The notes below the pieces were generated by a model, which worked only from the letters and a program-made list of their open reading frames with translations, did not search any database and was not told the DNA's origin. The position numbers and the translations under genes were made by a program. Below are positions 1 through 64,000 of a stretch of DNA of 64,000 nucleotides, in pieces; position 1 is the stretch's first letter, and each line of letters opens with the position of its first letter. Source of the stretch: an uncultured Bacillota bacterium. GTDB taxonomy: Bacteria; Sysuimicrobiota; Sysuimicrobiia; Sysuimicrobiales; Segetimicrobiaceae. Location: assembly GCA_963804645.1 (NCBI GenBank), contig CAWDRG010000017.1:192001-256000 (forward strand), in the 5' to 3' direction.

Positions 1-84
1 TCTGAGCCTACCACGACGGACCGCGGTTGAAAACGCGGAGGAGCGGCACCGCGCGCGGCGCCGCCCCTCCGGCACGTCCTTGCG

Positions 85-1158
85 CTAGCGCTTGCGGAGG
101 AACGCCGGGATGTCGAGATCCTCCAGCCCGAGCCGGGGCGCCTGTGCCTCCCGCGGCGCGACGGTCCCCTCCGCCGCCGGCTCGGCGGCGTCTTCGATGT
201 GGCGGGTGCCCTCGAACCCGGTCGCGATGACCGTGATCTGGATCTTCCCGTCGAGCGACTCGTCGAGCACCGCCCCGAAGATGATGTTCGCCTCCGGATC
301 GGCCGCCTGCTGCACGACCTGGGCCGCCTCGTTGATCTCGAGCATGCCGAGATCCATCCCGCCCGTGATGTTCATCAGCACGCCGCGCGCGCCCGCCATC
401 GACGTCTCGAGGAGCGGGCTCGCGATCGCGGCCTGCGCCGCGGCCACGGCCCGGCCCTCCCCGCTTGCCGACCCGATCCCGATCAGCGCGGAGCCGGCCT
501 CGGCCATGATCGTGCGCACGTCCGCGAAGTCCAGGTTGATGAGCCCGGGGACGGTGATGAGGTCCGCGATCCCCTGCACGCCCTGCCGCAGCACGTCGTC
601 CGCGACCCGGAACGCCTCCACAACGGTCGCCGTCTTGTCGACCACCGCCAGCAGCCGATCGTTCGGGATCGTGATCACGGTGTTCACCCGCTGCCGGAGA
701 TTGCGGATGCCCTCCTCGGCCGCGCCCGAGCGGCGCCGGCCCTCAAAGTTGAACGGGCGGGTGACCACCCCGATCGTCAGGGCGCCCAGTTCGCGCGCGA
801 CCTGCGCCACCACCGGTGCGCCCCCGGTCCCTGTCCCGCCGCCCATGCCGGCGGTCACGAACACCATGTCGGCGCCCTCCAGGGCCTCGGTCAGCTCCTC
901 GCGGTTCTCCTCCGTGGCCTGCCGGCCGATCTCGGGATCGCCGCCGGCGCCGAGTCCGCGCGTCAGCTTGCCGCCGACGTGAATCTTCTTGTCGGCGTTC
1001 GACAGCGCGAGGGCCTGCGCGTCCGTATTGATCGCGATGAACTCGACGCCGCGAAGACCGGCGGTGATCATCCGATTGACCGCGTTGCTGCCGCCGCCGC
1101 CGACCCCGACGACCTTGATCGCTGCATAGCGCAGGAGATCCCGCTCCACATTCGCCAT
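85..1158 (-). CDS. ftsZ: Cell division protein FtsZ
   Basis: [17 protein letters not shown], tubulin signature [15 protein letters not shown] and C-terminal [13 protein letters not shown] at 1158 is preceded by AGGAGGT; an alternative in-frame ATG lies at 1263. Confidence 0.99.
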
Positions 1159-1390
1159 CCGCAAACCTCCTGAGACTTCGGGGGTTCCGCTGCCCCCCGG
1201 ACGTGTCTGACCGGGCCGTTCAGAGAGCAGCCGCTGTACCGGGTGCCACCGCTTCTGCGTCATTGATCCCTCTCCATTCGCTGCGAGTGATATCGTGCCG
1301 CGTGCGTCTCCATCCGCTGCTGCGTCCGTCTGGCGTCCCGTTTGCCCATCCTCACCTGCCGCGCCGCTTCTGACGGCGGTGCCGCGCGCC

Positions 1391-2632
1391 TCACGCGCCC
1401 AGCGCGAAGACGCGCAGCCACTGCCGCATCCGCCCGAACAGCGAGCCGGCCCCGTCCAGGCTGCGGCTCAGGCGCCCCGGCGACCGCTGGCGCGCGCCGT
1501 GCAGCACGAGCCCCACCCCGGTCGCGTACATCGGGCTGTCGACCGTGTGGCCCATCGTCCCCGCCACGTCGGGCACCCCGATGCGGGCGGGCATCTCGAG
1601 CTGCTCGGACGCCGCGTCGGCCATGCCCGCGAGCAGCGCCGTCCCGCCCGTCAGCACCACGCCCGCCGGAATAAGGTTGGCGTACCCCGACCGTTTGATC
1701 TGGGCCTTCACCATGCCCAGGATCTCGCTCAGGCGCGGCTCGATGATCTCCACGAGCGCGCGCCGCGGCCGCAGCTGCGCGTCGTGCGTGCCGATGCGGG
1801 GCACCTCGATCATCTCGCCGTCCGCGACCATCGACAGCATCGCGCACCCCTGCGAGATCTTGAGGCGCTCGGCCTCCGCGATCGGGGTGCGCAGCCCCAC
1901 CGCGATGTCGTTGGTGATATGGCTGCCGCCGACCGGCAGGATCGCCGTGTGGCACAGCCCGCCGCCGATGAAGATGCCGACGCTCGTGGTGCCGCCGCCG
2001 CTGTCGACGAGGGCCACGCCCAGGTCGCGCTCCGCCTGCGTCAGCACCGACTGGCCGGACGCGAGCGGCTCGAGCACGAGGTCCTCGACCTCCAGCCCGG
2101 CGCGCTGCACACACTTGAGAAGGTTGGCGAGCAGCGTCCCCGCGCCCGTGACGATGTGGGCGTCGACCTCGAGCCGGGACCCGTACATGCCGACCGGATT
2201 CTTGACGCCGTCCTGTCCGTCCACGACGAAGTCGCGCGGGATCAGGTGCACGATCTCCCGGTCGCTCGCCGGAATGGCCGTCATCCGCGCCGCCTCGACG
2301 ACCCGCGCGATGTCCTGCTCGGCGATCTCGTGATCGGCGCGGGACACCGCCACGACGCCGCGGCTGTTCTGCGAGGCCACGTGCTCACCGGAGACCGACA
2401 CGAACGCCGCGCCGACCTTGGTCCCGGCCATGCGCTCCGCGCGATCGACGGCTTCCCCGATCGCCCGAGTCGTCGCGTCGAGATCGACGACGACGCCTTT
2501 CCGGACACCCGTAGAAGGGGAGGTCCCCATCCCCTTGATGTGGACCTCCGCCTCGTCGTCCTGATCTGCGATGATGACACAGACCTTGGTGGTCCCCACG
2601 TCCAGCCCCACCAGCGGTCCCCTTCTCGCCAC
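1391..2632 (-). CDS. ftsA: Cell division protein FtsA
   Basis: [18 protein letters not shown] and VLTGG actin-fold motifs, C-terminal amphipathic helix ([12 protein letters not shown]), position before ftsZ. Confidence 0.98.
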
Positions 2633-2691
2633 TCAGACCCACCTCCGGCCAAGCGTCACCGGGTGACGAGAGACGGCCATTTCAACGATAT

Positions 2692-3609
2692 TCAACGATG
2701 CGGTGGGTTCTCCTGCCCCGGAGCCGCCGATGACGCGGTCGCGGGCACACTGCGCGTCGCGGCGGGCGTGCCGGTCGCGGCGGCGGCCGCTCCCACGGGC
2801 GTCGCGGGCGCGGCCGGCAGGACGATGATGTTGCCCGGCACGCGCAGATCGACGTAGCGGGCGCGAATGCCGCGGGCGCGCACGGCCGCCAGCACCCTCG
2901 GGGCGAGGGCCAGCCGCTCGTCGAGGCCGTCGGGGCCCCCCGCTTTGACCCAGGTGCCGTCCCGCGTCTCAAGGATCAGCTCGCCGGCCTCCACCCGCAC
3001 CGCCGTCACCTGGGACCGGAGCACCGGCGAGAGGCCCGCCGCCACCGCGGCCCCGAACCGGACGTCGTCCGAGGGCACGGCGGTGCCGAGCTGCAGCCAC
3101 GGCAGCGCGAGCGGCTGCACCTCGAGCCGGAGCCCGCGTCCGGGCGTCGCGGCGCGCGAGATCGCGACCCCGTCCCCCCCGATCTCCACATACCCGCCCG
3201 GCAGCACCAGCGCGGCGACGGGATCGCGCTCCCGGACCGACACCACGAGGGCGTGGGGAAACGACAGCGCGACGGCCGCGTCCGCCACGCGGGGGTCCTC
3301 CAGCAGCCGGCGGCGGATCTCGAAGGCGTTCACGCGGAAGGCACTGTCGCCCGGGCGCACGCCGAGCCGCTCGAGCGCCTCGCCGGTCGGCAGCGCGGCG
3401 TTGCCGCGCACCGAGACCGACGTCAGGGCGAACGCCGAGGAGCTGGGCAGCGAGGCGACGGCGCACAGGGCGCAGATCGCCGCGAGAAACCGTCCGAGCC
3501 GGTCGAAGCGGGCCCAGTCCGCCGACCGGGCCGGCGACCGGTCGACCGGCCGATCGACGACGGCGGTCCGCCGGGGCGGCTTGGGCATCGCGGTCGCCCG
3601 CCGCCTCAT
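2692..3609 (-). CDS. ftsQ: Cell division protein FtsQ/DivIB (POTRA domain)
   Basis: One TM segment, VSVRGN...FPHALVVSVRERDPVA POTRA signature, YVDLRVP. ATGA overlap with the murB stop; dcw position. Confidence 0.9.
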   Translation of the reverse strand: MRRRATAMPKPPRRTAVVDRPVDRSPARSADWARFDRLGRFLAAICALCAVASLPSSSAFALTSVSVRGNAALPTGEALERLGVRPGDSAFRVNAFEIRRRLLEDPRVADAAVALSFPHALVVSVRERDPVAALVLPGGYVEIGGDGVAISRAATPGRGLRLEVQPLALPWLQLGTAVPSDDVRFGAAVAAGLSPVLRSQVTAVRVEAGELILETRDGTWVKAGGPDGLDERLALAPRVLAAVRARGIRARYVDLRVPGNIIVLPAAPATPVGAAAAATGTPAATRSVPATASSAAPGQENPPHR

Positions 3610-4526
3610 GCCGGATCGAACTCCCCGATCAGCTTCACCTCGGTCGCGAGCTCGATCCCAGACCGCGTGCGTACCTGCTCGCGCACCTTCCCGATCAGGG
3701 CCAGCACCTCGGCGGCGCTGGCGCCGCCCACGTTGAGGATATAGTTGGCGTGGCGGTCGCTCACGACCGCGCCCCCGACGCTCAGGCCCTTCCCGCCGGC
3801 CTGGTCGATCAGCCGGCCGGCGTGGTCGCCCGGCGGGTTGCGGAACACGCAGCCCGAGCTCGGGGGGCCGAGCGGCTGGGTGTCGCTCCGGTGGCGCAGC
3901 CAGTCCTCCAGGCGCGCCACGGTGACGGCCGGGTCCTCCGGAACGAGCACGAACTCGGCCTCGAGGACCACCACATCCGCGTGCTGCAGCTCGCTTTCCC
4001 GGTAGCCGTACGCCAGGCGGCGCGACGACCACACGGCTTCCCCCGCCGCCCCGACGACCCGGACGCTCTGCACCACGTCGGCCGTGGAGCGGCCGTGCGC
4101 GCCCGCGTTCATCACGACCGCGCCCCCGACGGACCCCGGCACGCCGCCGGCGAACTCCAATCCGGACAACCCCCGCACCGACGCCTGACGGGCGAGATAC
4201 GGCATGCTCACGCCGCACTCCGCGACGACCCGCGGGCTGTCGAAGCGCAGGCCTTCCTGGCCGCGCCCCGTTTTCACCACGACGCCGCGCACGCCCCGGT
4301 CGGCGATCAGCACGTTGCTGCCGCGGCCGAGCACGATAAACCGCTCGCCTTCCGCGGCGAGCCAGCGGACGACCCTGGCGAGATCGTCGAGGGTGCGCGG
4401 CAGCACGAGGACATCGGCGGGCCCGCCGATGCGGAACGTCACATGGCGCGCGAGCGGCTCGTCGCGCCGGACCTGGCCCGGCGCGAGGCGCTCCAGCGCG
4501 GCCGCCAGCGCCTCGGGGCTAGCCAC
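3606..4526 (-). CDS. murB: UDP-N-acetylmuramate dehydrogenase MurB
   Basis: TFRIGGPAD, GRGSNVL, GVPGSVGGAVVMNAGAHG, SSGCVFRNP, HANYILN. Confidence 0.98.
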   Translation of the reverse strand: MASPEALAAALERLAPGQVRRDEPLARHVTFRIGGPADVLVLPRTLDDLARVVRWLAAEGERFIVLGRGSNVLIADRGVRGVVVKTGRGQEGLRFDSPRVVAECGVSMPYLARQASVRGLSGLEFAGGVPGSVGGAVVMNAGAHGRSTADVVQSVRVVGAAGEAVWSSRRLAYGYRESELQHADVVVLEAEFVLVPEDPAVTVARLEDWLRHRSDTQPLGPPSSGCVFRNPPGDHAGRLIDQAGGKGLSVGGAVVSDRHANYILNVGGASAAEVLALIGKVREQVRTRSGIELATEVKLIGEFDPA

Positions 4527-5931
4527 CCGCGCCCTCCCGGGCGCGCGGCCGCTCCGCCGCGCGGCGCCGCAGGCGTACGACGAGCTCGTCCGCGACCTTC
4601 CAGATATCGCCCGCGCCGATCGTCAGCACGAGGTCGCCCGCCCGCACGTGCTCCTCGAGGATCGACGCGACGTCGCCGGCATCCTCGACGAACCGCACGG
4701 GGCGCCGCGCGCCGATCGCGCGCATCACGATGCCCGCGTCCACGCCCGGGATCGGCGGCTCGTCGGCACCGTAAATCTCGGTGACGATCACCTCGTCCGC
4801 GGAGCCGAACACCGTCCCGAACTGCTCCCCGACGGTGCGCGTGCGCGTGTACCGGTGGGGCTGGAACACCGCGATGATGCGGGCGTCGGGCCAGCACTGG
4901 CGCGCGCCCTGCAGCAGCGCGGCGACCTTCGTCGGGTTGTGCGCGTAGTCGTCGACGACGAGCACCCCCGAGACGTCCCCGCGCACCGTGAACCGGCGCT
5001 GCACCCCGCGGAACGCCCCGAGCGCCGCGGCGCATACGGCAAACGGAATGTCGAGCTCGACCCCGACCGCGATGGCCCCGAGCGCATTCTGCACGTTGTA
5101 GCGGCCCGGCACCCCGAGCGTGACCGTCCCGAGGAGCAGCCCCGCCCGGCGCACCTCGAACACCGACCGGCGCCCGGCCATCTCCACCACCCGCGCGGTG
5201 TACGTGGCCCCGGGCTCGAGACCGTAGGTCACGACCCGCGCCCGCGCGGCCTGGGCGAGCGTCCGCCCGAGCGGCGCGTCCGCGCAGATCACCGCGAACC
5301 CGTCCGACGGGAGCCCGTCGAGAAACATCCGGAACGTGTCGATCAGGCGCGCTTCCGATCCGTAGAAGTCGAGGTGATCGGTGGCATCGACGCTCGTGAC
5401 CACCGCGATGCGGGGCGAGATCCACAAGAGCGACCCGTCGCTCTCGTCGACTTCCGCGACCAGCTCCGGGCCGGCGCCCGCGCGGGCGTTGCCGCCGAAG
5501 TCCTCCACCTCGCCGCCGATCAGGACGGTCGGATCGCGCTCGGCCGCGTCGAGGATAATCGCCGTCATCGAGGTGGTCGTCGTCTTCCCGTGCGTGCCGG
5601 CGACGGCGACGCCGCGGGATCCCTCCATGAGGGCGGCCAGCATCTGGGCGCGGTGCATGATCGGGAGCCCGAGCGCGAGCGCCGCCTGAATCTCGACGTT
5701 CTCCTCGGGGACCGCGCGGCTGATGACGACGACCTGCACGCCGGCCAGGTGCTCCGCCGCGTGCCCGATCTGAATCCGCGCCCCCGCGGCCCGCAGTCGG
5801 CGCGTCGCGTCACTCTCGCGCAGGTCGGAGCCGGACACCGGGTAGCCGCGCGCGAGCAGCACCGAGGCGATCGCGCTCATGCCGGCGCCGCCGATCCCGA
5901 CGAAGTGCACGCGGGTGCCCGGCGCGATCAC
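4519..5931 (-). CDS. murC: UDP-N-acetylmuramate--L-alanine ligase MurC
   Basis: HFVGIGGAGMSAIA, AGTHGKTTT, EVDESDGS, DDYAHNP, FQPHRYTRT. GTG start overlaps the murG stop. Confidence 0.98.
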   Translation of the reverse strand: MIAPGTRVHFVGIGGAGMSAIASVLLARGYPVSGSDLRESDATRRLRAAGARIQIGHAAEHLAGVQVVVISRAVPEENVEIQAALALGLPIMHRAQMLAALMEGSRGVAVAGTHGKTTTTSMTAIILDAAERDPTVLIGGEVEDFGGNARAGAGPELVAEVDESDGSLLWISPRIAVVTSVDATDHLDFYGSEARLIDTFRMFLDGLPSDGFAVICADAPLGRTLAQAARARVVTYGLEPGATYTARVVEMAGRRSVFEVRRAGLLLGTVTLGVPGRYNVQNALGAIAVGVELDIPFAVCAAALGAFRGVQRRFTVRGDVSGVLVVDDYAHNPTKVAALLQGARQCWPDARIIAVFQPHRYTRTRTVGEQFGTVFGSADEVIVTEIYGADEPPIPGVDAGIVMRAIGARRPVRFVEDAGDVASILEEHVRAGDLVLTIGAGDIWKVADELVVRLRRRAAERPRAREGAGG

Positions 5932-7049
5932 TCGGACGCCTCCGCCGCGATCTCGGGCCGCGCCACGCTCTCGACGAGCGCGAGCACGCGGTCCGCGGCG
6001 TCGCGCTGTCCGAGCCCGCGCGCGCGCGCCGCCATTTCCTCGAGCCGGCCCGGCCGGTCGAGCAGCGAGGCGACCGCCCGCGCGAGCGACTCGCCGTCGA
6101 GGCCGGACTCCGGCAGCAGCACGGCGGCGTTCGCCGCCACGAGCGGCTTGGCGTTCCACGCCTGGTGATCTTCGACGGCGTACCGGTAGGGCACGAGGAT
6201 CGAGGGCAGGCCGACGGCCGTGATCTCCGCGAGCGATGTGGCGCCGCACCGGCTGAGGACGAGATCCGCGCACGCGTACGCATCGCCGATGTGATGGACG
6301 TACGACGCGCGGACGTACAGCACGCCGCCCACCTGGCGGCGCTCGTCGCGGCCCCGGGCCACCGACCACCCGCCGCCCACCACGTGCAGGACTTGAAGAT
6401 CCTGCCGCCGCGCAAGGCGTGCGACGGCGTCCTCGACCGCGGCGTTCAGGCGCGCCGCGCCCTGGCTGCCGCCGAGCACGAGCAGTGTGCGCCGGGCGGG
6501 ATCCAGGCCGAACACGTCGAGGCCGTCCCGCCGCGGGGTCGAGTAGATCTCCTCGCGGACCGGCAGCCCCGTCACCACCACATCGCGGGCCCCGGTGTAG
6601 GGGGCGGTGCCTCCCCGCGCGACCGCCATCGCGCGGCTCCAGCGGGCGAGCACGCGGCTGACGCGTCCCGGCAGCATGTTGCCCTCGATCACCACCACCG
6701 GCACGCGGAGCGCCACGCCGGCGGCGACCACCGGGATCGACGCGATCCCGCCGGTGGCGACGATCGCGCTCGGCCGGAACCGCCGGAGGATCGGGAGGGC
6801 CTGCGCGACGCTGGCCGCGGCCGTCGCCACCGCGATCGCCGCACGGATCGGCGACCGGTCGCGGGGCGCGCGGACCACGAGCCCGACGAACGGCATGCCG
6901 GATTCGGGCACCAAGCGGGCTTCCATCCCGGTGGCGCTGCCCGCGAACAGCACGCGCGACTCGGGGTCCCGGCGCTTCAGGCACTCGGCGATCGCCAGCG
7001 CGGGGTACACGTGGCCGCCGGTCCCGCCCCCTCCGAACAGCAGGTTCAT
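5928..7049 (-). CDS. murG: Lipid II N-acetylglucosaminyltransferase MurG
   Basis: GGGGTGGHVYP, GGSQGA, SRCGATSLAE, HQAWNA motifs. Confidence 0.97.
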   Translation of the reverse strand: MNLLFGGGGTGGHVYPALAIAECLKRRDPESRVLFAGSATGMEARLVPESGMPFVGLVVRAPRDRSPIRAAIAVATAAASVAQALPILRRFRPSAIVATGGIASIPVVAAGVALRVPVVVIEGNMLPGRVSRVLARWSRAMAVARGGTAPYTGARDVVVTGLPVREEIYSTPRRDGLDVFGLDPARRTLLVLGGSQGAARLNAAVEDAVARLARRQDLQVLHVVGGGWSVARGRDERRQVGGVLYVRASYVHHIGDAYACADLVLSRCGATSLAEITAVGLPSILVPYRYAVEDHQAWNAKPLVAANAAVLLPESGLDGESLARAVASLLDRPGRLEEMAARARGLGQRDAADRVLALVESVARPEIAAEASE

Positions 7050-8224
7050 CCGCCCGCCCACGCGGACCGGCGCCGCGGCCCGCCCGGCCGGGCTGGGGCG
7101 CGGGCCACGGCGGGCTCCTCCTCGTAGGCGTACTGCGACACGTTCAGGATGATGCCGACCGCGATGTAGCTCAGCACCAGCGACGAGCCGCCGAAGCTGA
7201 TGAACGGCAGCGGGACCCCCGTGATCGGGAGCGACCCCGAGACGACGCCGATGTTCAGCACCGCCTGCCCCACGAGCATCGTCGTCAAGCCCGAGACGAG
7301 CAGCGCGGCGTAGCGGTTGGGAGCGCGGGAGGCGATCCGGTAGCCCCACACCGCCAGCAGCAGGAACAGCAGAATCACAAACGCGGTCCCGAGCAGGCCG
7401 AGCTCCTCTCCGATGATCGAGAAGATGAAATCGGTGTGGCGCTCGGGCAGGTAGAAGAACTTCTGCCGGCTGTGGCCCAGCCCGAGGCCGAGGATCCCGC
7501 CCGAGCCGAGGGCCAGCAGCGACTGGATGATGTGGAACCCCGTCCCCTGCGGATCCTTCCAGGGATCGAGGAACGCGAGGAGCCGGTGCGCGCGGTACCC
7601 GGCGTGCAGAATGGTCAGCAGCACGACCGGCACGGCGGCCGCGCCCATCAGGAACAGGTGCAACAGGTTCACGCCTCCGACGAACAGCAGCGCGAACGTG
7701 ATGAGCGCCAGGATCAGCGCCGAGCCGAGATCCGGCTGCTTGACCACGGGGAGCGCGAACAGCGCGAGCACGATCAGCGGCGGCACGACGCCCGCGCCGA
7801 ACTCCCGCACGCGCGGCCCCCGGTTGGCGAGGAAGTTCGCGAGATACAGGATCATCGTGAGCTTGGCCAGCTCGGCCGGCTGAAAGTTCAAGGGTCCGCC
7901 GAACGACAGCCAGCGGCGCGCCCCGCCCGCCTCCCGGCCGATGTGCGGGACGAGCACCAGGACGAGTGTCAGCAGCGTCAGGCCGAGCAGCGGCAGCGTC
8001 AGCGCGCGCAGCTTGTCGTAGTGGAGCCGCCACGCCACCGACATCGCGACGAGCCCGAGGACCGTGTACAGGAGCTGGCGCTTGAGGAACCAGGCGCTGT
8101 CGTGGTACTGCGCCTGCGCGACCACCGCGCTCGCGCTGTACACCATGACGACGCCGACGCAGCTCAGGAGCAGCACCGTCACAAACAGGCCCCACGCCGG
8201 GCCGCGCCGGTGGATCAGCTCCAC
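7046..8224 (-). CDS. ftsW: SEDS peptidoglycan polymerase FtsW
   Basis: MVYSAS, GARRW, FQPAELAK, QPDLGS, LPERHTDFIF, GVPLPFISFGGSS; multi-TM. Confidence 0.97.
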   Translation of the reverse strand: MELIHRRGPAWGLFVTVLLLSCVGVVMVYSASAVVAQAQYHDSAWFLKRQLLYTVLGLVAMSVAWRLHYDKLRALTLPLLGLTLLTLVLVLVPHIGREAGGARRWLSFGGPLNFQPAELAKLTMILYLANFLANRGPRVREFGAGVVPPLIVLALFALPVVKQPDLGSALILALITFALLFVGGVNLLHLFLMGAAAVPVVLLTILHAGYRAHRLLAFLDPWKDPQGTGFHIIQSLLALGSGGILGLGLGHSRQKFFYLPERHTDFIFSIIGEELGLLGTAFVILLFLLLAVWGYRIASRAPNRYAALLVSGLTTMLVGQAVLNIGVVSGSLPITGVPLPFISFGGSSLVLSYIAVGIILNVSQYAYEEEPAVARAPARPGGPRRRSAWAGG

Positions 8225-9723
8225 GGCCGGTCGCCTCCGGATCGCGGGCCCACGGGGTCCTGCGGCGCCGGGCCGTCGGCGAGCGCCTGCACGAGCTCGC
8301 AGAACCGGTCGCCCCGGTGCCGGTAGTCGCGGAACTGGTCGAAGCTCTCGCACCCCGGCGAGAGGGTGACCACGTCCCCGGACCGGGCGCGCTCGCGCGC
8401 CGCGGCGACCGCGTCGTCGAGCGTCGCGCGCCGCACGACCGGGATGTCGCCGCCCCAGGCATGGATCGCGTCCTCGATGCGCTCCGCCATCGTGCCGAAC
8501 ACGACGACCGCGCGCACGGCCCGGCCGCGCAGCGCGTCGGCGATCGGGCGGAAGTCTTCCGCGGTAGCTCCGGGCCGGTGTCCGCCGGCGAGCAGCACCA
8601 GCGGCCGGTCGAACGCGCGCACCGCGGCTGCAGCGGCCGCCGGGTTGGTCGCGAGGGAGTCCTCATAGTAGCGCACGCCGGCGGCCTCGCCGACGAGCCG
8701 GAGGCGGTACGGCAGCCCGCGGTACCGCCGCAGCACCGCGGCGATCGCGGACGGCGCCGCGCCGGCCACGCGGGCGGCGAGCGCCGCGGCGAGCGCGTTC
8801 TCGAGGGCGTGGGCCCCCGGGGCCTGCAGCGCCGCCTCGCAGATGCGCTCCTCGCGCCCGTCGAGGCGGAGGGTGATGTCGCCGTCCACGACGCACGCGC
8901 CCTCATCCAGCGGCTCGAGCCGGCTCCAGAACAGCGTGCGGGCGGGCGCGTCCGCCGCGAGCGCCCGCGTCCCGGGATCGTCGTAGTTGAGGAGGGCCAG
9001 CTGATCCGGCGTCTGGTGGCGGAGAATGCCGCGCTTCGTCTCCACGTACGCCTCGAACGACCCGTGATCGTCGAGGTGGTGCCGGGCGAGGTTGGTGACG
9101 ACCGCGATCGCCGGGCTGTACGGGAGGCCCACGAGCTGCCGGTTGCTGATCTCGAGGACCAGGATCGCGTCCGGGGTCACCTCGTCGAGCCGGTACAGGA
9201 TCGGCACGTGCGTGCGGTCGTTGCCGCTCTCAAACGTGCGCCGGCCGCTCTCCTTGAGCATCGCGCCGGCGAGGTGCACCACGGTGAACTTCCCGTTGGT
9301 TCCGGTGACGCCGAGAATGGGACACGGCACGGTCTCGAAAAACAGCGCGGTCATGCTGCTGAGGGGTACGCCCAGGTCCCGGGCGCGACGGATCGGCGCG
9401 TTCTCCGGATGGCGGAACCACGCCTGGGTCGTGTAGATCACCTCGGCGGCCTCGATCCCCTCGAGGTAGCGGTCGCGGAACCGCAGCGCGATCGGCGCCG
9501 CGAGCAGCCGGGCGAGCGCCGCGTCCCGCTCCTCGGGCGCCATCCACGCGTGCGCGCGGCGAAACGCGTCCGGAAACGTCTCGCGGGTCTGCAGATCGTG
9601 GGCCGTGATCGCCGTGAGGCCCGCGCGCAGCAAGAAGTCCACGATGGTCGACCCCTCCGTGCCCGACAGCCCGACGACGTGGATCGCCCGGCCGCGGAGA
9701 CGCCGCAGGACGTCCGCGATCAC
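8215..9723 (-). CDS. murD: MurD-family Mur ligase (UDP-MurNAc-L-Ala--Glu ligase), motif-divergent
   Basis: Occupies the murD slot between mraY and ftsW. Has GVTGTNGK, DSxATN and LSPGCESFDQF..Y..RG, but several canonical residues are substituted (see findings). Confidence 0.85.
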   Translation of the reverse strand: MIADVLRRLRGRAIHVVGLSGTEGSTIVDFLLRAGLTAITAHDLQTRETFPDAFRRAHAWMAPEERDAALARLLAAPIALRFRDRYLEGIEAAEVIYTTQAWFRHPENAPIRRARDLGVPLSSMTALFFETVPCPILGVTGTNGKFTVVHLAGAMLKESGRRTFESGNDRTHVPILYRLDEVTPDAILVLEISNRQLVGLPYSPAIAVVTNLARHHLDDHGSFEAYVETKRGILRHQTPDQLALLNYDDPGTRALAADAPARTLFWSRLEPLDEGACVVDGDITLRLDGREERICEAALQAPGAHALENALAAALAARVAGAAPSAIAAVLRRYRGLPYRLRLVGEAAGVRYYEDSLATNPAAAAAAVRAFDRPLVLLAGGHRPGATAEDFRPIADALRGRAVRAVVVFGTMAERIEDAIHAWGGDIPVVRRATLDDAVAAARERARSGDVVTLSPGCESFDQFRDYRHRGDRFCELVQALADGPAPQDPVGPRSGGDRPWS

Positions 9724-10694
9724 AGGCCGAGCCTCACGCCGACGGCCGCGAGCAGCGCCCCGCAGACCCAAAACCGCACCACGGTCTGCGTCTCGCTCCA
9801 GCCGGCAAGCTCGAAGTGGTGGTGCAGCGGGCTCATGCGGAACAGGCGGCGGCCGCCCGTCAGCTTGAACCAGGCGACCTGCAGCATGACGGAGAGGGCC
9901 TCGGCGACGAACAGCCCGCCGAGGATGAGCATGAGCACCTCGAGCTTGGCGAGGATGCCGGCCACCGCGAGCGCCGCGCCGAGCCCGAGCGAGCCGACGT
10001 CTCCCATAAACACCTGCGCGGGATGGGCGTTGTACCACAGAAAGCCGAACGAGGCGCCGGCCACGGCCGCCGCGACGATCCCCGACGGCAGCGCTCCGCT
10101 GAACGCCGCGATCACCGCGAGCGCACCCGCGGCGATCGCGGTGCCGCCGGCGGCGAGACCGTCCAAACCGTCGGTCAGGTTCACCGCGTTGGCCATCCCG
10201 ACCACGAGCACGGCGCAGAACGCCGGATAGCCCCATCCGAGATCGACCCGCCACGCCGTGGCGGGAATGTCGACCACGGTGCCGAGGCCGGGCGTGAGCG
10301 CCACGTACACGCCGAGCGCGAGGGCCACGGGAATCTGCAGCGCGAACTTCTCCCGGGCCCGGAGCCCGAGATTCCGGCCTCGCGTGATGCCGAGCCGGTC
10401 GTCGAGCGCGCCGATCGCCGCGAAGATCGCGATCACGCCGAGGGCCACCGCGAGCGCGCGCGGCGGGCGTCCGAGCACCGCGGCGACGCCGAGCGCGGCG
10501 GCGAGGGCCGCGCCGATGATCAAGAGGCCCCCCATCGTCGGCGTGCCGGCTTTCGCCGCGTGGCGGCTCGGCGCGTCCTCGCGCACGGTCTGTCCCACGC
10601 CGGCGCGCTGCAGGGCCTCGACCACCGGTGCGCCGGCGGCGAGCACGAGGACGGCCGCGAAGCTCCACGCGGCCACCAGCGGTATCAGGTCCAT
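9720..10694 (-). CDS. mraY: Phospho-N-acetylmuramoyl-pentapeptide transferase MraY
   Basis: KAGTPTMGG, NAVNLTDGLDGLA, VFMGDVGS, PLHHHFE. Confidence 0.98.
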   Translation of the reverse strand: MDLIPLVAAWSFAAVLVLAAGAPVVEALQRAGVGQTVREDAPSRHAAKAGTPTMGGLLIIGAALAAALGVAAVLGRPPRALAVALGVIAIFAAIGALDDRLGITRGRNLGLRAREKFALQIPVALALGVYVALTPGLGTVVDIPATAWRVDLGWGYPAFCAVLVVGMANAVNLTDGLDGLAAGGTAIAAGALAVIAAFSGALPSGIVAAAVAGASFGFLWYNAHPAQVFMGDVGSLGLGAALAVAGILAKLEVLMLILGGLFVAEALSVMLQVAWFKLTGGRRLFRMSPLHHHFELAGWSETQTVVRFWVCGALLAAVGVRLGL

Positions 10695-12127
10695 GCGAGG
10701 CCCCGATCGGACCGCTCGGACGGCACGCCGGCGGCGAGCCCGGCGACGATCCGCTCCATCTCCATCGCCCGCGATCCCTTGACCAGCACCACCGCGCCCG
10801 CGCGCAGCTCGGGCCGCAGCAGCCCGAGCGCCTCGTCCGGGTCCGCGGCGTGTACGACCCGGACCCCGCCGGCCTCGCGCGCGGACCGGGCGAGCTCCTC
10901 CGCGAGCGGGCCGCACGCGATGAGCAGATCGAGCCCGCGCGCCGCGGCCAGACGCCCCACGCGGCGGTGGGCGTCCGCGGATCCCGCGCCCAGCTCGCGC
11001 ATGTCGCCGAGCACGGCGATGCGCGGCGTGCCCGCCAGCTCATCCATCGCATCGAAGGCCGCCTCGACCGACTGCGGGCTGCTGTTGTACGCGTCGTCCA
11101 GGAGCGTGATGCCGGCGAGGCGCCGCACGGCGAGGCGCATCGGCAGCGGGGGCACGCTCCCGAGCCCTTCCACGATCTCTCCCACCGGCACCCCGAGCGC
11201 CCAGCCGATCGCCGCGGCCGCGAGGGCGTTGATCACGGCGTGGCGCCCGAGCTGCCCGAGCGACACCTCGCCGGAGCCCGCCGGGGTCCGGAGGCGAAAC
11301 ACGCGGCCGCCGCCCGGCACCGCGCGGATATCGTCCGCGGTGACATCCCCGCCGCCGAGCCCGAACGTCACGACGCGGGCCGGACCGCGGCCGCGCATCG
11401 CGAGGACGAGCGGATCGTCCGCGTTCAGGATCGCCGTCGCCTCGCGCGCCAGCCCCTCGATCAGCTCGCCCTTCGCCCGGGCCAGTGCCTCCCGGCTTTC
11501 GAAAAAGTCGAGGTGCGACTCGCCGACGTTGGTGACCACGCCGATATCGGGACGGCAGATCTCGACGAGCTCGCGGATCTGTCCCGGACCCCGCATCGCC
11601 AGCTCCACGATCGCGACCTCGGTGTCTCGGGGCAGGTTCGCCAGCACGAGCGGGATCCCGATCTCGGTGTTCCAGTTCTGGGGCGACCGCGCGGTCCGGA
11701 ACGCGCGCCCCGCCACGGCCGCGGCCAGCTCCTTGGTGGACGTCTTGCCGACGCTGCCGGTGATGCCCACGACCCGGACCGGCTGCCGGTCGCGCAGCGC
11801 CCGTCCGATGCGCTGCAGGGCGCGCAGCGTGTCCGCGACGCGGATCACCGCCGCGTCCGGCGGCACGCCGGAGACGTCGCGCGAGACCACCACGGCCGCG
11901 GCCCCCCGGCGGCACGCGTCCGCGGCGAACTGATGGCCGTCGGTCTGCGTCCCGGCCAGCGCCACGAACAGCATCCCGGGAGCGACCGCGCGGCTGTCGA
12001 TCGCGGTCCCGCGCACGAGCGACGCCGGATTGCCCTCGACGAGCACGCCGCCCGCGAGGGCCGCGACCTCCTGCACCGTGACCGCGACGGGCTCGGACCC
12101 GGACGGCGCCGGCCCGGAGACGATCAC
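10685..12127 (-). CDS. murF: UDP-MurNAc-tripeptide--D-Ala-D-Ala ligase MurF
   Basis: AIDSR, GITGSVGKTSTK, NTEIGIP, DDAYNSSP, VLGDMRELG, VLVKGSR. Confidence 0.97.
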   Translation of the reverse strand: MIVSGPAPSGSEPVAVTVQEVAALAGGVLVEGNPASLVRGTAIDSRAVAPGMLFVALAGTQTDGHQFAADACRRGAAAVVVSRDVSGVPPDAAVIRVADTLRALQRIGRALRDRQPVRVVGITGSVGKTSTKELAAAVAGRAFRTARSPQNWNTEIGIPLVLANLPRDTEVAIVELAMRGPGQIRELVEICRPDIGVVTNVGESHLDFFESREALARAKGELIEGLAREATAILNADDPLVLAMRGRGPARVVTFGLGGGDVTADDIRAVPGGGRVFRLRTPAGSGEVSLGQLGRHAVINALAAAAIGWALGVPVGEIVEGLGSVPPLPMRLAVRRLAGITLLDDAYNSSPQSVEAAFDAMDELAGTPRIAVLGDMRELGAGSADAHRRVGRLAAARGLDLLIACGPLAEELARSAREAGGVRVVHAADPDEALGLLRPELRAGAVVLVKGSRAMEMERIVAGLAAGVPSERSDRGLAWT

Positions 12128-13620
12128 GCGATCTCCTTCGCGCCGCGCCGCTGCGCCCGCAGCACCTCGCGCGCGACCTCGCGGTCGTCGAACGCGATCG
12201 TACGGTCTCGAAGGATCTGGTACGGTTCGTGCCCCTTGCCGGCGATCACCACGACGTCCCCGGGCCGGGCGAGGGCGAGCGCCCGCACGATCGCGCGGCG
12301 CCGGTCCGGCTCGGTCTCGAAGTTGCTCCGCGCGGACGCGCCGGCCTCGATCTCGCGGAGGATCGCCTCGGGCTCCTCGCTCCGCGGATTGTCGGAGGTG
12401 AACACGGCATGGTCCGCAAGCTCCACCCCGAGGCGCCCCATGATCGGCCGCTTCGTCCGGTCGCGATCGCCGCCGCAGCCGAACACGGCGAGGACGCGCG
12501 CCGTGGACACTTCGCGCGCCAGCCGGAGCACCTTCTCGAGCCCGTCGGGCGTGTGCGCATAGTCCACGAGCACCGCGAACGGCTGGCCCTCGTCGATGAG
12601 CTCGCACCGCCCGGGCACGCCGGGGGCCGCGGCCAGCGCCGCGCACACAAGGTCCGGCGTGATCCCGCGGGCCAGCGCGACCGCCGCGGCGGCCAGCGCG
12701 TTGGACAAATTGAACCGACCCGGCAGCGGCAGCGCGAGCGGCGTACGGCCCGCCGGGGAAGCAAGGACGCACCGCGTCCCCCGCGGCCCGAACTCCGTCC
12801 CCTCCGCCCGGACGTCCGCCGGGGCGTCGATCCCGTACGTCCACACCGGCGCCCGGCTGTGCCGGGCGATCTCCGCGCTGCTCGGATCGTCAGCGTTGAC
12901 GACGGCCACCCCGTCCGGGGACACCCGCGCAAAGAGCCGCGCCTTGGCCGCGCGGTACGTCGCGAGATCACCGTGGAAATCCAGGTGGTCCTGCGTCAGG
13001 TTCGTGAAGACGGCCGCCGCAAATCGGCACGCGTCGACGCGGTGCAGCGCGAGCGCGTGCGAGGTGACTTCCATGACAACGTCGCGCGCGCCCCCGGCCA
13101 GCATCTCGGCGAGCAGGCGCTGCACGTCGGGCGACTCCGGCGTTGTCGACGTGGTCGACTCGAACGCGACCGCGGCGCCGTCGAGTCGAACGCCGAGCGT
13201 GCCGATCAGACCCGGACGGCCGCCGGCGCGCGCGAGGATCCCCTCGAGCAGATGCGTGGTGGTGGTCTTGCCGTTGGTGCCGGTGACGCCGCACACCCAC
13301 AGGGACGCCGACGGATCGCCATAGAACGCCGCGGCGATCGGCGCGAGCGCGCGCCGCGTGTCGGCCACGACGATCTGCGCCGCGGCCAGCTCCGGCAGCG
13401 CGTGATCGACCAGCAGCGCCGCGGCCCCGCGGCGCACCGCGTCGGCCGCGTATCGATGTCCGTCCTGGGCGTAGCCGCGGATCGCCGCGAACAAATCGCC
13501 GGGCCGTACGTGCGCCGAATGATAGGTGAGCCCTGTCACGTCGCGATCCGGGGCACCCACCAACGACGGTGCACCCACCCCGGACGCCGGGAGCACCGCC
13601 AGCAGGTCCGCTACCCGCAT
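12124..13620 (-). CDS. murE: UDP-MurNAc-L-Ala-D-Glu--2,6-diaminopimelate ligase MurE
   Basis: GVTGTNGKTTT, TTPE, TNLTQDHLDFH, DYAHTPDG, FGCGGDRD and the DNPR motif associated with meso-DAP specificity. Confidence 0.98.
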   Translation of the reverse strand: MRVADLLAVLPASGVGAPSLVGAPDRDVTGLTYHSAHVRPGDLFAAIRGYAQDGHRYAADAVRRGAAALLVDHALPELAAAQIVVADTRRALAPIAAAFYGDPSASLWVCGVTGTNGKTTTTHLLEGILARAGGRPGLIGTLGVRLDGAAVAFESTTSTTPESPDVQRLLAEMLAGGARDVVMEVTSHALALHRVDACRFAAAVFTNLTQDHLDFHGDLATYRAAKARLFARVSPDGVAVVNADDPSSAEIARHSRAPVWTYGIDAPADVRAEGTEFGPRGTRCVLASPAGRTPLALPLPGRFNLSNALAAAAVALARGITPDLVCAALAAAPGVPGRCELIDEGQPFAVLVDYAHTPDGLEKVLRLAREVSTARVLAVFGCGGDRDRTKRPIMGRLGVELADHAVFTSDNPRSEEPEAILREIEAGASARSNFETEPDRRRAIVRALALARPGDVVVIAGKGHEPYQILRDRTIAFDDREVAREVLRAQRRGAKEIA

Positions 13621-13680
13621 GCACTCGCCTCCGACCGGGGCCCCGAGTCAGACGCAGACCGACCCGACTGCCCGAATTCC

Positions 13681-13689
13681 ACTATAGCA
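13681..13689 (-). promoter_or_regulatory. Putative internal extended -10 promoter (TG-C-TATAGT) for murE and downstream genes
   Basis: Minus strand reads TGCTATAGT in the roughly 100 bp ftsI-murE gap. Confidence 0.55.
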
Positions 13690-13722
13690 GGCGCGCGGAC
13701 GGCCCGATAGCGCGCGGGCACG

Positions 13723-15528
13723 TCATCGCGCGGGCTGGCCCGCGGGGCCGGCCGACGGCGCCGGCGGCCCGGGCGGCGCGGCGGCGGAGTCGGCCGCGGG
13801 AATCGTCGGCGGAATCTGCAGGTACCAGAGCGCCTGCCGGCCGATCTCGCGGAACACGGGCGCCGCGACGTCGCCGCCGTAGTAGAGCCCCTGCGGGTGG
13901 TCGATGACCACCAGGATGGCCAAGCGCGGGGCGATCGCCGGCACCACGCCGACAAACGACGCGATGTAGCCGCCCGACTCGTATCCGCCGTTCGGGCTCG
14001 GCTTCTGCGCGGTCCCGGTTTTGCCGGCCACGGTGAACCCGGGGATCTGGGCCTTCACGCCGGTCCCGCCGTCGGAGATGACTCCGCGCATCATGGCGAG
14101 CACCTGGTCGGCGACGGCCGCGGGCACCACGCGGTGGGGCGCGTCGGCCGCGGGCGCGTCGACCGGATGGCCGGCCGCATCGCGGATCTCGCCGAGCAGG
14201 TGCGGCCGTACCTCCATCCCGCCGGTCGTCAACGACGAGGCCGCCACCAGCAACTGCAGCGGGGTGACGGAGATGCCCTGGCCGAACCCGATGTTCTGCA
14301 GGGTGGGCCCGAACCACTGGCTGATCGGCCTAATGAGTCCCGACGCTTCGCCCGGCAGGTCGATCCCGGTCGGACGCCCGAACCCGAACCGGTGAATGTA
14401 GTCCGCGTACGTGGCCTTCCCGACGCGGGTCGCGACCTGCACCGCGCCCACGTTGCTCGAGTACTTGATGATGTCCGCGAGGCTCAGCGACGCGAAGTGC
14501 TCGGTTGTCTCCGCGTCGTGAATCGTCACACCGTTGATGCGGATCTGCCCGGGATCCGTCACCCGATCGTCGGGCGTGAACGTGCCGCTCTCGGTCGCCG
14601 CGGCCGCGAGGATCAGCTTGAACGTCGACCCCGGCTCGTACAGCGCCGAGACCGCCGCGTTGTTCCACAGCGCCGGCGGCGCCTTCTGGTACGCGTTGGG
14701 GTCGAAGGTCGGCGTCGTCGCGATCGCGAGAATCGCGCCGGTGGCGGGATCCATGACGATCGCGACGCCGCCGAGCGCGTGTGCCTGCGCGACCGCGTGC
14801 GTGAGCTCGCGCTCGGCGATGTGCTGGATCACTTCGTCGAGCGTCAGCACCAGCGTGTCGCCGTCGCGCGGCGGGGTGAGGATCTGCAGCGTCTGCATCA
14901 GCTCGCGGCCGATCGCATCGCGGTTCGCGGTCCCGACGCCGCTGGCGCCGCGCAGGAGCGCGTCGTACCGCAGTTCGAGCCCCGCGAGTCCCGCATCGTC
15001 GGTGCCGGTGAAGCCGACCACGCTCGCGGCGAGCGGGCCGTTCGGGTAGTCGCGCTGGGCCTCCGGGACGACGCCAATCGCGCTGCCGTACCCGAGCGCG
15101 GCGAGCGCCTGCGCGACCGCGACCGGCTGCCGCCGGGCGAGCCACGCGAAGTACCGGCCGCCGCGCCCAAGCCGCGCGGTGATCTCCGCGGGGGGGAGAC
15201 CCAGCACCGGCGCGACACGCTGCGCAAACTCGGCCGGATCCGTGATCGCCTGCGGCACCGCGTAGATGGAGTCGACGTCGACGTTGATGGCGAGCGGACG
15301 GCCGACGCGGTCGAGGATCACGCCGCGGCGGCCGGGAATCTGCACGGTTTCGAGCTGCTGGCGGAGCGCGAGGCGCTCCAGCGTCCGGGCGCGCACCACC
15401 TGCAGATCGACCATGCGCGCGAACAGGCCGACGCACGCCAGGATCCAGACCACCAGCAGCGCAACCAGCCGGCCGGGAGTCGCGCCGGCCCGCGGCACCG
15501 CGTGAAGCCGCCCGTGCCTGGGCGTCAT
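13723..15528 (-). CDS. ftsI: Class B penicillin-binding protein (FtsI/SpoVD family)
   Basis: N-terminal TM, RGVILDR, YEPGSTFK (SxxK), SSN (SxN), GKTGTAQK (KTG); dcw position. Confidence 0.95.
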   Translation of the reverse strand: MTPRHGRLHAVPRAGATPGRLVALLVVWILACVGLFARMVDLQVVRARTLERLALRQQLETVQIPGRRGVILDRVGRPLAINVDVDSIYAVPQAITDPAEFAQRVAPVLGLPPAEITARLGRGGRYFAWLARRQPVAVAQALAALGYGSAIGVVPEAQRDYPNGPLAASVVGFTGTDDAGLAGLELRYDALLRGASGVGTANRDAIGRELMQTLQILTPPRDGDTLVLTLDEVIQHIAERELTHAVAQAHALGGVAIVMDPATGAILAIATTPTFDPNAYQKAPPALWNNAAVSALYEPGSTFKLILAAAATESGTFTPDDRVTDPGQIRINGVTIHDAETTEHFASLSLADIIKYSSNVGAVQVATRVGKATYADYIHRFGFGRPTGIDLPGEASGLIRPISQWFGPTLQNIGFGQGISVTPLQLLVAASSLTTGGMEVRPHLLGEIRDAAGHPVDAPAADAPHRVVPAAVADQVLAMMRGVISDGGTGVKAQIPGFTVAGKTGTAQKPSPNGGYESGGYIASFVGVVPAIAPRLAILVVIDHPQGLYYGGDVAAPVFREIGRQALWYLQIPPTIPAADSAAAPPGPPAPSAGPAGQPAR

Positions 15529-15992
15529 CGCGTCAGCGGTGCGGCTGCCGCCTCATTCCGGTGGAGGTACGCGTCGAGACGCTGCCACAGCCCAGACGGA
15601 CCGCGGGCGTCGTCCGCGGTCCCGAGGTCGGACACCGACAGCGACGCGATCTGGCCCGCGCCCGGGGGGCGCAGCCCGAGCCGCGTCGTCGCCAGCCGTT
15701 CAATACGATCTGGAGCCCTGAGGGAGGAGGCGATGGCCTGGAGGCGTTCGTGGTCCGTCTGTAGTGCCGCGATGTCCTGCGAGTCCTGGAGGATGTGGTA
15801 GCCGATGTGTGCTGCGTTGGATACAGCTGCGACGTATGCGACGAGTGGTAGTATGGCGAGTGCTGCGATCGTGAGTGCCGCGATCATGGGATATGGCCTC
15901 CGCCGACGCCGGATCGCCTCCCTCCCTTCAGGGCCCCAATGCGCAGGAATCAGCACCGGGCACGCCGATTGGCCTTGCCGAGCCGCCAACAT
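15525..15992 (-). CDS. ftsL: Cell division protein FtsL-like
   Basis: Short bitopic protein with a TM segment, a coiled coil and LRAPDRIERLATTRLGL, lying between rsmH and ftsI. Confidence 0.8.
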   Translation of the reverse strand: MLAARQGQSACPVLIPAHWGPEGREAIRRRRRPYPMIAALTIAALAILPLVAYVAAVSNAAHIGYHILQDSQDIAALQTDHERLQAIASSLRAPDRIERLATTRLGLRPPGAGQIASLSVSDLGTADDARGPSGLWQRLDAYLHRNEAAAAPLTR

Positions 15993-16966
15993 CAGTGGGT
16001 CTCTCCCCCGCGCGGCCGCCGGCCCGAGCGCGCGGCCGGGGCCGCGTCCTCGAGCCGCTCCGCCGCGCGCAGCCGCGCGCTGCGCGCCCGGGGATTCTGG
16101 CGCACCTCCGCGGCCGATGCGGTGACGGGCTTCTTGGTCAGCACGCGCAAGAGGCGCTGGCCGCCGCACCCGCACACCGGCAGGTCCGGCGGGCACGTGC
16201 AGCCCTTGGAGAAGCGGGCGAGCGTCTGCTTGACGATGCGGTCCTCGAGCGAGTGAAAGGCGATCACGCACAGCCGACCGCCCGGGCGCAGCCGGCGAAT
16301 CGCCTGCGGCAGTCCGGCCTCGAGCTCGCCCATCTCGTCGTTGGTCGCGATGCGAATCGCTTGAAACGTCCGGGTCGCCGGGTGCAGGCGCCCGCGCGAC
16401 CCGCCGAGCGCCGCCTCGACGGCCTGCACGAGATCCCGCGTGGTCCGCAGCGGCCGCCGCGTCACGATCTGCCGGGCGATCCTCCGCGACGCGCGCTCTT
16501 CCCCGTACCGGTAGATCAGATCGGCGAGGTCGCGCTCGCGCAGCGTGTTCACGAGATCGGCGGCGGTCAGGTCCTGCCCGCGGTCCATACGCATGTCGAG
16601 CGGGCCGGCGCGGTCGAAGCTGAACCCGCGCGAGGGCTCGAGGAGCTGCCGCGTCGAGACGCCGATATCGAGCAAGATGCCGTCGACCGTCCCCACCCCC
16701 AGGGCGTCGAGCGCCCCGTCCAGATCGCCAAAGCTCGCCTGCTGCAACGTCACGTTGCGGCCGAACGGACGCAGCCGCTCCTCCGCGTGCGCGATCGCGT
16801 CCCCGTCCCGGTCCAGTCCGATCAACCGGCCCGCGGGCGCGATCCGGCGCAGCACCGCTTCGGCGTGCCCGCCGTCTCCCACCGTTGCGTCCACGATCAC
16901 CGCCCCCTCGCGGGGCGCGAGATACGTCATCACTTCATCGACCAGAACCGGCACATGCGTCGACAT
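15992..16966 (-). CDS. rsmH: 16S rRNA (cytosine1402-N4)-methyltransferase RsmH
   Basis: HVPVL, DATVGDGGH, GPLDMRMD, HPATRTFQAIRI, FHSLEDRIVK, NPRARSARLR. Confidence 0.98.
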   Translation of the reverse strand: MSTHVPVLVDEVMTYLAPREGAVIVDATVGDGGHAEAVLRRIAPAGRLIGLDRDGDAIAHAEERLRPFGRNVTLQQASFGDLDGALDALGVGTVDGILLDIGVSTRQLLEPSRGFSFDRAGPLDMRMDRGQDLTAADLVNTLRERDLADLIYRYGEERASRRIARQIVTRRPLRTTRDLVQAVEAALGGSRGRLHPATRTFQAIRIATNDEMGELEAGLPQAIRRLRPGGRLCVIAFHSLEDRIVKQTLARFSKGCTCPPDLPVCGCGGQRLLRVLTKKPVTASAAEVRQNPRARSARLRAAERLEDAAPAARSGRRPRGGETH

Positions 16967-17032
16967 CCCGGGGGACTCCACCGCCGCGCTCGCCTGACAA
17001 GACGCCACTCGCGCCTCGCCCCTCCGCCATCG

Positions 17033-17455
17033 CTACAGGATCAAACCCTGGAGCTGATCCGCCAGCAACTCCGGCGCTTTCCGCGCCTTCTGGAGGCGGC
17101 GGCGCCACTGCGGCGTGTGCCAGAGCTCCAGGTGCGATCCCGCCCCAATGATCGTGACGCTCCGCGTGATCGCGGCGTGCTCGCGCAGGTGCGGCGCGAG
17201 CGGGATCCGGCCCTGCCGATCGAGATCGCAATCTTCCGCGCCCGACAGCAGCAGGCGCACGATGTCGCGCTGTCCGGCCGGCATCGCGCGCAACCGCTCC
17301 TCAAGCGTCTGCCACTCGATCGGGGAGAACGCGGCGAGGCACGGATCGATCCACCGCGTGACGATGATGCGATCGCCCATCGTCGCCCGGAATTTGGGAG
17401 GGATCACCACCCGCCCTTTGTCGTCGAGCGCGTACTGCGCCTCGCCTCTGAGCAT
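17033..17455 (-). CDS. mraZ: Transcriptional repressor MraZ
   Basis: LDDKGRVVIPPKFR and DRQGRI (two DxxxR repeats), HLELW; first gene of the dcw cluster. Confidence 0.97.
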   Translation of the reverse strand: MLRGEAQYALDDKGRVVIPPKFRATMGDRIIVTRWIDPCLAAFSPIEWQTLEERLRAMPAGQRDIVRLLLSGAEDCDLDRQGRIPLAPHLREHAAITRSVTIIGAGSHLELWHTPQWRRRLQKARKAPELLADQLQGLIL

Positions 17456-17477
17456 GTGTCCTCAACGTGCACGCATC

Positions 17478-17523
17478 TCCCACCGTTCCCTATGAATCCC
17501 CACTATTCTCCACATGCCCCCAA
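17478..17523 (-). promoter_or_regulatory. MraZ-binding repeat array (five boxes, exact 10-bp period)
   Basis: Minus strand boxes TTGGGG, GTGGAG, GTGGGG, ATAGGG, GTGGGA, each 10 bp apart, directly upstream of mraZ. They resemble known GTGG-type MraZ operators. Confidence 0.8.
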
Positions 17524-17550
17524 TCTCCTTCCCCTAGACTCACGCCGGCA

Positions 17551-17580
17551 AAATAAAAACGGGCCGCGCCGCCCGGCCCG
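17551..17580 (-). terminator. Rho-independent terminator insulating the dcw promoter
   Basis: Minus strand CGGGCCG-ggcggcg-CGGCCCG stem-loop followed by TTTTTATTT. Confidence 0.8.
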
Positions 17581-17610
17581 AATATCAGCGCACACACGTT
17601 CGCCTCTCTG

Positions 17611-18143
17611 CTACGCGGCGCCCCTCGCCGTGGTCGACTGCACGAATCCCGCGAGCCCGATCGCGAGCAGCACGTCCCCGACGCTCAGGATCAGGGCGAG
17701 CTGCCCGGCATGGACGAAGAGTCGATCGCCGAGCCACCCGAGGTGGGTGCCGGGCCCCGCGAGGACGTGTCGCGGATCCGTGCCGGCGAGCAACGAGCCC
17801 GGAACCGGCCGACCCATCCGCTCGAACAGCGACGGCGACACGGGCATGCGGCCCCCATTCGCCGCGATCACCGCGCCGTTGAGCACGGCGCCGACGAACA
17901 GCACGGGGAGCCACGGCCGATCGCGATTCCGCCACAGCATCACGCACACGGCCGCGTACCCCGCCGCCGCGAGCGCCGGCGCGGCTGCGGGGAACCCCAC
18001 CGGATCTCGGCCGCGGCCACCAGCACGATGCCGACCACCAGCAGCGGAAGCGTCCGGAGAGAAACCTGGGCGAGCCCCTGAAGCCGTCCGCCCCGCGCGA
18101 GGCCGATCGCGAGGCCGACCAGCGCGGCGACGAGCAGGATCAG
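17611..18143 (-). pseudogene. DUF5317-family membrane protein with a frameshift near 17995 (possible assembly error)
   Basis: C-terminal part has LNGAVIAANGGRMPV, WLGD, SVGDVLL. The N-terminal part (LILLVAALVGLAIGLARGGRLQGL) is in another frame, and one extra G in the G4 run at 17995-17998 joins them. Apparent CTG start overlaps the upstream TGA. Confidence 0.65.
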
Positions 18144-18406
18144 TACAAGACCTCGCGGGCGCCGGTCTTGTGCCGCACGACGACCACATCCGCGTTCTCT
18201 TGCAGGCGGCGCACGGCGTCGCTGATCACCGGTACCTCGACGGACCGGAAGGTGAACTCGCCTCCCGCGGGAAGCGCTTCTTCAAAGGCGTTGCCGCACG
18301 CGGTGCAGTAGTAGCCGCGCTCCGGCACAAAGGAGCCTTTGACGTGCAACCAGCGGATCGTGACGTGACTCACGATCGACTTGCGGCCGCAGTGCGGACA
18401 CCGCAT
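18140..18406 (-). CDS. Small hypothetical zinc-ribbon-like protein
   Basis: CPHCG...CTACG paired CxxC motifs; GAGGTGGGG RBS before the ATG at 18406. Confidence 0.7.
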   Translation of the reverse strand: MRCPHCGRKSIVSHVTIRWLHVKGSFVPERGYYCTACGNAFEEALPAGGEFTFRSVEVPVISDAVRRLQENADVVVVRHKTGAREVLY

Positions 18407-18560
18407 CGACAACCCCACCTCACGTGATGCTCGTCGTTATCCCGGCCGCGCGCGCCCGCCGACTCTCGCCGAGGCGCCGCCCGCGTCTTCTGGCACGGCC
18501 GAGTCGGCGGTTCCAGCCCGCCGCGGCCTCTTCCTGCCCCGACCACACCAACCCCCGGCG

Positions 18561-19556
18561 TCAGCCGGACGTCCCGGACGGCGAACTCCCCGCCGCGGGG
18601 GCCGGCGCCGCGGTCGCCGCGGGCGCGACGCCGATCACCTGAACGGCCTGCGGCAGCGCCGCGGCCACGACCGCCGGGTCCGGCGGTTGCGGCGGCTGCC
18701 CGGTCAGGCGCAGGTTCACGAGCCGGCCGAGAAAATCGAACCAAAACGGCGCGCCGAGCGACACGGCGGCCGCCGTGAACAACAGCCCCAGCAGCTTCGA
18801 GAGAATCCCGGCAACATCCGTCGGCACGGCGCGGGGATCCGTGCCGGTGTGCGCCAGTGACCAGCCGATCGGCAGCTGCAGGGCGACCAGGTCGGCTTCC
18901 GCTTGCGTCTCCGACGGCGGCGTGGGTTGGGCCCCGGGCGCCGGCGGCTGAACGGCGGTCTGGGCGGCCGACGCCACGCGGGCCACCAGCGCCGGATCCT
19001 GTGCGAGCCGGTTGGCGAACGTGAGGGTGTCGGCGTTCAGGACGACCGTGATCACGGCGGCGAGCACGAAAATGATCACCTGCACGCGGCGCTTGTACAC
19101 GCCGGAGGCGCGGTCCATCGCGTCATGAAACCACAGCTCGACCGAGCGCCGCAGGCCCTGCGGCGCGTTGCCGACCTGGTTGAGCATCGCCTGGAGCGCC
19201 CCCCGGATCTTCGCGTTGGGAATCGCGTCCACCCGCGCGCGCACCGCCGCGGCGGCCGCCGGTCCGGTCGCCACGTCCGCGATGTGCAGCACGTCGAGCA
19301 GCGTCGTCGCAAACACGCGCGCCGGAATGTACGACGGCAGGCGGCTGCTTCCCGACAATCCCTGGACAAGCGGGTGCGCATAGATCGCGTCCACGGTGGA
19401 ATCGTCGAGTAAATTGCGGAGCGCGGCGCTGAGCGTCGAGCCTCGCAGCGCCAGCAGGCCGGCCAGCCATTCGTTCGCGGCGCTGCACACCGTGCTTAAC
19501 AGCAGATACAAGAACGCCAGGCCGATCGCAACCTCGAGGACCACCGACCCAAACAT
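18561..19556 (-). CDS. Conserved hypothetical membrane protein
   Basis: RBS GGGAGGGG. N-terminal TM (LEVAIGLAFLYLLLS) and motifs LPSYIP, WFHDAMDRASGVYKR, LGAPFWFD that I recognise from an uncharacterised family. Confidence 0.85.
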   Translation of the reverse strand: MFGSVVLEVAIGLAFLYLLLSTVCSAANEWLAGLLALRGSTLSAALRNLLDDSTVDAIYAHPLVQGLSGSSRLPSYIPARVFATTLLDVLHIADVATGPAAAAAVRARVDAIPNAKIRGALQAMLNQVGNAPQGLRRSVELWFHDAMDRASGVYKRRVQVIIFVLAAVITVVLNADTLTFANRLAQDPALVARVASAAQTAVQPPAPGAQPTPPSETQAEADLVALQLPIGWSLAHTGTDPRAVPTDVAGILSKLLGLLFTAAAVSLGAPFWFDFLGRLVNLRLTGQPPQPPDPAVVAAALPQAVQVIGVAPAATAAPAPAAGSSPSGTSG

Positions 19557-19745
19557 GTCGACCCCTCCCGTCGGTTACGACGCGCGCTGCGTCGCCATCG
19601 TTGCCGGCCCCGCGACCCCGTCCGCGGTCCTGCCCTGCGATCACCGCGGCGGCGGTCTGGGCTCCGAACGCGCCACAGGCCGGGCCCGGATTACCCCCCG
19701 TCGGCGGTCCGGCCGGCCGTGCGGACCGTTCCCCGGGAGTCGGCG

Positions 19746-20768
19746 CTACGCCTCAATGCGCTCGCGACGCCGCGCGGTCAGCTCGGCCGCGACCCGGATC
19801 GCCTCGACCATGCTGACGGCGCTCGCCACCCCCTTGCCCGCGATGTCGAACGCGGTGCCGTGGTCGACCGACGTCCGCACGAAGGGCAGGCCGGTCGTCA
19901 CGCTCACCGTCTTGTAGAAATCGGACATCTTCGCCGCGACGTGACCCTGATCGTGATACAGCGAGAGCACCGCGTCGAACCGGCCGTCCGCGGCGAGATG
20001 GAACACCGAGTCCGCCGGGATCGGGCCGGACACGTCGAGCCCGGCGCGTCGCGCGTCCTCGATCCCGGGCGTAATCTCCACAATTTCCTCCTGGCCCATC
20101 TTCCCGCCCTCGCCGGCGTGCGGGTTCAGCGCGGCCACGACGATGCGCGGCGCGGCGAGTCCGAGGCCCGCGAGCACCTGGGCCATCACCCCGAGCGTCT
20201 CCGCGATGCGCTTGCGCGTCACCTGGTCGATCGCGTCGCGCAGCGAGAGGTGGCGTGTGAGGAAGAAGATCCGCAGCGCGCCGATGACGAACATCGTCAG
20301 AGACTCCCGACTCTGAGTCAGCTCGGCGAGCATCTCCGTGTGGCCCGGATACGGATACCCGGCGGCCCACAGCGCCTCCTTATTGAGGGGCGCCGTCGCG
20401 ATCGCGTCGATCTCGCCGGCCTGCGCAAGCCGGATCGCCCGCTCGATCGCCTGCCCGGCGGCGCGGCCGGCGTCGGGTTGGATCACCCCCATCCGCAGCG
20501 TCCCGGGATTCACGTTGGCGAGGTCGAGCACGTCGATGGTGCCGTGCGCATACCGGCCCCCCCGGGGCTCCGCCACCGCGGCCACGGCCACCGGCAGCGC
20601 CAGATCGCGCGCAGTCCTCGCGATCGTGCCGAGGTCGCCGACCACGAGCGGCCGCGACGTCTCGTACAGTTCGGGCCCGGCGAGGGCCTTGGCGATGATC
20701 TCCGGACCGATCCCGGCCGGGTCGCCCATCGTCACGCCGATCAGCGGGCGTCCATCGGATGCGGCCAT
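19746..20768 (-). CDS. pdxA: PdxA-family dehydrogenase (4-hydroxythreonine-4-phosphate / tetronate-4-phosphate dehydrogenase-like)
   Basis: TMGDPAGIGPE, TAPLNK, GHTE, LNPHAGE, YHDQGH, RTSVDHGTAFDIAG. Confidence 0.93.
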   Translation of the reverse strand: MAASDGRPLIGVTMGDPAGIGPEIIAKALAGPELYETSRPLVVGDLGTIARTARDLALPVAVAAVAEPRGGRYAHGTIDVLDLANVNPGTLRMGVIQPDAGRAAGQAIERAIRLAQAGEIDAIATAPLNKEALWAAGYPYPGHTEMLAELTQSRESLTMFVIGALRIFFLTRHLSLRDAIDQVTRKRIAETLGVMAQVLAGLGLAAPRIVVAALNPHAGEGGKMGQEEIVEITPGIEDARRAGLDVSGPIPADSVFHLAADGRFDAVLSLYHDQGHVAAKMSDFYKTVSVTTGLPFVRTSVDHGTAFDIAGKGVASAVSMVEAIRVAAELTARRRERIEA

Positions 20769-20773
20769 CTGCC

Positions 20774-22282
20774 TCACTCCCTCTCGGCGGCCCCGCCGCG
20801 ATGCTCGTGGAACACGGGGCTCAGCGCCTCATACAGTCGGGTATACACGTCGTACAGGACCGCGTATCGTGCCCCGGCCTCGGGGTCCGGCGCGTACGTC
20901 TGCCCCACGGGGTTGATCGCACGCGCCGCATCCTCCACGCTGCCGACTCGCCCGATCGCCGACGCGGCCAGCAGCATCGCACCGAGCGCCGCCGCGTCGG
21001 TCTGGCGCGGCACGCCCACCGGCCGGCCGAGCACGTCGGCGATGATCTGGTCCCACAGCGCGCTCCGGGCACCACCCCCGACGGCAACCACTTCGCGGGG
21101 GCTGAGACCCATCCCCTCCAACAGCGCGACGCACGCGCGGACCTCGCACGCGACGCCTTCCATGATGCTGCGGGCCAAGTCGCCGAGCCCGTGGGTCTCG
21201 CGCAGGCCGAACCACGTCCCGCGCGCGTCCGGGTCCCATCGCGTCGCCCGCGCGCCCATCATGAACGGCAGGAATACGAGGTCGTCCGCGCCGGCCGGCA
21301 CCGCCTGCGCGAGCGCGTCGAGCCGCGGGTAATCGAGCGTGCCGCCGAGCAGGATGTCGCGAAGCCATCGGAGGATCGAGCCGGACGCGCTGATGCCCTG
21401 CTCCAGGAGGAACGCGCCGTCGACGGCGTGCAGCGAGCACATCACGCGCGGATCGCGCGCGGCGGGCACGCCGGGCGACGCCGCCGACACGTTCGTCGTG
21501 GTTCCGGTGGAGACCATGACGCGCCCCCCGACCGCGCCGGCGCCGAGCACCTCGCACGGCCGGTCCCCGGCGCCGAGCGCCACCGGCACCCCGGAGGGGA
21601 TCCCCAGCGCGGCCGCGGCGGAGGCGGCCACGCGATGCGGCGCCGCGGTGGACGCGTACACCGGGGGAAACGCATCGGGCGTGATCCCCACGTACGCGAA
21701 CGCCTCCGGCCACCACGTGCGGCGCACGACGTCGAGCATCATCGTGCGAGACGCGAGCGTGTAATCCGTCGCCGGGTGACCGGTCAGGCACAGATAGAGG
21801 TAATCCCGCGGCTGCAGGTACAGCCGCGCGGCCCGAAACACGTCGGGGGCATTGGCGCGCAGCCACAGAATCTTGCCGGCGGTGAACTCGGTGTCGGGCA
21901 CGAGCCCGGTGATCTCGTGGACCCGTTCCCGGCCGAACGTGCGCACGAACGCCTCGATCTCTCCGGTCGACCGGCGGTCCATCCAGATGATGCACCGCCC
22001 GAGCGGGCGGAGGTCCGCGTCCATCGGCACGACGCCGCCGCGGTGGCTGCTCAGGCCGACCGCGACGACGCGGCGGCGGGCCTCCTGGGGCAGCACGGCG
22101 CACCCGCGCGCGGCGGCGTCCCACCAGGCCGACGGGTCCTGCTCCGCGGCCCCCGGCTCCGGGTGCAGCGTCGGATATTGGACGCTCGTCTGCGCCGCGA
22201 CGCTGCCGTCCATGGCAAACAGCGACGCCTTGCACGCCGTGGTGCCCAGGTCGAGCGTGAGGATGTGCTCGGGCACAATCAC
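20774..22282 (-). CDS. FGGY-family carbohydrate kinase (xylulokinase-like)
   Basis: DLGTTACK, AEQDP, IIWMDRR, GAGD, STGT, SIMEGVA, GGGARSALW. Confidence 0.92.
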   Translation of the reverse strand: MIVPEHILTLDLGTTACKASLFAMDGSVAAQTSVQYPTLHPEPGAAEQDPSAWWDAAARGCAVLPQEARRRVVAVGLSSHRGGVVPMDADLRPLGRCIIWMDRRSTGEIEAFVRTFGRERVHEITGLVPDTEFTAGKILWLRANAPDVFRAARLYLQPRDYLYLCLTGHPATDYTLASRTMMLDVVRRTWWPEAFAYVGITPDAFPPVYASTAAPHRVAASAAAALGIPSGVPVALGAGDRPCEVLGAGAVGGRVMVSTGTTTNVSAASPGVPAARDPRVMCSLHAVDGAFLLEQGISASGSILRWLRDILLGGTLDYPRLDALAQAVPAGADDLVFLPFMMGARATRWDPDARGTWFGLRETHGLGDLARSIMEGVACEVRACVALLEGMGLSPREVVAVGGGARSALWDQIIADVLGRPVGVPRQTDAAALGAMLLAASAIGRVGSVEDAARAINPVGQTYAPDPEAGARYAVLYDVYTRLYEALSPVFHEHRGGAAERE

Positions 22283-22307
22283 GCGGGCGCCCGGGATGCC
22301 GGCGGCA

Positions 22308-23294
22308 CTAGCGCCGCTGCAGCGCCTCGGGGTTCACGACGTTCGGAGGAAGCGCTCCGGTGACGCCCGCGAGACAGTTCTCCGCGGCCATCGTCGCCAT
22401 CTTGATGCGCGTGTGAATGCTCGCGCTGCCGAGGTGCGGGGGAATCACGACGTTGTCGAGCCGCAGCAGTGGATCGTCCATCGGCACCGGCTCGACCTCA
22501 AAGACGTCGAGCCCGGCCGCCCAGATCCGCTTGTCGACGAGCGCCCGGTACAGCGCCCGCTGGTCGACCACCGGGCCGCGGGAGATGTTCACCAGCACGG
22601 CCGTCGGCTTCATGAGCGCCAGCTCCCGCTCGCCGATCAGGTGGCGCGTGTCCGGGGTGAGCGCGGTTGAGATCATCACAAAATCGCTCTGCCGCAGGAG
22701 GTCGTCGAGGGATGCGTAGGTGGCCCCGAGCTCCGCTTCAAGCGTCTCGTTGCGGCGCCGGTTGTGATACAAGAGCGGCATATCGAACCCGCGTGCCCGG
22801 CGAGCGATCGCGGCGCCGATTCGGCCGAGCCCGACGATGCCGAGCGTCGCCCCGTGCACGTCCTGGCCGGTAAACCCCATGAGCTCCCAGGTCTTCCACC
22901 GCCCCGAGCGTGTAAACCTGTCGCCCTCGACGACCCGGCGGGCCGTCGCCATCAGGATCGCCCATCCCATGTCGGCGCTGGTTTCCGTCAGCACGCCCGG
23001 CGTGTTCGTGACCAGGATGCCGCGCCGGGTCGCGGCCGCGACGTCGATGTTGTCGTACCCGACCGCCACCTGGGAGATCACCCGGCACCGCCGGGCCCGC
23101 TCGACCACCTCGGCGTCGATCTTCTCGGTGATCAGGCAGATGAGCCCGTCCACGTCAACGATCTCGCGCAGCAGCGTGTCGCGCGGCACCGGCTCGTCGT
23201 GCCGGTCCCACACACGGTATTCCACCGCGCCCCGAAGCGGCTCCATCGCCTCCGGGGGCAGCGGGCGCGTGATATAGATCCGCGGGGTGGCCAT
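22308..23294 (-). CDS. D-isomer-specific 2-hydroxyacid dehydrogenase (glyoxylate reductase / D-glycerate dehydrogenase family)
   Basis: AVGYDNIDV, TNTPGVLT, GLGRIG, NISRG, GLDVFEVEP, PHLGSA. Confidence 0.95.
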   Translation of the reverse strand: MATPRIYITRPLPPEAMEPLRGAVEYRVWDRHDEPVPRDTLLREIVDVDGLICLITEKIDAEVVERARRCRVISQVAVGYDNIDVAAATRRGILVTNTPGVLTETSADMGWAILMATARRVVEGDRFTRSGRWKTWELMGFTGQDVHGATLGIVGLGRIGAAIARRARGFDMPLLYHNRRRNETLEAELGATYASLDDLLRQSDFVMISTALTPDTRHLIGERELALMKPTAVLVNISRGPVVDQRALYRALVDKRIWAAGLDVFEVEPVPMDDPLLRLDNVVIPPHLGSASIHTRIKMATMAAENCLAGVTGALPPNVVNPEALQRR

Positions 23295-23321
23295 CCCGTG
23301 TCCTCCTCGATCCGGGACCCG

Positions 23322-24236
23322 CTACAGCTGGGCCCAGGCGTCGGCGAAGACGCGCTTCGTGCTCGCGATCACCGTGGCGGGATCCTCGCCGGGCTGCGGC
23401 TTCACTTCAAAGCTGAGGAACGGCAGTCGGTTCGTCGCGCCGAGGAACCCGATCTCAAACAGCACCCGCAGGTACTCGAGCACCTCCGGCGTGTCGTTCT
23501 CCCCGCCGGCGATGCCGAACCGGGGATGCGCGTCGCCGTACGCGGGGTGCTTGGGATCGCCCATGACGCAGTTCCCGATGTGCGCGTGCACCAGATGGTC
23601 CCGGCCGGTGATCAGCGACTCCCGGACGCTCTCGCCGAGCAGCGGCATGTGGCTCAGGTCGAGCATCAGGCCGAACTCGCGATATTCCTTGCGCACGGCC
23701 TCGGAGACCTTGACGGCCAGCGTGGTCGGCCCCACGAGCGACTTCTTCTCGACCGTCCGGTCGAACGTCTCCATTGTGATCGCGAGATTGCGGTCCCGCG
23801 CGTACCCCGAGAGCTCCATCAGCGAAGCGACGAGCCGCTCGGTGGCCTTCGCCTCGTCCGCCGCGCCGGGATACGGGCCGCTCAGCACGGCGACCCGCTT
23901 GGCCCCGAGGGCCGCAGCCTGGTCGATGCATCCGTGGACGACCTCAACGGCCTTGCGCCGCGTCGGCTCGTCGAGCGCGTTCAGGTTCGATTTCGTCGTG
24001 AGCAGCGCGGACTGCGCCCCGAATCCGACCGCGAGATGGCTCTCCCGGAGCACCGCGGCCGCGGCGACGCGCTGGGCCGCGTCGTGCGCCCACCCGACCT
24101 CGATCGCGGTAAAGAACGGATCGCGGGCGATCTCGCGGATCGTGTCCGCATAGGGCCCCTCACCGGCCATGACCGCCGGGAACGCCATGAAGTGCACGAT
24201 CCCCAGCCGAAGATATCGGGTCCAGGACTCGTCCAT
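23322..24236 (-). CDS. Sugar phosphate isomerase/epimerase (xylose isomerase-like TIM barrel)
   Basis: METFD, LDLSH, HAHIGN metal-ligand pattern; RBS GGAGGTG. Confidence 0.85.
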   Translation of the reverse strand: MDESWTRYLRLGIVHFMAFPAVMAGEGPYADTIREIARDPFFTAIEVGWAHDAAQRVAAAAVLRESHLAVGFGAQSALLTTKSNLNALDEPTRRKAVEVVHGCIDQAAALGAKRVAVLSGPYPGAADEAKATERLVASLMELSGYARDRNLAITMETFDRTVEKKSLVGPTTLAVKVSEAVRKEYREFGLMLDLSHMPLLGESVRESLITGRDHLVHAHIGNCVMGDPKHPAYGDAHPRFGIAGGENDTPEVLEYLRVLFEIGFLGATNRLPFLSFEVKPQPGEDPATVIASTKRVFADAWAQL

Positions 24237-24544
24237 GCGGCACCTCCACTGGCCCAATGGGGACGGCGCGTGAGTTTACCCGAGGGGCACGTGGCACCAT
24301 TCTCGCGCGCCGGCCCGCATCCCTGCGCCCGGCACCGGCGCGGGAACGGGCGCCACACGGCCGCGGCGCCGAGCGCCTGTCACGCGGGACGGTCCACGTG
24401 TGCGTCGGCGATCCCGCGGCCCCGCCGGCCGCCCTTCGGTGACGGCGCCGATAGCCATCGGCGCGGTACGAGCGCTCCCGAGACGAGGACTGGTTCGCGG
24501 AGGCGGCGGGACAGGTCGTACGACATCAGCACAGGCGCCCGTCT

Positions 24545-24760
24545 CCGGGCACGTGCCGACGGTCGCGGCGAGCACCCGGCCGGTCGCAACGGCCACCGTG
24601 ATCTTCACGCCGTAGGAATTCGACGGGGTGTTGCTGTCGAAACAGACGAGCTCGAAGGTCGCGCCTGCCGGCGTCGAGCGCGGAGTAGCCACGTTGACCG
24701 TCCCACGGCGCGGAGGCCGGCCCACACGCGTGGTCGCCAGCACGTGGAACGGTCCGATCA
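24545..24760 (-). pseudogene. Diverged partial copy of the C-terminal half of the adjacent pilin gene
   Basis: Translates to PFHV...VNVATP..AGATFELVCFDSNTPSNSYGVKITVAVATGRVLAATVGTCP, colinear with the pilin C-terminus. 35 nt at 24631-24665 are identical to 24966-25000. No prepilin N-terminus. Confidence 0.8.
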
Positions 24761-24877
24761 GAAGCTGGGAGGAAGCCGGCGGACGCGGAACGACGCGCGC
24801 GGTGCCGTCACCTCACTCGCGGTTCCCCCGCGCTGGGCGAGGCGCGCAGCAGCCACGCGTGGTCCGCATGCCGCCGT

Positions 24878-25393
24878 CTACTGACACTTTCCCACGACGC
24901 TCGAGATGATCTGGCCGGTCGCGATGACCACGGTGATCTCAATGCCATAGGGACTCGCCGGGGTATTGCTGTCGAAACAGACGAGCTCGAAGGTCGCGCC
25001 CGCCACTGATCCGCACGGGGGAGAGGCCACGTTGACAGGCCCCTGAGGGCTGATTGGACCGCGGTAGCAAGTGCCGGTGATGTGCAGCGGCGCCGCGATC
25101 TTGGCCGCACTGAGATTGGTGTAGGAAATTGTCGCTCCGGTGCCCGGGAGGGTGACCTTGACGTAGTTGGGGGAGCAGTCCCAGCAGGCCCACCACTCCA
25201 GTGTTTGATCCGTCGACGCCGCTTCCGTCTCCGCGGCACGCAGCTGCGCGACGACCTGCTCGCCCAGCTGACGCACCTGCGCGTTGGCTTGGTACCCCTG
25301 TAACGACGGCATCATAATAAGGAGCAGTAACCCGAGAACGGCAAGACCAATAGCAAGTTCGATAAATGTATGGCCGGCCTCGCGTCTGAACAT
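24878..25393 (-). CDS. Type IV pilin / pseudopilin (prepilin N-terminal cleavage/methylation motif)
   Basis: MFRREAG|HTFIEL followed by a hydrophobic helix (G-1, E+5), Cys-containing C-terminal domain, RBS GGGGAGGGG. Confidence 0.85.
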   Translation of the reverse strand: MFRREAGHTFIELAIGLAVLGLLLLIMMPSLQGYQANAQVRQLGEQVVAQLRAAETEAASTDQTLEWWACWDCSPNYVKVTLPGTGATISYTNLSAAKIAAPLHITGTCYRGPISPQGPVNVASPPCGSVAGATFELVCFDSNTPASPYGIEITVVIATGQIISSVVGKCQ

Positions 25394-25798
25394 CACAACC
25401 CCTCCCCCGCGGCCAGTGGCGCCGGCCATACATCCCGCTCGGATGCAGCCGGACCGCTCCAACCCGCCGCTCATACCATGTCTCGTTACATAGTACGCCG
25501 CCGCACCGCCACGCAGTATAGGACTTTTGGGCAATCGTTTGGGTATACGAACGCGTTTTAGCCGGATTTCTGTTCCCGGTGCTCAATTTCCTCCCGTCAC
25601 CCGCCCCGCAATCGCGGCGTCCCGGCCGCGGACCCCGTTCCCGCTCCTTTTCTTTTAATGAAGCGCTCGGACGGCGACGGGAAGTTTCGAGACACGCGTC
25701 ACCGATCCGACACCCTCGCTTGACGGCCGCGTCAGCCTCGGGTGATACGCTCCGGGCAGGAACCCGGCCGAGTCATTCGACTACACGAGGTGAAGGGG

Positions 25799-26290
25799 AT
25801 GTTCGACAGCCGCGTCCTGCTGCAGTTGGCCGAGGGACAAGTCCAGGCTCGACTCGACGAAACAGACCACCAGCGCCTCTTCGCGGAGGCGATGCGAGAC
25901 CACAGCGCCCACGGTGCGGAGCCGACGAGTGGCGCCCACGCGTGGTGGGTGAACCCCGACGCCGGAGGGCGGCGGGCGCGCCCCGAAGGCACGGCGGGCT
26001 CGCAGGCGTCGACCGGCCCGCGGCGCGCTCAGCGGGGGGACCGCGGCACGAGCGGGCGGAGCGCGGCGAGCGTTTGGCGCGCTGCGTCCTCGAGCGTCGG
26101 CTGCTGCAGAATCTCCGCGGAGACAAACCCGGTGTATCCGACCTCCAACAGCGCGGCGATCCACGTCCGGAAGTCGAGATGCCCCCATCCGGGCGCGCGG
26201 CGCGTATTGTCGGCGACGTGCACGTGCCACACCCGGGACGCCGCCCGACGCAGGGCCGCCAGCGGATCCGCCTCTTCGATGTTCATGTGA
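25799..26290 (+). CDS. Possible small hypothetical protein (only the first ~50 codons look coding; the end is uncertain)
   Basis: GAGGTGAAGGGG RBS before ATG TTC GAC; helical-looking N-terminus MFDSRVLLQLAEGQVQARLDE. The ORF runs on antisense into the iolO-like gene. Confidence 0.3.
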   Translation: MFDSRVLLQLAEGQVQARLDETDHQRLFAEAMRDHSAHGAEPTSGAHAWWVNPDAGGRRARPEGTAGSQASTGPRRAQRGDRGTSGRSAASVWRAASSSVGCCRISAETNPVYPTSNSAAIHVRKSRCPHPGARRVLSATCTCHTRDAARRRAASGSASSMFM

Positions 26291-26850
26291 AACGTGTCGG
26301 GCAGGATGCCGACGTTCTCCTCGCCGAGCCGCCGGAGCAGGTCCATCACCTCGCCGACCGTGGTGAGCCAGTTGCTCTCGTACCGGTTGATCGGCTCGAT
26401 GACGAGACGGACGCCCCGCGCGCGCGCGGCCCGCGCGATCCGCGAGAGTCCTGCGCACAGCCGGTCCTCCGCCTGCGCCCGTGGCTCTCCCGCCGGGACG
26501 GGCCCGTGGATCAACCCGACGATCACAAGGGCCCCAAGGTGCGCCGCCAACTCCACCTGCGCCAGCAGACGCCGTTCGGTCTCCTCGCGACGCGCGGCGT
26601 CCGGCGAGGTGAGCGCGAGTCCCTCCTCAAGATACGCCTGCCCGGTGCCGATCGCGGGAATGGCGACGCCGAGCGCGTGCGCGTCCCTCGCGATCGCGTC
26701 CGCTGAGACGAGGGACGGATCGCGGACCGCGACCTCCACCCCGTCGAAGCCGAGCCCGGCGAGAAACCGCAGCGCCGCCCCGAGGTCCGCGGTCTGGGCG
26801 ACCGCGGCAAACCGGGTGGCGGTCGCGGAGATCGTGTAGGCCAGCTTCAT
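26029..26850 (-). CDS. iolO: 5-keto-L-gluconate epimerase IolO-like (TIM barrel)
   Basis: GFDGVEVAVRDP, AIGTGQAY.EEGL, EPINRYE, DTFHMNIEE, HVHVADN; clustered with iolM and iolN. Confidence 0.75.
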   Translation of the reverse strand: MKLAYTISATATRFAAVAQTADLGAALRFLAGLGFDGVEVAVRDPSLVSADAIARDAHALGVAIPAIGTGQAYLEEGLALTSPDAARREETERRLLAQVELAAHLGALVIVGLIHGPVPAGEPRAQAEDRLCAGLSRIARAARARGVRLVIEPINRYESNWLTTVGEVMDLLRRLGEENVGILPDTFHMNIEEADPLAALRRAASRVWHVHVADNTRRAPGWGHLDFRTWIAALLEVGYTGFVSAEILQQPTLEDAARQTLAALRPLVPRSPR

Positions 26851-27656
26851 GGATCCCCTCCAAGGAAGTAGCGCTCGAGCACGACCCGCACCCCCTCCTG
26901 CTCGGGTCCGGGACAGGTGGCCCGGGCCGCGGCCAGCACCTCGGCCGGGGCTCCCTCAACGGCCACGCCGAGCCCGGCGACCCGGAGCATCGTCACGTCA
27001 TTGTGGTTGTCGCCCACGGCGACGACGCGGTCCAGCGGCACCCCCAGGGCGCGCGCAAGGATGGGGAGCGCCACGCCTTTGCTGACGCCGGCCGGCAGGA
27101 TCTCAAGGTAGTCGGCCTGAGAAAAGACCTGCGAGACCAGCGCCCCGCCGGCCGCGGCGGTCTCGCGGCCGAGCGCCTCCAATTCGTCGTGCCGCCCTAC
27201 GATGAGCAGTTTGACCGGCGTCTCGTCCAGCACCTGCTCGAACGCCGGCACGATCTCGACCGTCAACCGGTCTCTCCGTGCGTACAGGTCCACCTGCGGG
27301 GTCCGGCGCTCGGCATAGACCCGGCCGTGTACGAACACCAGCGGCGAGGTGTCGCGAAACCGGCGGAGCACGGGCAGGAGCCGCGGGACGACCTCGGGCG
27401 GAAGCCGCGACGCCCACAAGGTTGCGTCCGCGACGAAGTCGTAGACGACCGCCCCGTTGTACAGGATCGCGGGCGGATCCGCCCCGATCGCCTCAGCGAA
27501 CGGCCGGGTGGCCTCCCACATGCGGCCGGTCGCCAGGCACACGCGCACGCCCCGCTCGCGCGCGGTCCGCACGGCCGCCGCCACGCCCGGAGGCACGATC
27601 TTGTCTTCGCCGACGAGCGTCCCGTCGACGTCCACGACCAGCGCCGCGTACCTCAT
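26847..27656 (-). CDS. Cof-type HAD-IIB family phosphatase
   Basis: DVDGTL, ATGR, YNGA, LEILPAGVSKG, GDNHND. Confidence 0.93.
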   Translation of the reverse strand: MRYAALVVDVDGTLVGEDKIVPPGVAAAVRTARERGVRVCLATGRMWEATRPFAEAIGADPPAILYNGAVVYDFVADATLWASRLPPEVVPRLLPVLRRFRDTSPLVFVHGRVYAERRTPQVDLYARRDRLTVEIVPAFEQVLDETPVKLLIVGRHDELEALGRETAAAGGALVSQVFSQADYLEILPAGVSKGVALPILARALGVPLDRVVAVGDNHNDVTMLRVAGLGVAVEGAPAEVLAAARATCPGPEQEGVRVVLERYFLGGDP

Positions 27657-28510
27657 GCCTTCTCCCGGACGGCGCCGAACGTCAGCGCGGACAGCACGTA
27701 CCGGTGCGCCAGCAGCAGCAGCGCGACCGGGACGAGCGCGGAGACGACCCCCATGGCCGCGAGCTGGTTCCACACGATCTCGAATTCGGTCACGAAGCTC
27801 CACACTCCAATCGAAAAGGTCTGGGATCGCGGCGTGGCGGTCAAGATCAGGGCGTACAGAAACTCGCTCCACGCCAGCGCGAAGGTAATCACCCCCGCGG
27901 CGAGCAGCCCGGGGGAGAGCTGCGGCAGCAGGATCTGGAAGAACGCCCGCCACCGCCCCGCCCCGTCGAGGAGCGCGGCCTCCTCCACCTCCACCGGCAC
28001 CTCGAGCAGAAACCCCTTGAGCATCCAGACGGCGAACGGCAGTGAGAACGCGGTGTAGATCAGCACGAGCGCCAGCAGACTGTCGTACAGGCCGATCAGG
28101 CGCACGGTCGCAAAGATCGGGACGACGACGACCATCGACGGCAGAAACCGGAGGCTGAGCAGCCACGACAGCAGGCCGCGCCGGAACCCCGGCGCCACAG
28201 GCAGCCGGGTGAGCGGATACGCCACGAGGAGCGCGAGCGCCAGCGAGAGGACCACGGTCGCGACGCAGGCGACGACGCTGTTGCGCAACAGCACCCAGTG
28301 CCCGCTCCCGACGAGCGCGGCCGTGTACGCGGCGACCGTGGGGTGCACCGGCCACAGCGTCGGCGGCTGCGCGTACAGTTCGCGGGTCGGCTTGAGCGAG
28401 GTCGACACCATCCAAAGGAACGGGAACAGGTAGACGACGCCGAGGACCCCGAGCGCAGCGAGCACGATCCCGCGGAGGACCCGGCGGCGGCGCCGCGGAT
28501 GCCCCCTCAC
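27653..28510 (-). CDS. Carbohydrate ABC transporter permease (MalG-like)
   Basis: FPFLWMVSTSLKP, EAA loop EEAALLDGA, AWSEF. Confidence 0.93.
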   Translation of the reverse strand: MRGHPRRRRRVLRGIVLAALGVLGVVYLFPFLWMVSTSLKPTRELYAQPPTLWPVHPTVAAYTAALVGSGHWVLLRNSVVACVATVVLSLALALLVAYPLTRLPVAPGFRRGLLSWLLSLRFLPSMVVVVPIFATVRLIGLYDSLLALVLIYTAFSLPFAVWMLKGFLLEVPVEVEEAALLDGAGRWRAFFQILLPQLSPGLLAAGVITFALAWSEFLYALILTATPRSQTFSIGVWSFVTEFEIVWNQLAAMGVVSALVPVALLLLAHRYVLSALTFGAVREKA

Positions 28511-29379
28511 GCGATCTCCTCGGAGAGCACGCGGCTCCCGAGCGCGAACAGGATCGACACGACGAGCACCACGTACAGCGCCAGCGCCGACGCGTAGTTC
28601 AGGTTGCTGAACTTGAACGCGATCTGGTACAGATAGAGACTCAAGAACTCGGTCGCCGATCCGGGTCCGCCCATCGTCAGCACCTGCACGTGGTCGAACA
28701 CCCGGAGCGTGTCCGTGAAGCGGAAGACGAGGACGAGCAGCAGCAGCGGCTTGAGATACGGCAGATCGATCGCGAGGAAGCGCGCCCAGCCGCCGGCGCC
28801 GTCGACCGCGGCCGCCTCGATGACGTCGGACGGAACCGCCGCGAGCCCGGCGAACAGCACCAGAAACACAAACGGCATCCACTGCCACACGTCGACGCTG
28901 ACGACCGAGAACATCGCCATGCCCGGCGACGACATCCAGAGGATCGGCCGACCGTGATACCCGAGGTCGCGCAGCAGCACGTTCAGGATGCCGTAATCGG
29001 GAATGTACATCAGCCTGAAGATCACGCCGGCCGCGACCGGCGGCGTCACCATGGGGACGATGAACAGCAGGTACACGAGCGCCCGCCCGAGCGCGCTGCG
29101 GACCGTCCGCTGCACGGCGACGGCGAGCGTGAGGCCCAGCACGCATTCGACCCCCATGGCCAGGGCGACGTACAGCGCGGTCGCCCGGAGCGACGCGCCG
29201 AGCAGCGCGTCGTGAAACGCGAACAGGAACTTGTGGAGGCCGGCGAACCCGCCGAGCCGGTAGTACTGGAGGCTCAGGCCGACCGCGTACGCCATGGGAT
29301 AGACGACGACCGTCAGGAGGAACACCACGGGCGCGGCGACGAGGAGGTAGGGGACCAGAGATCGCCGGCGGATGGGCAC
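28507..29379 (-). CDS. Carbohydrate ABC transporter permease (MalF-like)
   Basis: DVWQWMPF, EAAAVDGA, FDHV..LTMGGPG.ATE. Confidence 0.93.
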   Translation of the reverse strand: MPIRRRSLVPYLLVAAPVVFLLTVVVYPMAYAVGLSLQYYRLGGFAGLHKFLFAFHDALLGASLRATALYVALAMGVECVLGLTLAVAVQRTVRSALGRALVYLLFIVPMVTPPVAAGVIFRLMYIPDYGILNVLLRDLGYHGRPILWMSSPGMAMFSVVSVDVWQWMPFVFLVLFAGLAAVPSDVIEAAAVDGAGGWARFLAIDLPYLKPLLLLVLVFRFTDTLRVFDHVQVLTMGGPGSATEFLSLYLYQIAFKFSNLNYASALALYVVLVVSILFALGSRVLSEEIA

Positions 29380-29444
29380 CCCTCCCGTGCGGGGCGGGGC
29401 GCCGCTCGGACGCGGGGCGCCCCACCGCCGGGATCGCTCGCGGA

Positions 29445-30821
29445 CTACTTGATGTAGCCCGCCTCCCGCATGTGCTGGGTGGTCTCGGTCGCGGCGCGGC
29501 TCACCGCCTGTTCGGGCGACTCGGTGCCGGCCAGCGCGGCGTTCAAGTGCGTGCCAAGGATCGTCTCGACCGCCGACCATTCGGTCGTGCGCGGGCGCCA
29601 GAACGGCGGCGTCGCCAGCGACGCGCTCATCGCCTGGAAAAACGGGTAGCGCTGGTTGAGCGACGGGTCGGTCAGGATCGATTTCCGCGACGGGATCCCG
29701 CCGGCCGCGGCGTACGGGCGCTGGACCGCGGCGCTCGTGGCCCACGTGATGAACCGGTAGGACCAGTCTTTCTGCCGGGCCGCCTGCGGGATGCCCATCA
29801 GCCAGTTCCCCATCATCGGCGTATGGCGCCGCGCGATGCCCATCGGAATCACCGTGTACCCCACCTTGTGCGCCACGGTGCTGACCAGCGGGTTTTCGAT
29901 GATGTCGGATGCTTCGGCCGGCCACACGGTGCTCTGGAGCGCGTGCCCGGTCGCGATGAGCCGCGAGCGGTCCGCGGCGTCCGTCGTGTCCGGACCCGGC
30001 TGCGCGACGGCCAGCAGCTGCCCGGCGAGAAACTTCACGGCGTTGACGGTGTCTGACGAGCTGAAGACCACGTTCCACTGACTGTCGAAGACATCCCCGC
30101 CGAACGCCCGCAGCATCGGGAACCAATCCGACATGATCGGGTTCCCCTTGGCGCCCCGGATCGCGTATCCGTAAAACTGATGGCCCTGGTTCTGGAACGT
30201 CGTGCCGTTCGCCAGCACCTGATCCCAGGTTTGCGGCGGGAGCGGCACGATGTCCTTACGGTACATGAACAGCTCGACGTTGCCGACCACCGTCAGCCCG
30301 TACAGGTGCCGGGCTTTGCTCGCCTCCCCCGGGGGGATCGGCCCGCTCGGGGGCGGCCACGTGCCGAGGTCGTAGACCACCGGAAAGATGTCCGGATCGC
30401 GCGCCATGTTGAACGGAGAGGCGTCCAGCGGAGCCAACCAGCCCTCGGACCCAAACTTCGGCATCCAGGGGTCGTCCAGCATGACGAGGTCGAACGTCGC
30501 GGCGTTGGCCTGAAACGCCGTCGTCAGTTTCTCGTAGAGGCTGGCGTACGGATACTCGATCAGGTTCAACTGGACCCCGGTCGTCCGGTTCCAGATCGGC
30601 GCGATCGCCTTGAGTCCGCGGGTTTCGACGCCGGCGACGACGCCCACGTTCAGGACCTTCGGCTTTGGCGCCGCCACCGTGATCGACGCGACCAGGTCAC
30701 CGAACGTGCCTGCGCCGGCGGCCGCGCCGGCAAGCCCGGCGGCTGTGGTCGCGAGCCATCGCCGCCTCGTGAGCGTCCGCCGAGGCTGCGGAGCGTGCCG
30801 GTCTGCTCGTACGGGCTTCAT
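29445..30821 (-). CDS. Sugar ABC transporter substrate-binding protein, Tat-exported
   Basis: Twin-arginine signal TRRRWL, FDLVMLDDPW, MYRKD, PQTWD. Confidence 0.92.
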   Translation of the reverse strand: MKPVRADRHAPQPRRTLTRRRWLATTAAGLAGAAAGAGTFGDLVASITVAAPKPKVLNVGVVAGVETRGLKAIAPIWNRTTGVQLNLIEYPYASLYEKLTTAFQANAATFDLVMLDDPWMPKFGSEGWLAPLDASPFNMARDPDIFPVVYDLGTWPPPSGPIPPGEASKARHLYGLTVVGNVELFMYRKDIVPLPPQTWDQVLANGTTFQNQGHQFYGYAIRGAKGNPIMSDWFPMLRAFGGDVFDSQWNVVFSSSDTVNAVKFLAGQLLAVAQPGPDTTDAADRSRLIATGHALQSTVWPAEASDIIENPLVSTVAHKVGYTVIPMGIARRHTPMMGNWLMGIPQAARQKDWSYRFITWATSAAVQRPYAAAGGIPSRKSILTDPSLNQRYPFFQAMSASLATPPFWRPRTTEWSAVETILGTHLNAALAGTESPEQAVSRAATETTQHMREAGYIK

Positions 30822-30891
30822 GGATTCCTCTCCCGTCTCGCCGTCATCTCGACGCGGTCGATGGCACCCGGTTCGTCGCGCCGGCCGGACC

Positions 30892-32064
30892 TCAGGCCAT
30901 CTTGATCATCACTTTGCCGTCCTGGCGCTTGCTGGCCTTCTCGACGGCCGCGTTCGCCTGCGCGAGCGGAAACCGGCTCGTGATGATGGGGCGAAGATCC
31001 ACCCGCCCCGACGCCATCAGGCGAATGACGTTCTGGAACGTCCCGTACCCGGAGTGCCCCTGCGCCCCGTACACCTGCGCCGCGTGCGTCTGAAAGCTCT
31101 CGAGGTACATCGGCGCGCGCTCCGCGGCCCGCCCGATGATCACGATCTTCCCGCCGATCGCCAGCGCCTGCTCCATCTCCGGGACGGTCCGGTTCATCGC
31201 TCCCGCCGCTTCCACCTGGAGATCGGCGCCGGCGCCGTGGCTCGCGTCCATCAACACCTCGTGCGGGCTGCTCCCGGCTTTCTCAAGCTCGACCGGACTG
31301 TGGACTTCGTCCGCGCCAACCTTCTTCGCCAATTCCTGCCGGAACGGGCTCACCTCAAACGCCACCACTTTGCTGGCCCCGGCGGCGCGGGCCAGCGCGA
31401 TCGCCGCGAATCCGATCGGCCCGGTACCGTAGACCGCCACGATCCCGCCCGGCTTGAACCCTTCCGCCCGCACGAACATCCCGTTGTAGGCGACGCTCGT
31501 CGGCTCGCACAGCGCTCCGGCCTCGAACCCGGCCTCGGCGGTGCCGTAGGTCGTCATCAGCGCGCCGATCGGCCAGCAGTACTTCGCGCCCACGACAAGC
31601 TGATCGGCCATCGCGCCCGGAATCGTGAATCCGATTTCCTCCAAATTCAGGCACTGGTTCGGCCAACCGTTCCGGCACGGCACACACTCCCCGCACCAGA
31701 TCATCTCCTCCACGGTCACCGGATCCCCGACCCGCAGATCCTGCACCGCCGGGCCGGCCTCGACCACCTCGCCGCTGAACTCGTGCCCGATGATCGTCGG
31801 GAACTTCGTCAGCCCCGGGTAGAGCATGTACCCGTCGGGGTCGGTCTCGTAGAAGTGCACGTCCGACCCGCAGACGCCGCACGCCCGCGGGCGCAGCCGC
31901 ACCTCCTTGGGCCCGAGCGGCCCCTCGGCGACGTCCACGAACCGCAGTTTCGGATGCCGCCAGACGCTGTTGCCCGTGACGGCCTTGCCGGTTCGGCGCT
32001 CGAACTCCGACACACGATATCCTGTCCGCGGCTCCCAGGCCGCCTCAACCGCAAGCCCTTTCAT
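30892..32064 (-). CDS. iolM: Zn-dependent dehydrogenase, scyllo-inosose 3-dehydrogenase IolM-like
   Basis: CGVCGSD, GHEFSG, structural Zn Cys cluster (CGECVPC...C), GTGPIG. Its N-terminal extension and GAQGHSG match my recollection of the Thermotoga IolM family; adjacent to iolN. Confidence 0.8.
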   Translation of the reverse strand: MKGLAVEAAWEPRTGYRVSEFERRTGKAVTGNSVWRHPKLRFVDVAEGPLGPKEVRLRPRACGVCGSDVHFYETDPDGYMLYPGLTKFPTIIGHEFSGEVVEAGPAVQDLRVGDPVTVEEMIWCGECVPCRNGWPNQCLNLEEIGFTIPGAMADQLVVGAKYCWPIGALMTTYGTAEAGFEAGALCEPTSVAYNGMFVRAEGFKPGGIVAVYGTGPIGFAAIALARAAGASKVVAFEVSPFRQELAKKVGADEVHSPVELEKAGSSPHEVLMDASHGAGADLQVEAAGAMNRTVPEMEQALAIGGKIVIIGRAAERAPMYLESFQTHAAQVYGAQGHSGYGTFQNVIRLMASGRVDLRPIITSRFPLAQANAAVEKASKRQDGKVMIKMA

Positions 32065-32138
32065 CGTCTCCCCACCTTCCTTCGTCGCGTCCGTCGCGTC
32101 GGCCCGAGCGCTCCGCGCGACGCGTACCGCGGGTTCCC

Positions 32139-33245
32139 CTAGCGCTGTCCCAGCATGGGCAGCGCGTAGACCGGCTTCCACCCCGGGCTCAGGGGCTCTT
32201 TCAAGAACGGCTCCAGCTCTTTGGGATCCCGGAAGCTGATCTGGTCGATCGGCGGCAGCTTTCCGGGCGGGAACGCCGCAAGGATCTCGTCCTGCACCAG
32301 CGTCAGATAGCGGAGGATCGCCGCGAGCGGCCGCTTGGCCTTGCGGGCCTCCCCGTGCGTGGCGAGCCCGACGACGCCCTCGGGCGTGCCGGCGATCTCG
32401 ATCGCGGCGTGGCCCTCCCCCTCGCTCCACCGGTGCGGCCGGCGGTACGCGTCGACGGACGTGTCGAAGTGTCCGCCGGGGAGGAACGACACCGACTGCG
32501 TGTCGACCGCGTAGGCCATGTCCACCATGTTCGGCGTCAGATAAAGCGACAGCGAGGTCTCCGACTCGTCCGCGTGGACGAACGGCGTGTCGAAAATGCC
32601 TCCCTGCTCCTTCGTCCGGAAGAACTCCCGGACGCCCCGGTGCCAGTCCAGCACCCGAAAGATGCCGGGCAGCTGGTACCGCTTGCAGAACTCCTGCACG
32701 GCCGACTCCAGCACCCACAGCATGCCGTGGTTGTTGATCATGATCTGCTTGCGGAACCCGTCGTTCCAGAGCCCGAGCATCACGTCGATCAGCAGCTCGC
32801 GCACGACCTCTTCCCGAACGATCACGGTCCCCGGCATCCCGAGGTGGTGGTACGGGTGGCCGCCGTAGTTGAGCGGAGGCAGCGCGAGCGCGACGGGCGC
32901 GCCGCGCTTCTCCGTGTACCGGCGCACGCCCTCGCAGATCATGCTGCAGTACAAGGTGTCCGCCGCGCTCACCATGTGCCTGCCGTGGTTCTCGGTGCAC
33001 CCCAGCGGAATCAGGACGACGTCGTTCTTCCGGCGATTCGCCTCCAGCCGATGGCGCACCGTCGTCTGAATGTACGCGCCGGGCGTCGCCCACTCGCACG
33101 ATGAGGGGGGCATGCCGTACTCCGCCAGAATCGCATCGATTTCAGCGTCCGTCGCGTCCCAGATCTCCCGCTTGGCCCGTCCCACCGCGTTGTCTTCGAA
33201 CAGCGGGTCCGTTGGATACTGGCGTGTCCCCTTCGGCGTCGGCAT
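32139..33245 (-). CDS. iolN: Creatininase-family hydrolase, 3-dehydro-scyllo-inosose hydrolase IolN-like
   Basis: PLGCTENHG.H, DT, INNHG, HADESETS creatininase-fold ligands; FEDN..GR.K..IWDA N-terminus; RBS GGAGGA. Confidence 0.8.
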   Translation of the reverse strand: MPTPKGTRQYPTDPLFEDNAVGRAKREIWDATDAEIDAILAEYGMPPSSCEWATPGAYIQTTVRHRLEANRRKNDVVLIPLGCTENHGRHMVSAADTLYCSMICEGVRRYTEKRGAPVALALPPLNYGGHPYHHLGMPGTVIVREEVVRELLIDVMLGLWNDGFRKQIMINNHGMLWVLESAVQEFCKRYQLPGIFRVLDWHRGVREFFRTKEQGGIFDTPFVHADESETSLSLYLTPNMVDMAYAVDTQSVSFLPGGHFDTSVDAYRRPHRWSEGEGHAAIEIAGTPEGVVGLATHGEARKAKRPLAAILRYLTLVQDEILAAFPPGKLPPIDQISFRDPKELEPFLKEPLSPGWKPVYALPMLGQR

Positions 33246-33278
33246 CGTCGTCGTTCCTCCCATGTGAGTATCGTCTCC

Positions 33279-33288
33279 GAACCGGTTC
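33279..33288. promoter_or_regulatory. Palindromic operator candidate GAACCGGTTC (LacI-like) in the iol promoter
   Basis: Perfect 10-bp palindrome with a central CG, just upstream of a minus-strand GATACT -10-like hexamer at 33267-33272. Confidence 0.5.
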
Positions 33289-33462
33289 ACTCCGAACTCC
33301 AGCACCGGGCCGGCGGCACACACGCCGCGGCGCCTGCAAACACGAAGCGCGTCGGGCGCGGCACTCCTCCGCGTCCCGACCGCGCGTCTGCGTTCTTCCC
33401 TTCGTCGAGCCGCCGGAGGTTCCTGGTCGCGGCCCGCGCCGAAGGGCGCGCCGGCTCGGCCG

Positions 33463-34020
33463 CTAGGGCGTCCGCTGGACCACGTGAAACGTCCCGATGA
33501 TCTGCGTGATCACCGGGAAATCGTCGTGCACGTGCTGCGCGTCCTTCAGCGTGGACCCCGTCACGATCCATCCGACCAGCCCTTCCGTAAAGTACACCTG
33601 CACGCCATAGAGCGCCGGGCGATTTTGGGGCGTCCACGTGAAATAGACGAAATGCGCCGGGCGCCCGGCGACGGTCGCGTCGCCTTCCTGCATCAGCGTG
33701 TAGCCGGGGAAATAGCCCCGCCGGTAGCCCGACAAGTCCTGCGCAAACTTTGTCGGGGACGCGGCGTTGATCAGGCTGTTCGTCTGAACGGTGACCGTCG
33801 GGGCGAAACCCGCGCGCTGCGGCCCCTCCACTACGATCAGCAAGCCGGGATCCTGCGGCCCCCGCGCAAACGGCGGACGCCAGTCCGGGGGAATGGTGAT
33901 CATGTACCGGCCGTGCGGATCGGTCACGACCTGGTCTTGGGCGGGGACGGCCGCGGACGCGGCCGCCGCCATCCACAGCGCGACTCCGCACACCGCGATT
34001 GTGACCACCCGCGCCCTCAT
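33463..34020 (-). CDS. Exported hypothetical protein (PsbP/DcrB-like)
   Basis: Signal peptide ending in AAASA; YMITIPPDW and a C-terminal 'F..I..I..TF' pattern typical of the PsbP-like fold. Confidence 0.7.
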   Translation of the reverse strand: MRARVVTIAVCGVALWMAAAASAAVPAQDQVVTDPHGRYMITIPPDWRPPFARGPQDPGLLIVVEGPQRAGFAPTVTVQTNSLINAASPTKFAQDLSGYRRGYFPGYTLMQEGDATVAGRPAHFVYFTWTPQNRPALYGVQVYFTEGLVGWIVTGSTLKDAQHVHDDFPVITQIIGTFHVVQRTP

Positions 34021-34117
34021 GCACGCTCCCCCGTTTCCCGAGTCCGGCGGCGCCGTCACCCGATCACACGCCGGACGGGCGGCGCGGCGAACGGCCGCGA
34101 CGCCGCGTGCGAGCGAA

Positions 34118-34457
34118 CTGGGAGCAGGCCTATAAGCCGGGTTCTGTCGCGTGCGGCCATCTCTCTGGGACGCCGGTTGCCCGGCGCCTCTAGCAGTCTA
34201 CCCGGGGATCGGCGGGCCGCCTCATCTCCCCCTACGTGACCTTGCTCCGGGTGGGGTTTGCCTAGCCGGCCGGTCGCCCGGCCGCTGGTGCGCTCTTACC
34301 GCACCGTTGCACCCTTACCTCCGCGAGGAGGCGGTATGTTTCTGTGGCACTATCCTCGGGGTCACCCCCACTGGGTGTTACCCAGCACCCTGCCCTATGG
34401 AGCCCGGACTTTCCTCGAGCGCGGAACCGCGCCCGCGGCCGCCCGGCCTGCTCCCAG
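34118..34457 (-). ncRNA. rnpB: RNase P RNA, bacterial class A
   Basis: Minus strand has the universal GAGGAAAGTCCGGGCTCC and GACAGAACCCGGCTTAT segments. Its ends are complementary (GGGAGCAGGCC / GGCCTGCTCCC), forming P1. Confidence 0.97.
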
Positions 34458-34460
34458 ATC

Positions 34461-34469
34461 ATGCTAACA
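34461..34469 (-). promoter_or_regulatory. Extended -10 promoter of rnpB (TG-T-TAGCAT)
   Basis: TGTTAGCAT a few nt before the predicted 5' end of rnpB. Confidence 0.55.
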
Positions 34470-34592
34470 CGGCCGCCACTCGCGTTCAACGCCGCCCGCA
34501 GGCGGGCACGGCGCCGGCCTCTAACCATGCCCGCGGCCGGCATCGCCGGCCGACGCGGAGGTCGCCACCCGCGATCAGAGGAGGGACACACC

Positions 34593-34976
34593 ATGGGACG
34601 CGAGAGCGTGACGGTGACGGGAGTCCACAAGACGACGGGATATTCACACGCCGCCAAGGCGGGCCAGCTGGTCTTTGCGGCCGGACAAGTCGCCCAGGAT
34701 CGGGACGGCAATCTCGTCGGCCGCGGCGACATCGAGGCGCAGGCGGTGCAGGTATTTGAAAATCTTCAAGCCGTGCTCCACGCCGCCGGCGCGACGCTGA
34801 ACGATGTGGTGAAGCTGACCACGTACACGACGAACATCGCGTACCGCGCCAAGATCGCCGAGGTGCGCGCCCGCTACTTCACCTCGTACTTTCCCCCCAA
34901 CACCTTCATCGTCGTCGCCAGTCTCGCCACGCCGGACTACCTGCTGGAGATCGAGGCGGTCGCCGCGTGCCCCTGA
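34593..34976 (+). CDS. RidA/YjgF family protein
   Basis: GYSHA, FAAGQVA, DVVKLT, LLEIEAVA; RBS GAGGAGGGA. Confidence 0.93.
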   Translation: MGRESVTVTGVHKTTGYSHAAKAGQLVFAAGQVAQDRDGNLVGRGDIEAQAVQVFENLQAVLHAAGATLNDVVKLTTYTTNIAYRAKIAEVRARYFTSYFPPNTFIVVASLATPDYLLEIEAVAACP

Positions 34977-35009
34977 GCGCGCGCCGCGCGGGCCGTCGGG
35001 GCCGCCGCC

Positions 35010-35996
35010 TTAGACCACCAGCTCTTCCTCGCCCCGGACCACGGTGATCTCGCCCGACTCCTCGAGCGCGCGGACGACCGCCACGATCGACCGCCGCGCG
35101 TTCTCCACGTCGCGGACGCGCGTCGCGCCCATCAGCTCCATCTCTTCCTTCACGACCTCCTGGGCGCGCTGGCTCAGGTTCTGCAGCATCTTGTCGCGGA
35201 TGTCCTCCTGCGCGCCCTTCAGCGCGGTGGCCACCACCTTGTGCTCTACGTCCCGCAGCACGCGCTGCAGCGTCGCGTCGCTCAGCATCAGCAGGTCGTC
35301 GAAGACGAAGAGCAGCGCCTTGACCTCCTCCACCAGCGCGGGGTCCCGCTTCTCCAGCTCACCGAGGATGGCCCGCTCCGAGTCGCGGTCGACGCGGGTG
35401 ATGATGTCGACCAGGGTCTTCACCCCGCCGGCCGGTTCCGCGGTCACCGGCATCACGACGACGATCTTCTTCTCGAGCGCGTGCTCGACGCGGCGCAGTA
35501 GCTCGGGGCTCACCGGCTGCGTCCGCGCGATCCGGTGGGCGAGGTCTGCCTTGACCGCCACCGACATGGCCTGCAGCGCCTTGCCGGCGACGTCGCTCGG
35601 GAGGTAGGACAGCGCCAGCGCCGCGGCCTGCGGATGCTCGTCCTGCAGCACGCGCGCGATCTGCTCGGGCCGCGCCCGCCGCATCCGGTCGAACATCGCG
35701 CTCTGCTTCGGCATCAGCTGCGCCAGCATGTCCTCGGCGCGCTGCGTCCCGACGGCGCCCTGCAGCAGCTCGCGGTAGTACGACATCCCGCCGCTCCCGC
35801 CTATCACCGTGGACTTCCCAAACTCCTTCAGGACCGCCTCCCGCTCCACGCCGGGCGCGTCGCCGGCCGCCATCATCTCCGCGAGGAGCGGCGCGACGTC
35901 GTCCTCGTTGAGGTACTTGAGGACCTGCGCCGCCACGTCGCTCGGCAGCATCAACATGAAGATCGCCGCTTTGCGTCTGCCGGAGGGTTCAGACAT
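35010..35996 (-). CDS. fliG: Flagellar motor switch protein FliG (stand-alone copy)
   Basis: GRRKAAIFM, GG..Y, EHPQ, GGVKTLVDI, LFVFDDL, NLSQRA, RVRDVE, LEESGEI. Confidence 0.93.
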   Translation of the reverse strand: MSEPSGRRKAAIFMLMLPSDVAAQVLKYLNEDDVAPLLAEMMAAGDAPGVEREAVLKEFGKSTVIGGSGGMSYYRELLQGAVGTQRAEDMLAQLMPKQSAMFDRMRRARPEQIARVLQDEHPQAAALALSYLPSDVAGKALQAMSVAVKADLAHRIARTQPVSPELLRRVEHALEKKIVVVMPVTAEPAGGVKTLVDIITRVDRDSERAILGELEKRDPALVEEVKALLFVFDDLLMLSDATLQRVLRDVEHKVVATALKGAQEDIRDKMLQNLSQRAQEVVKEEMELMGATRVRDVENARRSIVAVVRALEESGEITVVRGEEELVV

Positions 35997-36227
35997 TTGT
36001 GTCTCCCTGTCCGCCGGACCGCCCGCGGACGTCGGTGGGCGCGGCCGCCCCGGGGCCGTGGGGCCGGAATCCCGGGCGGCTGCCGATGGCGTGAGGGGTC
36101 GCGTATCGCTCCATGCAGCCACAGCGTACGCGCTGTGGGGCGGGGCTCGCAATGGGACTTTCAGGGGACGCGATCCGCGTAGGCGGAACGACCTACGCCG
36201 GGAGAACCGACCGCGGCGCGGCCGGCG

Positions 36228-37325
36228 CTACTGAGGGCGCCCGTCCGCGCGGGCCGGCAGCGTGAACCGGATCACAGTTCCGCGGCCGGGGACGCTCTCG
36301 GCGGAGATCTCGCCGCCGTGCGCCCGGACGAGGCCGCGGGCGATCGCGAGGCCGAGGCCCGTTCCGCGAGACTCCGGCGTTTTGTAAAAACGGTCGAACA
36401 CGTGTGGGAGGTCGGCCGCCGCGATCCCCCGCCCCGTATCCTCGACCGACACCGCGACGCCGCCGTCCGCCGGATCGCACCGCACGAACACCGTTCCGCC
36501 TCCCGGCGTGTAGCGCAGCGCGTTCGCCAGCAGGTTGCGCAGCACTTGGCGGATGCGCTCCGGGTCGATCTCGACCGCGGGCACGCCCGACGCCGCCTCC
36601 TCGATGAGCGTGACCCCGGCGTCCGCCGCCTGGCCACGGAAGGAATCGACCACCTCGCGGACGAGCGACGGCATGTCCGTCGGGGTGCGTTCCAACCGCA
36701 ACTCGAGGCTCTCGCTCAGCGTCAGCGTGCGCAGGTCTTCGACGAGGCGCGTCAGGACCTGCGTCTCCTCGAGCGCCACCCGTACATGCGCGGGGTCCCG
36801 GGGATAGACGCCGTCGAGCATGCCTTCGAGCTGTCCCTGCAGGATCGAGAGGGGGGTGCGCAGCTCGTGCGAGATATCGGTCAGCAGCGCGCGGCGCTGC
36901 GCGTCCTGCCGCTCGAGCCGCTCAGCCATCGTGTTGAACGCGCGCACCAGGCTGCGGACCTCGGCCGATCCACGCTCGCGGGCGCGGGCCGCGTAATCTC
37001 CGTCCGCGACGCGGCCGAGCGCCTGAATCAGGTCGGCGATCGGGACGGCGAGGCGGCTGAATGCCCGGTACGCCATCAGCGCGACCGCGACGGCGAGCGC
37101 GCCCATGACCGCTGAAAGATGTCGGACAGGCACGACCGACACGGCGGCAACCGCGAGGATCACAACCGCGGCGAGGAAGGCGAGCGCGCGCCAGAGGAAG
37201 TGGCGCCGCGCGCGCCGCCAGACACGGGGGCCGGGCGGCCCGACCGGCGGCCAGGGTTCGTCGTCCGGCCACCACCGCGGGCGCCCGCGGCGCCAGGGGC
37301 CAGTCCCGCAGCCGGCCGGGCTCAT
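36228..37325 (-). CDS. HAMP-domain sensor histidine kinase (BaeS-like)
   Basis: Two TMs, HAMP, ISHELRTPL H-box, NLLANALRYT, DTGRGI, FDRFYK, GTGLGLAI. Confidence 0.95.
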   Translation of the reverse strand: MSPAGCGTGPWRRGRPRWWPDDEPWPPVGPPGPRVWRRARRHFLWRALAFLAAVVILAVAAVSVVPVRHLSAVMGALAVAVALMAYRAFSRLAVPIADLIQALGRVADGDYAARARERGSAEVRSLVRAFNTMAERLERQDAQRRALLTDISHELRTPLSILQGQLEGMLDGVYPRDPAHVRVALEETQVLTRLVEDLRTLTLSESLELRLERTPTDMPSLVREVVDSFRGQAADAGVTLIEEAASGVPAVEIDPERIRQVLRNLLANALRYTPGGGTVFVRCDPADGGVAVSVEDTGRGIAAADLPHVFDRFYKTPESRGTGLGLAIARGLVRAHGGEISAESVPGRGTVIRFTLPARADGRPQ

Positions 37326-38009
37326 ACGTCCGCGAGCTTGTAGCCGATGCCGTGCACCGCGAGCACGTAGCGCGGCGCGTGCGGCTCGGGCTCGAGCTTG
37401 CGGCGGATGTTCTTGATGTGCGAGTCGATCGCGCGCTCGTAGGATTCGAGGGCGACGCCGCGCACCGCCTCCAGCAGCTGTCCGCGGGTGAACACGCGCC
37501 CCGGCTGCCGCGCGAGCACGGCGAGCAGTTCAAACTCCGTCGGGGTGAGCGCGAGCACGCGTCCGGCGAGGGTCGCCTGCATCCGCGGCACGTCGAGCGT
37601 GAGGTCGCCCGCGCGGACGAGCTCCGTGCCGGCGCGCGCGCCGTCCCACCGCCGCAGGACGGCGCGCACGCGCGCCACCAGCTCCTTTGGGCTGAACGGC
37701 TTGACGATGTAATCGTCCGCGCCGAGCTCGAGGCCGACCAGACGGTCGGCCTCGTCGGCCCGCGCGGTCAACATGATGATCGGCACCTCGGACTCCCGCC
37801 GGAGCGTGCGCGCGACGTCGAGCCCGTCCATCTCTGGCAGCGCGAGATCCAGCACGACGAGATCGGGCCGCGCGGCCCGGGCCGCGGCGAGCGCCGCCGG
37901 GCCGTCCCCGGCGGTCGAGCACGCGGAATCCCGCGCGCGCGAGGTAGTCGCGCGCGATCTCGACAATCCTGGGCTCGTCGTCGACGACGAGGACCGTCCG
38001 GGCTCCCAC
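37322..38009 (-). CDS. OmpR-family response regulator with a single frameshift at about 37916
   Basis: VLVVDDEPRIVEIARDYL in one frame continues as TAGDG...DLVVLDLALP...GADDYIVKPFS plus a wHTH in another; removing one base restores the frame. Confidence 0.85.
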
Positions 38010-38011
38010 CG

Positions 38012-38389
38012 CTACACCGTGCCGGTGCTCCCGGTCGATTCGTGCGCGCGGCGGTGCCATTCTTCCAGCCACCGCGGCCCGCCGCCGCGCGGCCCGCACG
38101 ACCCGCCCCACCGCATCGACCGCCGCAGCAGCGCGACGACCAGCACGATCAGCAGGATCGGCCAGACCAGGCCGACGATCCCGAAGCCGAACGGTCCGTG
38201 CCACGGCGCCGCGTACGGATACCCTGGATACGCCCCGTACGGATAGACCGGCGCCGCCCCCGTGCCGGACCGGGTCGCCACGCTCGCGACGCCCTGCGCC
38301 ACCCCGAGATTGTACGCGTAGTTGGCGATGCCGGACACGCCCGCCGCCACGGCCAAGACGATCACAATCCCCACCACCACCCGTCTCAT
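38012..38389 (-). CDS. Small membrane protein at the head of the two-component operon
   Basis: RBS GAGGAGGT; two hydrophobic segments, Pro/Tyr-rich linker, C-terminal EEWHRRAH. Confidence 0.8.
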   Translation of the reverse strand: MRRVVVGIVIVLAVAAGVSGIANYAYNLGVAQGVASVATRSGTGAAPVYPYGAYPGYPYAAPWHGPFGFGIVGLVWPILLIVLVVALLRRSMRWGGSCGPRGGGPRWLEEWHRRAHESTGSTGTV

Positions 38390-38438
38390 CCTCGTACCTC
38401 CTCTCAACGTTCCCGCAGGTCCAGGATGACGGGGACAC

Positions 38439-38487
38439 GTGGAGCCGTGATAGAGCAGTTGTGGAGAGAGTGTGGAGGGATGTGGAG
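38439..38487. promoter_or_regulatory. Tandem direct-repeat operator, GTGGAG x4 plus ATAGAG, period 11/11/11/10
   Basis: Boxes start at 38439, 38450, 38461, 38472 and 38482, upstream of the two-component operon. Confidence 0.7.
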
Positions 38488-38534
38488 CGGGCCGCCCCGA
38501 GCGGCGCCGCCGGGAGCCGTGCGGCGCGCGGAGG

Positions 38535-38969
38535 TTAGCGCCCCTTCGCGCCCGCCGAGGCGATCTCGTCGAGCGCCCGATTCGCGAGGGCATCGGCCGC
38601 GCGATTCTGCTCGCGCGGCACATGGACGACCGAGACCTCGTCGAACTCGCGCCGCCGCGCGAGCGCCATGCGGTGGAGCGGCAGCAGCTGGGGGCTGCGC
38701 ACCTTGTACTGCCCGGACAGCTGGCGCACGAGCAGCTCGCTGTCGCTCTGCACGCGCACGCGCCGCGCTCCGAGCGCCGCCGCTTCCTCGAGCGCCCGCA
38801 GGAACGCCCGGTACTCGGCCACGTTGTTCGTCGTCACCCCGATGGCCTCGGCGATCTCGCGGACCGGGTGGCCGTCCCGCGTCACCGCGACGCCGATCGC
38901 CGCCGGCCCGGGGTTGCCGCGGGACGCCCCGTCGATGGAGACCACGACCGGGCCGGATCCTGCCGTCAC
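38535..38969 (-). CDS. rnhA: Ribonuclease HI family protein
   Basis: DGASRGNPGPA, TNNVAEY, SDSELLVRQ, HVPREQN.AADALAN. Confidence 0.93.
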   Translation of the reverse strand: MTAGSGPVVVSIDGASRGNPGPAAIGVAVTRDGHPVREIAEAIGVTTNNVAEYRAFLRALEEAAALGARRVRVQSDSELLVRQLSGQYKVRSPQLLPLHRMALARRREFDEVSVVHVPREQNRAADALANRALDEIASAGAKGR

Positions 38970-39694
38970 GGCGTGCCGCCGACATAGATGATGCGGTGGC
39001 AGCGCTCGCACGTCACGACCTGTCCGCCGCGGATGCGCGACACGAAGTGGGCGGGCACCTCGTTGCCGCAGCCGCCGCAGAAGACCCCGAGCATCGCGAC
39101 CATGCCGATCCCGCCTTCCTGGGCGGCGATCCCCTCGTACTTGCGCAGGAGCCGCGGCTCCACGGCGACCGCCCGCTCGGCGCGCTCGGCTTCCAGGCGC
39201 TCCACCTCGGCGGTGAGGCGGTCGCGCGCCGCCTCGTACTGCGCGAGGTGCGCCCCGAGCTCGGCGTCCAATCCGGCGAGGACCGCCCGGGCGTCGGCGT
39301 CGCGCTGCTTGAGCCCCTCGACCTGGTCGAACAGCGCGAGGATCTGGTCCTCGAGATGGTCGCGCGTCTTCGCGAACACGACCAGCTCCTCTTCGAGATT
39401 CGCGAGCTCCTTGGGATTCGAGACCCGTCCGCCGTACAGATCGCCGTGGGCCTTCTTCTGCTTCCCTTCGATCGTCTGCAGCTGCAGCTCGTGATCGCGC
39501 TGCGCCGCCTGGGCCTGATGGAGCGCCGCGCCCACTTCGGCGGCGGCCGCGCGCGCCGCGTCGACCTGGGCGCGCAGCGCGCTCCCGTCATCGAGCGCCG
39601 CCAGCCGCGCCCGGGCGTCCAGCAGCCGGGCGTCGACCTGCTGCACCGCCCACAGCCCGTCGAGCGCGGCGCCGATGCTCGGCTCGATGCTCAC
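38966..39694 (-). CDS. Coiled-coil protein with C4 zinc ribbon (DUF164/zf-RING_7 family)
   Basis: Long coiled coil, LYGGRVSNPKEL, C-terminal CGGC...CERCHRII; the usual neighbour of RNase HI. Confidence 0.9.
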   Translation of the reverse strand: MSIEPSIGAALDGLWAVQQVDARLLDARARLAALDDGSALRAQVDAARAAAAEVGAALHQAQAAQRDHELQLQTIEGKQKKAHGDLYGGRVSNPKELANLEEELVVFAKTRDHLEDQILALFDQVEGLKQRDADARAVLAGLDAELGAHLAQYEAARDRLTAEVERLEAERAERAVAVEPRLLRKYEGIAAQEGGIGMVAMLGVFCGGCGNEVPAHFVSRIRGGQVVTCERCHRIIYVGGTP

Positions 39695-40924
39695 GGCAGC
39701 CTCATCTCGTACAGGCCGTGGCGCTGGTCGTCGGTTTCGGCGACGAACGCCACCCGCCCGCCGGCGTTCAGCGTGGGCGTACTGAACGCGGTAAACTGCC
39801 CGCCCCCAGGCGCGTGGTCACCCGCCTGCAGCAAGAGGCGCACGCCCGCGCGGTTCGCGAGATAGATCGCCACCGGGACGATCGGCAGGCTGAGTTGAAA
39901 CATCACATCCTCGCGGTCGTCGATCGCCGCGTCGGCAAACTTCGTCAGCGCGCCGCCCGCGGCGTCCTCCCCCGCGGCGGCGAGGGGCACAAGCGCCGCC
40001 CGGCCGGTGACGTACAGGGCCTCGGGCACTTTGCTGTCGCTCGTGCGGCCGATGAACCCCACCGTCCCGCTGTTGGTGAGCACGACCGAGCCGAACTCGG
40101 TGAACCGTCCGCCGAGCGGCGCCTCGTCCTGCGTGGTGACGATAGGGACCGGCTGACCGTCGACGAACACGTACACGCCCTGCGTGTGTCCCACGGTCGT
40201 CGACGCGACAAACGCCATCTGGCCGCGGTCGTTCAGCGCCGGAGAGCCGTCGAGGAAGAAATCGAAGGCGCCGCCGTCCGGCGACGCCTGGCCCGACATC
40301 AGGACGGCCGACGTGCGGCCGCCGCTCGACGTGAAGATGCCCTCCCGCCCGGCCAAGCGCCCGATGAACGCGATCACGCCCTGGTTGTTGACCGTGGGAT
40401 TCGCGAAGTCCGTGAAGACGCCGCCGGTCGACGTCGGCGCCGGCTGTCCGACCGCGACGATCGGCACCACGGTCCCGCCGCGAACGAGGTAAATCCCCTC
40501 GGGGGAGCCGCGCCCGACGTTCCGCGACATCCAGCCGACGATCCCATGATCGTTCAACAGCAGATCGCTGTAGGAGCCGAAGGTGCCGCCGGTGGGCGCG
40601 GCCTGCCCCGTCGAGACCAGCGGTGTCACCTTGCCGGTGGCCGCGGTCCGCAGGTAGAGCGTCTCACGGATGCGCGCTCCAGTCTGCACGACCGCGCCGA
40701 AGATGACGATCCCCGAGCCCGTTGTTGGTCGGATCGGAGAATTCGGTAATCGTCCCGCCGTCCGGGGCCTGCTGGCCGGTCCGCAGCAGCAGGCGAAAGC
40801 CGAGGGGCGGACCGGAGGCCGGGCGGGGCGCACCGGGGACGGCCGCCAAGACGGGCGCAACGCGGCCCGCCGCGAGCGCGGCGGCACACACACCGAACAG
40901 GAGGGAGCGACGCGTGCAGGTCAT
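39691..40924 (-). CDS. Tat-exported tandem-repeat (NxxGxxAF) beta-propeller-like protein with a frameshift at about 40711
   Basis: TRRSLL signal; repeats LNDHGIVGW, VNNQGVIAF, LNDRGQMAF, LTNSGTVGF, LNAGGRVAF, several following G..AP.GG.F; two frames join near a G4 run. Confidence 0.75.
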
Positions 40925-40933
40925 CTGCTTCCT

Positions 40934-40962
40934 ATCCTAATGCTCCACCGGGCGGTTGCCAA
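40934..40962 (-). promoter_or_regulatory. Sigma70-type promoter TTGGCA-N17-TAGGAT
   Basis: Exact 17-bp spacer; the -10 ends about 10 nt before the ATG at 40924, implying a very short leader. Confidence 0.55.
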
Positions 40963-41043
40963 GACCCGCGCGCAATATTGTGCGCGCGCGCGCAGGCGCC
41001 CGGACGCCCGGCGCGAATTCCTCCGTGGGAAAGGAGCGCGTCC

Positions 41044-41958
41044 ATGCCCCCTGCCGCGTCCCGCATCATCGACAGCCATCTTCATCTCGTCACCGCCTCG
41101 ATGTTCCACCGCATGCAGGCGCGCCCGATGGCGATCCGCCCGCAGGCGCTGGCGGCGCTTACCGGCCCCGGCAGCCGTCTCGCGAAGCGCGTCGAGGCCC
41201 TCGGGCGGATCTCGCTCCAGGACCAGGTCGCGAGCTGGAAGGCGGCGTTCGACCGCGCCGGCGTGGACACCGGCTTCTTCATCGCGGTCGGCGAAGGCAA
41301 CGAGGAGTTGGCAGAGTTCGTCCGGTCCGCGCCCGAGCGGTTCCAGGGGTGGGGCAGCGTGGTCGATCCGACCGCCGCGGATGCCGCGGCGACCGTCCGC
41401 CGGTTCGGCGCGTGGGGGCTCCGCGGCCTCAAGCTCTACCCCCCGACGCAGCGGTTCAGTGCGAGCGACCGCGCGGTGTACCCCGTCTACGAGGCCGCGG
41501 CGGAGCTGGGCCTCGCGGTGCTGTTCCACTTCGGGATCACGATCGCGCCGATCTATGATCTCTTGTATGCCAATCCGCTGCACCTGTCGGCGGCGGCTCG
41601 GGATTTCCCCGAGATCACGTTCGGGATCGCCCACTGCGGCGCCGGATTTCTGCGCGAAGCGCTCTTCCTCGCGTATCACACCGAGAACATCTGGGTGGAT
41701 ACCTCCGGGACCAACAACTGGCGCGAGTTCACGCCGGGTGCCCCGTCGCTCGACGAGGTGTTCCGGGATCTGCTGCGCACGTACGGCCCCCGCCGCATCC
41801 TGTTCGGGACCGACTCCACCATGCCGGCCGAGTACCGCACGGCGATCCTGCAGGACCAGCAGGACACGTTCGGACGGCTCGGTCTCTCGGACGAAGATCG
41901 GGCGCTGATCTTCGAGGAGAACGCGCGCCGGCTGTTCCGCCTCGGCGGCCCGGCGTAG
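41044..41958 (+). CDS. Amidohydrolase family protein (amidohydro_2)
   Basis: IDSHLH, GLKLYP, LFHFG, IAHCG, LFGTD, ENARRL; RBS AAGGAG. Confidence 0.92.
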   Translation: MPPAASRIIDSHLHLVTASMFHRMQARPMAIRPQALAALTGPGSRLAKRVEALGRISLQDQVASWKAAFDRAGVDTGFFIAVGEGNEELAEFVRSAPERFQGWGSVVDPTAADAAATVRRFGAWGLRGLKLYPPTQRFSASDRAVYPVYEAAAELGLAVLFHFGITIAPIYDLLYANPLHLSAAARDFPEITFGIAHCGAGFLREALFLAYHTENIWVDTSGTNNWREFTPGAPSLDEVFRDLLRTYGPRRILFGTDSTMPAEYRTAILQDQQDTFGRLGLSDEDRALIFEENARRLFRLGGPA

Positions 41959-42006
41959 GCGGTCGCGCCGCCCAGGGCTGACAGCGCCGGGGACGACGAG
42001 CGTGCG

Positions 42007-42735
42007 ATGACGCAGAACATCTACGACGACGACGAGTTTTTTGCCCAATACGGCCAGCTGATGCGCTCCCGCCAGGGCTTGGACGGCGCGCCGGAGTGGC
42101 CATCGCTGCGCGCCTTGGTGGGGGACGTGCGCGGGCTCCACGTCCTGGATCTCGGGTGCGGGTACGGCTGGTTCTGTCGGTGGGCGCGCGAGCAGGGTGC
42201 CGCGCACGTCGTCGGTATCGATGTCTCCGCGAAAATGCTGGCGCGGGCCAGCGCCGCGACCGACGACCCCGCGATTACGTACACGCGGGCCGACCTCGAG
42301 CACCTGACCTTGTCCGCGGCGTCATTTCACCTGGTGTATAGCTCGCTCGCCCTGCACTACGTCGAGCATCTCGCCGAATTGATGGCGCAGGTGCACCGGT
42401 CGCTCGTCCCCGGCGGGCGCGTGGTCTTCTCGGTGGAGCACCCCATCTTCATGACACGGTCCGAGCCGAACTGGGTCGTCAATGCGGCCGGCAGCAAGAC
42501 GTGGCCGGTCGACCGGTATCTCGAGGAAGGCCCCCGCGCCGCGGAGTGGCTTGGCGCGCCGGTCGTCAAGCATCACCGCACCATCGGGACCTATCTCACC
42601 ACGCTGCTCCATGCGGGGTTTGCCCTCACCCACGTGGAGGAATGGGGCCCCACCGACGAGCAGATCGCGGCGCGGCCGGCCCTCGCGGACGACCGGCGGC
42701 GCCCGGAGTTCCTCCTGGTGGCGGCGCGACGGTAG
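42007..42735 (+). CDS. Class I SAM-dependent methyltransferase
   Basis: MTQNIYDD..FF, VLDLGCGYG, GIDVS, SSLALHY, FSVEHP. Confidence 0.95.
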   Translation: MTQNIYDDDEFFAQYGQLMRSRQGLDGAPEWPSLRALVGDVRGLHVLDLGCGYGWFCRWAREQGAAHVVGIDVSAKMLARASAATDDPAITYTRADLEHLTLSAASFHLVYSSLALHYVEHLAELMAQVHRSLVPGGRVVFSVEHPIFMTRSEPNWVVNAAGSKTWPVDRYLEEGPRAAEWLGAPVVKHHRTIGTYLTTLLHAGFALTHVEEWGPTDEQIAARPALADDRRRPEFLLVAARR

Positions 42736-42823
42736 CCTCGCGCGAACCGAACCCGATGCGGGGAGACGCGGGCCCATGCGCGCTCCGTCGGATGCCGGAG
42801 CCCCTCGTCGAGGAAGACTCGCC

Positions 42824-44242
42824 GTGACGGCCTCGCCCCTCGCCGCTGCTCCCGGGGCGGCCGTCCCGGAGAAGCGCTCGGTGGCGCTCAGTTCGCTACT
42901 CGCGGCCGCGCTCCTGACCGGCCTCAAGATCGCGGTCGGCATCGCCACCGGCAGCCTGGGCATCCTGTCCGAGGCGGCGCATTCGGGACTCGACCTCGTG
43001 GCGGCGGTGATCACGTATGTCTCGGTCCGCGTCTCCGACAAGCCGGCCGATCGGGCGCACCCGTTCGGACACGGCAAGGTGGAGAACCTCTCGGCGTTCA
43101 TCCAGACCGCGCTGCTGTTCGTGACGAGCGCGTGGATCGTCTACGAGGCGGTCCGCCGCTTGGTGGTCCGCGACGTGCAGGTCGCACCGTCCGTCTGGGC
43201 GTTTGCGGTCCTGTTCGTATCCGTGACGGTCGACAGCCTGCGGTCCCGCGCGCTGTTTCGCGCGGCGAGGAAGTACGACAGCCAGGCCCTCGAGGCGGAC
43301 GCGCTGCACTTTTCCACCGACATCTACAGCACCAGCGTCGTGATTCTGGGGTTGGGCTGCATCTACGCGGCCCGGCAAAGCGGATTGACGTGGCTCCAGA
43401 ACGCGGATCCGGCGGCGGCCCTGGTCGTCGCGGGGTTCAGCCTGTACGTCGGTCTGCGCCTGGGCAATCGGACCTTGGGGGCGCTGCTTGACGCGGCGCC
43501 CGAGGGCGTGACCGAGGGCATCACCGAGGCGGTGGCGCGCGTCCCCGGCGTGCTGCAGCAGGACCGGATCCGCGTGCGGCGCAGCGGCAACAAGCTGTTC
43601 GTCGAACTCCGGCTGGTCCTCGAGAGCAACATCGCCTTGGAGCACGCGCAGTCGGTGGTGCACGCCGTCGGAACCGCCGTGCGCGCGCGCTATCCGAACG
43701 CGGACGTCGTCGTCGACGCCACGCCCCGCGCCCCGTCGTCCAGCGATCTGGTCGAACGGATGCGCTCCGTCGCGCACACCGGCAACTTCCAGATCCACAA
43801 CGTGACGGCGTATCGGGTCGGCGGGCGGGTCAGCGCCAGCCTGGACTTGGAGATGGACCCCGCGCTGTCGCTGGCGGCGGCCCACGAACAGGCCACGCGG
43901 CTGGAACGCACCATCTTGCAGGACGTGCCCGAAGTCCACGACGTGAACGTCCACATCGAACCCCTCGAGACACGGGTGGCGAGCGCGACGGAGGCGCCGC
44001 GGGCGCAGACCGCGGTGGAACGGACGCTGCGGAAGATCGTCCGCACGACGCCGGGCGTCCTCGACTGCCACGCCGTCGAGGTCCGTCAGGTGGACGACCA
44101 CATGGCGGTGGCCGTGCACTGTCTCGTGCAGTCCGGGCTCTCCGTCGCGCAGGTCCACGAGCTGACCGAGCGGCTCGAACTACAGATGCGCGAACGGTTC
44201 CCCGAGATTCACACGATCAACATTCATCCCGAACCGCAGTAA
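42824..44242 (+). CDS. Cation diffusion facilitator (FieF-like) with three C-terminal ZT_dimer-like domains
   Basis: EAAHSGLD, HPFGHGKVE, ADALHFSTD; three C-terminal repeats ending in VVDATP, VHIEP and IHPEP. Alternative ATG at 42777. Confidence 0.93.
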   Translation: MTASPLAAAPGAAVPEKRSVALSSLLAAALLTGLKIAVGIATGSLGILSEAAHSGLDLVAAVITYVSVRVSDKPADRAHPFGHGKVENLSAFIQTALLFVTSAWIVYEAVRRLVVRDVQVAPSVWAFAVLFVSVTVDSLRSRALFRAARKYDSQALEADALHFSTDIYSTSVVILGLGCIYAARQSGLTWLQNADPAAALVVAGFSLYVGLRLGNRTLGALLDAAPEGVTEGITEAVARVPGVLQQDRIRVRRSGNKLFVELRLVLESNIALEHAQSVVHAVGTAVRARYPNADVVVDATPRAPSSSDLVERMRSVAHTGNFQIHNVTAYRVGGRVSASLDLEMDPALSLAAAHEQATRLERTILQDVPEVHDVNVHIEPLETRVASATEAPRAQTAVERTLRKIVRTTPGVLDCHAVEVRQVDDHMAVAVHCLVQSGLSVAQVHELTERLELQMRERFPEIHTINIHPEPQ

Positions 44243-44259
44243 CCGGGCGCCCCGTCCCG

Positions 44260-45255
44260 CTACCGTCCCACGAGCTTCGGCTCGCCCCAGCACGCGGTCG
44301 CGCCGGCGCTCCCGCCGCCGGGCATCCCGTGCGTCTCGACCTCCAGCGTCAGGGCGCGCGCCCGCTTGAGCGGCACGCGCAGCGCCACGGCGGGATCTCC
44401 GGCCCGGAACGTGTGCCCGGGGTAGACGAGCGTTCCGTCGGCGTACACCCGGAACGTCGCCGCGACGGTAGGCGCGGTCCCGTCCGGGACGCCGATCACC
44501 GCGTCGAACTCGTCGTACTGCGCGTCGAGGTCGTACACCACCTGCACGCGCCCCTCGGTGGGAAACACGAGCAGGCCCCCGCCGAGGAGCCGGCCCGCGA
44601 TCGCCACCGCCTTCGTGACGTAGCTGAACCGGTATCCATCCGGCACCAGGGAGGCCACGCGCGCGTCCCCGAGCGGGGTCACGGCGCGTTCGGCCGGAGG
44701 CACCTTGGCGCTCAGCGGGACGGCCGCGGCCCCGTCACCCAGCATCCGCGCGACCGCGTCGTCGACGGGCACCGTCGTCTGGGCCGCCCCGACGATGTCC
44801 GCGGTCGCGGTGCTCAGCACCTTGGCGGTGATGCGCACGGAGTCCCCGAGGTTGACGGTGGTCCCCGTCACCAGCACGTCCGCGCCGGCCAGCTGGCCGA
44901 GCTTCTGTACGGCCCCGGGCTGCGTGACGCCGACGACCATCAGCTTCTGCTCCTCGATGATCTTCGAGAGGTCCTGGCGGTCCAGCACGCGCAGGTCGCC
45001 GCCCGAGAGGACGAGCGCCGTGGAGAGCTCCTCGGCCACGAACCGTCCGAGATCGTTGACGCGGCCGTCCAGCGACCCAAAATCGACGACGGCCAGCCGC
45101 TTCCGGCCCAGCTTCTGCACCTGAGGCACGATCTGCGCCGCGAGCTCCTGAATCCCGGCGTCGAGGCTGTCGGCCGCGCGCGCCATCGGAGACGGCAGCA
45201 CCAACAGCAGGACGATCGCCGTGGTGCCCGCGACCCGCAGCACCCGACCTCTCAT
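44260..45255 (-). CDS. Exported FlgO/CsgG-like domain protein with a C-terminal NPCBM/NEW2-like domain
   Basis: Signal peptide; LAVVDF..LDG...LGRFVAEEL...VLDR..L..II.EQ...LGQLAGADVLVTGT (CsgG/FlgO pattern); YDL..QYDEFDAVIGV.D...F.VYADG...WGEPKL (NPCBM-like). Confidence 0.75.
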   Translation of the reverse strand: MRGRVLRVAGTTAIVLLLVLPSPMARAADSLDAGIQELAAQIVPQVQKLGRKRLAVVDFGSLDGRVNDLGRFVAEELSTALVLSGGDLRVLDRQDLSKIIEEQKLMVVGVTQPGAVQKLGQLAGADVLVTGTTVNLGDSVRITAKVLSTATADIVGAAQTTVPVDDAVARMLGDGAAAVPLSAKVPPAERAVTPLGDARVASLVPDGYRFSYVTKAVAIAGRLLGGGLLVFPTEGRVQVVYDLDAQYDEFDAVIGVPDGTAPTVAATFRVYADGTLVYPGHTFRAGDPAVALRVPLKRARALTLEVETHGMPGGGSAGATACWGEPKLVGR

Positions 45256-45354
45256 ACCTCACCTCCGAACGGCGGATGTCCCGCCGTCTCGGCGCTCCGC
45301 CCGGTCACGCGCATGCCGACCGGCCGGTCGCCCTCAGCTCACGGCTCGTGCGCA

Positions 45355-46505
45355 TCAGCGCGGCGCGAGCGACTCCAGCACCACCCGGTTCGCCTGGGCC
45401 GCCACCACCCGCAGCCCGAGCGCGGTCAGGCGCGGCAGCAGCGCCTGCGGGGGAAACTCGACCGCACGTCGATGACGCCGATCCCGGCCTGATACGCCCG
45501 GACGAACGCCTGTCCCGCGACCTCGCGCAGCGCGCGGACCTGCGCGAGCACTTTGACGAAATGCGCGTAGTCCGGCGCGAACACGATCACCTGCGTGTCG
45601 CGCGATCCGTCGACGAGCGGCGAGTACGCCCGCGCGACCGTCCACACGAGGCCGTCGCCGGCCTGATCGGCGGCGTCCTGGCTCGCCTGCCGCAGCGCCG
45701 CGGGAGCGGTCAGGTGCAGCGCCCGCCCCGCCTGGGTGCCCGCGTACAGCGTCTGGCCGGTCGCCCCCACGGTGACCCGCAGCCGAAGCGTCGCCTCGGC
45801 CGACTGGAGGGACTGGTCGCCGATCTGCACCATGCCCAAGGAGTCCGCGTCGACGGTGCCGGCCACGAGGATGTCCGCGGTCGCGGCGAGCGCGGTGAGC
45901 AGGCTCAAGCGTCGGTCGTCCTGCGTCGCCAGGCGCGCGACCGTGCCGGACGGCACCGGCCCCGGCTGGACGACATGATAGCCGGCCGCCGCAAACCGCC
46001 CGGCGAGCTCGGTCTCCGCCGCCGCCGCATACGCGGCCGGGCCGTCGACCGCCACCGTCACGGTGGGATGATCCATCAGCCCGATCAGGACCGCGAGGGC
46101 CTCCTGATCGCCCGTGAAGTCACCGTCCACGACGACCGCCCGGATCTGCACCCGGTACAGGCGGCCGTCGCGGTGCTCGTTCACGACCGTCAAGGATTGG
46201 ATGTAGCCCGACGCGTTCGCCGTGATCTCGTCGATCAGCACCTGAAAGTTCTCGACGGTGGTGTGCGAGCGCACGGAAACGCCCGCCGCTTCCAGCGCCA
46301 GGCGGTAGGCGTCCACCACCGCCTCGTCCCGCGCCTGGGCGAGATCGCCCCCGACGATCGCCCCGACGCCCTCCACCGTCACGGTCTTGCCCGAGTCGGC
46401 GGAGCCGGAGTCGTCGGCGGACTGGCCGTAGCCCGCGCCGACCGCCGAGCCGAGCAGCAGCACCGCCGCGGCCGCGATCGAGAGTGCACGCATCCCCGCG
46501 CGCAT
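45355..46505 (-). CDS. Exported protein with a FlgT N-terminal-like domain and a frameshift near the 3' end (about 45451)
   Basis: Signal peptide; VTVEGVGAI.GGD..QARDEA..DA.R.ALE.AGV.V.S.T.VEN....D.I...ASGYI. One missing base in the G5 run at 45449-45453 shifts the last ~30 codons. Confidence 0.7.
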
Positions 46506-46516
46506 CCCAACCACCG

Positions 46517-47446
46517 CTACCGATTCACGACGATATCGACGTGCAGCTGATCGAGAAAGTGCCCCTGCGCGTTCGCCGCCTGGATCTTGGCCGCGTCCTC
46601 GTCGCTGATGATCACGTCGGTCTTGAAGTTCGACTCGGGCGGCCCGCTCACGCCCACGGCGTGGACGATCAGCGGATTCGACCCCGCGCGGCTGTCCGGA
46701 CCGCCGGCCGTCGCGGCGTATCCGACGATGCCGTAGTCGTCGGCCAGTTCTTGGCTGATCTGCCCGGGCTTCCACCAGCCGCGGCCGTACACCACCTGGC
46801 CCTCCGGCGTCAGCACCGCGGGGCTCATCGACCGATCCAGGTGGACCCCGTCCACCACCACGATCAGGCCGGTAAACGCGCCCGGCGCGGCCGGCGGCGA
46901 GACGGGCCGCGAGTAAAACCCGGGCCGCTGCGGCACGGTCGGGGTGATGCGCGGCGGTACGGGCACGGGCACCGCGGGCGGCGCCGGGGCCACGTAGGGG
47001 ATCACGGTCTGCCCGAGGCCGTTCGGCCCGTAGAGGGGCATCTGGACGGTGACCGCGTAGCGGCCGTCCGCGTACTGCTGCTCATCGAGAATCGTCGCGT
47101 CGCGGACGACCCCTTCGACCTGCGTCTCGATCGTGTCCCACTTCACGCCGGCCTGCTCCACCGACGTCTTCGATCGCACGGTCACGTCGAGCGACGCTTC
47201 GAGCAGAGCCCGGTACGCGTCGACGATGGCCGCGCGCCGCGCCATGAGCGCCGCCTGCGCGTCGGAGGTGGCGCCGGCCGGCGGCGCGCCGAACCCCTGC
47301 GCCTTGATCACGCTCGCCTGCCAGTTCGTCCAGGCGTTGGGTCCAAACTGCTCCACGACCGGGGACGGCTGAGCCGTCACCCCTGATGCCCCCATGGCGA
47401 GCACCACGACACCGAGCACCACCGCGCGAGCCGTCTTCCACATCAT
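46517..47446 (-). CDS. Exported LPP20/FlgP-like family protein
   Basis: Signal peptide; NW....I.A.G.GAPP...A.LMARRAAIVDAYR.LLE...V.G.VR.A; FTGLIV.....L..SMSP.V. Confidence 0.7.
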   Translation of the reverse strand: MMWKTARAVVLGVVVLAMGASGVTAQPSPVVEQFGPNAWTNWQASVIKAQGFGAPPAGATSDAQAALMARRAAIVDAYRALLEASLDVTVRSKTSVEQAGVKWDTIETQVEGVVRDATILDEQQYADGRYAVTVQMPLYGPNGLGQTVIPYVAPAPPAVPVPVPPRITPTVPQRPGFYSRPVSPPAAPGAFTGLIVVVDGVHLDRSMSPAVLTPEGQVVYGRGWWKPGQISQELADDYGIVGYAATAGGPDSRAGSNPLIVHAVGVSGPPESNFKTDVIISDEDAAKIQAANAQGHFLDQLHVDIVVNR

Positions 47447-47513
47447 GCCGTTCCACCCCCTAGTGCGCTTGCGGATCCACACGTCGTGTGGCCGTCGTAC
47501 GCGCCGTACATCC

Positions 47514-48137
47514 TCAGTAGCACCACTGGCTCCACGTGCGGTCGCGGCACCTGCGGTACGGACCATACGTGAGCATCGGGCGAGTCGGCCCGAGGTAGGG
47601 CCGATACGAAGGCTGGTAGTACATGCGCCGGTACTGCCCGTAGTACGGATAGCGGTAGAACGCTCCGTCCGGCCCTTGGACGAGGAGATACGGGAGGCCG
47701 CCGACCATGATCGTTCCCAACACGGTGCCGGCCATCGCCGGCGCCGGACCGGACCCCTGGGGCGGGGCCGGCGTGTACGGGGCCGGCGTGTACGGCACGG
47801 GCTGGGGGGCGGCGGGCGGGGTGTGCACGGTCAGGTGGGCGATCATGAACTGGCCGCTCACCGGCACGAGCGCGACGGTGGCCGGCGCGCCGATGTACGG
47901 CTGCAGCGAACAGAGCGGCTGCGGCTGGTCGTCGACGTCGATCACGGTCGCGAGCGTCGACTGCAGCACGGTCGTGCCGGCGCCGCTCTTGAGGGTCATT
48001 TGCTGGGCCGCACAGTCGACCCCCTGAATGGTGCCGTCGATCTGCAGGCGCGCGGCGGGCTGCGCCGCTCCGGACGAGGCGACACCGAGGAGTGTGAGCA
48101 GGACGATCAGGAGCGTCGACCACGAACGCATACGCAT
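47514..48137 (-). CDS. Exported hypothetical protein
   Basis: Signal peptide (MRSWSTLLIVLLTLLGVASSGAA), small beta-rich domain with two Cys, Pro-rich linker (PYTPAPYTPAP), Tyr-rich C-terminus. Confidence 0.7.
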   Translation of the reverse strand: MRMRSWSTLLIVLLTLLGVASSGAAQPAARLQIDGTIQGVDCAAQQMTLKSGAGTTVLQSTLATVIDVDDQPQPLCSLQPYIGAPATVALVPVSGQFMIAHLTVHTPPAAPQPVPYTPAPYTPAPPQGSGPAPAMAGTVLGTIMVGGLPYLLVQGPDGAFYRYPYYGQYRRMYYQPSYRPYLGPTRPMLTYGPYRRCRDRTWSQWCY

Positions 48138-48262
48138 CCCCCCGGTGCGTGGTACGGTCTGAGCGTGCTTCTGCGGTACCGTGCGTTGACGCTGATAGCG
48201 CGCGGTGGACGGGAAAAGTTCCCGGACGTCGGCGGCGCCCGTCGCTCGACCCGGCCGCACGC

Positions 48263-48268
48263 TATAAT
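48263..48268 (+). promoter_or_regulatory. Consensus -10 box TATAAT; near-leaderless promoter of the DUF47-wHTH gene
   Basis: TATAAT lies 10 nt before the ATG at 48279, with no SD sequence between them. Confidence 0.6.
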
Positions 48269-48278
48269 AAGAAGTGTC

Positions 48279-49223
48279 ATGAACTTCGAGCGTACTGACG
48301 GCCCGGCTCCCACCGACGCCCCCGAATTCGATCTCCTGCAGGATCTCACCGGGACGATCCGCCAGGCCGCCCGCACCCTGGTGTCGGCCCTGCAGGGCAA
48401 GTCGTCCTTCGTGGACGCCTGGCCGCCGATTCGCGACCTCGAGCACAAGGGCGACGCGATCGCGCGCGACATGTTCGAGATGCTCGCCGCCGGACGGGCC
48501 AGCACCACGCCGACGGACACCCTGCAGGCGCTGACCGGCAAACTCGACGATGTGCTCGACGGCGTCGAAGCGGCCGCGGCGCGGCTCGCGATCTACCGGA
48601 TTCGCCGCGTGTTTCCGCCGGCGCTCGAACTCGGCAAAATCGTGCTCGCGTGCGCCCTGGAGCTTGAGGCGGCGGTCGGCCGCGTGCACCGCATGCAGGA
48701 CGTGTTCCCCCACACGCGGACGCTGCATCTCCTCGAGAATCAGGGCGACGACGTGCTCCGGGACGCGGTCGGCCGCCTCTTCGCCGGCCGCGCGGGCGCG
48801 AAAGAGATCATCAAGTGGAAGGACATCTGCGAGACGCTCGAGGACAGCACCGACCGCTGCGAGGACATTGCGAACATCCTCGAGACGCTGCTGCTCCAGA
48901 CGGGCACGGAGCACCTGCTGGCCGTCCACGGCCTGGCGATGGACGTCGAGCATCACGCGGTGACGGCCGGCGGCATCCCGGTGCCGCTCTCGGCGAAAGA
49001 GTTCGGGCTGCTGCACCTGCTCCTCCGCCACCAGGGCAAGATCGTCCGGCGCGAACGGCTGCTGCGTGACGTGTGGGGCGACGACTACTTCGGCGACACC
49101 CGGACGCTGGATACGCACATCGCGTGGCTGCGGAAGAAGATCGAGTCCACCGGCGACGTGCGGATCGTCGCCGTCCGCGGCATCGGGTACCGGCTCGACG
49201 CCCACCCGCCCGCGGCGCGGTGA
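48279..49223 (+). CDS. Fusion of a DUF47/PhoU-like domain and an OmpR/PhoB-type winged-helix DNA-binding domain
   Basis: Uninterrupted ORF. N-terminal IRDLEHKGD, LDDVLD, LENQGD, IIKWKDICETLEDSTDRCEDIANILE (DUF47). C-terminal LSAKEFGLL, RERLLRDVWGDDYFGDTRTLDTHIAWLRKKIE, VRGIGYR (Trans_reg_C). No receiver domain. Confidence 0.9.
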   Translation: MNFERTDGPAPTDAPEFDLLQDLTGTIRQAARTLVSALQGKSSFVDAWPPIRDLEHKGDAIARDMFEMLAAGRASTTPTDTLQALTGKLDDVLDGVEAAAARLAIYRIRRVFPPALELGKIVLACALELEAAVGRVHRMQDVFPHTRTLHLLENQGDDVLRDAVGRLFAGRAGAKEIIKWKDICETLEDSTDRCEDIANILETLLLQTGTEHLLAVHGLAMDVEHHAVTAGGIPVPLSAKEFGLLHLLLRHQGKIVRRERLLRDVWGDDYFGDTRTLDTHIAWLRKKIESTGDVRIVAVRGIGYRLDAHPPAAR

Positions 49224-49225
49224 CG

Positions 49226-49280
49226 CTTCACGCACGCTTGAGACTCACCTCACCTTTCGGCGCGCCCATCCCGGTACGAT
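49226..49280 (+). promoter_or_regulatory. Putative mgsA promoter with three 11-bp-period direct repeats (PHO-box-like) and a TACGAT -10
   Basis: CTTCAC (49226), CTTGAG (49237) and CCTCAC (49248) at exact 11-bp spacing; TACGAT at 49275-49280. Confidence 0.45.
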
Positions 49281-49327
49281 ACTCGCGATCCACCGGACCG
49301 TCCCTGTGGTGGACCCGGAGGATGCGC

Positions 49328-49798
49328 GTGGAGACGTACCGGCGGGTGCGCATGGGCCGCGAGAAGCGCATCGCGTGCATTGCGCACGATAACAAGAAGG
49401 CCGAGCTGGTCGAGTGGATGCGCTTCAACCGCGGATCCCTCGAGGAGCACTTCCTCTACGCCACCCGCACGACCGGCGCGCTGATTATCCGCGAACTCGA
49501 CCTGCCCGTCACGACGTTTCACAGCGGCCCGCTCGGCGGCGATCTGGAGATCGGCGCCAGGATCGCCAGGGGCTCGATCGATTTTCTGATCTTCTTCTGG
49601 GACCCGCTTGAGCCGATGCCGCACGACCCCGATGTGCGCGCGCTGCTGCGGATCGCCGCGGTCTGGAATGTGCCGGTCGCGTGCAACCGGGCGTCCGCGG
49701 ACTTTATGGTCTCGTCGCCGCTGATGCGCGACGCGTACGATCGCCTGATCCCGCCCTACCCCGACGCCGAGGAGGTGCCCCGGGTCGCCGCCGGCTGA
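49328..49798 (+). CDS. mgsA: Methylglyoxal synthase
   Basis: IACIAHDNKK, ATRTTG, SGPLGGD.EIGA, FFWDPL..MPHDPDV.ALLRIA, ACNRASAD. GGAGG RBS before the GTG at 49328; alternative ATG at 49352. Confidence 0.97.
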   Translation: METYRRVRMGREKRIACIAHDNKKAELVEWMRFNRGSLEEHFLYATRTTGALIIRELDLPVTTFHSGPLGGDLEIGARIARGSIDFLIFFWDPLEPMPHDPDVRALLRIAAVWNVPVACNRASADFMVSSPLMRDAYDRLIPPYPDAEEVPRVAAG

Positions 49799-49951
49799 CT
49801 CCACCATCCCGCGGGCGGTGACGTGAGGACACGCCGTCGCGGCGCACGTGCGTTCCGACCTCGCCGCACCCTGATCGCTCCGCCGACGTCTCGGTGGCCC
49901 CCCGCCGGGTACCGCCGCGGGCCCACGTCCGGCTCAAAGAGGGCATCGGAG

Positions 49952-49983
49952 ATCCCATGGCAAAATGTGCTCCAACATGGGAT
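49952..49983. promoter_or_regulatory. Inverted repeat ATCCCATG-N16-CATGGGAT upstream of the ABC operon
   Basis: Perfect 8-bp arms at 49952-49959 and 49976-49983. Confidence 0.45.
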
Positions 49984-50028
49984 GCCGGACGCATCCCCTC
50001 TCCACACTGCGACAAAAGGGGTGGGTCA

Positions 50029-51177
50029 ATGAATCCAGGTCAGCACCCGCGGCTCACACGACGGTCACTGCTGAAGCGGGGAGGCGCAGCGGGCACCGCG
50101 CTCGGGCTCGGCGCGCTCGGAGGACTGGCCGCTCGAACGCCCAACGCGTGGGCGGACCTCTCGATAGCGAACGGGCGCCCCGTGGACATCACCGAGTTCA
50201 TCTGGATCGGGGGCGGCCAAGGCGTCGTCCCGCGAGAGGTCAAGACGGCCTACCAGAACGCTCACTCGAACGTCAACATCGAACTGTACGAGGGGACGAA
50301 CGCCGTCACGTATCCGAAGATCGTCGCGCAGCGGCAGGTGAACCCCAATAACCCGCTGATCAACTTCGGCTTCTTCAATACCGACGCGCAGACCAAGGGC
50401 GAGCTCGATGGGCTGTGGCTCCCCCTGGATCCCAAGCGGATCCCCAACCTCGCGAACGTCTATCCCGGGTATCACCGCCCGAACGGCACCGGGATCGGCT
50501 GGGGGTACAGCGCGATCGGGATCTTGTACAACAAGAAGCTGGTCAAAGAGCCGCCCACGAGCTGGAACGACATCTTCGCGCCGCGCTTCAAGGGCAAGGT
50601 GATGCTGTTCGATTACGCGTGGGCCTTCAACGGGCTGCTGGGCGTCGCCTACGCGGACGGCGGGAGTGCCAAGCAGATCGACGGCGCGTTCGAAAAGTAC
50701 AGCAAGGCCGCCGCGGACGGTCAGTTCCTGGCGCTGTTCACCACGAATGATCAGGTCAAGGACGCGCTCGCCCGCGGGGACGCGTTGATCGCGCCGTACT
50801 TCACGAGCTTCGCGATCACGTGGAATCAGGAGAGCCCGAACGGCGCCGGCCCCTTTGGGTACGCGCTGCCGAAGGAAGGGGTGGTCGCCTTCAGTTACTT
50901 CTTCAACATCATCAAGGGCTCGAGCCCGGATCAGATCGAGGTCGCGTCCGACGTCATCAACACGTACCTGTCCACGGCGACGATCGAGCGCTACTGCAAC
51001 CTCACCGCGACCGCCCCGGCGGTGAAGGGGGCGAAGCTCCAAGCTTCCCTCCAGGCCGAACCCGCGTTCCAGCCGTCGGTCGCCGAGAAGGCGATTCAGC
51101 CGGACTGGGCAACGGTCAACGCCCAGAACAATGCGTGGAAGCAGCGCTGGGATCGTGAAGTGAAGGCCAAGATGTAG
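50029..51177 (+). CDS. ABC transporter substrate-binding protein (PotD/PotF-like), Tat-exported
   Basis: TRRSLLK signal; LDPKRIPNL, GILYN...V.EPPTSWND, PKEG, W..RWDREV. Confidence 0.9.
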   Translation: MNPGQHPRLTRRSLLKRGGAAGTALGLGALGGLAARTPNAWADLSIANGRPVDITEFIWIGGGQGVVPREVKTAYQNAHSNVNIELYEGTNAVTYPKIVAQRQVNPNNPLINFGFFNTDAQTKGELDGLWLPLDPKRIPNLANVYPGYHRPNGTGIGWGYSAIGILYNKKLVKEPPTSWNDIFAPRFKGKVMLFDYAWAFNGLLGVAYADGGSAKQIDGAFEKYSKAAADGQFLALFTTNDQVKDALARGDALIAPYFTSFAITWNQESPNGAGPFGYALPKEGVVAFSYFFNIIKGSSPDQIEVASDVINTYLSTATIERYCNLTATAPAVKGAKLQASLQAEPAFQPSVAEKAIQPDWATVNAQNNAWKQRWDREVKAKM

Positions 51178-51328
51178 CGATCGCGTTCGCGCCCGCGCTC
51201 GTCTCCGTCCGGGTCGGCCACCGCCGCCCCGGACGGAGCGGGAGGGGCGGACTCCCCGCCGTGTCACCGCTGCCCGCACGACCCTGTTCGACCGTCCTCG
51301 CCGGCCGTTCCCCCGGGGGCGTCCCCGC

Positions 51329-52426
51329 GTGAGCACCGACACGGGGCCCGGCCCCGCGGTCGAACTGCGCCACGTGCACAAGTGGTTCGGCACCGTGCAC
51401 GCCGTGCGGGACGTCACGTTGACAATCCGGGAGAACGAGTTTTTCTCGCTCCTCGGTCCCAGCGGGTGCGGGAAGACGACGGTGCTGCGCATGATCAGCG
51501 GATTCGAGGCGCCGAGCCAGGGCGACCTGTACCTCGAAGGCCGGCTCGCGAACACCATTCCCCCCTACCGCCGGGACACGAACCTCATCTTTCAGCATCT
51601 CGCCCTGTTTCCGCACCTCGACGTGTACGAGAACATCGCCTTTGGGCTGCGCCTGCGGCGTCTGAGCCGTGAGGAGATCCGGCGGAAGGTGCACGAGATT
51701 TTGGAGCTGGTGGATCTCACCGGCTACGGTAGGCGCCGGATTCACCAGCTGAGCGGGGGGCAGAAGCAGCGGATCGCGATCGCGCGCGCGCTGGTGAACG
51801 AACCCGCGGTGCTGCTCCTGGACGAACCGCTGGGCGCACTCGACCTGCGCCTGCGGGTGCAGATGCAGCTCGAACTGAAGGAGATCCAGCACCGCGTCGG
51901 CACGACGTTCGTCTACGTCACGCACGATCAGACCGAAGCCCTCACGATGTCGGACCGCATCGCGGTCATGCGCGACGGGATGGTGGAGCAGATCGGCAGC
52001 GGCCGCGACGTGTATGAGCGGCCGCGCACCCGGTTCGTCGCCGCGTTTCTCGGCGACAGCAATCTGCTGGAAGGGGAAGTCGACGCGCGCGACGCCGCGC
52101 GCACGACACTGCGCACCCGAGGGGCGCGCGTCGTCGGGCCGGGCGGCACGGACGCCGCGCCCGGCACCACGGCCTACCTGTGCGTGCGCCCGGAGCGGCT
52201 CCGTCTGTTCGCGGCCGGCGAGCCGCCGGCGGGATACGAAAACCACCTCGAGGCGCAGGTGCGCGACGTCACGTTCAAAGGCGCCGTGATCGAGTACCGA
52301 CTCGCCGCGCCGAGCGGGCTCGCGCTGATCGCGCAGGCGCACGCTGACGGGACGCCGGCCGTCGAGCGGGGCGCCTCGGTCACCGCCGCGTGGCGCCTGG
52401 ACGACGGCGTGGTGCTGACCGAATGA
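51329..52426 (+). CDS. ABC transporter ATP-binding protein (PotA-like)
   Basis: GPSGCGKT, LSGGQKQR, LLLDEPLGALD, YVTHDQ, C-terminal TOBE-like domain. Confidence 0.96.
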   Translation: MSTDTGPGPAVELRHVHKWFGTVHAVRDVTLTIRENEFFSLLGPSGCGKTTVLRMISGFEAPSQGDLYLEGRLANTIPPYRRDTNLIFQHLALFPHLDVYENIAFGLRLRRLSREEIRRKVHEILELVDLTGYGRRRIHQLSGGQKQRIAIARALVNEPAVLLLDEPLGALDLRLRVQMQLELKEIQHRVGTTFVYVTHDQTEALTMSDRIAVMRDGMVEQIGSGRDVYERPRTRFVAAFLGDSNLLEGEVDARDAARTTLRTRGARVVGPGGTDAAPGTTAYLCVRPERLRLFAAGEPPAGYENHLEAQVRDVTFKGAVIEYRLAAPSGLALIAQAHADGTPAVERGASVTAAWRLDDGVVLTE

Positions 52427-53310
52427 CCACCGACGCGACACCGCGCACCCCGCGCGGACAGGCCCTCGTGATCCCGGCGCTCCTTGGGCCGGCCATCGCG
52501 TTCATCGTGGCGCTACTCCTGTCGGCGCTGGCCATTATGTTCGTCAACAGCGCGTACCACTACACCGGGACGCACGTCGAACCGCGCGTGACCTTCGACG
52601 CGTATCGGCGGTTCTTCACGGATCCCTTCTACGCGAGCGTCGTGTGGCAGGAAGTGCGCCTCGCCGGCCTCGCCACGATCGTGTGTCTCGTCGTCGGCTA
52701 TCCCACCGCGTACGCCATCGCCAAGATCCGGAAGACCGGCTGGGTCATCGCCGCGTACGTCCTCGTGTTCTCCCCGCTGCTCACCAGCAGCATCGTCCGA
52801 GCCTACGGGTGGTTCGTGATCCTGGAGCGCGGCGGGCCGGTGAACTGGCTGCTGCTGCGGCTGCATCTCGTGTCGGCGCCGGTCCGGCTGATCTTTAACT
52901 TTACGGGTGTGGAGATCGCGCTCATCCACGTGCTGCTGCCGTTCACCGTGTTTCCGATCCTGAGCATCCTGCTCCGGACGGATCCGGCGCTGCGGGAAGC
53001 CGCCGCGGACCTGGGCGCGACCCGCATGCAGACGTTTGTCCGCGTCACGTGGCCGCTGTCGTTTCCCGGGCTCTACGCGGCGGCGCAGCTCACCTTCGTC
53101 CTCGCGATGAACGCGTACGTCACCCCGCAGCTCCTCGGAGGCGGCCGCGTGCAGGTCCTGCCGCTACTGATCTACCAGGACATCTCGGACCTCAACTGGC
53201 CGCTCGCGTCGGTCGAGGCGATCGCGCTCATTGCCCTTGTGTGGATCACGATGCTCGTCTCCAACCTCCTGTGTCGCCGCCGTCTCGCGACCGTGGGAGA
53301 TCGTGGATGA
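52423..53310 (+). CDS. ABC transporter permease (PotB-like)
   Basis: GYPTAY, IVRAYGW, EAAADLGA, TPQLLGG. Confidence 0.94.
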   Translation: MTTDATPRTPRGQALVIPALLGPAIAFIVALLLSALAIMFVNSAYHYTGTHVEPRVTFDAYRRFFTDPFYASVVWQEVRLAGLATIVCLVVGYPTAYAIAKIRKTGWVIAAYVLVFSPLLTSSIVRAYGWFVILERGGPVNWLLLRLHLVSAPVRLIFNFTGVEIALIHVLLPFTVFPILSILLRTDPALREAAADLGATRMQTFVRVTWPLSFPGLYAAAQLTFVLAMNAYVTPQLLGGGRVQVLPLLIYQDISDLNWPLASVEAIALIALVWITMLVSNLLCRRRLATVGDRG

Positions 53311-54122
53311 CCGGGGGGCGCCGCGATCCCGTCGCGATCACGCTGTGGGTCGTCCTCGGACTCGTCGGCGTGTACATGCTCGCGCCGCTCGCGTTCGTCG
53401 TCGTGGACTCGTTCAACCCGTCGACCTACGGCGAGTTCCCCCTGGCCGGCTTCACCCTGCACTGGTACACGAACGCCGCCGCGGTGCCCGAGTTCCGGAC
53501 CGGGCTGGCGAACTCGCTGGTCGTCGCCGTCGGCGCCACCGTGGTGGCGATCGTCTTGGGCACGCTCGCGGCGTACGGGCTCGCGCGCTATCGCTTCCGG
53601 GGGCGCGAGTGGGCAGGGTCGTTCCTGCTGCTGCCGATCATCGTCCCGGCCATCGTGTTCGGGGCGGCGCTCTTCTTACTGTACATCCGGATCGGACTAT
53701 ACGGGACCCGCACCGGCTTGGTCCTCGGACACGCGCTGCTGGGGCTCCCGTTCGTGATGTCGATCGTCGCGGCGAGCCTGCAGACGCTCGGCCGCGAGTA
53801 CGAGGAAGCCGCGATGGACCTCGGGGCGAATCCCTTCGTCACGTTCTTTCGGGTGACCATTCCCTCGATCCGGCCCGGCCTCATCGTCGGCGCGCTCTTC
53901 GCGTTCGTCACGTCATGGGACCAGGTCGACGTGTCGCTGTTCCTGACACGGCCGCGGAACAACACGCTGCCGATCGCGATGTTCAATTACGAGCAGAACT
54001 ATCAGGACCCGACGCTCGCGGCGCTCTCGACGGTGCTGATCGGGTTCGCAGTCATCCTGGTGCTGCTCGCCGTGTCGGTCCTCAAGACCCAGGAATACCG
54101 GCGGCTGGTCGAGCGCCGGTAG
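53307..54122 (+). CDS. ABC transporter permease (PotC-like)
   Basis: GFTLHWY, LGTLAAY, EEAAMDLGA, FVTSWD, TLPI. Confidence 0.94.
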   Translation: MTGGRRDPVAITLWVVLGLVGVYMLAPLAFVVVDSFNPSTYGEFPLAGFTLHWYTNAAAVPEFRTGLANSLVVAVGATVVAIVLGTLAAYGLARYRFRGREWAGSFLLLPIIVPAIVFGAALFLLYIRIGLYGTRTGLVLGHALLGLPFVMSIVAASLQTLGREYEEAAMDLGANPFVTFFRVTIPSIRPGLIVGALFAFVTSWDQVDVSLFLTRPRNNTLPIAMFNYEQNYQDPTLAALSTVLIGFAVILVLLAVSVLKTQEYRRLVERR

Positions 54123-54159
54123 CACGGACGGCGGACGAACGGGTCGCGCCCGCCCTCCA

Positions 54160-56166
54160 TCACGAGCGGGCCGGCGCGGCGTCGTCCACGCGCTCGACGC
54201 CAGCCAGCCGCGCGTGGAGCGCGCGCACGATCTCGGCGATGCGTTCGGGCGCGGGGCAGTCCCCGCGGCCAGCCCGTGCGTCGACCTCGCGCATCGTCCG
54301 CTGCTTGAGGTAGTTGCGCAGCGCCAGCGGGTACGTCATGAGGCTGCGGTTCAAGGCGAGCTGCATCGCATCCGACCACACGGCCTCAAAGGCCTCCCGC
54401 TCCGGGCCGAAGGTGTACTCAGTCTGCCGCAGCGGCCGACAAGAGCGGAGCGCAGCCGTGGCCGGAGCGTCGACCTGCCCGCCCCGGAGCACCACCCCGT
54501 AGTCCTCTCGCGCCGACGCGTCGGAGACGAGACCCCGGAGCACGTCCGACTGCACCAGCGCCGGATCGCGCGCGAAGGGATCGCCGTACCCGCCGCCTCC
54601 CTGCGAGGCGAACGTCACCGTGTCGCCGGGCTGGAGCAACAGCTCGTCGATGCGCCCCGTTGGCATCGCCTCTGCGGTGCCCTCGTTCTTGATCGCGGTC
54701 CCGGGCATCCCGGGAAAGCCGCCCAACCGGCCCCAGGGTCGGAACTGCATGCGCTCCATCCCGCGCGCCGTCATGACGGTGTCCGGTGCGAAGACGCGCA
54801 CCATGAGCTCGATCCCGCACCCGCCTCGAAAGCGGCCGGGGCCGCCGGAATCGGGCCGCAGACCGTACCGCTCGATCAGAATCGGCATATCCGCCTCCAG
54901 CGTCTCGGCCGGCACGTTCCGGAGGTAGCCGACGGCGAAGTCCATGCCGTCGATCCCGTCGCGCATCGGACGCCCGCCGGAGCCGCCGCAGATCGGCTGG
55001 ACCACGCCGACCAAGTGCTTGCCGCTCCGCGCGTCCACCATCGCGAGCAGCACGATACACGCCTGCCCGGCGCCGACGGCCGGCAGCCGGTCCGGCTGCG
55101 CCTGGCTCAGGACCCCGATCACGACGTCCATCAGGCGGATGAACGTCGCGGCGCGCACCCCCACCGCCGCGGGGAACTCGGGGTTGAGCAGGCTGCCGGC
55201 GGGCGCGTTGTTCGTGACCATCCGCACCATGCCGGTGTTCCACGGCACGGACGGATCCAGCGTGCGGAAATACCGCACGAGTGACGGCACGAGCATGAAG
55301 TGCCCCGGCTGATTGCACGACGGCAGGTTGAACGCCGCGCGGACTTGCGGATCGGTGCCCTCGAAATCCATGAACAACTCGTCCCCGTGCACGACCAGCC
55401 GGCACCGCAGGCGGATCGGATACCCGCCGTCGAGGGCGTCCAGGTAGTCCCAAAACGTATATTCGCCGTCCGGGATGTCGCGGACCATCGCGCGCACGAG
55501 GCGCTCGGCGTACGTCATCAGGTCCTGGATACCCCGCTCGACCTGCTCCACGCCGTAGCGGGCCACGAGCTCGTGGAGACGACGCTCGCCGGTATTGAGC
55601 GACGCCATCAGCGCCCGGAGATCGCCCAAGTTCTGCTCGGGAATCCGGCAGTTGTCGAGGAAGATGGTGAGGATCTGCTGGTTGAGCTCGCCGCGGTCGT
55701 ACAGCTTGACCGGCGCGATCCGCACCCCTTCCTGAAAAATGTCGTAGCTGGTCGGACTGATGCTGCCTGGCACCTTGCCGCCGACGTCTGACGAGTGGAC
55801 GAAGCTGCACCCGAACGCGATGATCCGGCCGCCCGCAAAAATCGGCTTCACGAGGTAGACGTCGGCCAGGTGTGTGGACAAGCCGCCGGTCGTAAACGGA
55901 TCGTTCGCGATGACGATGTCGCCTTCGTGCCATTCGGCAATCGCGGAGATCACGCCCTGACCCGGGAGCCCGAGCGACAGACTCACGCCCGTGGACACCG
56001 GCGACCCGAACGTCTCGCCGGCCGGCGACAGGAGGCACACCCCGAAGTCCGCCGTTTCCTTGACGAAGACGGTAAAGCCGGTGCGCAGCACGACGCTCGC
56101 CATCTCTTCGGAGATGGCCTGAATCCGATTCTTGAAGATCTCGAGAAACACCGGATCGGTCGTCAT
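54160..56166 (-). CDS. Hydantoinase B / oxoprolinase family subunit
   Basis: DPVFLEIF..RI..ISEEM, NDPF..G..THLAD, HSSDVGGKVPGS, FQEG, DSGGPGRFRGG, GGGGYGDP. Confidence 0.95.
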   Translation of the reverse strand: MTTDPVFLEIFKNRIQAISEEMASVVLRTGFTVFVKETADFGVCLLSPAGETFGSPVSTGVSLSLGLPGQGVISAIAEWHEGDIVIANDPFTTGGLSTHLADVYLVKPIFAGGRIIAFGCSFVHSSDVGGKVPGSISPTSYDIFQEGVRIAPVKLYDRGELNQQILTIFLDNCRIPEQNLGDLRALMASLNTGERRLHELVARYGVEQVERGIQDLMTYAERLVRAMVRDIPDGEYTFWDYLDALDGGYPIRLRCRLVVHGDELFMDFEGTDPQVRAAFNLPSCNQPGHFMLVPSLVRYFRTLDPSVPWNTGMVRMVTNNAPAGSLLNPEFPAAVGVRAATFIRLMDVVIGVLSQAQPDRLPAVGAGQACIVLLAMVDARSGKHLVGVVQPICGGSGGRPMRDGIDGMDFAVGYLRNVPAETLEADMPILIERYGLRPDSGGPGRFRGGCGIELMVRVFAPDTVMTARGMERMQFRPWGRLGGFPGMPGTAIKNEGTAEAMPTGRIDELLLQPGDTVTFASQGGGGYGDPFARDPALVQSDVLRGLVSDASAREDYGVVLRGGQVDAPATAALRSCRPLRQTEYTFGPEREAFEAVWSDAMQLALNRSLMTYPLALRNYLKQRTMREVDARAGRGDCPAPERIAEIVRALHARLAGVERVDDAAPARS

Positions 56167-58211
56167 CACCCGGCCTCCCCGACGAGGTTCCCCGCGGCAT
56201 CCGCGCGCACGCGGTATCCGGGTGGCACGAACGTGGTCGTGTCGTACTGCTCGATGACCGCGGGCCCGACGATCCACCGGTCCCGACCGACGGCAGCGCG
56301 CTGGCAGACCCGCGCGTCGCGGGACGCCCCGTCCACGAACACCGGCCGGGTCTCGTCGGGGCGCTCGCCGCCGCGCCCCTCCCGCGCCGAGAGCCGCGTC
56401 ACCTTGGCCGTCTCGCCCACCACCGTCGCCCGGAGATTGACGAACGTGACCGGCGCCTTCGCATCGCTCACGCCGAAAATCGAGTGGTACAGCGCATGGA
56501 ACCGCCGCCCGACCGCCGCACGGTCCCCGCGTTCGTCGGCCGGCACGGAGACCTCGATCTCGAACGCCTGCCCTTCGTACCGCATGTCGGCGCTGTACAG
56601 GACGAAGGACGAGGTGAGTCGGATCCCCTGCGCACTCTCCTCCTCGAGCCATTCCCGGCCGCGCCGCTCGAGCGCGGCGTAGGCCGCCTCGAGGTCGGCG
56701 TCGGTGAGTTGGTGATCGCTGCGGTACAGCGAGTGGACGAAGTCGTTGCGGAGATCGGCCACGATGCAGCCGAGGGCGCACAGCGTCCCGGGCGACGGCG
56801 GGATCAGCACCTTCCCGATCCCGACCTCCCGGGCGAGGAGGAACGCGTGCGTCGGGCCGGCCCCACCGTAGGCCAGCAGCGTGAAGTCGCGCGGATCCAC
56901 GCCCTTGCGGGCCATCAGCGGGGTGAACTGCGCGTACATGTTCGACGTGGTCACGTCGAGAATGGCCTGCGCGACGGCACGCGACGACAGGCCGATCCCG
57001 CGGCCGAGCTCCGTGAGGGCCTGCTCGGCGAGCGACGCCGTCAGCGGCATCTGCCCGCCGAGGAACCGGTCCGGGGCGATGATCCCGAGGTGCACGTACG
57101 CATCCGTCACCGTGGGCCACCGGCCGCCTCGACCGTAGCACGCCGGCCCCGGGTCGGCGCCGGCGCTGCGCGGTCCCACCTTGAGGACGCCCGCCGCATC
57201 CAGCCACGCGATCGATCCGCCCCCCGCCCCGATCGACGACACGTCCACGGCGGGCATGATCACGGGGAAATCGCCGACTTGGTTCTCCGTCGAGTAGGCG
57301 GGTTGGCCGTCCACCACGATCGCCACATCCGCGCTCGTCCCACCCATGTCGAGCGTCACGATCCCGCCCGCGCCGGCGAGGCGCGCGACGTGGGCCGCCC
57401 CGATCACGCCGGACGCCGGCCCCGACAGGAGCGTCTGCACCGGCTCCTCGGCCGCGCGCGCGGCGGTCATCACGCCGCCGTTCGACTTGGTCGAGAGCAC
57501 CTGCGCCCGCAGCCCGCGTTCCGCCGCCCCCCGTGCGAGGTTGCGAAAGTACCCGGCCATGCGCGCGCCGATGTACGCGTTCATCACGGCGACCAGACAG
57601 CGCTCGTACTCGCGCTGCTGCGGCCACAGGTCGGCGCTCGCGCACGCGAACAGCCCGGGGAACTCGGTCCGGATCAGGTCCCGGACCTGATGCTCGTGCG
57701 CGGCGTTCTTGTAGGCGTGCATGAAGCACACGGCCACCGCAGTGACCCCGTCGGCGTCCAGCCGGCGGACCGCGTCGCGCACCTGCGAAAGGTCGAGCGC
57801 GCGGTGCACGCGCCCGTCGGCGAGCATCCGCTCGTCGATCTCCTGGACCAGGTCGCGGGGCACGAGCGGCAGCGGCTTGTCGCCGTAGAAATCGGTCGTA
57901 TTTTCCAGACGGAGCCGCCGGATCTCGAGGATGTCGCGCAGGCCGCGCGTGACGAGCAGGCCCGTCCGGGCGCCGCTCCGCTCGATGAGGGTGTTGACGC
58001 CGAGCGTGGTGCCGTGGACGAACAACGCGATCTCTTCCGGCGGCACCTTCGCGCGCCGGAGATCATCCAGGGCGTTGAAAATGGCCTCCTCGGGCGCGCC
58101 CGGCACGGAGGGCGTCTTCAGGGTCGCGGTCACCGTGCCGGCGTCGTCCGCGACCATCACGTCCGTGAACGTGCCTCCGATATCCACGCCGAGTCGAAAG
58201 GATCCCGCCAT
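56166..58211 (-). CDS. Hydantoinase A / oxoprolinase family subunit
   Basis: GVDIGGTFTD, HGTT..N.LIER.G, SGPASG, DMGGTSAD, IGAGGGSI, SAGADPGPACY, YGGAGP; RBS AGGAGGT. Confidence 0.95.
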   Translation of the reverse strand: MAGSFRLGVDIGGTFTDVMVADDAGTVTATLKTPSVPGAPEEAIFNALDDLRRAKVPPEEIALFVHGTTLGVNTLIERSGARTGLLVTRGLRDILEIRRLRLENTTDFYGDKPLPLVPRDLVQEIDERMLADGRVHRALDLSQVRDAVRRLDADGVTAVAVCFMHAYKNAAHEHQVRDLIRTEFPGLFACASADLWPQQREYERCLVAVMNAYIGARMAGYFRNLARGAAERGLRAQVLSTKSNGGVMTAARAAEEPVQTLLSGPASGVIGAAHVARLAGAGGIVTLDMGGTSADVAIVVDGQPAYSTENQVGDFPVIMPAVDVSSIGAGGGSIAWLDAAGVLKVGPRSAGADPGPACYGRGGRWPTVTDAYVHLGIIAPDRFLGGQMPLTASLAEQALTELGRGIGLSSRAVAQAILDVTTSNMYAQFTPLMARKGVDPRDFTLLAYGGAGPTHAFLLAREVGIGKVLIPPSPGTLCALGCIVADLRNDFVHSLYRSDHQLTDADLEAAYAALERRGREWLEEESAQGIRLTSSFVLYSADMRYEGQAFEIEVSVPADERGDRAAVGRRFHALYHSIFGVSDAKAPVTFVNLRATVVGETAKVTRLSAREGRGGERPDETRPVFVDGASRDARVCQRAAVGRDRWIVGPAVIEQYDTTTFVPPGYRVRADAAGNLVGEAG

Positions 58212-58383
58212 CCGGTCCGACCTCCTGTCGCGATAGTCCTCCACGGTGGGCGTCACGGCGACACGTCAGCCCTCGGCGGCGCGGTGGAGCTCCGTTCGTC
58301 CGGCGGACCGCCGTGAGCGCAACGCGTTGGGGGCCGGCCGTGCGCGCACGCCGGCCCGCCTCGGCCTTCCGATGCTAGACCGA

Positions 58384-59508
58384 TCAGCCCACGACCATCA
58401 AGGAACTGGTGTCCATCTTCGTCGTCAGCCGCTCACCGCCGCGCTCGCCCACCCGCACCAGATCCTCCACGTGAAACCGGCCGAGTCCCTTAAAGGGGTG
58501 CATGATTTCGACGCACATCAGCATGTTCGGCACGAGCGTTTCTTCCTCATAGGGGGTGAGGATCGGGTATTCATGCAGCCGAAGACCGAGACTGTGGCCG
58601 ATCGCGTCCATCGAGAACTCGAGACCAAGGTCCTTACCGACCGCTACGGATTCGCGGTACAGATCGGACGCGCGCCGTCCGGGCTTCAACCGCGAGATCA
58701 TCTCGCGCTGCAGCGTGACGAGCGTGTGGTACGCGTCGCGCTGCGCCGCGGACGGCTCCCCCACCACGGCCATGCGGCCGAAGTCGGTGTAGTACCCGCG
58801 GAAAAACCCGACCATATCCATCCGCATGACCGTGCCCGGCCCCACGCGGGTCTCGTCGGGCACGGAGTGGGCGATCATCGTCCGCTCAGGACCCGAGGCG
58901 AAGCTATAGAACGGCACCCAGTCGGCACCGCCGTCCAAGAGGTGGTGCGCCAGGCGACGGGCGATCGAACGCTCAGTCTCGCCGGCCTTGGTCGCACGAT
59001 AGCCGGCGTCGACCGCCGTCTCCCAGATGCCGGCGATCTCCGTCATGTGCCGGATCTCGTCGTCCGTCTTCACCATCCGGGACCGGTTCAACACCGTTTC
59101 GGCGTCGAGGATCTCCAGTTGCGGCAGCGCGCGCCGCAGCGCATCGGCGTCCCGCCCGGGCAAGTAGCCCATTTCGATCCAGACCCGCCCGCGATCGAGA
59201 CCCCGCTCCTTGAGCGCGCGCACCAACCCGTCGACCGGCAGCACGGCGTGCTCCGTGTACGGCACGATCTCATCGATCCACGACTGCGTGCGGGCCGTGT
59301 GTTCGACGACCGTGCTGACGACAAAGAACGGCGCGCCCTCACGCCGGTACACCGCGAACGCGAGCCGATCGCTGATCATCCGCTGGCTGATGATGAACAC
59401 TCCGGCCAGATGCTGCACGTTCTCAGGGGACACCCCGATGACCGCGTCCACACCCGCCGCGGTCATCTCCTGCCGCAATCCGGTCTCGAGGTACTGGCGC
59501 TTCTCCAC
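58384..59508 (-). CDS. M24 / Xaa-Pro peptidase family protein
   Basis: RMVKTDDEI, D...YYTDFGR, GHSLGL..HE.P, VEI, HVEDLV. GAGGAGGT RBS before the GTG at 59508. Confidence 0.9.
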   Translation of the reverse strand: MEKRQYLETGLRQEMTAAGVDAVIGVSPENVQHLAGVFIISQRMISDRLAFAVYRREGAPFFVVSTVVEHTARTQSWIDEIVPYTEHAVLPVDGLVRALKERGLDRGRVWIEMGYLPGRDADALRRALPQLEILDAETVLNRSRMVKTDDEIRHMTEIAGIWETAVDAGYRATKAGETERSIARRLAHHLLDGGADWVPFYSFASGPERTMIAHSVPDETRVGPGTVMRMDMVGFFRGYYTDFGRMAVVGEPSAAQRDAYHTLVTLQREMISRLKPGRRASDLYRESVAVGKDLGLEFSMDAIGHSLGLRLHEYPILTPYEEETLVPNMLMCVEIMHPFKGLGRFHVEDLVRVGERGGERLTTKMDTSSLMVVG

Positions 59509-59672
59509 GCTCGACCTCCTCATCCGTCATCCACCACGGTCGACAATGGACCGCCCGCGCACGCGGGCCGGCACACCGGCGCGAACGGAATACACACCCC
59601 GGCAGCCGCGTGGCACCCTTCACACACCCCATGGGTCCCCGGGAGATCGGTCCGTGACGGCGCGAGGCACCA

Positions 59673-59687
59673 CATTGACGCTCAATG
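59673..59687. promoter_or_regulatory. Palindrome CATTGA-N3-TCAATG in the divergent M24/ligD intergenic region
   Basis: Perfect 6-bp arms, AT-richer than the surroundings. Confidence 0.4.
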
Positions 59688-59924
59688 GTCCGTGGCCGCG
59701 GAATCGACTCCCCCCCAATTCGCGCCGGGGCTCACCGCCGCCTGCTCGCGCGACGGCATCCACCGGAGAGCCGACTGCCGGTCGAGGACGCTCCGCCATC
59801 GCGTCCGCAGCCGTCAGAGGGTCCGCTCGGGGTGCGTCGAATGCGGTCGGTGACAGAGTCGGCGCGGCGGCGGGTACACTAACGTGGGGTGCGCCGTCTC
59901 CGCACGAACGCCCCGAAGCGACCG

Positions 59925-60617
59925 ATGAGCCTCGACGCGTATCGCCGGAAACGCCGCTTCGACGTCACGCCTGAGCCCGCGGGCGGCCGCAGGACGGCGC
60001 CGGCCCGCCGCCTCCTCTACGTCGTCCAGAAGCACCAGGCGAGCCATCTGCACTACGATCTGCGCCTCGAGTGGGACGGGGTGCTCCTGTCGTGGGCGGT
60101 GCCGAAGGGGCCCTCGCTCGACCCGTCGGTCAAGCGCCTCGCGATGCGCGTCGAAGACCATCCGATCGAGTACGCGAAGTTCGAGGGCAGCATCCCCGAC
60201 GGCCAGTACGGCGCCGGCACCGTGATGGTGTGGGATCTCGGCACCTGGGTCCCGGACGAGCCGCGGGTCGACCTGTCCCTGCGGCGCGGCGAACTCAAGT
60301 TCACGCTCTACGGGCGGAAGCTCACGGGGTCGTGGGTCCTGGTGCGCACCCGGCGCGGACCGCCCGGATCCTCCGGCCGCGCGGCGTGGTTGTTGATCAA
60401 ACACCGGGATGCCTCCGCGTCGACGCACGATGTGGAAACCGCGCGGCCCCGCTCGGTCATCTCGAACCGGACGCTCGCCTCGATCGCGCGGGCCTCCGGC
60501 GGCAACGTCGAGAAGGCGGCGGCCGCCGACCCACCCGCCGGACGGACGCGGACGCCGGCCGGTCCGCGCCGCACGCCGGCACGAACGGCCGTGCCCGCGC
60601 GCCGGGCACGCCGATGA
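59925..60617 (+). CDS. LigD 3'-phosphoesterase domain protein (stand-alone)
   Basis: Y..KR.F..TPEP, VVQKH.A.HLHYDLRLE, SWAVPKGPS, EDHP..Y..FEG.IP.GQYGAG.V..WD.G. Confidence 0.95.
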   Translation: MSLDAYRRKRRFDVTPEPAGGRRTAPARRLLYVVQKHQASHLHYDLRLEWDGVLLSWAVPKGPSLDPSVKRLAMRVEDHPIEYAKFEGSIPDGQYGAGTVMVWDLGTWVPDEPRVDLSLRRGELKFTLYGRKLTGSWVLVRTRRGPPGSSGRAAWLLIKHRDASASTHDVETARPRSVISNRTLASIARASGGNVEKAAAADPPAGRTRTPAGPRRTPARTAVPARRARR

Positions 60618-61537
60618 CCGACCGGATCCCCATCCGCGTGAGTCCCATGCTGGCCACGCTCGTGAGCGCGCCGTTCGAGCGGCGGGGGTGGGTCTACGAG
60701 GAGAAGTACGACGGCTACCGGATGCTCGCGTACAAAGAGGGCGCGCGGGTCCGGCTGCTCTCGAGGAACGCGCACGACCGGACGGCGGCGTACCCCGGCC
60801 TCGCGTCCGCGGTGAGCACCCTGCCGTGCCGCAACGCGCTCCTCGACGGCGAGATCGTCGCGTTCGACCGCCGCCGCGTCTCCCGGTTCCAGCTGCTGCA
60901 GCGGGGCGCCGCCGCCCCGACCTACGCGATCTTCGACTGCCTGTATCTCAACGGGCGGGACCTTCGACGCGAGGCCCTGTCCGCGAGACGCGATGCGCTG
61001 GAAACCGTCCTGCGACCCGGTCGCCCGCTGCTGCTCGCGCGCCGGCTCGCGAAGAACGGCCTCGCGGCGTACCGGGTCGCCAGACGCCGGGGGTATGAAG
61101 GGCTGGTCGCGAAAGATCTCAGCGCGCCGTACGTCGGCGGGCGGTCACGGGCGTGGCTCAAGGTCAAGGTGCGCCAGGAGGATGAGTTCGTCATCGTCGG
61201 CTATACGGCACCGAGCGGATCGCGGACGCGGTTCGGCGCGCTTCTGCTCGGGGCCTACAACCGCGGGACACTGCGCTACGTGGGCAAGGTCGGCACCGGC
61301 TTCACCACAGAGACGCTGGCGTCGCTCTTCCACGCGTTCCGGCCGTTCGTGCGCCGGACCCCGACCGTCGCCGATCCCCCTCGCGGACGCGGCATCACGT
61401 ACCTGGCCCCGCGGTTCGTCGCGCAGATCGCCTACGAAGAATTGACGGGCGACCGCAAGCTGCGCCAGCCGTCGTTCCTGGGGCTGCGGGACGACAAGGC
61501 GCCCCGCGACGTCACCCTTCCGGCACCGCTCTCATGA
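60614..61537 (+). CDS. ligD: ATP-dependent DNA ligase, LigD ligase domain (stand-alone)
   Basis: PMLATL, EEKYDGYR (KxDG), LDGEIV, FDCLY, EGLVAK, WLKVK, VGTGF, LRQPSFLGLRDDK. Confidence 0.93.
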   Translation: MTDRIPIRVSPMLATLVSAPFERRGWVYEEKYDGYRMLAYKEGARVRLLSRNAHDRTAAYPGLASAVSTLPCRNALLDGEIVAFDRRRVSRFQLLQRGAAAPTYAIFDCLYLNGRDLRREALSARRDALETVLRPGRPLLLARRLAKNGLAAYRVARRRGYEGLVAKDLSAPYVGGRSRAWLKVKVRQEDEFVIVGYTAPSGSRTRFGALLLGAYNRGTLRYVGKVGTGFTTETLASLFHAFRPFVRRTPTVADPPRGRGITYLAPRFVAQIAYEELTGDRKLRQPSFLGLRDDKAPRDVTLPAPLS

Positions 61538-62472
61538 GCGCCCGCCCCCCTCGACCCAATCTCCGGCGGCTGCCGGTGCCGATCTCCCACCCGGACAAGG
61601 TGTTCTGGCCGGCCGAAGGATACACGAAGCTCGATCTCGTGTCCTTTTACGACCGCATTTTTCCGCACCTGCGACCCTACCTCGCCGACCGGCTCTTGAC
61701 GATGGAGCGATGCCCGGACGGCCTGCGGGGCGAGTGCTTCTACCAGCGCTCGGCCCCGCGCGGGCTTCCCCCGGGCACCCCCATCAAGCGCGTCCATGAC
61801 GCGACGGGCGTCACCAACTACGTCGTGGGCGGAGCGCGCGCCACGCAGGCGGCGCTCACGAACCTCGGCTGCATCGCGATCCATGTGTGGGCGAGCCGCG
61901 CCGCGGCGCCGCGGCTCCCCGACTGGGTGTGCTTCGACCTGGACCCGACGTCCGGCGCGTTCGCCGACGCTGCCCGCGCCGGCCGGCGGGTCAAGACCGA
62001 GCTGGACGCGCTCGGCCTGACGTCGTTCCCCAAGACATCGGGCAGCCGCGGCCTTCATGTGTTCGTGCCAATCCGCGTCGGCCCCGACGTCGCGGAGGTC
62101 CTGGCGTTCGCGGAGGCGGTCGTCCAGCACATCGCCGCCCGGTATCCCAAGGAGCTCACGGTCGAGCCGCACATCTCCGCCCGACGGGGACGCGTCTATC
62201 TGGACCCCTACCGGAACGGATTCGCGCAGACCGTGGCCGCGCCGTATTCGGTGCGGCGCCGCCCCAAGGCGCCCGTGTCGACGCCGCTTGACTGGTCCGA
62301 GGTGACGCCTGGGCTCAAGCCCGAGCAGTTCAACCTGGGAAACTTCGAGAAGCGCCTGGAGGGCGACGATCCGTGGAAGGGCTTTTTCCGGGCGCGCCAG
62401 ACGCTGACCGCGGCGATGACGGCCGTCTTGCCGACGCAGAACCGCGGACGATTCGTCAAAAAGAGTGGTTAA
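61534..62472 (+). CDS. LigD primase-polymerase domain protein (stand-alone)
   Basis: SHPDKVFWP, TKLDLV.FY, R.PDG...FYQ, FDLDP, KTSGSRGLHV, YSVR....A.VSTPL.W. Confidence 0.95.
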   Translation: MSARPPRPNLRRLPVPISHPDKVFWPAEGYTKLDLVSFYDRIFPHLRPYLADRLLTMERCPDGLRGECFYQRSAPRGLPPGTPIKRVHDATGVTNYVVGGARATQAALTNLGCIAIHVWASRAAAPRLPDWVCFDLDPTSGAFADAARAGRRVKTELDALGLTSFPKTSGSRGLHVFVPIRVGPDVAEVLAFAEAVVQHIAARYPKELTVEPHISARRGRVYLDPYRNGFAQTVAAPYSVRRRPKAPVSTPLDWSEVTPGLKPEQFNLGNFEKRLEGDDPWKGFFRARQTLTAAMTAVLPTQNRGRFVKKSG

Positions 62473-62477
62473 ATGCA

Positions 62478-62504
62478 GAATCGCGAACCTGGTGTTCGCG
62501 ATTC
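62478..62504. repeat. Perfect 11-bp inverted repeat (hairpin) after the LigD polymerase gene
   Basis: GAATCGCGAAC-ctggt-GTTCGCGATTC. Confidence 0.75.
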
Positions 62505-62548
62505 AAGGACTTCGGTGGTGGCCGACCCTCTTTCTGTTTACGCAAGGG

Positions 62549-62577
62549 ATTATCTCAGAAAAGCGGGGCCTTGTCAA
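62549..62577 (-). promoter_or_regulatory. Near-consensus sigma70 promoter TTGACA-N17-GATAAT (with extended TG) facing antisense to the ligD genes
   Basis: Minus strand TTGACA aggccccgcttttctga GATAAT. Confidence 0.65.
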
Positions 62578-62857
62578 GACCCAACGAAACCCTTATATCT
62601 CAAGCCCTGGCGCGGCGGCAAGATGCAACTGAGGCGCATGGTAGGCGCCGTCGGTTTGCCGCTTATCGCAAAAGTAGAACCAGGCTGGTAGTCTCGTCCC
62701 GCGCCGCAGGCCGGCGGGCGCGTGCCACGGGCGCGCTGCCGGTGACGCCCAAGGGAGGAGATGCGGCGGTCCAACTGAATAGATCGACAATGGCGCGAGT
62801 GGTGCCGGTGAGCTCCGCCGGGCGCGGCCATGCAGCGAAGTGGCGGGTGGTGTTCCC

Positions 62858-63862
62858 GTGAGTTTCCTCTGGCCGGCCGCGCTCCTGCTCTACCTGCTTG
62901 TGCCGGTGCTCGTCGCGGGCTATATCTGGATCCTGCGGCGCCCGCCGCGGGAGCGCATGACGTACTCCACGCTTGATCTCGTGGCCCGCGCGGCGGAGGC
63001 CGGCGGCCGCTGGCGCCGCCACGTCCCGGCCGCGTTCTACCTCGCCACGCTGTGCGCCGTGATCTTCACGGTCGCGCGACCTGTGGCCGCGATCCCGACC
63101 CCGGACAACAAGACCGTCGTCATGATGAGCATCGACGTGAGCCGGAGCATGATGTCCACCGACGTCACGCCGAACCGCCTGGAAGCGGCGAAGGCGTCGG
63201 CCGTCAAATTCGTGAAGGCGCTGCCGAAGGATACCAAAGTCGGTCTCGTCTCGTTCAGCAGTTACGCGACGCTCGTCAGGGCGCCGACGGCTGACCACGA
63301 TCAGGTCATCGACTCGATCCACACGCTCGAGCCTCAGTTTGGGACGGCGATCGGCGACGGTCTGCTGGAGGCGGTCTACGCGCTGCCGGGACGGCCCCGG
63401 CTGACCGGCCCCGCGAACCCGTACGGCACGCCCACGCTACCCACGTCGCCGCCCCCGGATGCCGACCGGCTGACGCCGGCCACCGTCGTCCTGCTGAGCG
63501 ACGGACAGAGCAACCGCGGGATTCCGCCGCTCGAGGCGGCGCCGATCGCGAAAGAGCTCAAGGTCAAGGTGTACACGATCGGGCTCGGCCGCCCCGAGGG
63601 CACCTTCCTCGAACTCGGGGGGCGCAACTGGTTTGCGGTCCTCGACGAGGAAACGCTGACACAGATCGCCCACATCACCGGGGGCACGTACCAGCGCGTC
63701 ACGAACGACCGCGACCTCGCTCGGGTGTACACGCAGCTCGGCCACATCGTCGGCTGGGAGATTCGTCCGGTCGAGGTGAGCGGGATCGCGTCGCTCGGGG
63801 TCGCGGCGCTGTTTGTCGGCACCATCGCGATCTCGCTCGTCTGGATGCACCGGCTGGGCTAG
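62858..63862 (+). CDS. VWA domain-containing membrane protein (BatA-like)
   Basis: SFLWP..LL N-terminal TM, MIDAS DVSRSM, PNRL.AAK, GTAIGDG, LLSDG, YTIG.G, LDEETL..IA..TGG.Y, C-terminal TM. Confidence 0.93.
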   Translation: MSFLWPAALLLYLLVPVLVAGYIWILRRPPRERMTYSTLDLVARAAEAGGRWRRHVPAAFYLATLCAVIFTVARPVAAIPTPDNKTVVMMSIDVSRSMMSTDVTPNRLEAAKASAVKFVKALPKDTKVGLVSFSSYATLVRAPTADHDQVIDSIHTLEPQFGTAIGDGLLEAVYALPGRPRLTGPANPYGTPTLPTSPPPDADRLTPATVVLLSDGQSNRGIPPLEAAPIAKELKVKVYTIGLGRPEGTFLELGGRNWFAVLDEETLTQIAHITGGTYQRVTNDRDLARVYTQLGHIVGWEIRPVEVSGIASLGVAALFVGTIAISLVWMHRLG

Positions 63863-63910
63863 CGCACCGGCCCGGCCGCCGCGGTCCGGCCGGGGGCCGA
63901 CGACGGACGG

Positions 63911-64000
63911 CTAGACCACCGCGCCCATCGCGTCGAGCGCCGCGACGAACGACTTCTCGAATGCCGCCAGCCCGTTGACCTGATCGTTGCCCTCGATCAC
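63911..64000 (-). CDS. 3' end of an unidentified CDS entering from beyond the window
   Basis: Open frame ...VIEGNDQVNGLAAFEKSFVAALDAMGAVV-stop with GC3-rich codons. Confidence 0.55.
   Translation of the reverse strand: MIEGNDQVNGLAAFEKSFVAALDAMGAVV

Follow-up and report, generated by a model that had tools for sequence, protein, structure and literature searches.

The analysed window, a stretch of 64,000 nucleotides from an uncultured Bacillota bacterium, carries two consecutive genes on the forward strand that together suggest a link between phosphate signalling and the methylglyoxal bypass (Table 1). The first, which ends with a TGA codon at 49221-49223, encodes a fusion of a PhoU-family domain and a PhoB-type winged helix, and the second encodes a methylglyoxal synthase. 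Between them lie direct repeats and a -10 hexamer.

Table 1. Features of the fusion gene-mgsA locus, in positions of the window
Feature	Positions	Strand	Remarks
TATAAT -10 hexamer of the fusion gene	48263-48268	+	last base 10 nt 5' of ATG
Fusion regulator gene (P0001)	48279-49223	+	314 aa, DUF47(PhoU_div)-winged helix
PhoU_div/DUF47 domain, residues 16-206	48324-48896	+	Pfam; proposed sensor or docking module
OmpR/PhoB-type winged-helix DNA-binding domain, residues 234-306	48978-49196	+	Pfam Trans_reg_C
Three direct repeats, 11-bp period, cores TTCAC, TTGAG, CTCAC	49224-49258	+	predicted PHO-box-like operator
Fourth unit slot, degenerate, GGCGCGCCCAT	49259-49269	+	holds array in phase with the -10; score -19.7
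TACGAT -10 hexamer of the mgsA promoter	49275-49280	+	without a -35
GGAGG Shine-Dalgarno of mgsA	49317-49321	+	6 nt 5' of GTG
mgsA, methylglyoxal synthase (P0002)	49328-49798	+	156 aa, GTG start

Both halves of the fusion score above the Pfam gathering cut-offs—PhoU_div (PF01865) at 37.2 bits (2.5e-9; cut-off 24.4) and Trans_reg_C (PF00486) at 91.5 bits (3.6e-26; cut-off 26.2)—which bears out the DUF47-winged-helix architecture proposed in the preliminary description of this locus. Pfam finds no receiver domain (PF00072) in the protein, and in its AlphaFold2 model (pLDDT 90.3, pTM 0.81) six long helices precede the winged helix. Foldseek matches this model to the PhoU-like protein 3l39 (TM 0.88, target-normalised) and to the DNA-binding domains of PhoB and PhoP (0.80-0.91; 1gxp and 2pmu at TM 0.83-0.87, target-normalised). 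At the sequence level, phmmer aligns residues 11-207 with 3l39, a putative PhoU-like phosphate regulatory protein (E 7.5e-19), and the top PDB matches of the winged helix are RegX3 (2oqr, 3.2e-21) and PhoB (1gxp, 2e-18). The top NCBIfam model for the winged helix is that of PhoB (TIGR02154), at 76.6 bits against a cut-off of 296.2 and over model positions 128-226 only. A two-copy complex prediction scored 0.00, speaking neither for nor against dimerisation. An ESM Atlas look-up with the fusion returned short Trans_reg_C clusters only (0.78-0.81).

The architecture defines a family: a search returned 1526 matches at E<=1e-3 among 8000 scored candidates, and each of the 120 matches listed has both PF01865 and PF00486. 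Across 40 family members the residues of the recognition helix show no variation, and the loop before it (W266, G267, D269-G272) is invariant. In many orthologous loci TATAAT, TATACT or TATGCT stands 8-10 nt 5' of the ATG, with no Shine-Dalgarno there, and the fusion mRNA is probably leaderless or near-leaderless. Upstream of the fusion gene in the window there is no strong repeat array, a single unit at 48183 (score 7.0) being all that was found. DUF47 genes usually have a Pit (PHO4) permease gene as their genomic partner; this partnership was ruled out for the DUF47 domain of the fusion because PF01384 has no match in this genome (96.8% complete), and the neighbours are instead pstS, mgsA or PhoU.

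The downstream gene is mgsA, as originally named, with scores above the cut-offs of both NCBIfam models (NF003559, 198.2 bits against 84; TIGR00160, 168.7 against 146.9). Aligned to chain residues 10-144 of E. coli MgsA (1b93), it keeps the AHD..K, GGD and WDPL..PHDPD motifs and all the positions equivalent to H19, D20, K23, D71, D91, H98 and D101, which we take to be the catalytic residues. The GTG at 49328 was chosen as its start, and an ATG at 49322 dropped, because of the spacing to GGAGG and because conservation among three congeners begins at this GTG. A second mgsA copy lies elsewhere in the genome (G000:C11:81900-82298). The ABC transporter further downstream (49894-54119) was considered as part of a phosphonate module and excluded from the finding, given its weak PhnS match (31.5 bits against a cut-off of 395), its generic context and the lack of a repeat array 5' of it.

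Directly 3' of the fusion stop, three units at an 11-bp period and a TACGAT hexamer with no good -35 are present just as first described. In the register used then, the units read CTTCACGCACG (49226), CTTGAGACTCA (49237) and CCTCACCTTTC (49248); in that of the family consensus, nnCTTCACnnn, the same units become CGCTTCACGCA, CGCTTGAGACT and CACCTCACCTT (49224-49256). Three direct units at this period exceed the two that make a PHO box, and the array sits where a -35 would be; the promoter has a -10 and no -35. A sigma-70 consensus scan of the plus strand from 47900 to 50200 found no promoter with a -35 and no terminator-like site, so that transcription running on from the fusion gene may add to that of mgsA. 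With an 11-mer weight matrix built from 67 units at 19 orthologous loci, all outside this genus and picked by their adjacency to the fusion, the three units score 11.4, 4.6 and 2.2, a total of 18.2. This places the site within the top four of 10,615,502 positions on both strands of the genome, with one higher (30.0) and one tie. When the 104-bp intergenic region was shuffled 20,000 times by mononucleotide, only 2 of the shuffles scored at least as much. For the best-scoring site in the genome (C9:1053521-1053553), a DNA search gave partial matches only, in two of six congeners.

Comparison within the genus points the same way. The two congeners with mgsA after the fusion keep the cores TTCAC, TTGA and CTCACCTT, with variable spacers; counted over three congeners, the three cores and the phased TAnnnT persist and the spacers diverge, despite fusion proteins that are only 78-80% identical. 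In the window the -10 follows the last core at 21 nt, one 11-bp unit beyond the 10 nt found in 12 of 22 loci. Conservation, phasing and whole-genome rank thus support the prediction that the repeats are a real PHO-box-type operator standing in place of a -35, as the preliminary description had proposed. It had also called the repeats degenerate, which holds for units 2 and 3, and had rated the regulatory link as weaker than the fusion itself; by genome-wide rank and shuffles the observation is stronger than was supposed there.

Arrays of the same TT[C/G]AC type are found 5' of pstS or mgsA in fusion-bearing relatives, where orthologous loci hold 2-5 units and the perfect TTNAC cores after the fusion stop are 32 TTCAC, 14 TTGAC, 3 TTAAC and 1 TTTAC. 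Of 22 orthologous loci, 21 have a TAnnnT in phase and one lacks it: in 12 it lies exactly 10 nt after the last core, and in nine, the window included, at 20-22 nt, where one extra unit slot intervenes. In genus g6, which has no PhoR/PhoP orthologue, mgsA has a strong separate array right after the fusion, which reads TTCAC, TTCAC, TTGAC, with the -10 at 10 nt. The 11-bp repeats are conserved in the two mgsA-keeping congeners and in other genera, and missing, together with mgsA, 3' of the fusion in three of the six fusion-bearing congeners (L029-L031). A bare TTSAC-N6-TTSAC-N6-TTSAC pattern was also tried as a regulon probe in five fusion-only genomes and gave eight matches against none in the reversed control. 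Three of these fall at fusion loci and five are ATTCAC-type arrays away from them, one before a SHOCT-response regulator-kinase operon, so the pattern was set aside as not specific.

Full-length fusions (E<=1e-100) occur in 46 of the 94 genomes of the phylum, all of them metagenome-assembled (59-100% complete) and related to each other, so that the genome counts are not independent. The gene that most often follows is pstS (26 of 46; 23 directly on the same strand and three after mgsA). Direct succession by mgsA is confined to seven genomes, all of family f1, three of which then have pstS and four no visible pstS. The remaining neighbours are PhoU directly downstream (4/46), a divergent pstS (2/46), another PBP_like_2 protein (1/46), and genes not related to Pho or a contig end (9/46). 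The PhoU gene is retained in the fusion-pstS operons, and at none of the examined loci is a kinase gene adjacent to the fusion. The two-gene module originally envisaged thus survives in part: its synteny recurs within f1 without being general, and the partner conserved with the fusion is pstS. At the same time, mgsA is repeatedly linked to Pho genes within this bacterial family even without the fusion—in the order phoP-phoR-mgsA-pstS in G059, about 1.5 kb upstream of pstS in G062, and as remnants 5' of pstS in G058 and G063. Since the linkage also occurs without the fusion, as in G059, mgsA is better seen as a Pho-linked gene of the family than as a fusion-specific partner.

The distribution of the fusion is nearly complementary to that of the canonical system. 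Orthologues of PhoR (at least 59% identity) and PhoP (at least 73%) are found in the same 14 of 94 genomes, all from genera g1-g5, and only four genomes (G000, G065, G067, G068) have these and the fusion as well, which leaves 42 of the 46 fusion genomes without a PhoR/PhoP orthologue. The bacterium studied here is one of the four: a different contig of its genome carries a canonical pstS-phoP-phoR-pstCAB-phoU cluster, with a PhoP at G000:C9:253567-254268 (TIGR02154, 249.5 bits) and a PhoR/PnpS-like kinase. Because of this cluster, the fusion would be a second, parallel regulator here, and it looks like the sole phosphate regulator only in other lineages. The kinase-independent mini Pho regulon first proposed is to be corrected on this point: phosphate control in the present genome does include a kinase.

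The fusion has the look of a kinase-free Pho regulator because it adjoins phosphate-box repeats at mgsA here and at pstS in most relatives. In the mechanism that we propose, the PhoU-family helical bundle would replace the receiver of a PhoB/PhoP-like regulator and control the PhoB-type winged helix, perhaps sensing phosphate status directly, perhaps through PstB/PhoU. Copies of the fusion would line up head-to-tail on direct repeats with an 11-bp period and the core yTT[C/G]AC that take the place of the -35, the last unit slot lying 10 nt upstream of a TAnnnT -10. From this position they would bring in RNA polymerase by class II activation, in the manner of PhoB, and the trigger would most likely be phosphate scarcity. 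In most of the order, where no PhoR/PhoP orthologue is present, the promoter after the fusion would drive pstS(CAB-phoU). In the genus of the window, pstSCAB would be under PhoR/PhoP with TTAAC boxes, and the fusion would keep a small separate target set, including the second, dedicated mgsA copy directly downstream. MgsA would free phosphate from DHAP and allow the phosphate-requiring step of lower glycolysis to be bypassed. According to PMC8600716, phosphate is a strong inhibitor of methylglyoxal synthase, and the methylglyoxal route is in use under phosphate limitation. Taken together, the fusion is probably a one-component Pho-type activator, with mgsA as a lineage-specific target in this genome.

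Three other readings compete with this one. The fusion might bind the repeats and repress, or respond to a cue that is not phosphate, for instance a metal, polyphosphate or a glycolytic intermediate; mgsA would then not be induced by phosphate limitation. DUF47/PhoU_div domains have no established ligand, arrays over a -35 region can repress too, PhoR/PhoP already serves the phosphate response in this genome, and an effector domain without its receiver can bind DNA constitutively, as PMC4415409 reports for PhoB. Nevertheless, a -10 without a -35 and an array fixed 10 nt away correspond to the activation geometry of PhoB, pstS is the main target with PhoU kept in the same operons, and the loop before the recognition helix is invariant, so we regard this reading as unlikely.

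A somewhat less likely reading takes the mgsA repeats for ordinary PHO boxes of the canonical PhoP, the fusion being unrelated to them or merely modulating or competing. The genome does encode the PhoB-like regulator and kinase described above; the winged helices of PhoP and the fusion are both PhoB-type and 39% identical; G059 has mgsA in the row phoP-phoR-mgsA-pstS; and 11-bp arrays are generic for the family, PHO boxes being described in PMC4415409 as 11-nt direct repeats to which the effector domain binds in tandem. Against this, all 18 pstS upstream regions compared (15 from PhoR/PhoP genomes) have TTAA[C/T]-type cores, with 25 TTAAC, 2 TTTAC and not one TTCAC or TTGAC. The pstS of this genome likewise carries TTAAC-type units; it is in the relatives that fusion-type arrays lie between fusion and pstS. 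A TTAAC matrix trained on genera g2-g5 finds the canonical Pho cluster as its top matches in this genome, before pstC, phoP and a CehA-like hydrolase; it gives the three mgsA units only 4.5, -0.6 and -6.6, as against 11.4, 4.6 and 2.2 by the fusion-type matrix. The recognition helices of the two proteins also differ, at four positions (DTRTLDTHIAWLRKKIE in the fusion, DDRTVDVHVRWLRHKLQ in the PhoP of this genome). The window repeats thus resemble the fusion-linked arrays of other genera and not the TTAAC arrays of their own Pho cluster, and TT[C/G]AC arrays stand at mgsA or pstS in the 42 fusion genomes without a PhoR/PhoP orthologue. The two flavours are not exclusive: in g6, pstS has its own second array mixing TTAAC with TT[C/G]AC, although no PhoP orthologue was found in that genus, and G066 keeps TTAAC boxes at pstS though its phoP is truncated and phoR gone. 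Moreover, motif class alone cannot name the binding protein, since other OmpR-family regulators in these genomes use similar 11-bp arrays.

Least probable is a window array in decay, left over from an ancestral fusion-[boxes]-(mgsA)-pstS promoter, with mgsA expressed mainly by phosphate-independent read-through from the constitutive promoter of the fusion gene: the weakness of units 2 and 3 and the loss of the fourth make decay conceivable, the terminator-free 104-bp gap would permit read-through, pstS has moved to the PhoR/PhoP cluster in this genus and three congeners have lost the downstream mgsA with its array, but the cores and phased TAnnnT are kept among three congeners while the spacers diverge, the site still ranks in the genome-wide top four, and mgsA has its own Shine-Dalgarno and start codon.

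Returning to the one-component activator, a broader version of it may be put forward tentatively, at a little short of even chances: the fusion could be the master Pho regulator of most of the order, a PhoU-family domain gating a PhoB-type domain after PhoR/PhoB had been displaced, with mgsA as a phosphate-release valve. On this view the fusion would probably have originated when a DUF47 gene was joined to an adjacent phoP and the receiver was lost; sister genera still show the order DUF47-phoP-phoR-pstS, a stand-alone DUF47 gene lying just upstream of phoP-phoR-pstS in g2 and g5.

How cells read their phosphate status, and what part PhoU-family proteins play in the signal, is a long-standing question, and to our knowledge the readout passes through a histidine kinase in every system studied. 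A soluble protein of 314 residues that joins a PhoU-like and a PhoB-type domain narrows the question to a single polypeptide and a single DNA site with a clearly defined operator and promoter geometry. It also offers a naturally occurring example in which a one-component system takes over from a two-component one, and a single genus retains both. That mgsA recurs in Pho loci under two different regulators suggests transcriptional programming of the methylglyoxal bypass as part of the phosphate-starvation response of this lineage; until now the relation of the bypass to phosphate has been known only at the enzyme level. Should the broader version be true, PhoU-like bundles would be primary intracellular phosphate-signal modules and a Pho regulon could run without phosphotransfer.

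The closest parallels are PhoB of E. coli, PhoP of B. subtilis and Streptomyces, and RegX3 of mycobacteria, which belong to the same winged-helix family, give the best matches of the fusion's winged helix, and share with the fusion the 11-bp direct repeats placed at -35, some 10 nt away from the -10, and pstS as the main target. Unlike them, the fusion has neither a receiver nor a phospho-acceptor aspartate, a PhoU-family bundle standing in the receiver's place, and a partner kinase is absent in 42 of 46 genomes. Its core TT[C/G]AC resembles the GTTCACC unit of Streptomyces given in PMC4415409, where Pho control is called two-component "in all cases". No DUF47-winged-helix regulator is described in the papers listed by the literature searches, as judged by titles and the beginnings of abstracts. 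With PhoU and the stand-alone DUF47/PhoU_div proteins (3l39, 2olt, 2iiu) the fusion shares the fold and family of its N-terminal 200 residues and a genomic setting among pst and pho genes; the known members have no DNA-binding domain and act through protein contacts where studied, whereas the fusion carries such a domain covalently. A further parallel might be struck with the membrane one-component regulators ToxR/CadC and with SARP/AfsR of Streptomyces, which likewise combine an OmpR-type winged helix with a non-receiver sensor in a single polypeptide. Their sensors are periplasmic or of the BTA/NB-ARC kind, and that of the fusion is a cytoplasmic PhoU-like bundle; AfsR does bind PHO-box regions, and we know of no member of either group that is the primary regulator of pst. 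On the metabolic side, the enzyme itself conforms to the known MgsA of the methylglyoxal bypass in its equivalog-level match and catalytic motifs, and none of the papers listed in a literature search that combined methylglyoxal synthase and the Pho regulon describes a link between the two, judging by title and beginning of abstract. The known control of MgsA is inhibition of the enzyme by phosphate, according to PMC8600716; here a second layer is predicted, in which transcription from a PHO-box promoter and a second gene copy would add to that inhibition.

Across 94 genomes of the phylum, all from a single order, the full-length fusion of a DUF47 domain and a winged helix (E<=1e-100) is encoded in 46, fragments of it lie at contig ends in 6, and in 7 the only match is a stand-alone DUF47 one; the genomes are related metagenome bins and their counts are not independent, and two unpublished ones (G025 and G017) enter the phylum-wide tallies only. 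When the reported gene places in the 46 genomes were combined with Pfam checks, pstS was found directly 3' of the fusion on the same strand in 23, mgsA and then pstS in three, and mgsA with no pstS seen beyond it in four (three belonging to the window's genus and one whose contig ends after mgsA). In the others, pstS is divergent from the fusion (two genomes), PhoU lies directly 3' (four), another PBP_like_2 protein lies beside it (one), or the neighbour is not Pho-related or the contig ends (nine). Thus, mgsA follows the fusion in 7/46 genomes, namely G000 (the window's genome), G067 and G069 of the window's genus, and G075, G076, G077 and G079 of genus g6, with a small LuxR-type ORF intervening in G079. 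The pairing first noticed in the window is therefore real but restricted to its family, f1; across the fusion's protein family as a whole, the predicted target is pstS rather than mgsA.

The protein itself combines a PhoU_div/DUF47 domain (residues 16–206, 37.2 bits) with a Trans_reg_C winged helix (residues 234–306, 91.5 bits), and the domain search detected no receiver domain. An AlphaFold2 model using 40 family members (pLDDT 90.3, pTM 0.81) has six long helices followed by the winged helix. In Foldseek searches, the N-terminal part resembles PhoU-like 3l39 (TM 0.88 normalised to target), 2olt and 2iiu, and the C-terminal part the effector domains of PhoP, PhoB, RegX3 and YycF, with no solved chain spanning both. 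By sequence, the winged helix is nearest to two phosphate regulators, RegX3 (3.2e-21) and PhoB (2e-18), and its best NCBIfam model is PhoB, in the effector part only. The family is large, with 1526 proteins at E<=1e-3 among 8000 scored candidates; all 120 listed matches have both domains, and members, if named at all, are called "DUF47 family protein" or "OmpR family regulator". No description of the architecture was found among the titles and abstract openings listed by a full-text literature search. In genera lacking the fusion (L087 in G058; G060:C38; G072:C28), the gene just 5' of a phoP-phoR-(phosphoesterase)-(mgsA)-pstS row is a stand-alone DUF47 gene, and loss of the receiver domain from such an arrangement could have given rise to the fusion.

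The preliminary description had placed three 11-bp units immediately after the fusion's stop, followed by a TACGAT -10 with no good -35. The units and the hexamer are indeed there, and a consensus scan of the + strand yields no -35/-10 pair, nor any terminator in the fusion-mgsA gap. Upstream, fusion genes carry TATAAT, TATACT or TATGCT 8–10 nt 5' of the ATG and no Shine-Dalgarno sequence (window 48263–48281; regions upstream of L027–L055), a placement suggestive of leaderless mRNAs. The fusion gene itself has a TT[C/G]AC array in front of it in a few genomes (L034, L036, L040, L052 and G001:C1:767244–767270), which suggests autoregulation there. The module is flanked by a divergent row of secreted or lipoprotein-like genes and, 3' of mgsA, by an ABC transporter operon with no repeat array in front. 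In the transporter, the binding protein (SBP_bac_8) has a probable start at 50029, a twin-arginine-like signal (RRSLLK) and only a weak similarity to PhnS; next come a TOBE_2-containing ATPase and two permeases.

Features of the fusion-mgsA region (window positions) and repeat arrays elsewhere in the same genome (contig positions)
Feature	Position	Strand	Remark
NPCBM + CsgG/FlgO-like protein	44260-45255	-	gene row 44260-48134
Two FlgT_N/LPP20-like proteins	45426-46775, 46517-47566	-	same row
Proline-, tyrosine-, glycine-rich protein	47514-48134	-	same row; no Pfam match
TATAAT hexamer	48263-48268	+	read from sequence
Fusion gene, 314 codons	ATG 48279, TGA 49221-49223	+	sequence
Three 11-bp units	starts 49226, 49237, 49248	+	sequence
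TACGAT	49275-49280	+	sequence
GGAGG	49317-49321	+	sequence
mgsA, 156 codons	GTG 49328, end 49798	+	sequence
ABC transporter	49894-54119	+	
TTAAC-type repeats before CehA/McbA-like hydrolase	C9:245430-245473		TTAAC matrix
TTAAC-type repeats before pstC	C9:251817-251849		TTAAC matrix, 28.3
TTAAC-type repeats before phoP	C9:254308-254351		TTAAC matrix
Array before glutamine-synthetase-like gene	C9:1053521-1053553 (L056 6022-6054)	-	fusion-type matrix, 30.0
Array before PhnS2-like ABC transporter	C17:410992-411035 (L057 4993-5036)	-	fusion-type matrix, 18.2

In orthologous loci, the DNA directly 3' of the fusion's stop holds 2–5 direct repeats of 11-bp period with TTCAC or TTGAC cores, and between the three mgsA-bearing congeners the spacers vary but the cores and the -10 are retained. 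An 11-mer weight matrix made from 67 such units at 19 loci, with the window's genus left out, scores the window's units at 11.4, 4.6 and 2.2; when all 10,615,502 positions of the genome were scanned for triplets of units spaced by 11 bp, a single site ranked higher (30.0) and one other tied, and 2 of 20,000 shuffled versions of the intergenic sequence reached the observed score. The spacing is tightly fixed: in 12/22 loci, a TAnnnT hexamer stands exactly 10 nt 3' of the last recognisable core, and in 9/22 it stands 20–22 nt 3' of it, i.e., with one extra unit slot, a truncated locus having none. The window, with 21 nt and a degenerate fourth slot, has the longer spacing. PHO boxes are likewise described, in PMC4415409, as 11-nt direct repeats bound in tandem by a regulator that contacts sigma. 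The array before mgsA is, on these sequence criteria, a real Pho-type operator. The two other best fusion-type arrays of the genome, the first also divergent from a PhnS-like binding protein gene, are possible further targets.

To whom the operator belongs is the point at which a serious rival has to be weighed, namely that the conventional PhoP of the same genome binds the mgsA repeats, for contig C9 carries a canonical Pho cluster (241000–259000, L064) of pstS, a PhoB-like regulator, a PhoR/PnpS-like kinase, pstC, pstA, pstB, PhoU and a second PhoU-containing ORF; no Pit was found in this genome. The kinase-independent mini Pho regulon first envisaged is thus not its sole Pho system. PhoR orthologues (at least 59% identity, the next best match anywhere being at most 44%) and PhoP orthologues (at least 73%) are confined to one and the same set of 14 genomes, which belong to genera g1–g5 of f1; a second-tier regulator (59–63%) is found in twelve genomes of families f5 and f7, and the best PhoP match in all other genomes stays at paralogue level (at most 55%). 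The fusion and PhoR/PhoP are complementary, meeting only in G000, G065, G067 and G068, and the 42 other fusion genomes lack a PhoR/PhoP orthologue, yet arrays precede their pstS. The flavour of the repeats also differs: counting the perfect TTNAC cores of the best phased array at each locus gives TTCAC 32, TTGAC 14, TTAAC 3 and TTTAC 1 downstream of the fusion, against 0, 0, 25 and 2 upstream of pstS at 18 loci, 15 of them from PhoR/PhoP genomes. The pstS arrays of the PhoR/PhoP genomes are exclusively of the TTAA type, unlike the mgsA site. Within the window's genome, a TTAAC matrix trained on g2–g5 finds its best matches in the Pho cluster and gives the mgsA site only 4.5, -0.6 and -6.6. Moreover, the recognition helices of the fusion and PhoP differ at four positions, that of the fusion being invariant in 40 relatives.

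The two flavours are nevertheless not exclusive. Genus g6, without a PhoR/PhoP orthologue, has pstS arrays of TTAAC, TTAAC, TTGAC or TTAAC, TTCAC. In G066 (C142:25400–27400, L075), phoP is a frameshifted receiver remnant (residues 2–112), phoR is deleted with pstC directly next, and pstS still has TTAAC boxes; the picture resembles a natural loss of PhoR/PhoP with the fusion kept, and the fusion probably tolerates TTAAC. Similar arrays also appear to serve other OmpR-type regulators: triple ATTCAC arrays of 11-bp period with a phased -10 precede small SHOCT-domain genes (L102, L105–L108; G008, G001, G077), followed in G077 by an OmpR-type regulator and a HAMP kinase, and are probably the operator of another two-component system. 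Taken together, the phyletic pattern, the repeat flavour and the within-genome matrix scan argue for the fusion over PhoP, and the operator at mgsA is most likely the fusion's.

The mgsA product is a methylglyoxal synthase at equivalog level (NF003559, 198.2 bits; TIGR00160, 168.7 bits), with its motifs aligning to E. coli MgsA 1b93. The gene occurs in 23/94 genomes with 26 matches, mostly in f1 (15/22), and ten of the 26 lie in Pho loci, seven of them after the fusion. Elsewhere, G059 has the row phoP-phoR-mgsA-pstS; in G062, pstS lies ~1.5 kb downstream of mgsA, beyond a low-molecular-weight phosphatase gene; G058 (C289:1–8500) has DUF47, phoP, phoR, a PF04185 phosphoesterase, a truncated mgsA and pstS; and a further remnant before pstS was seen by eye in G063. 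The mgsA gene of g6 comes with a strong array and a -10 of its own immediately 3' of the fusion; a second array belongs to pstS. Two copies each are present in G000, G067 and G079. The second G000 copy (C11:81900–82298, - strand, L086), 64% identical to that of the window, lies between GH15 glycoside hydrolase and M20 peptidase genes. A tree of 24 sequences unites the window copy with those linked to the fusion in G069 and G067 (support 100/100) and places the C11 copy together with G070, in a clade of unlinked copies with weak support (80/74); it does not resolve the deeper branches. The link to mgsA is genuine, though lineage-specific. Phosphate strongly inhibits methylglyoxal synthase and the pathway runs under phosphate limitation, according to PMC8600716; none of the titles and abstract openings listed by a literature search on this link described mgsA as a Pho-regulon gene.

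In the mechanism we propose, transcription of the fusion gene would use its own TATAAT and give a leader of ~2–4 nt, and the winged helix would bind the TT[C/G]AC array, probably as tandem copies, activating the -35-less promoter when the PhoU-like domain reports low phosphate. It might do so by direct phosphate binding or by contact with PstB/PhoU, whose genes remain in the same operons. PhoR/PhoP would have taken over pstSCAB in the window's genus, leaving mgsA and perhaps a few further genes to the fusion. The fusion may thus be seen as a predicted PhoB-type Pho regulator that, unlike the known ones, has neither receiver nor kinase, a PhoU-family domain being the proposed gate.
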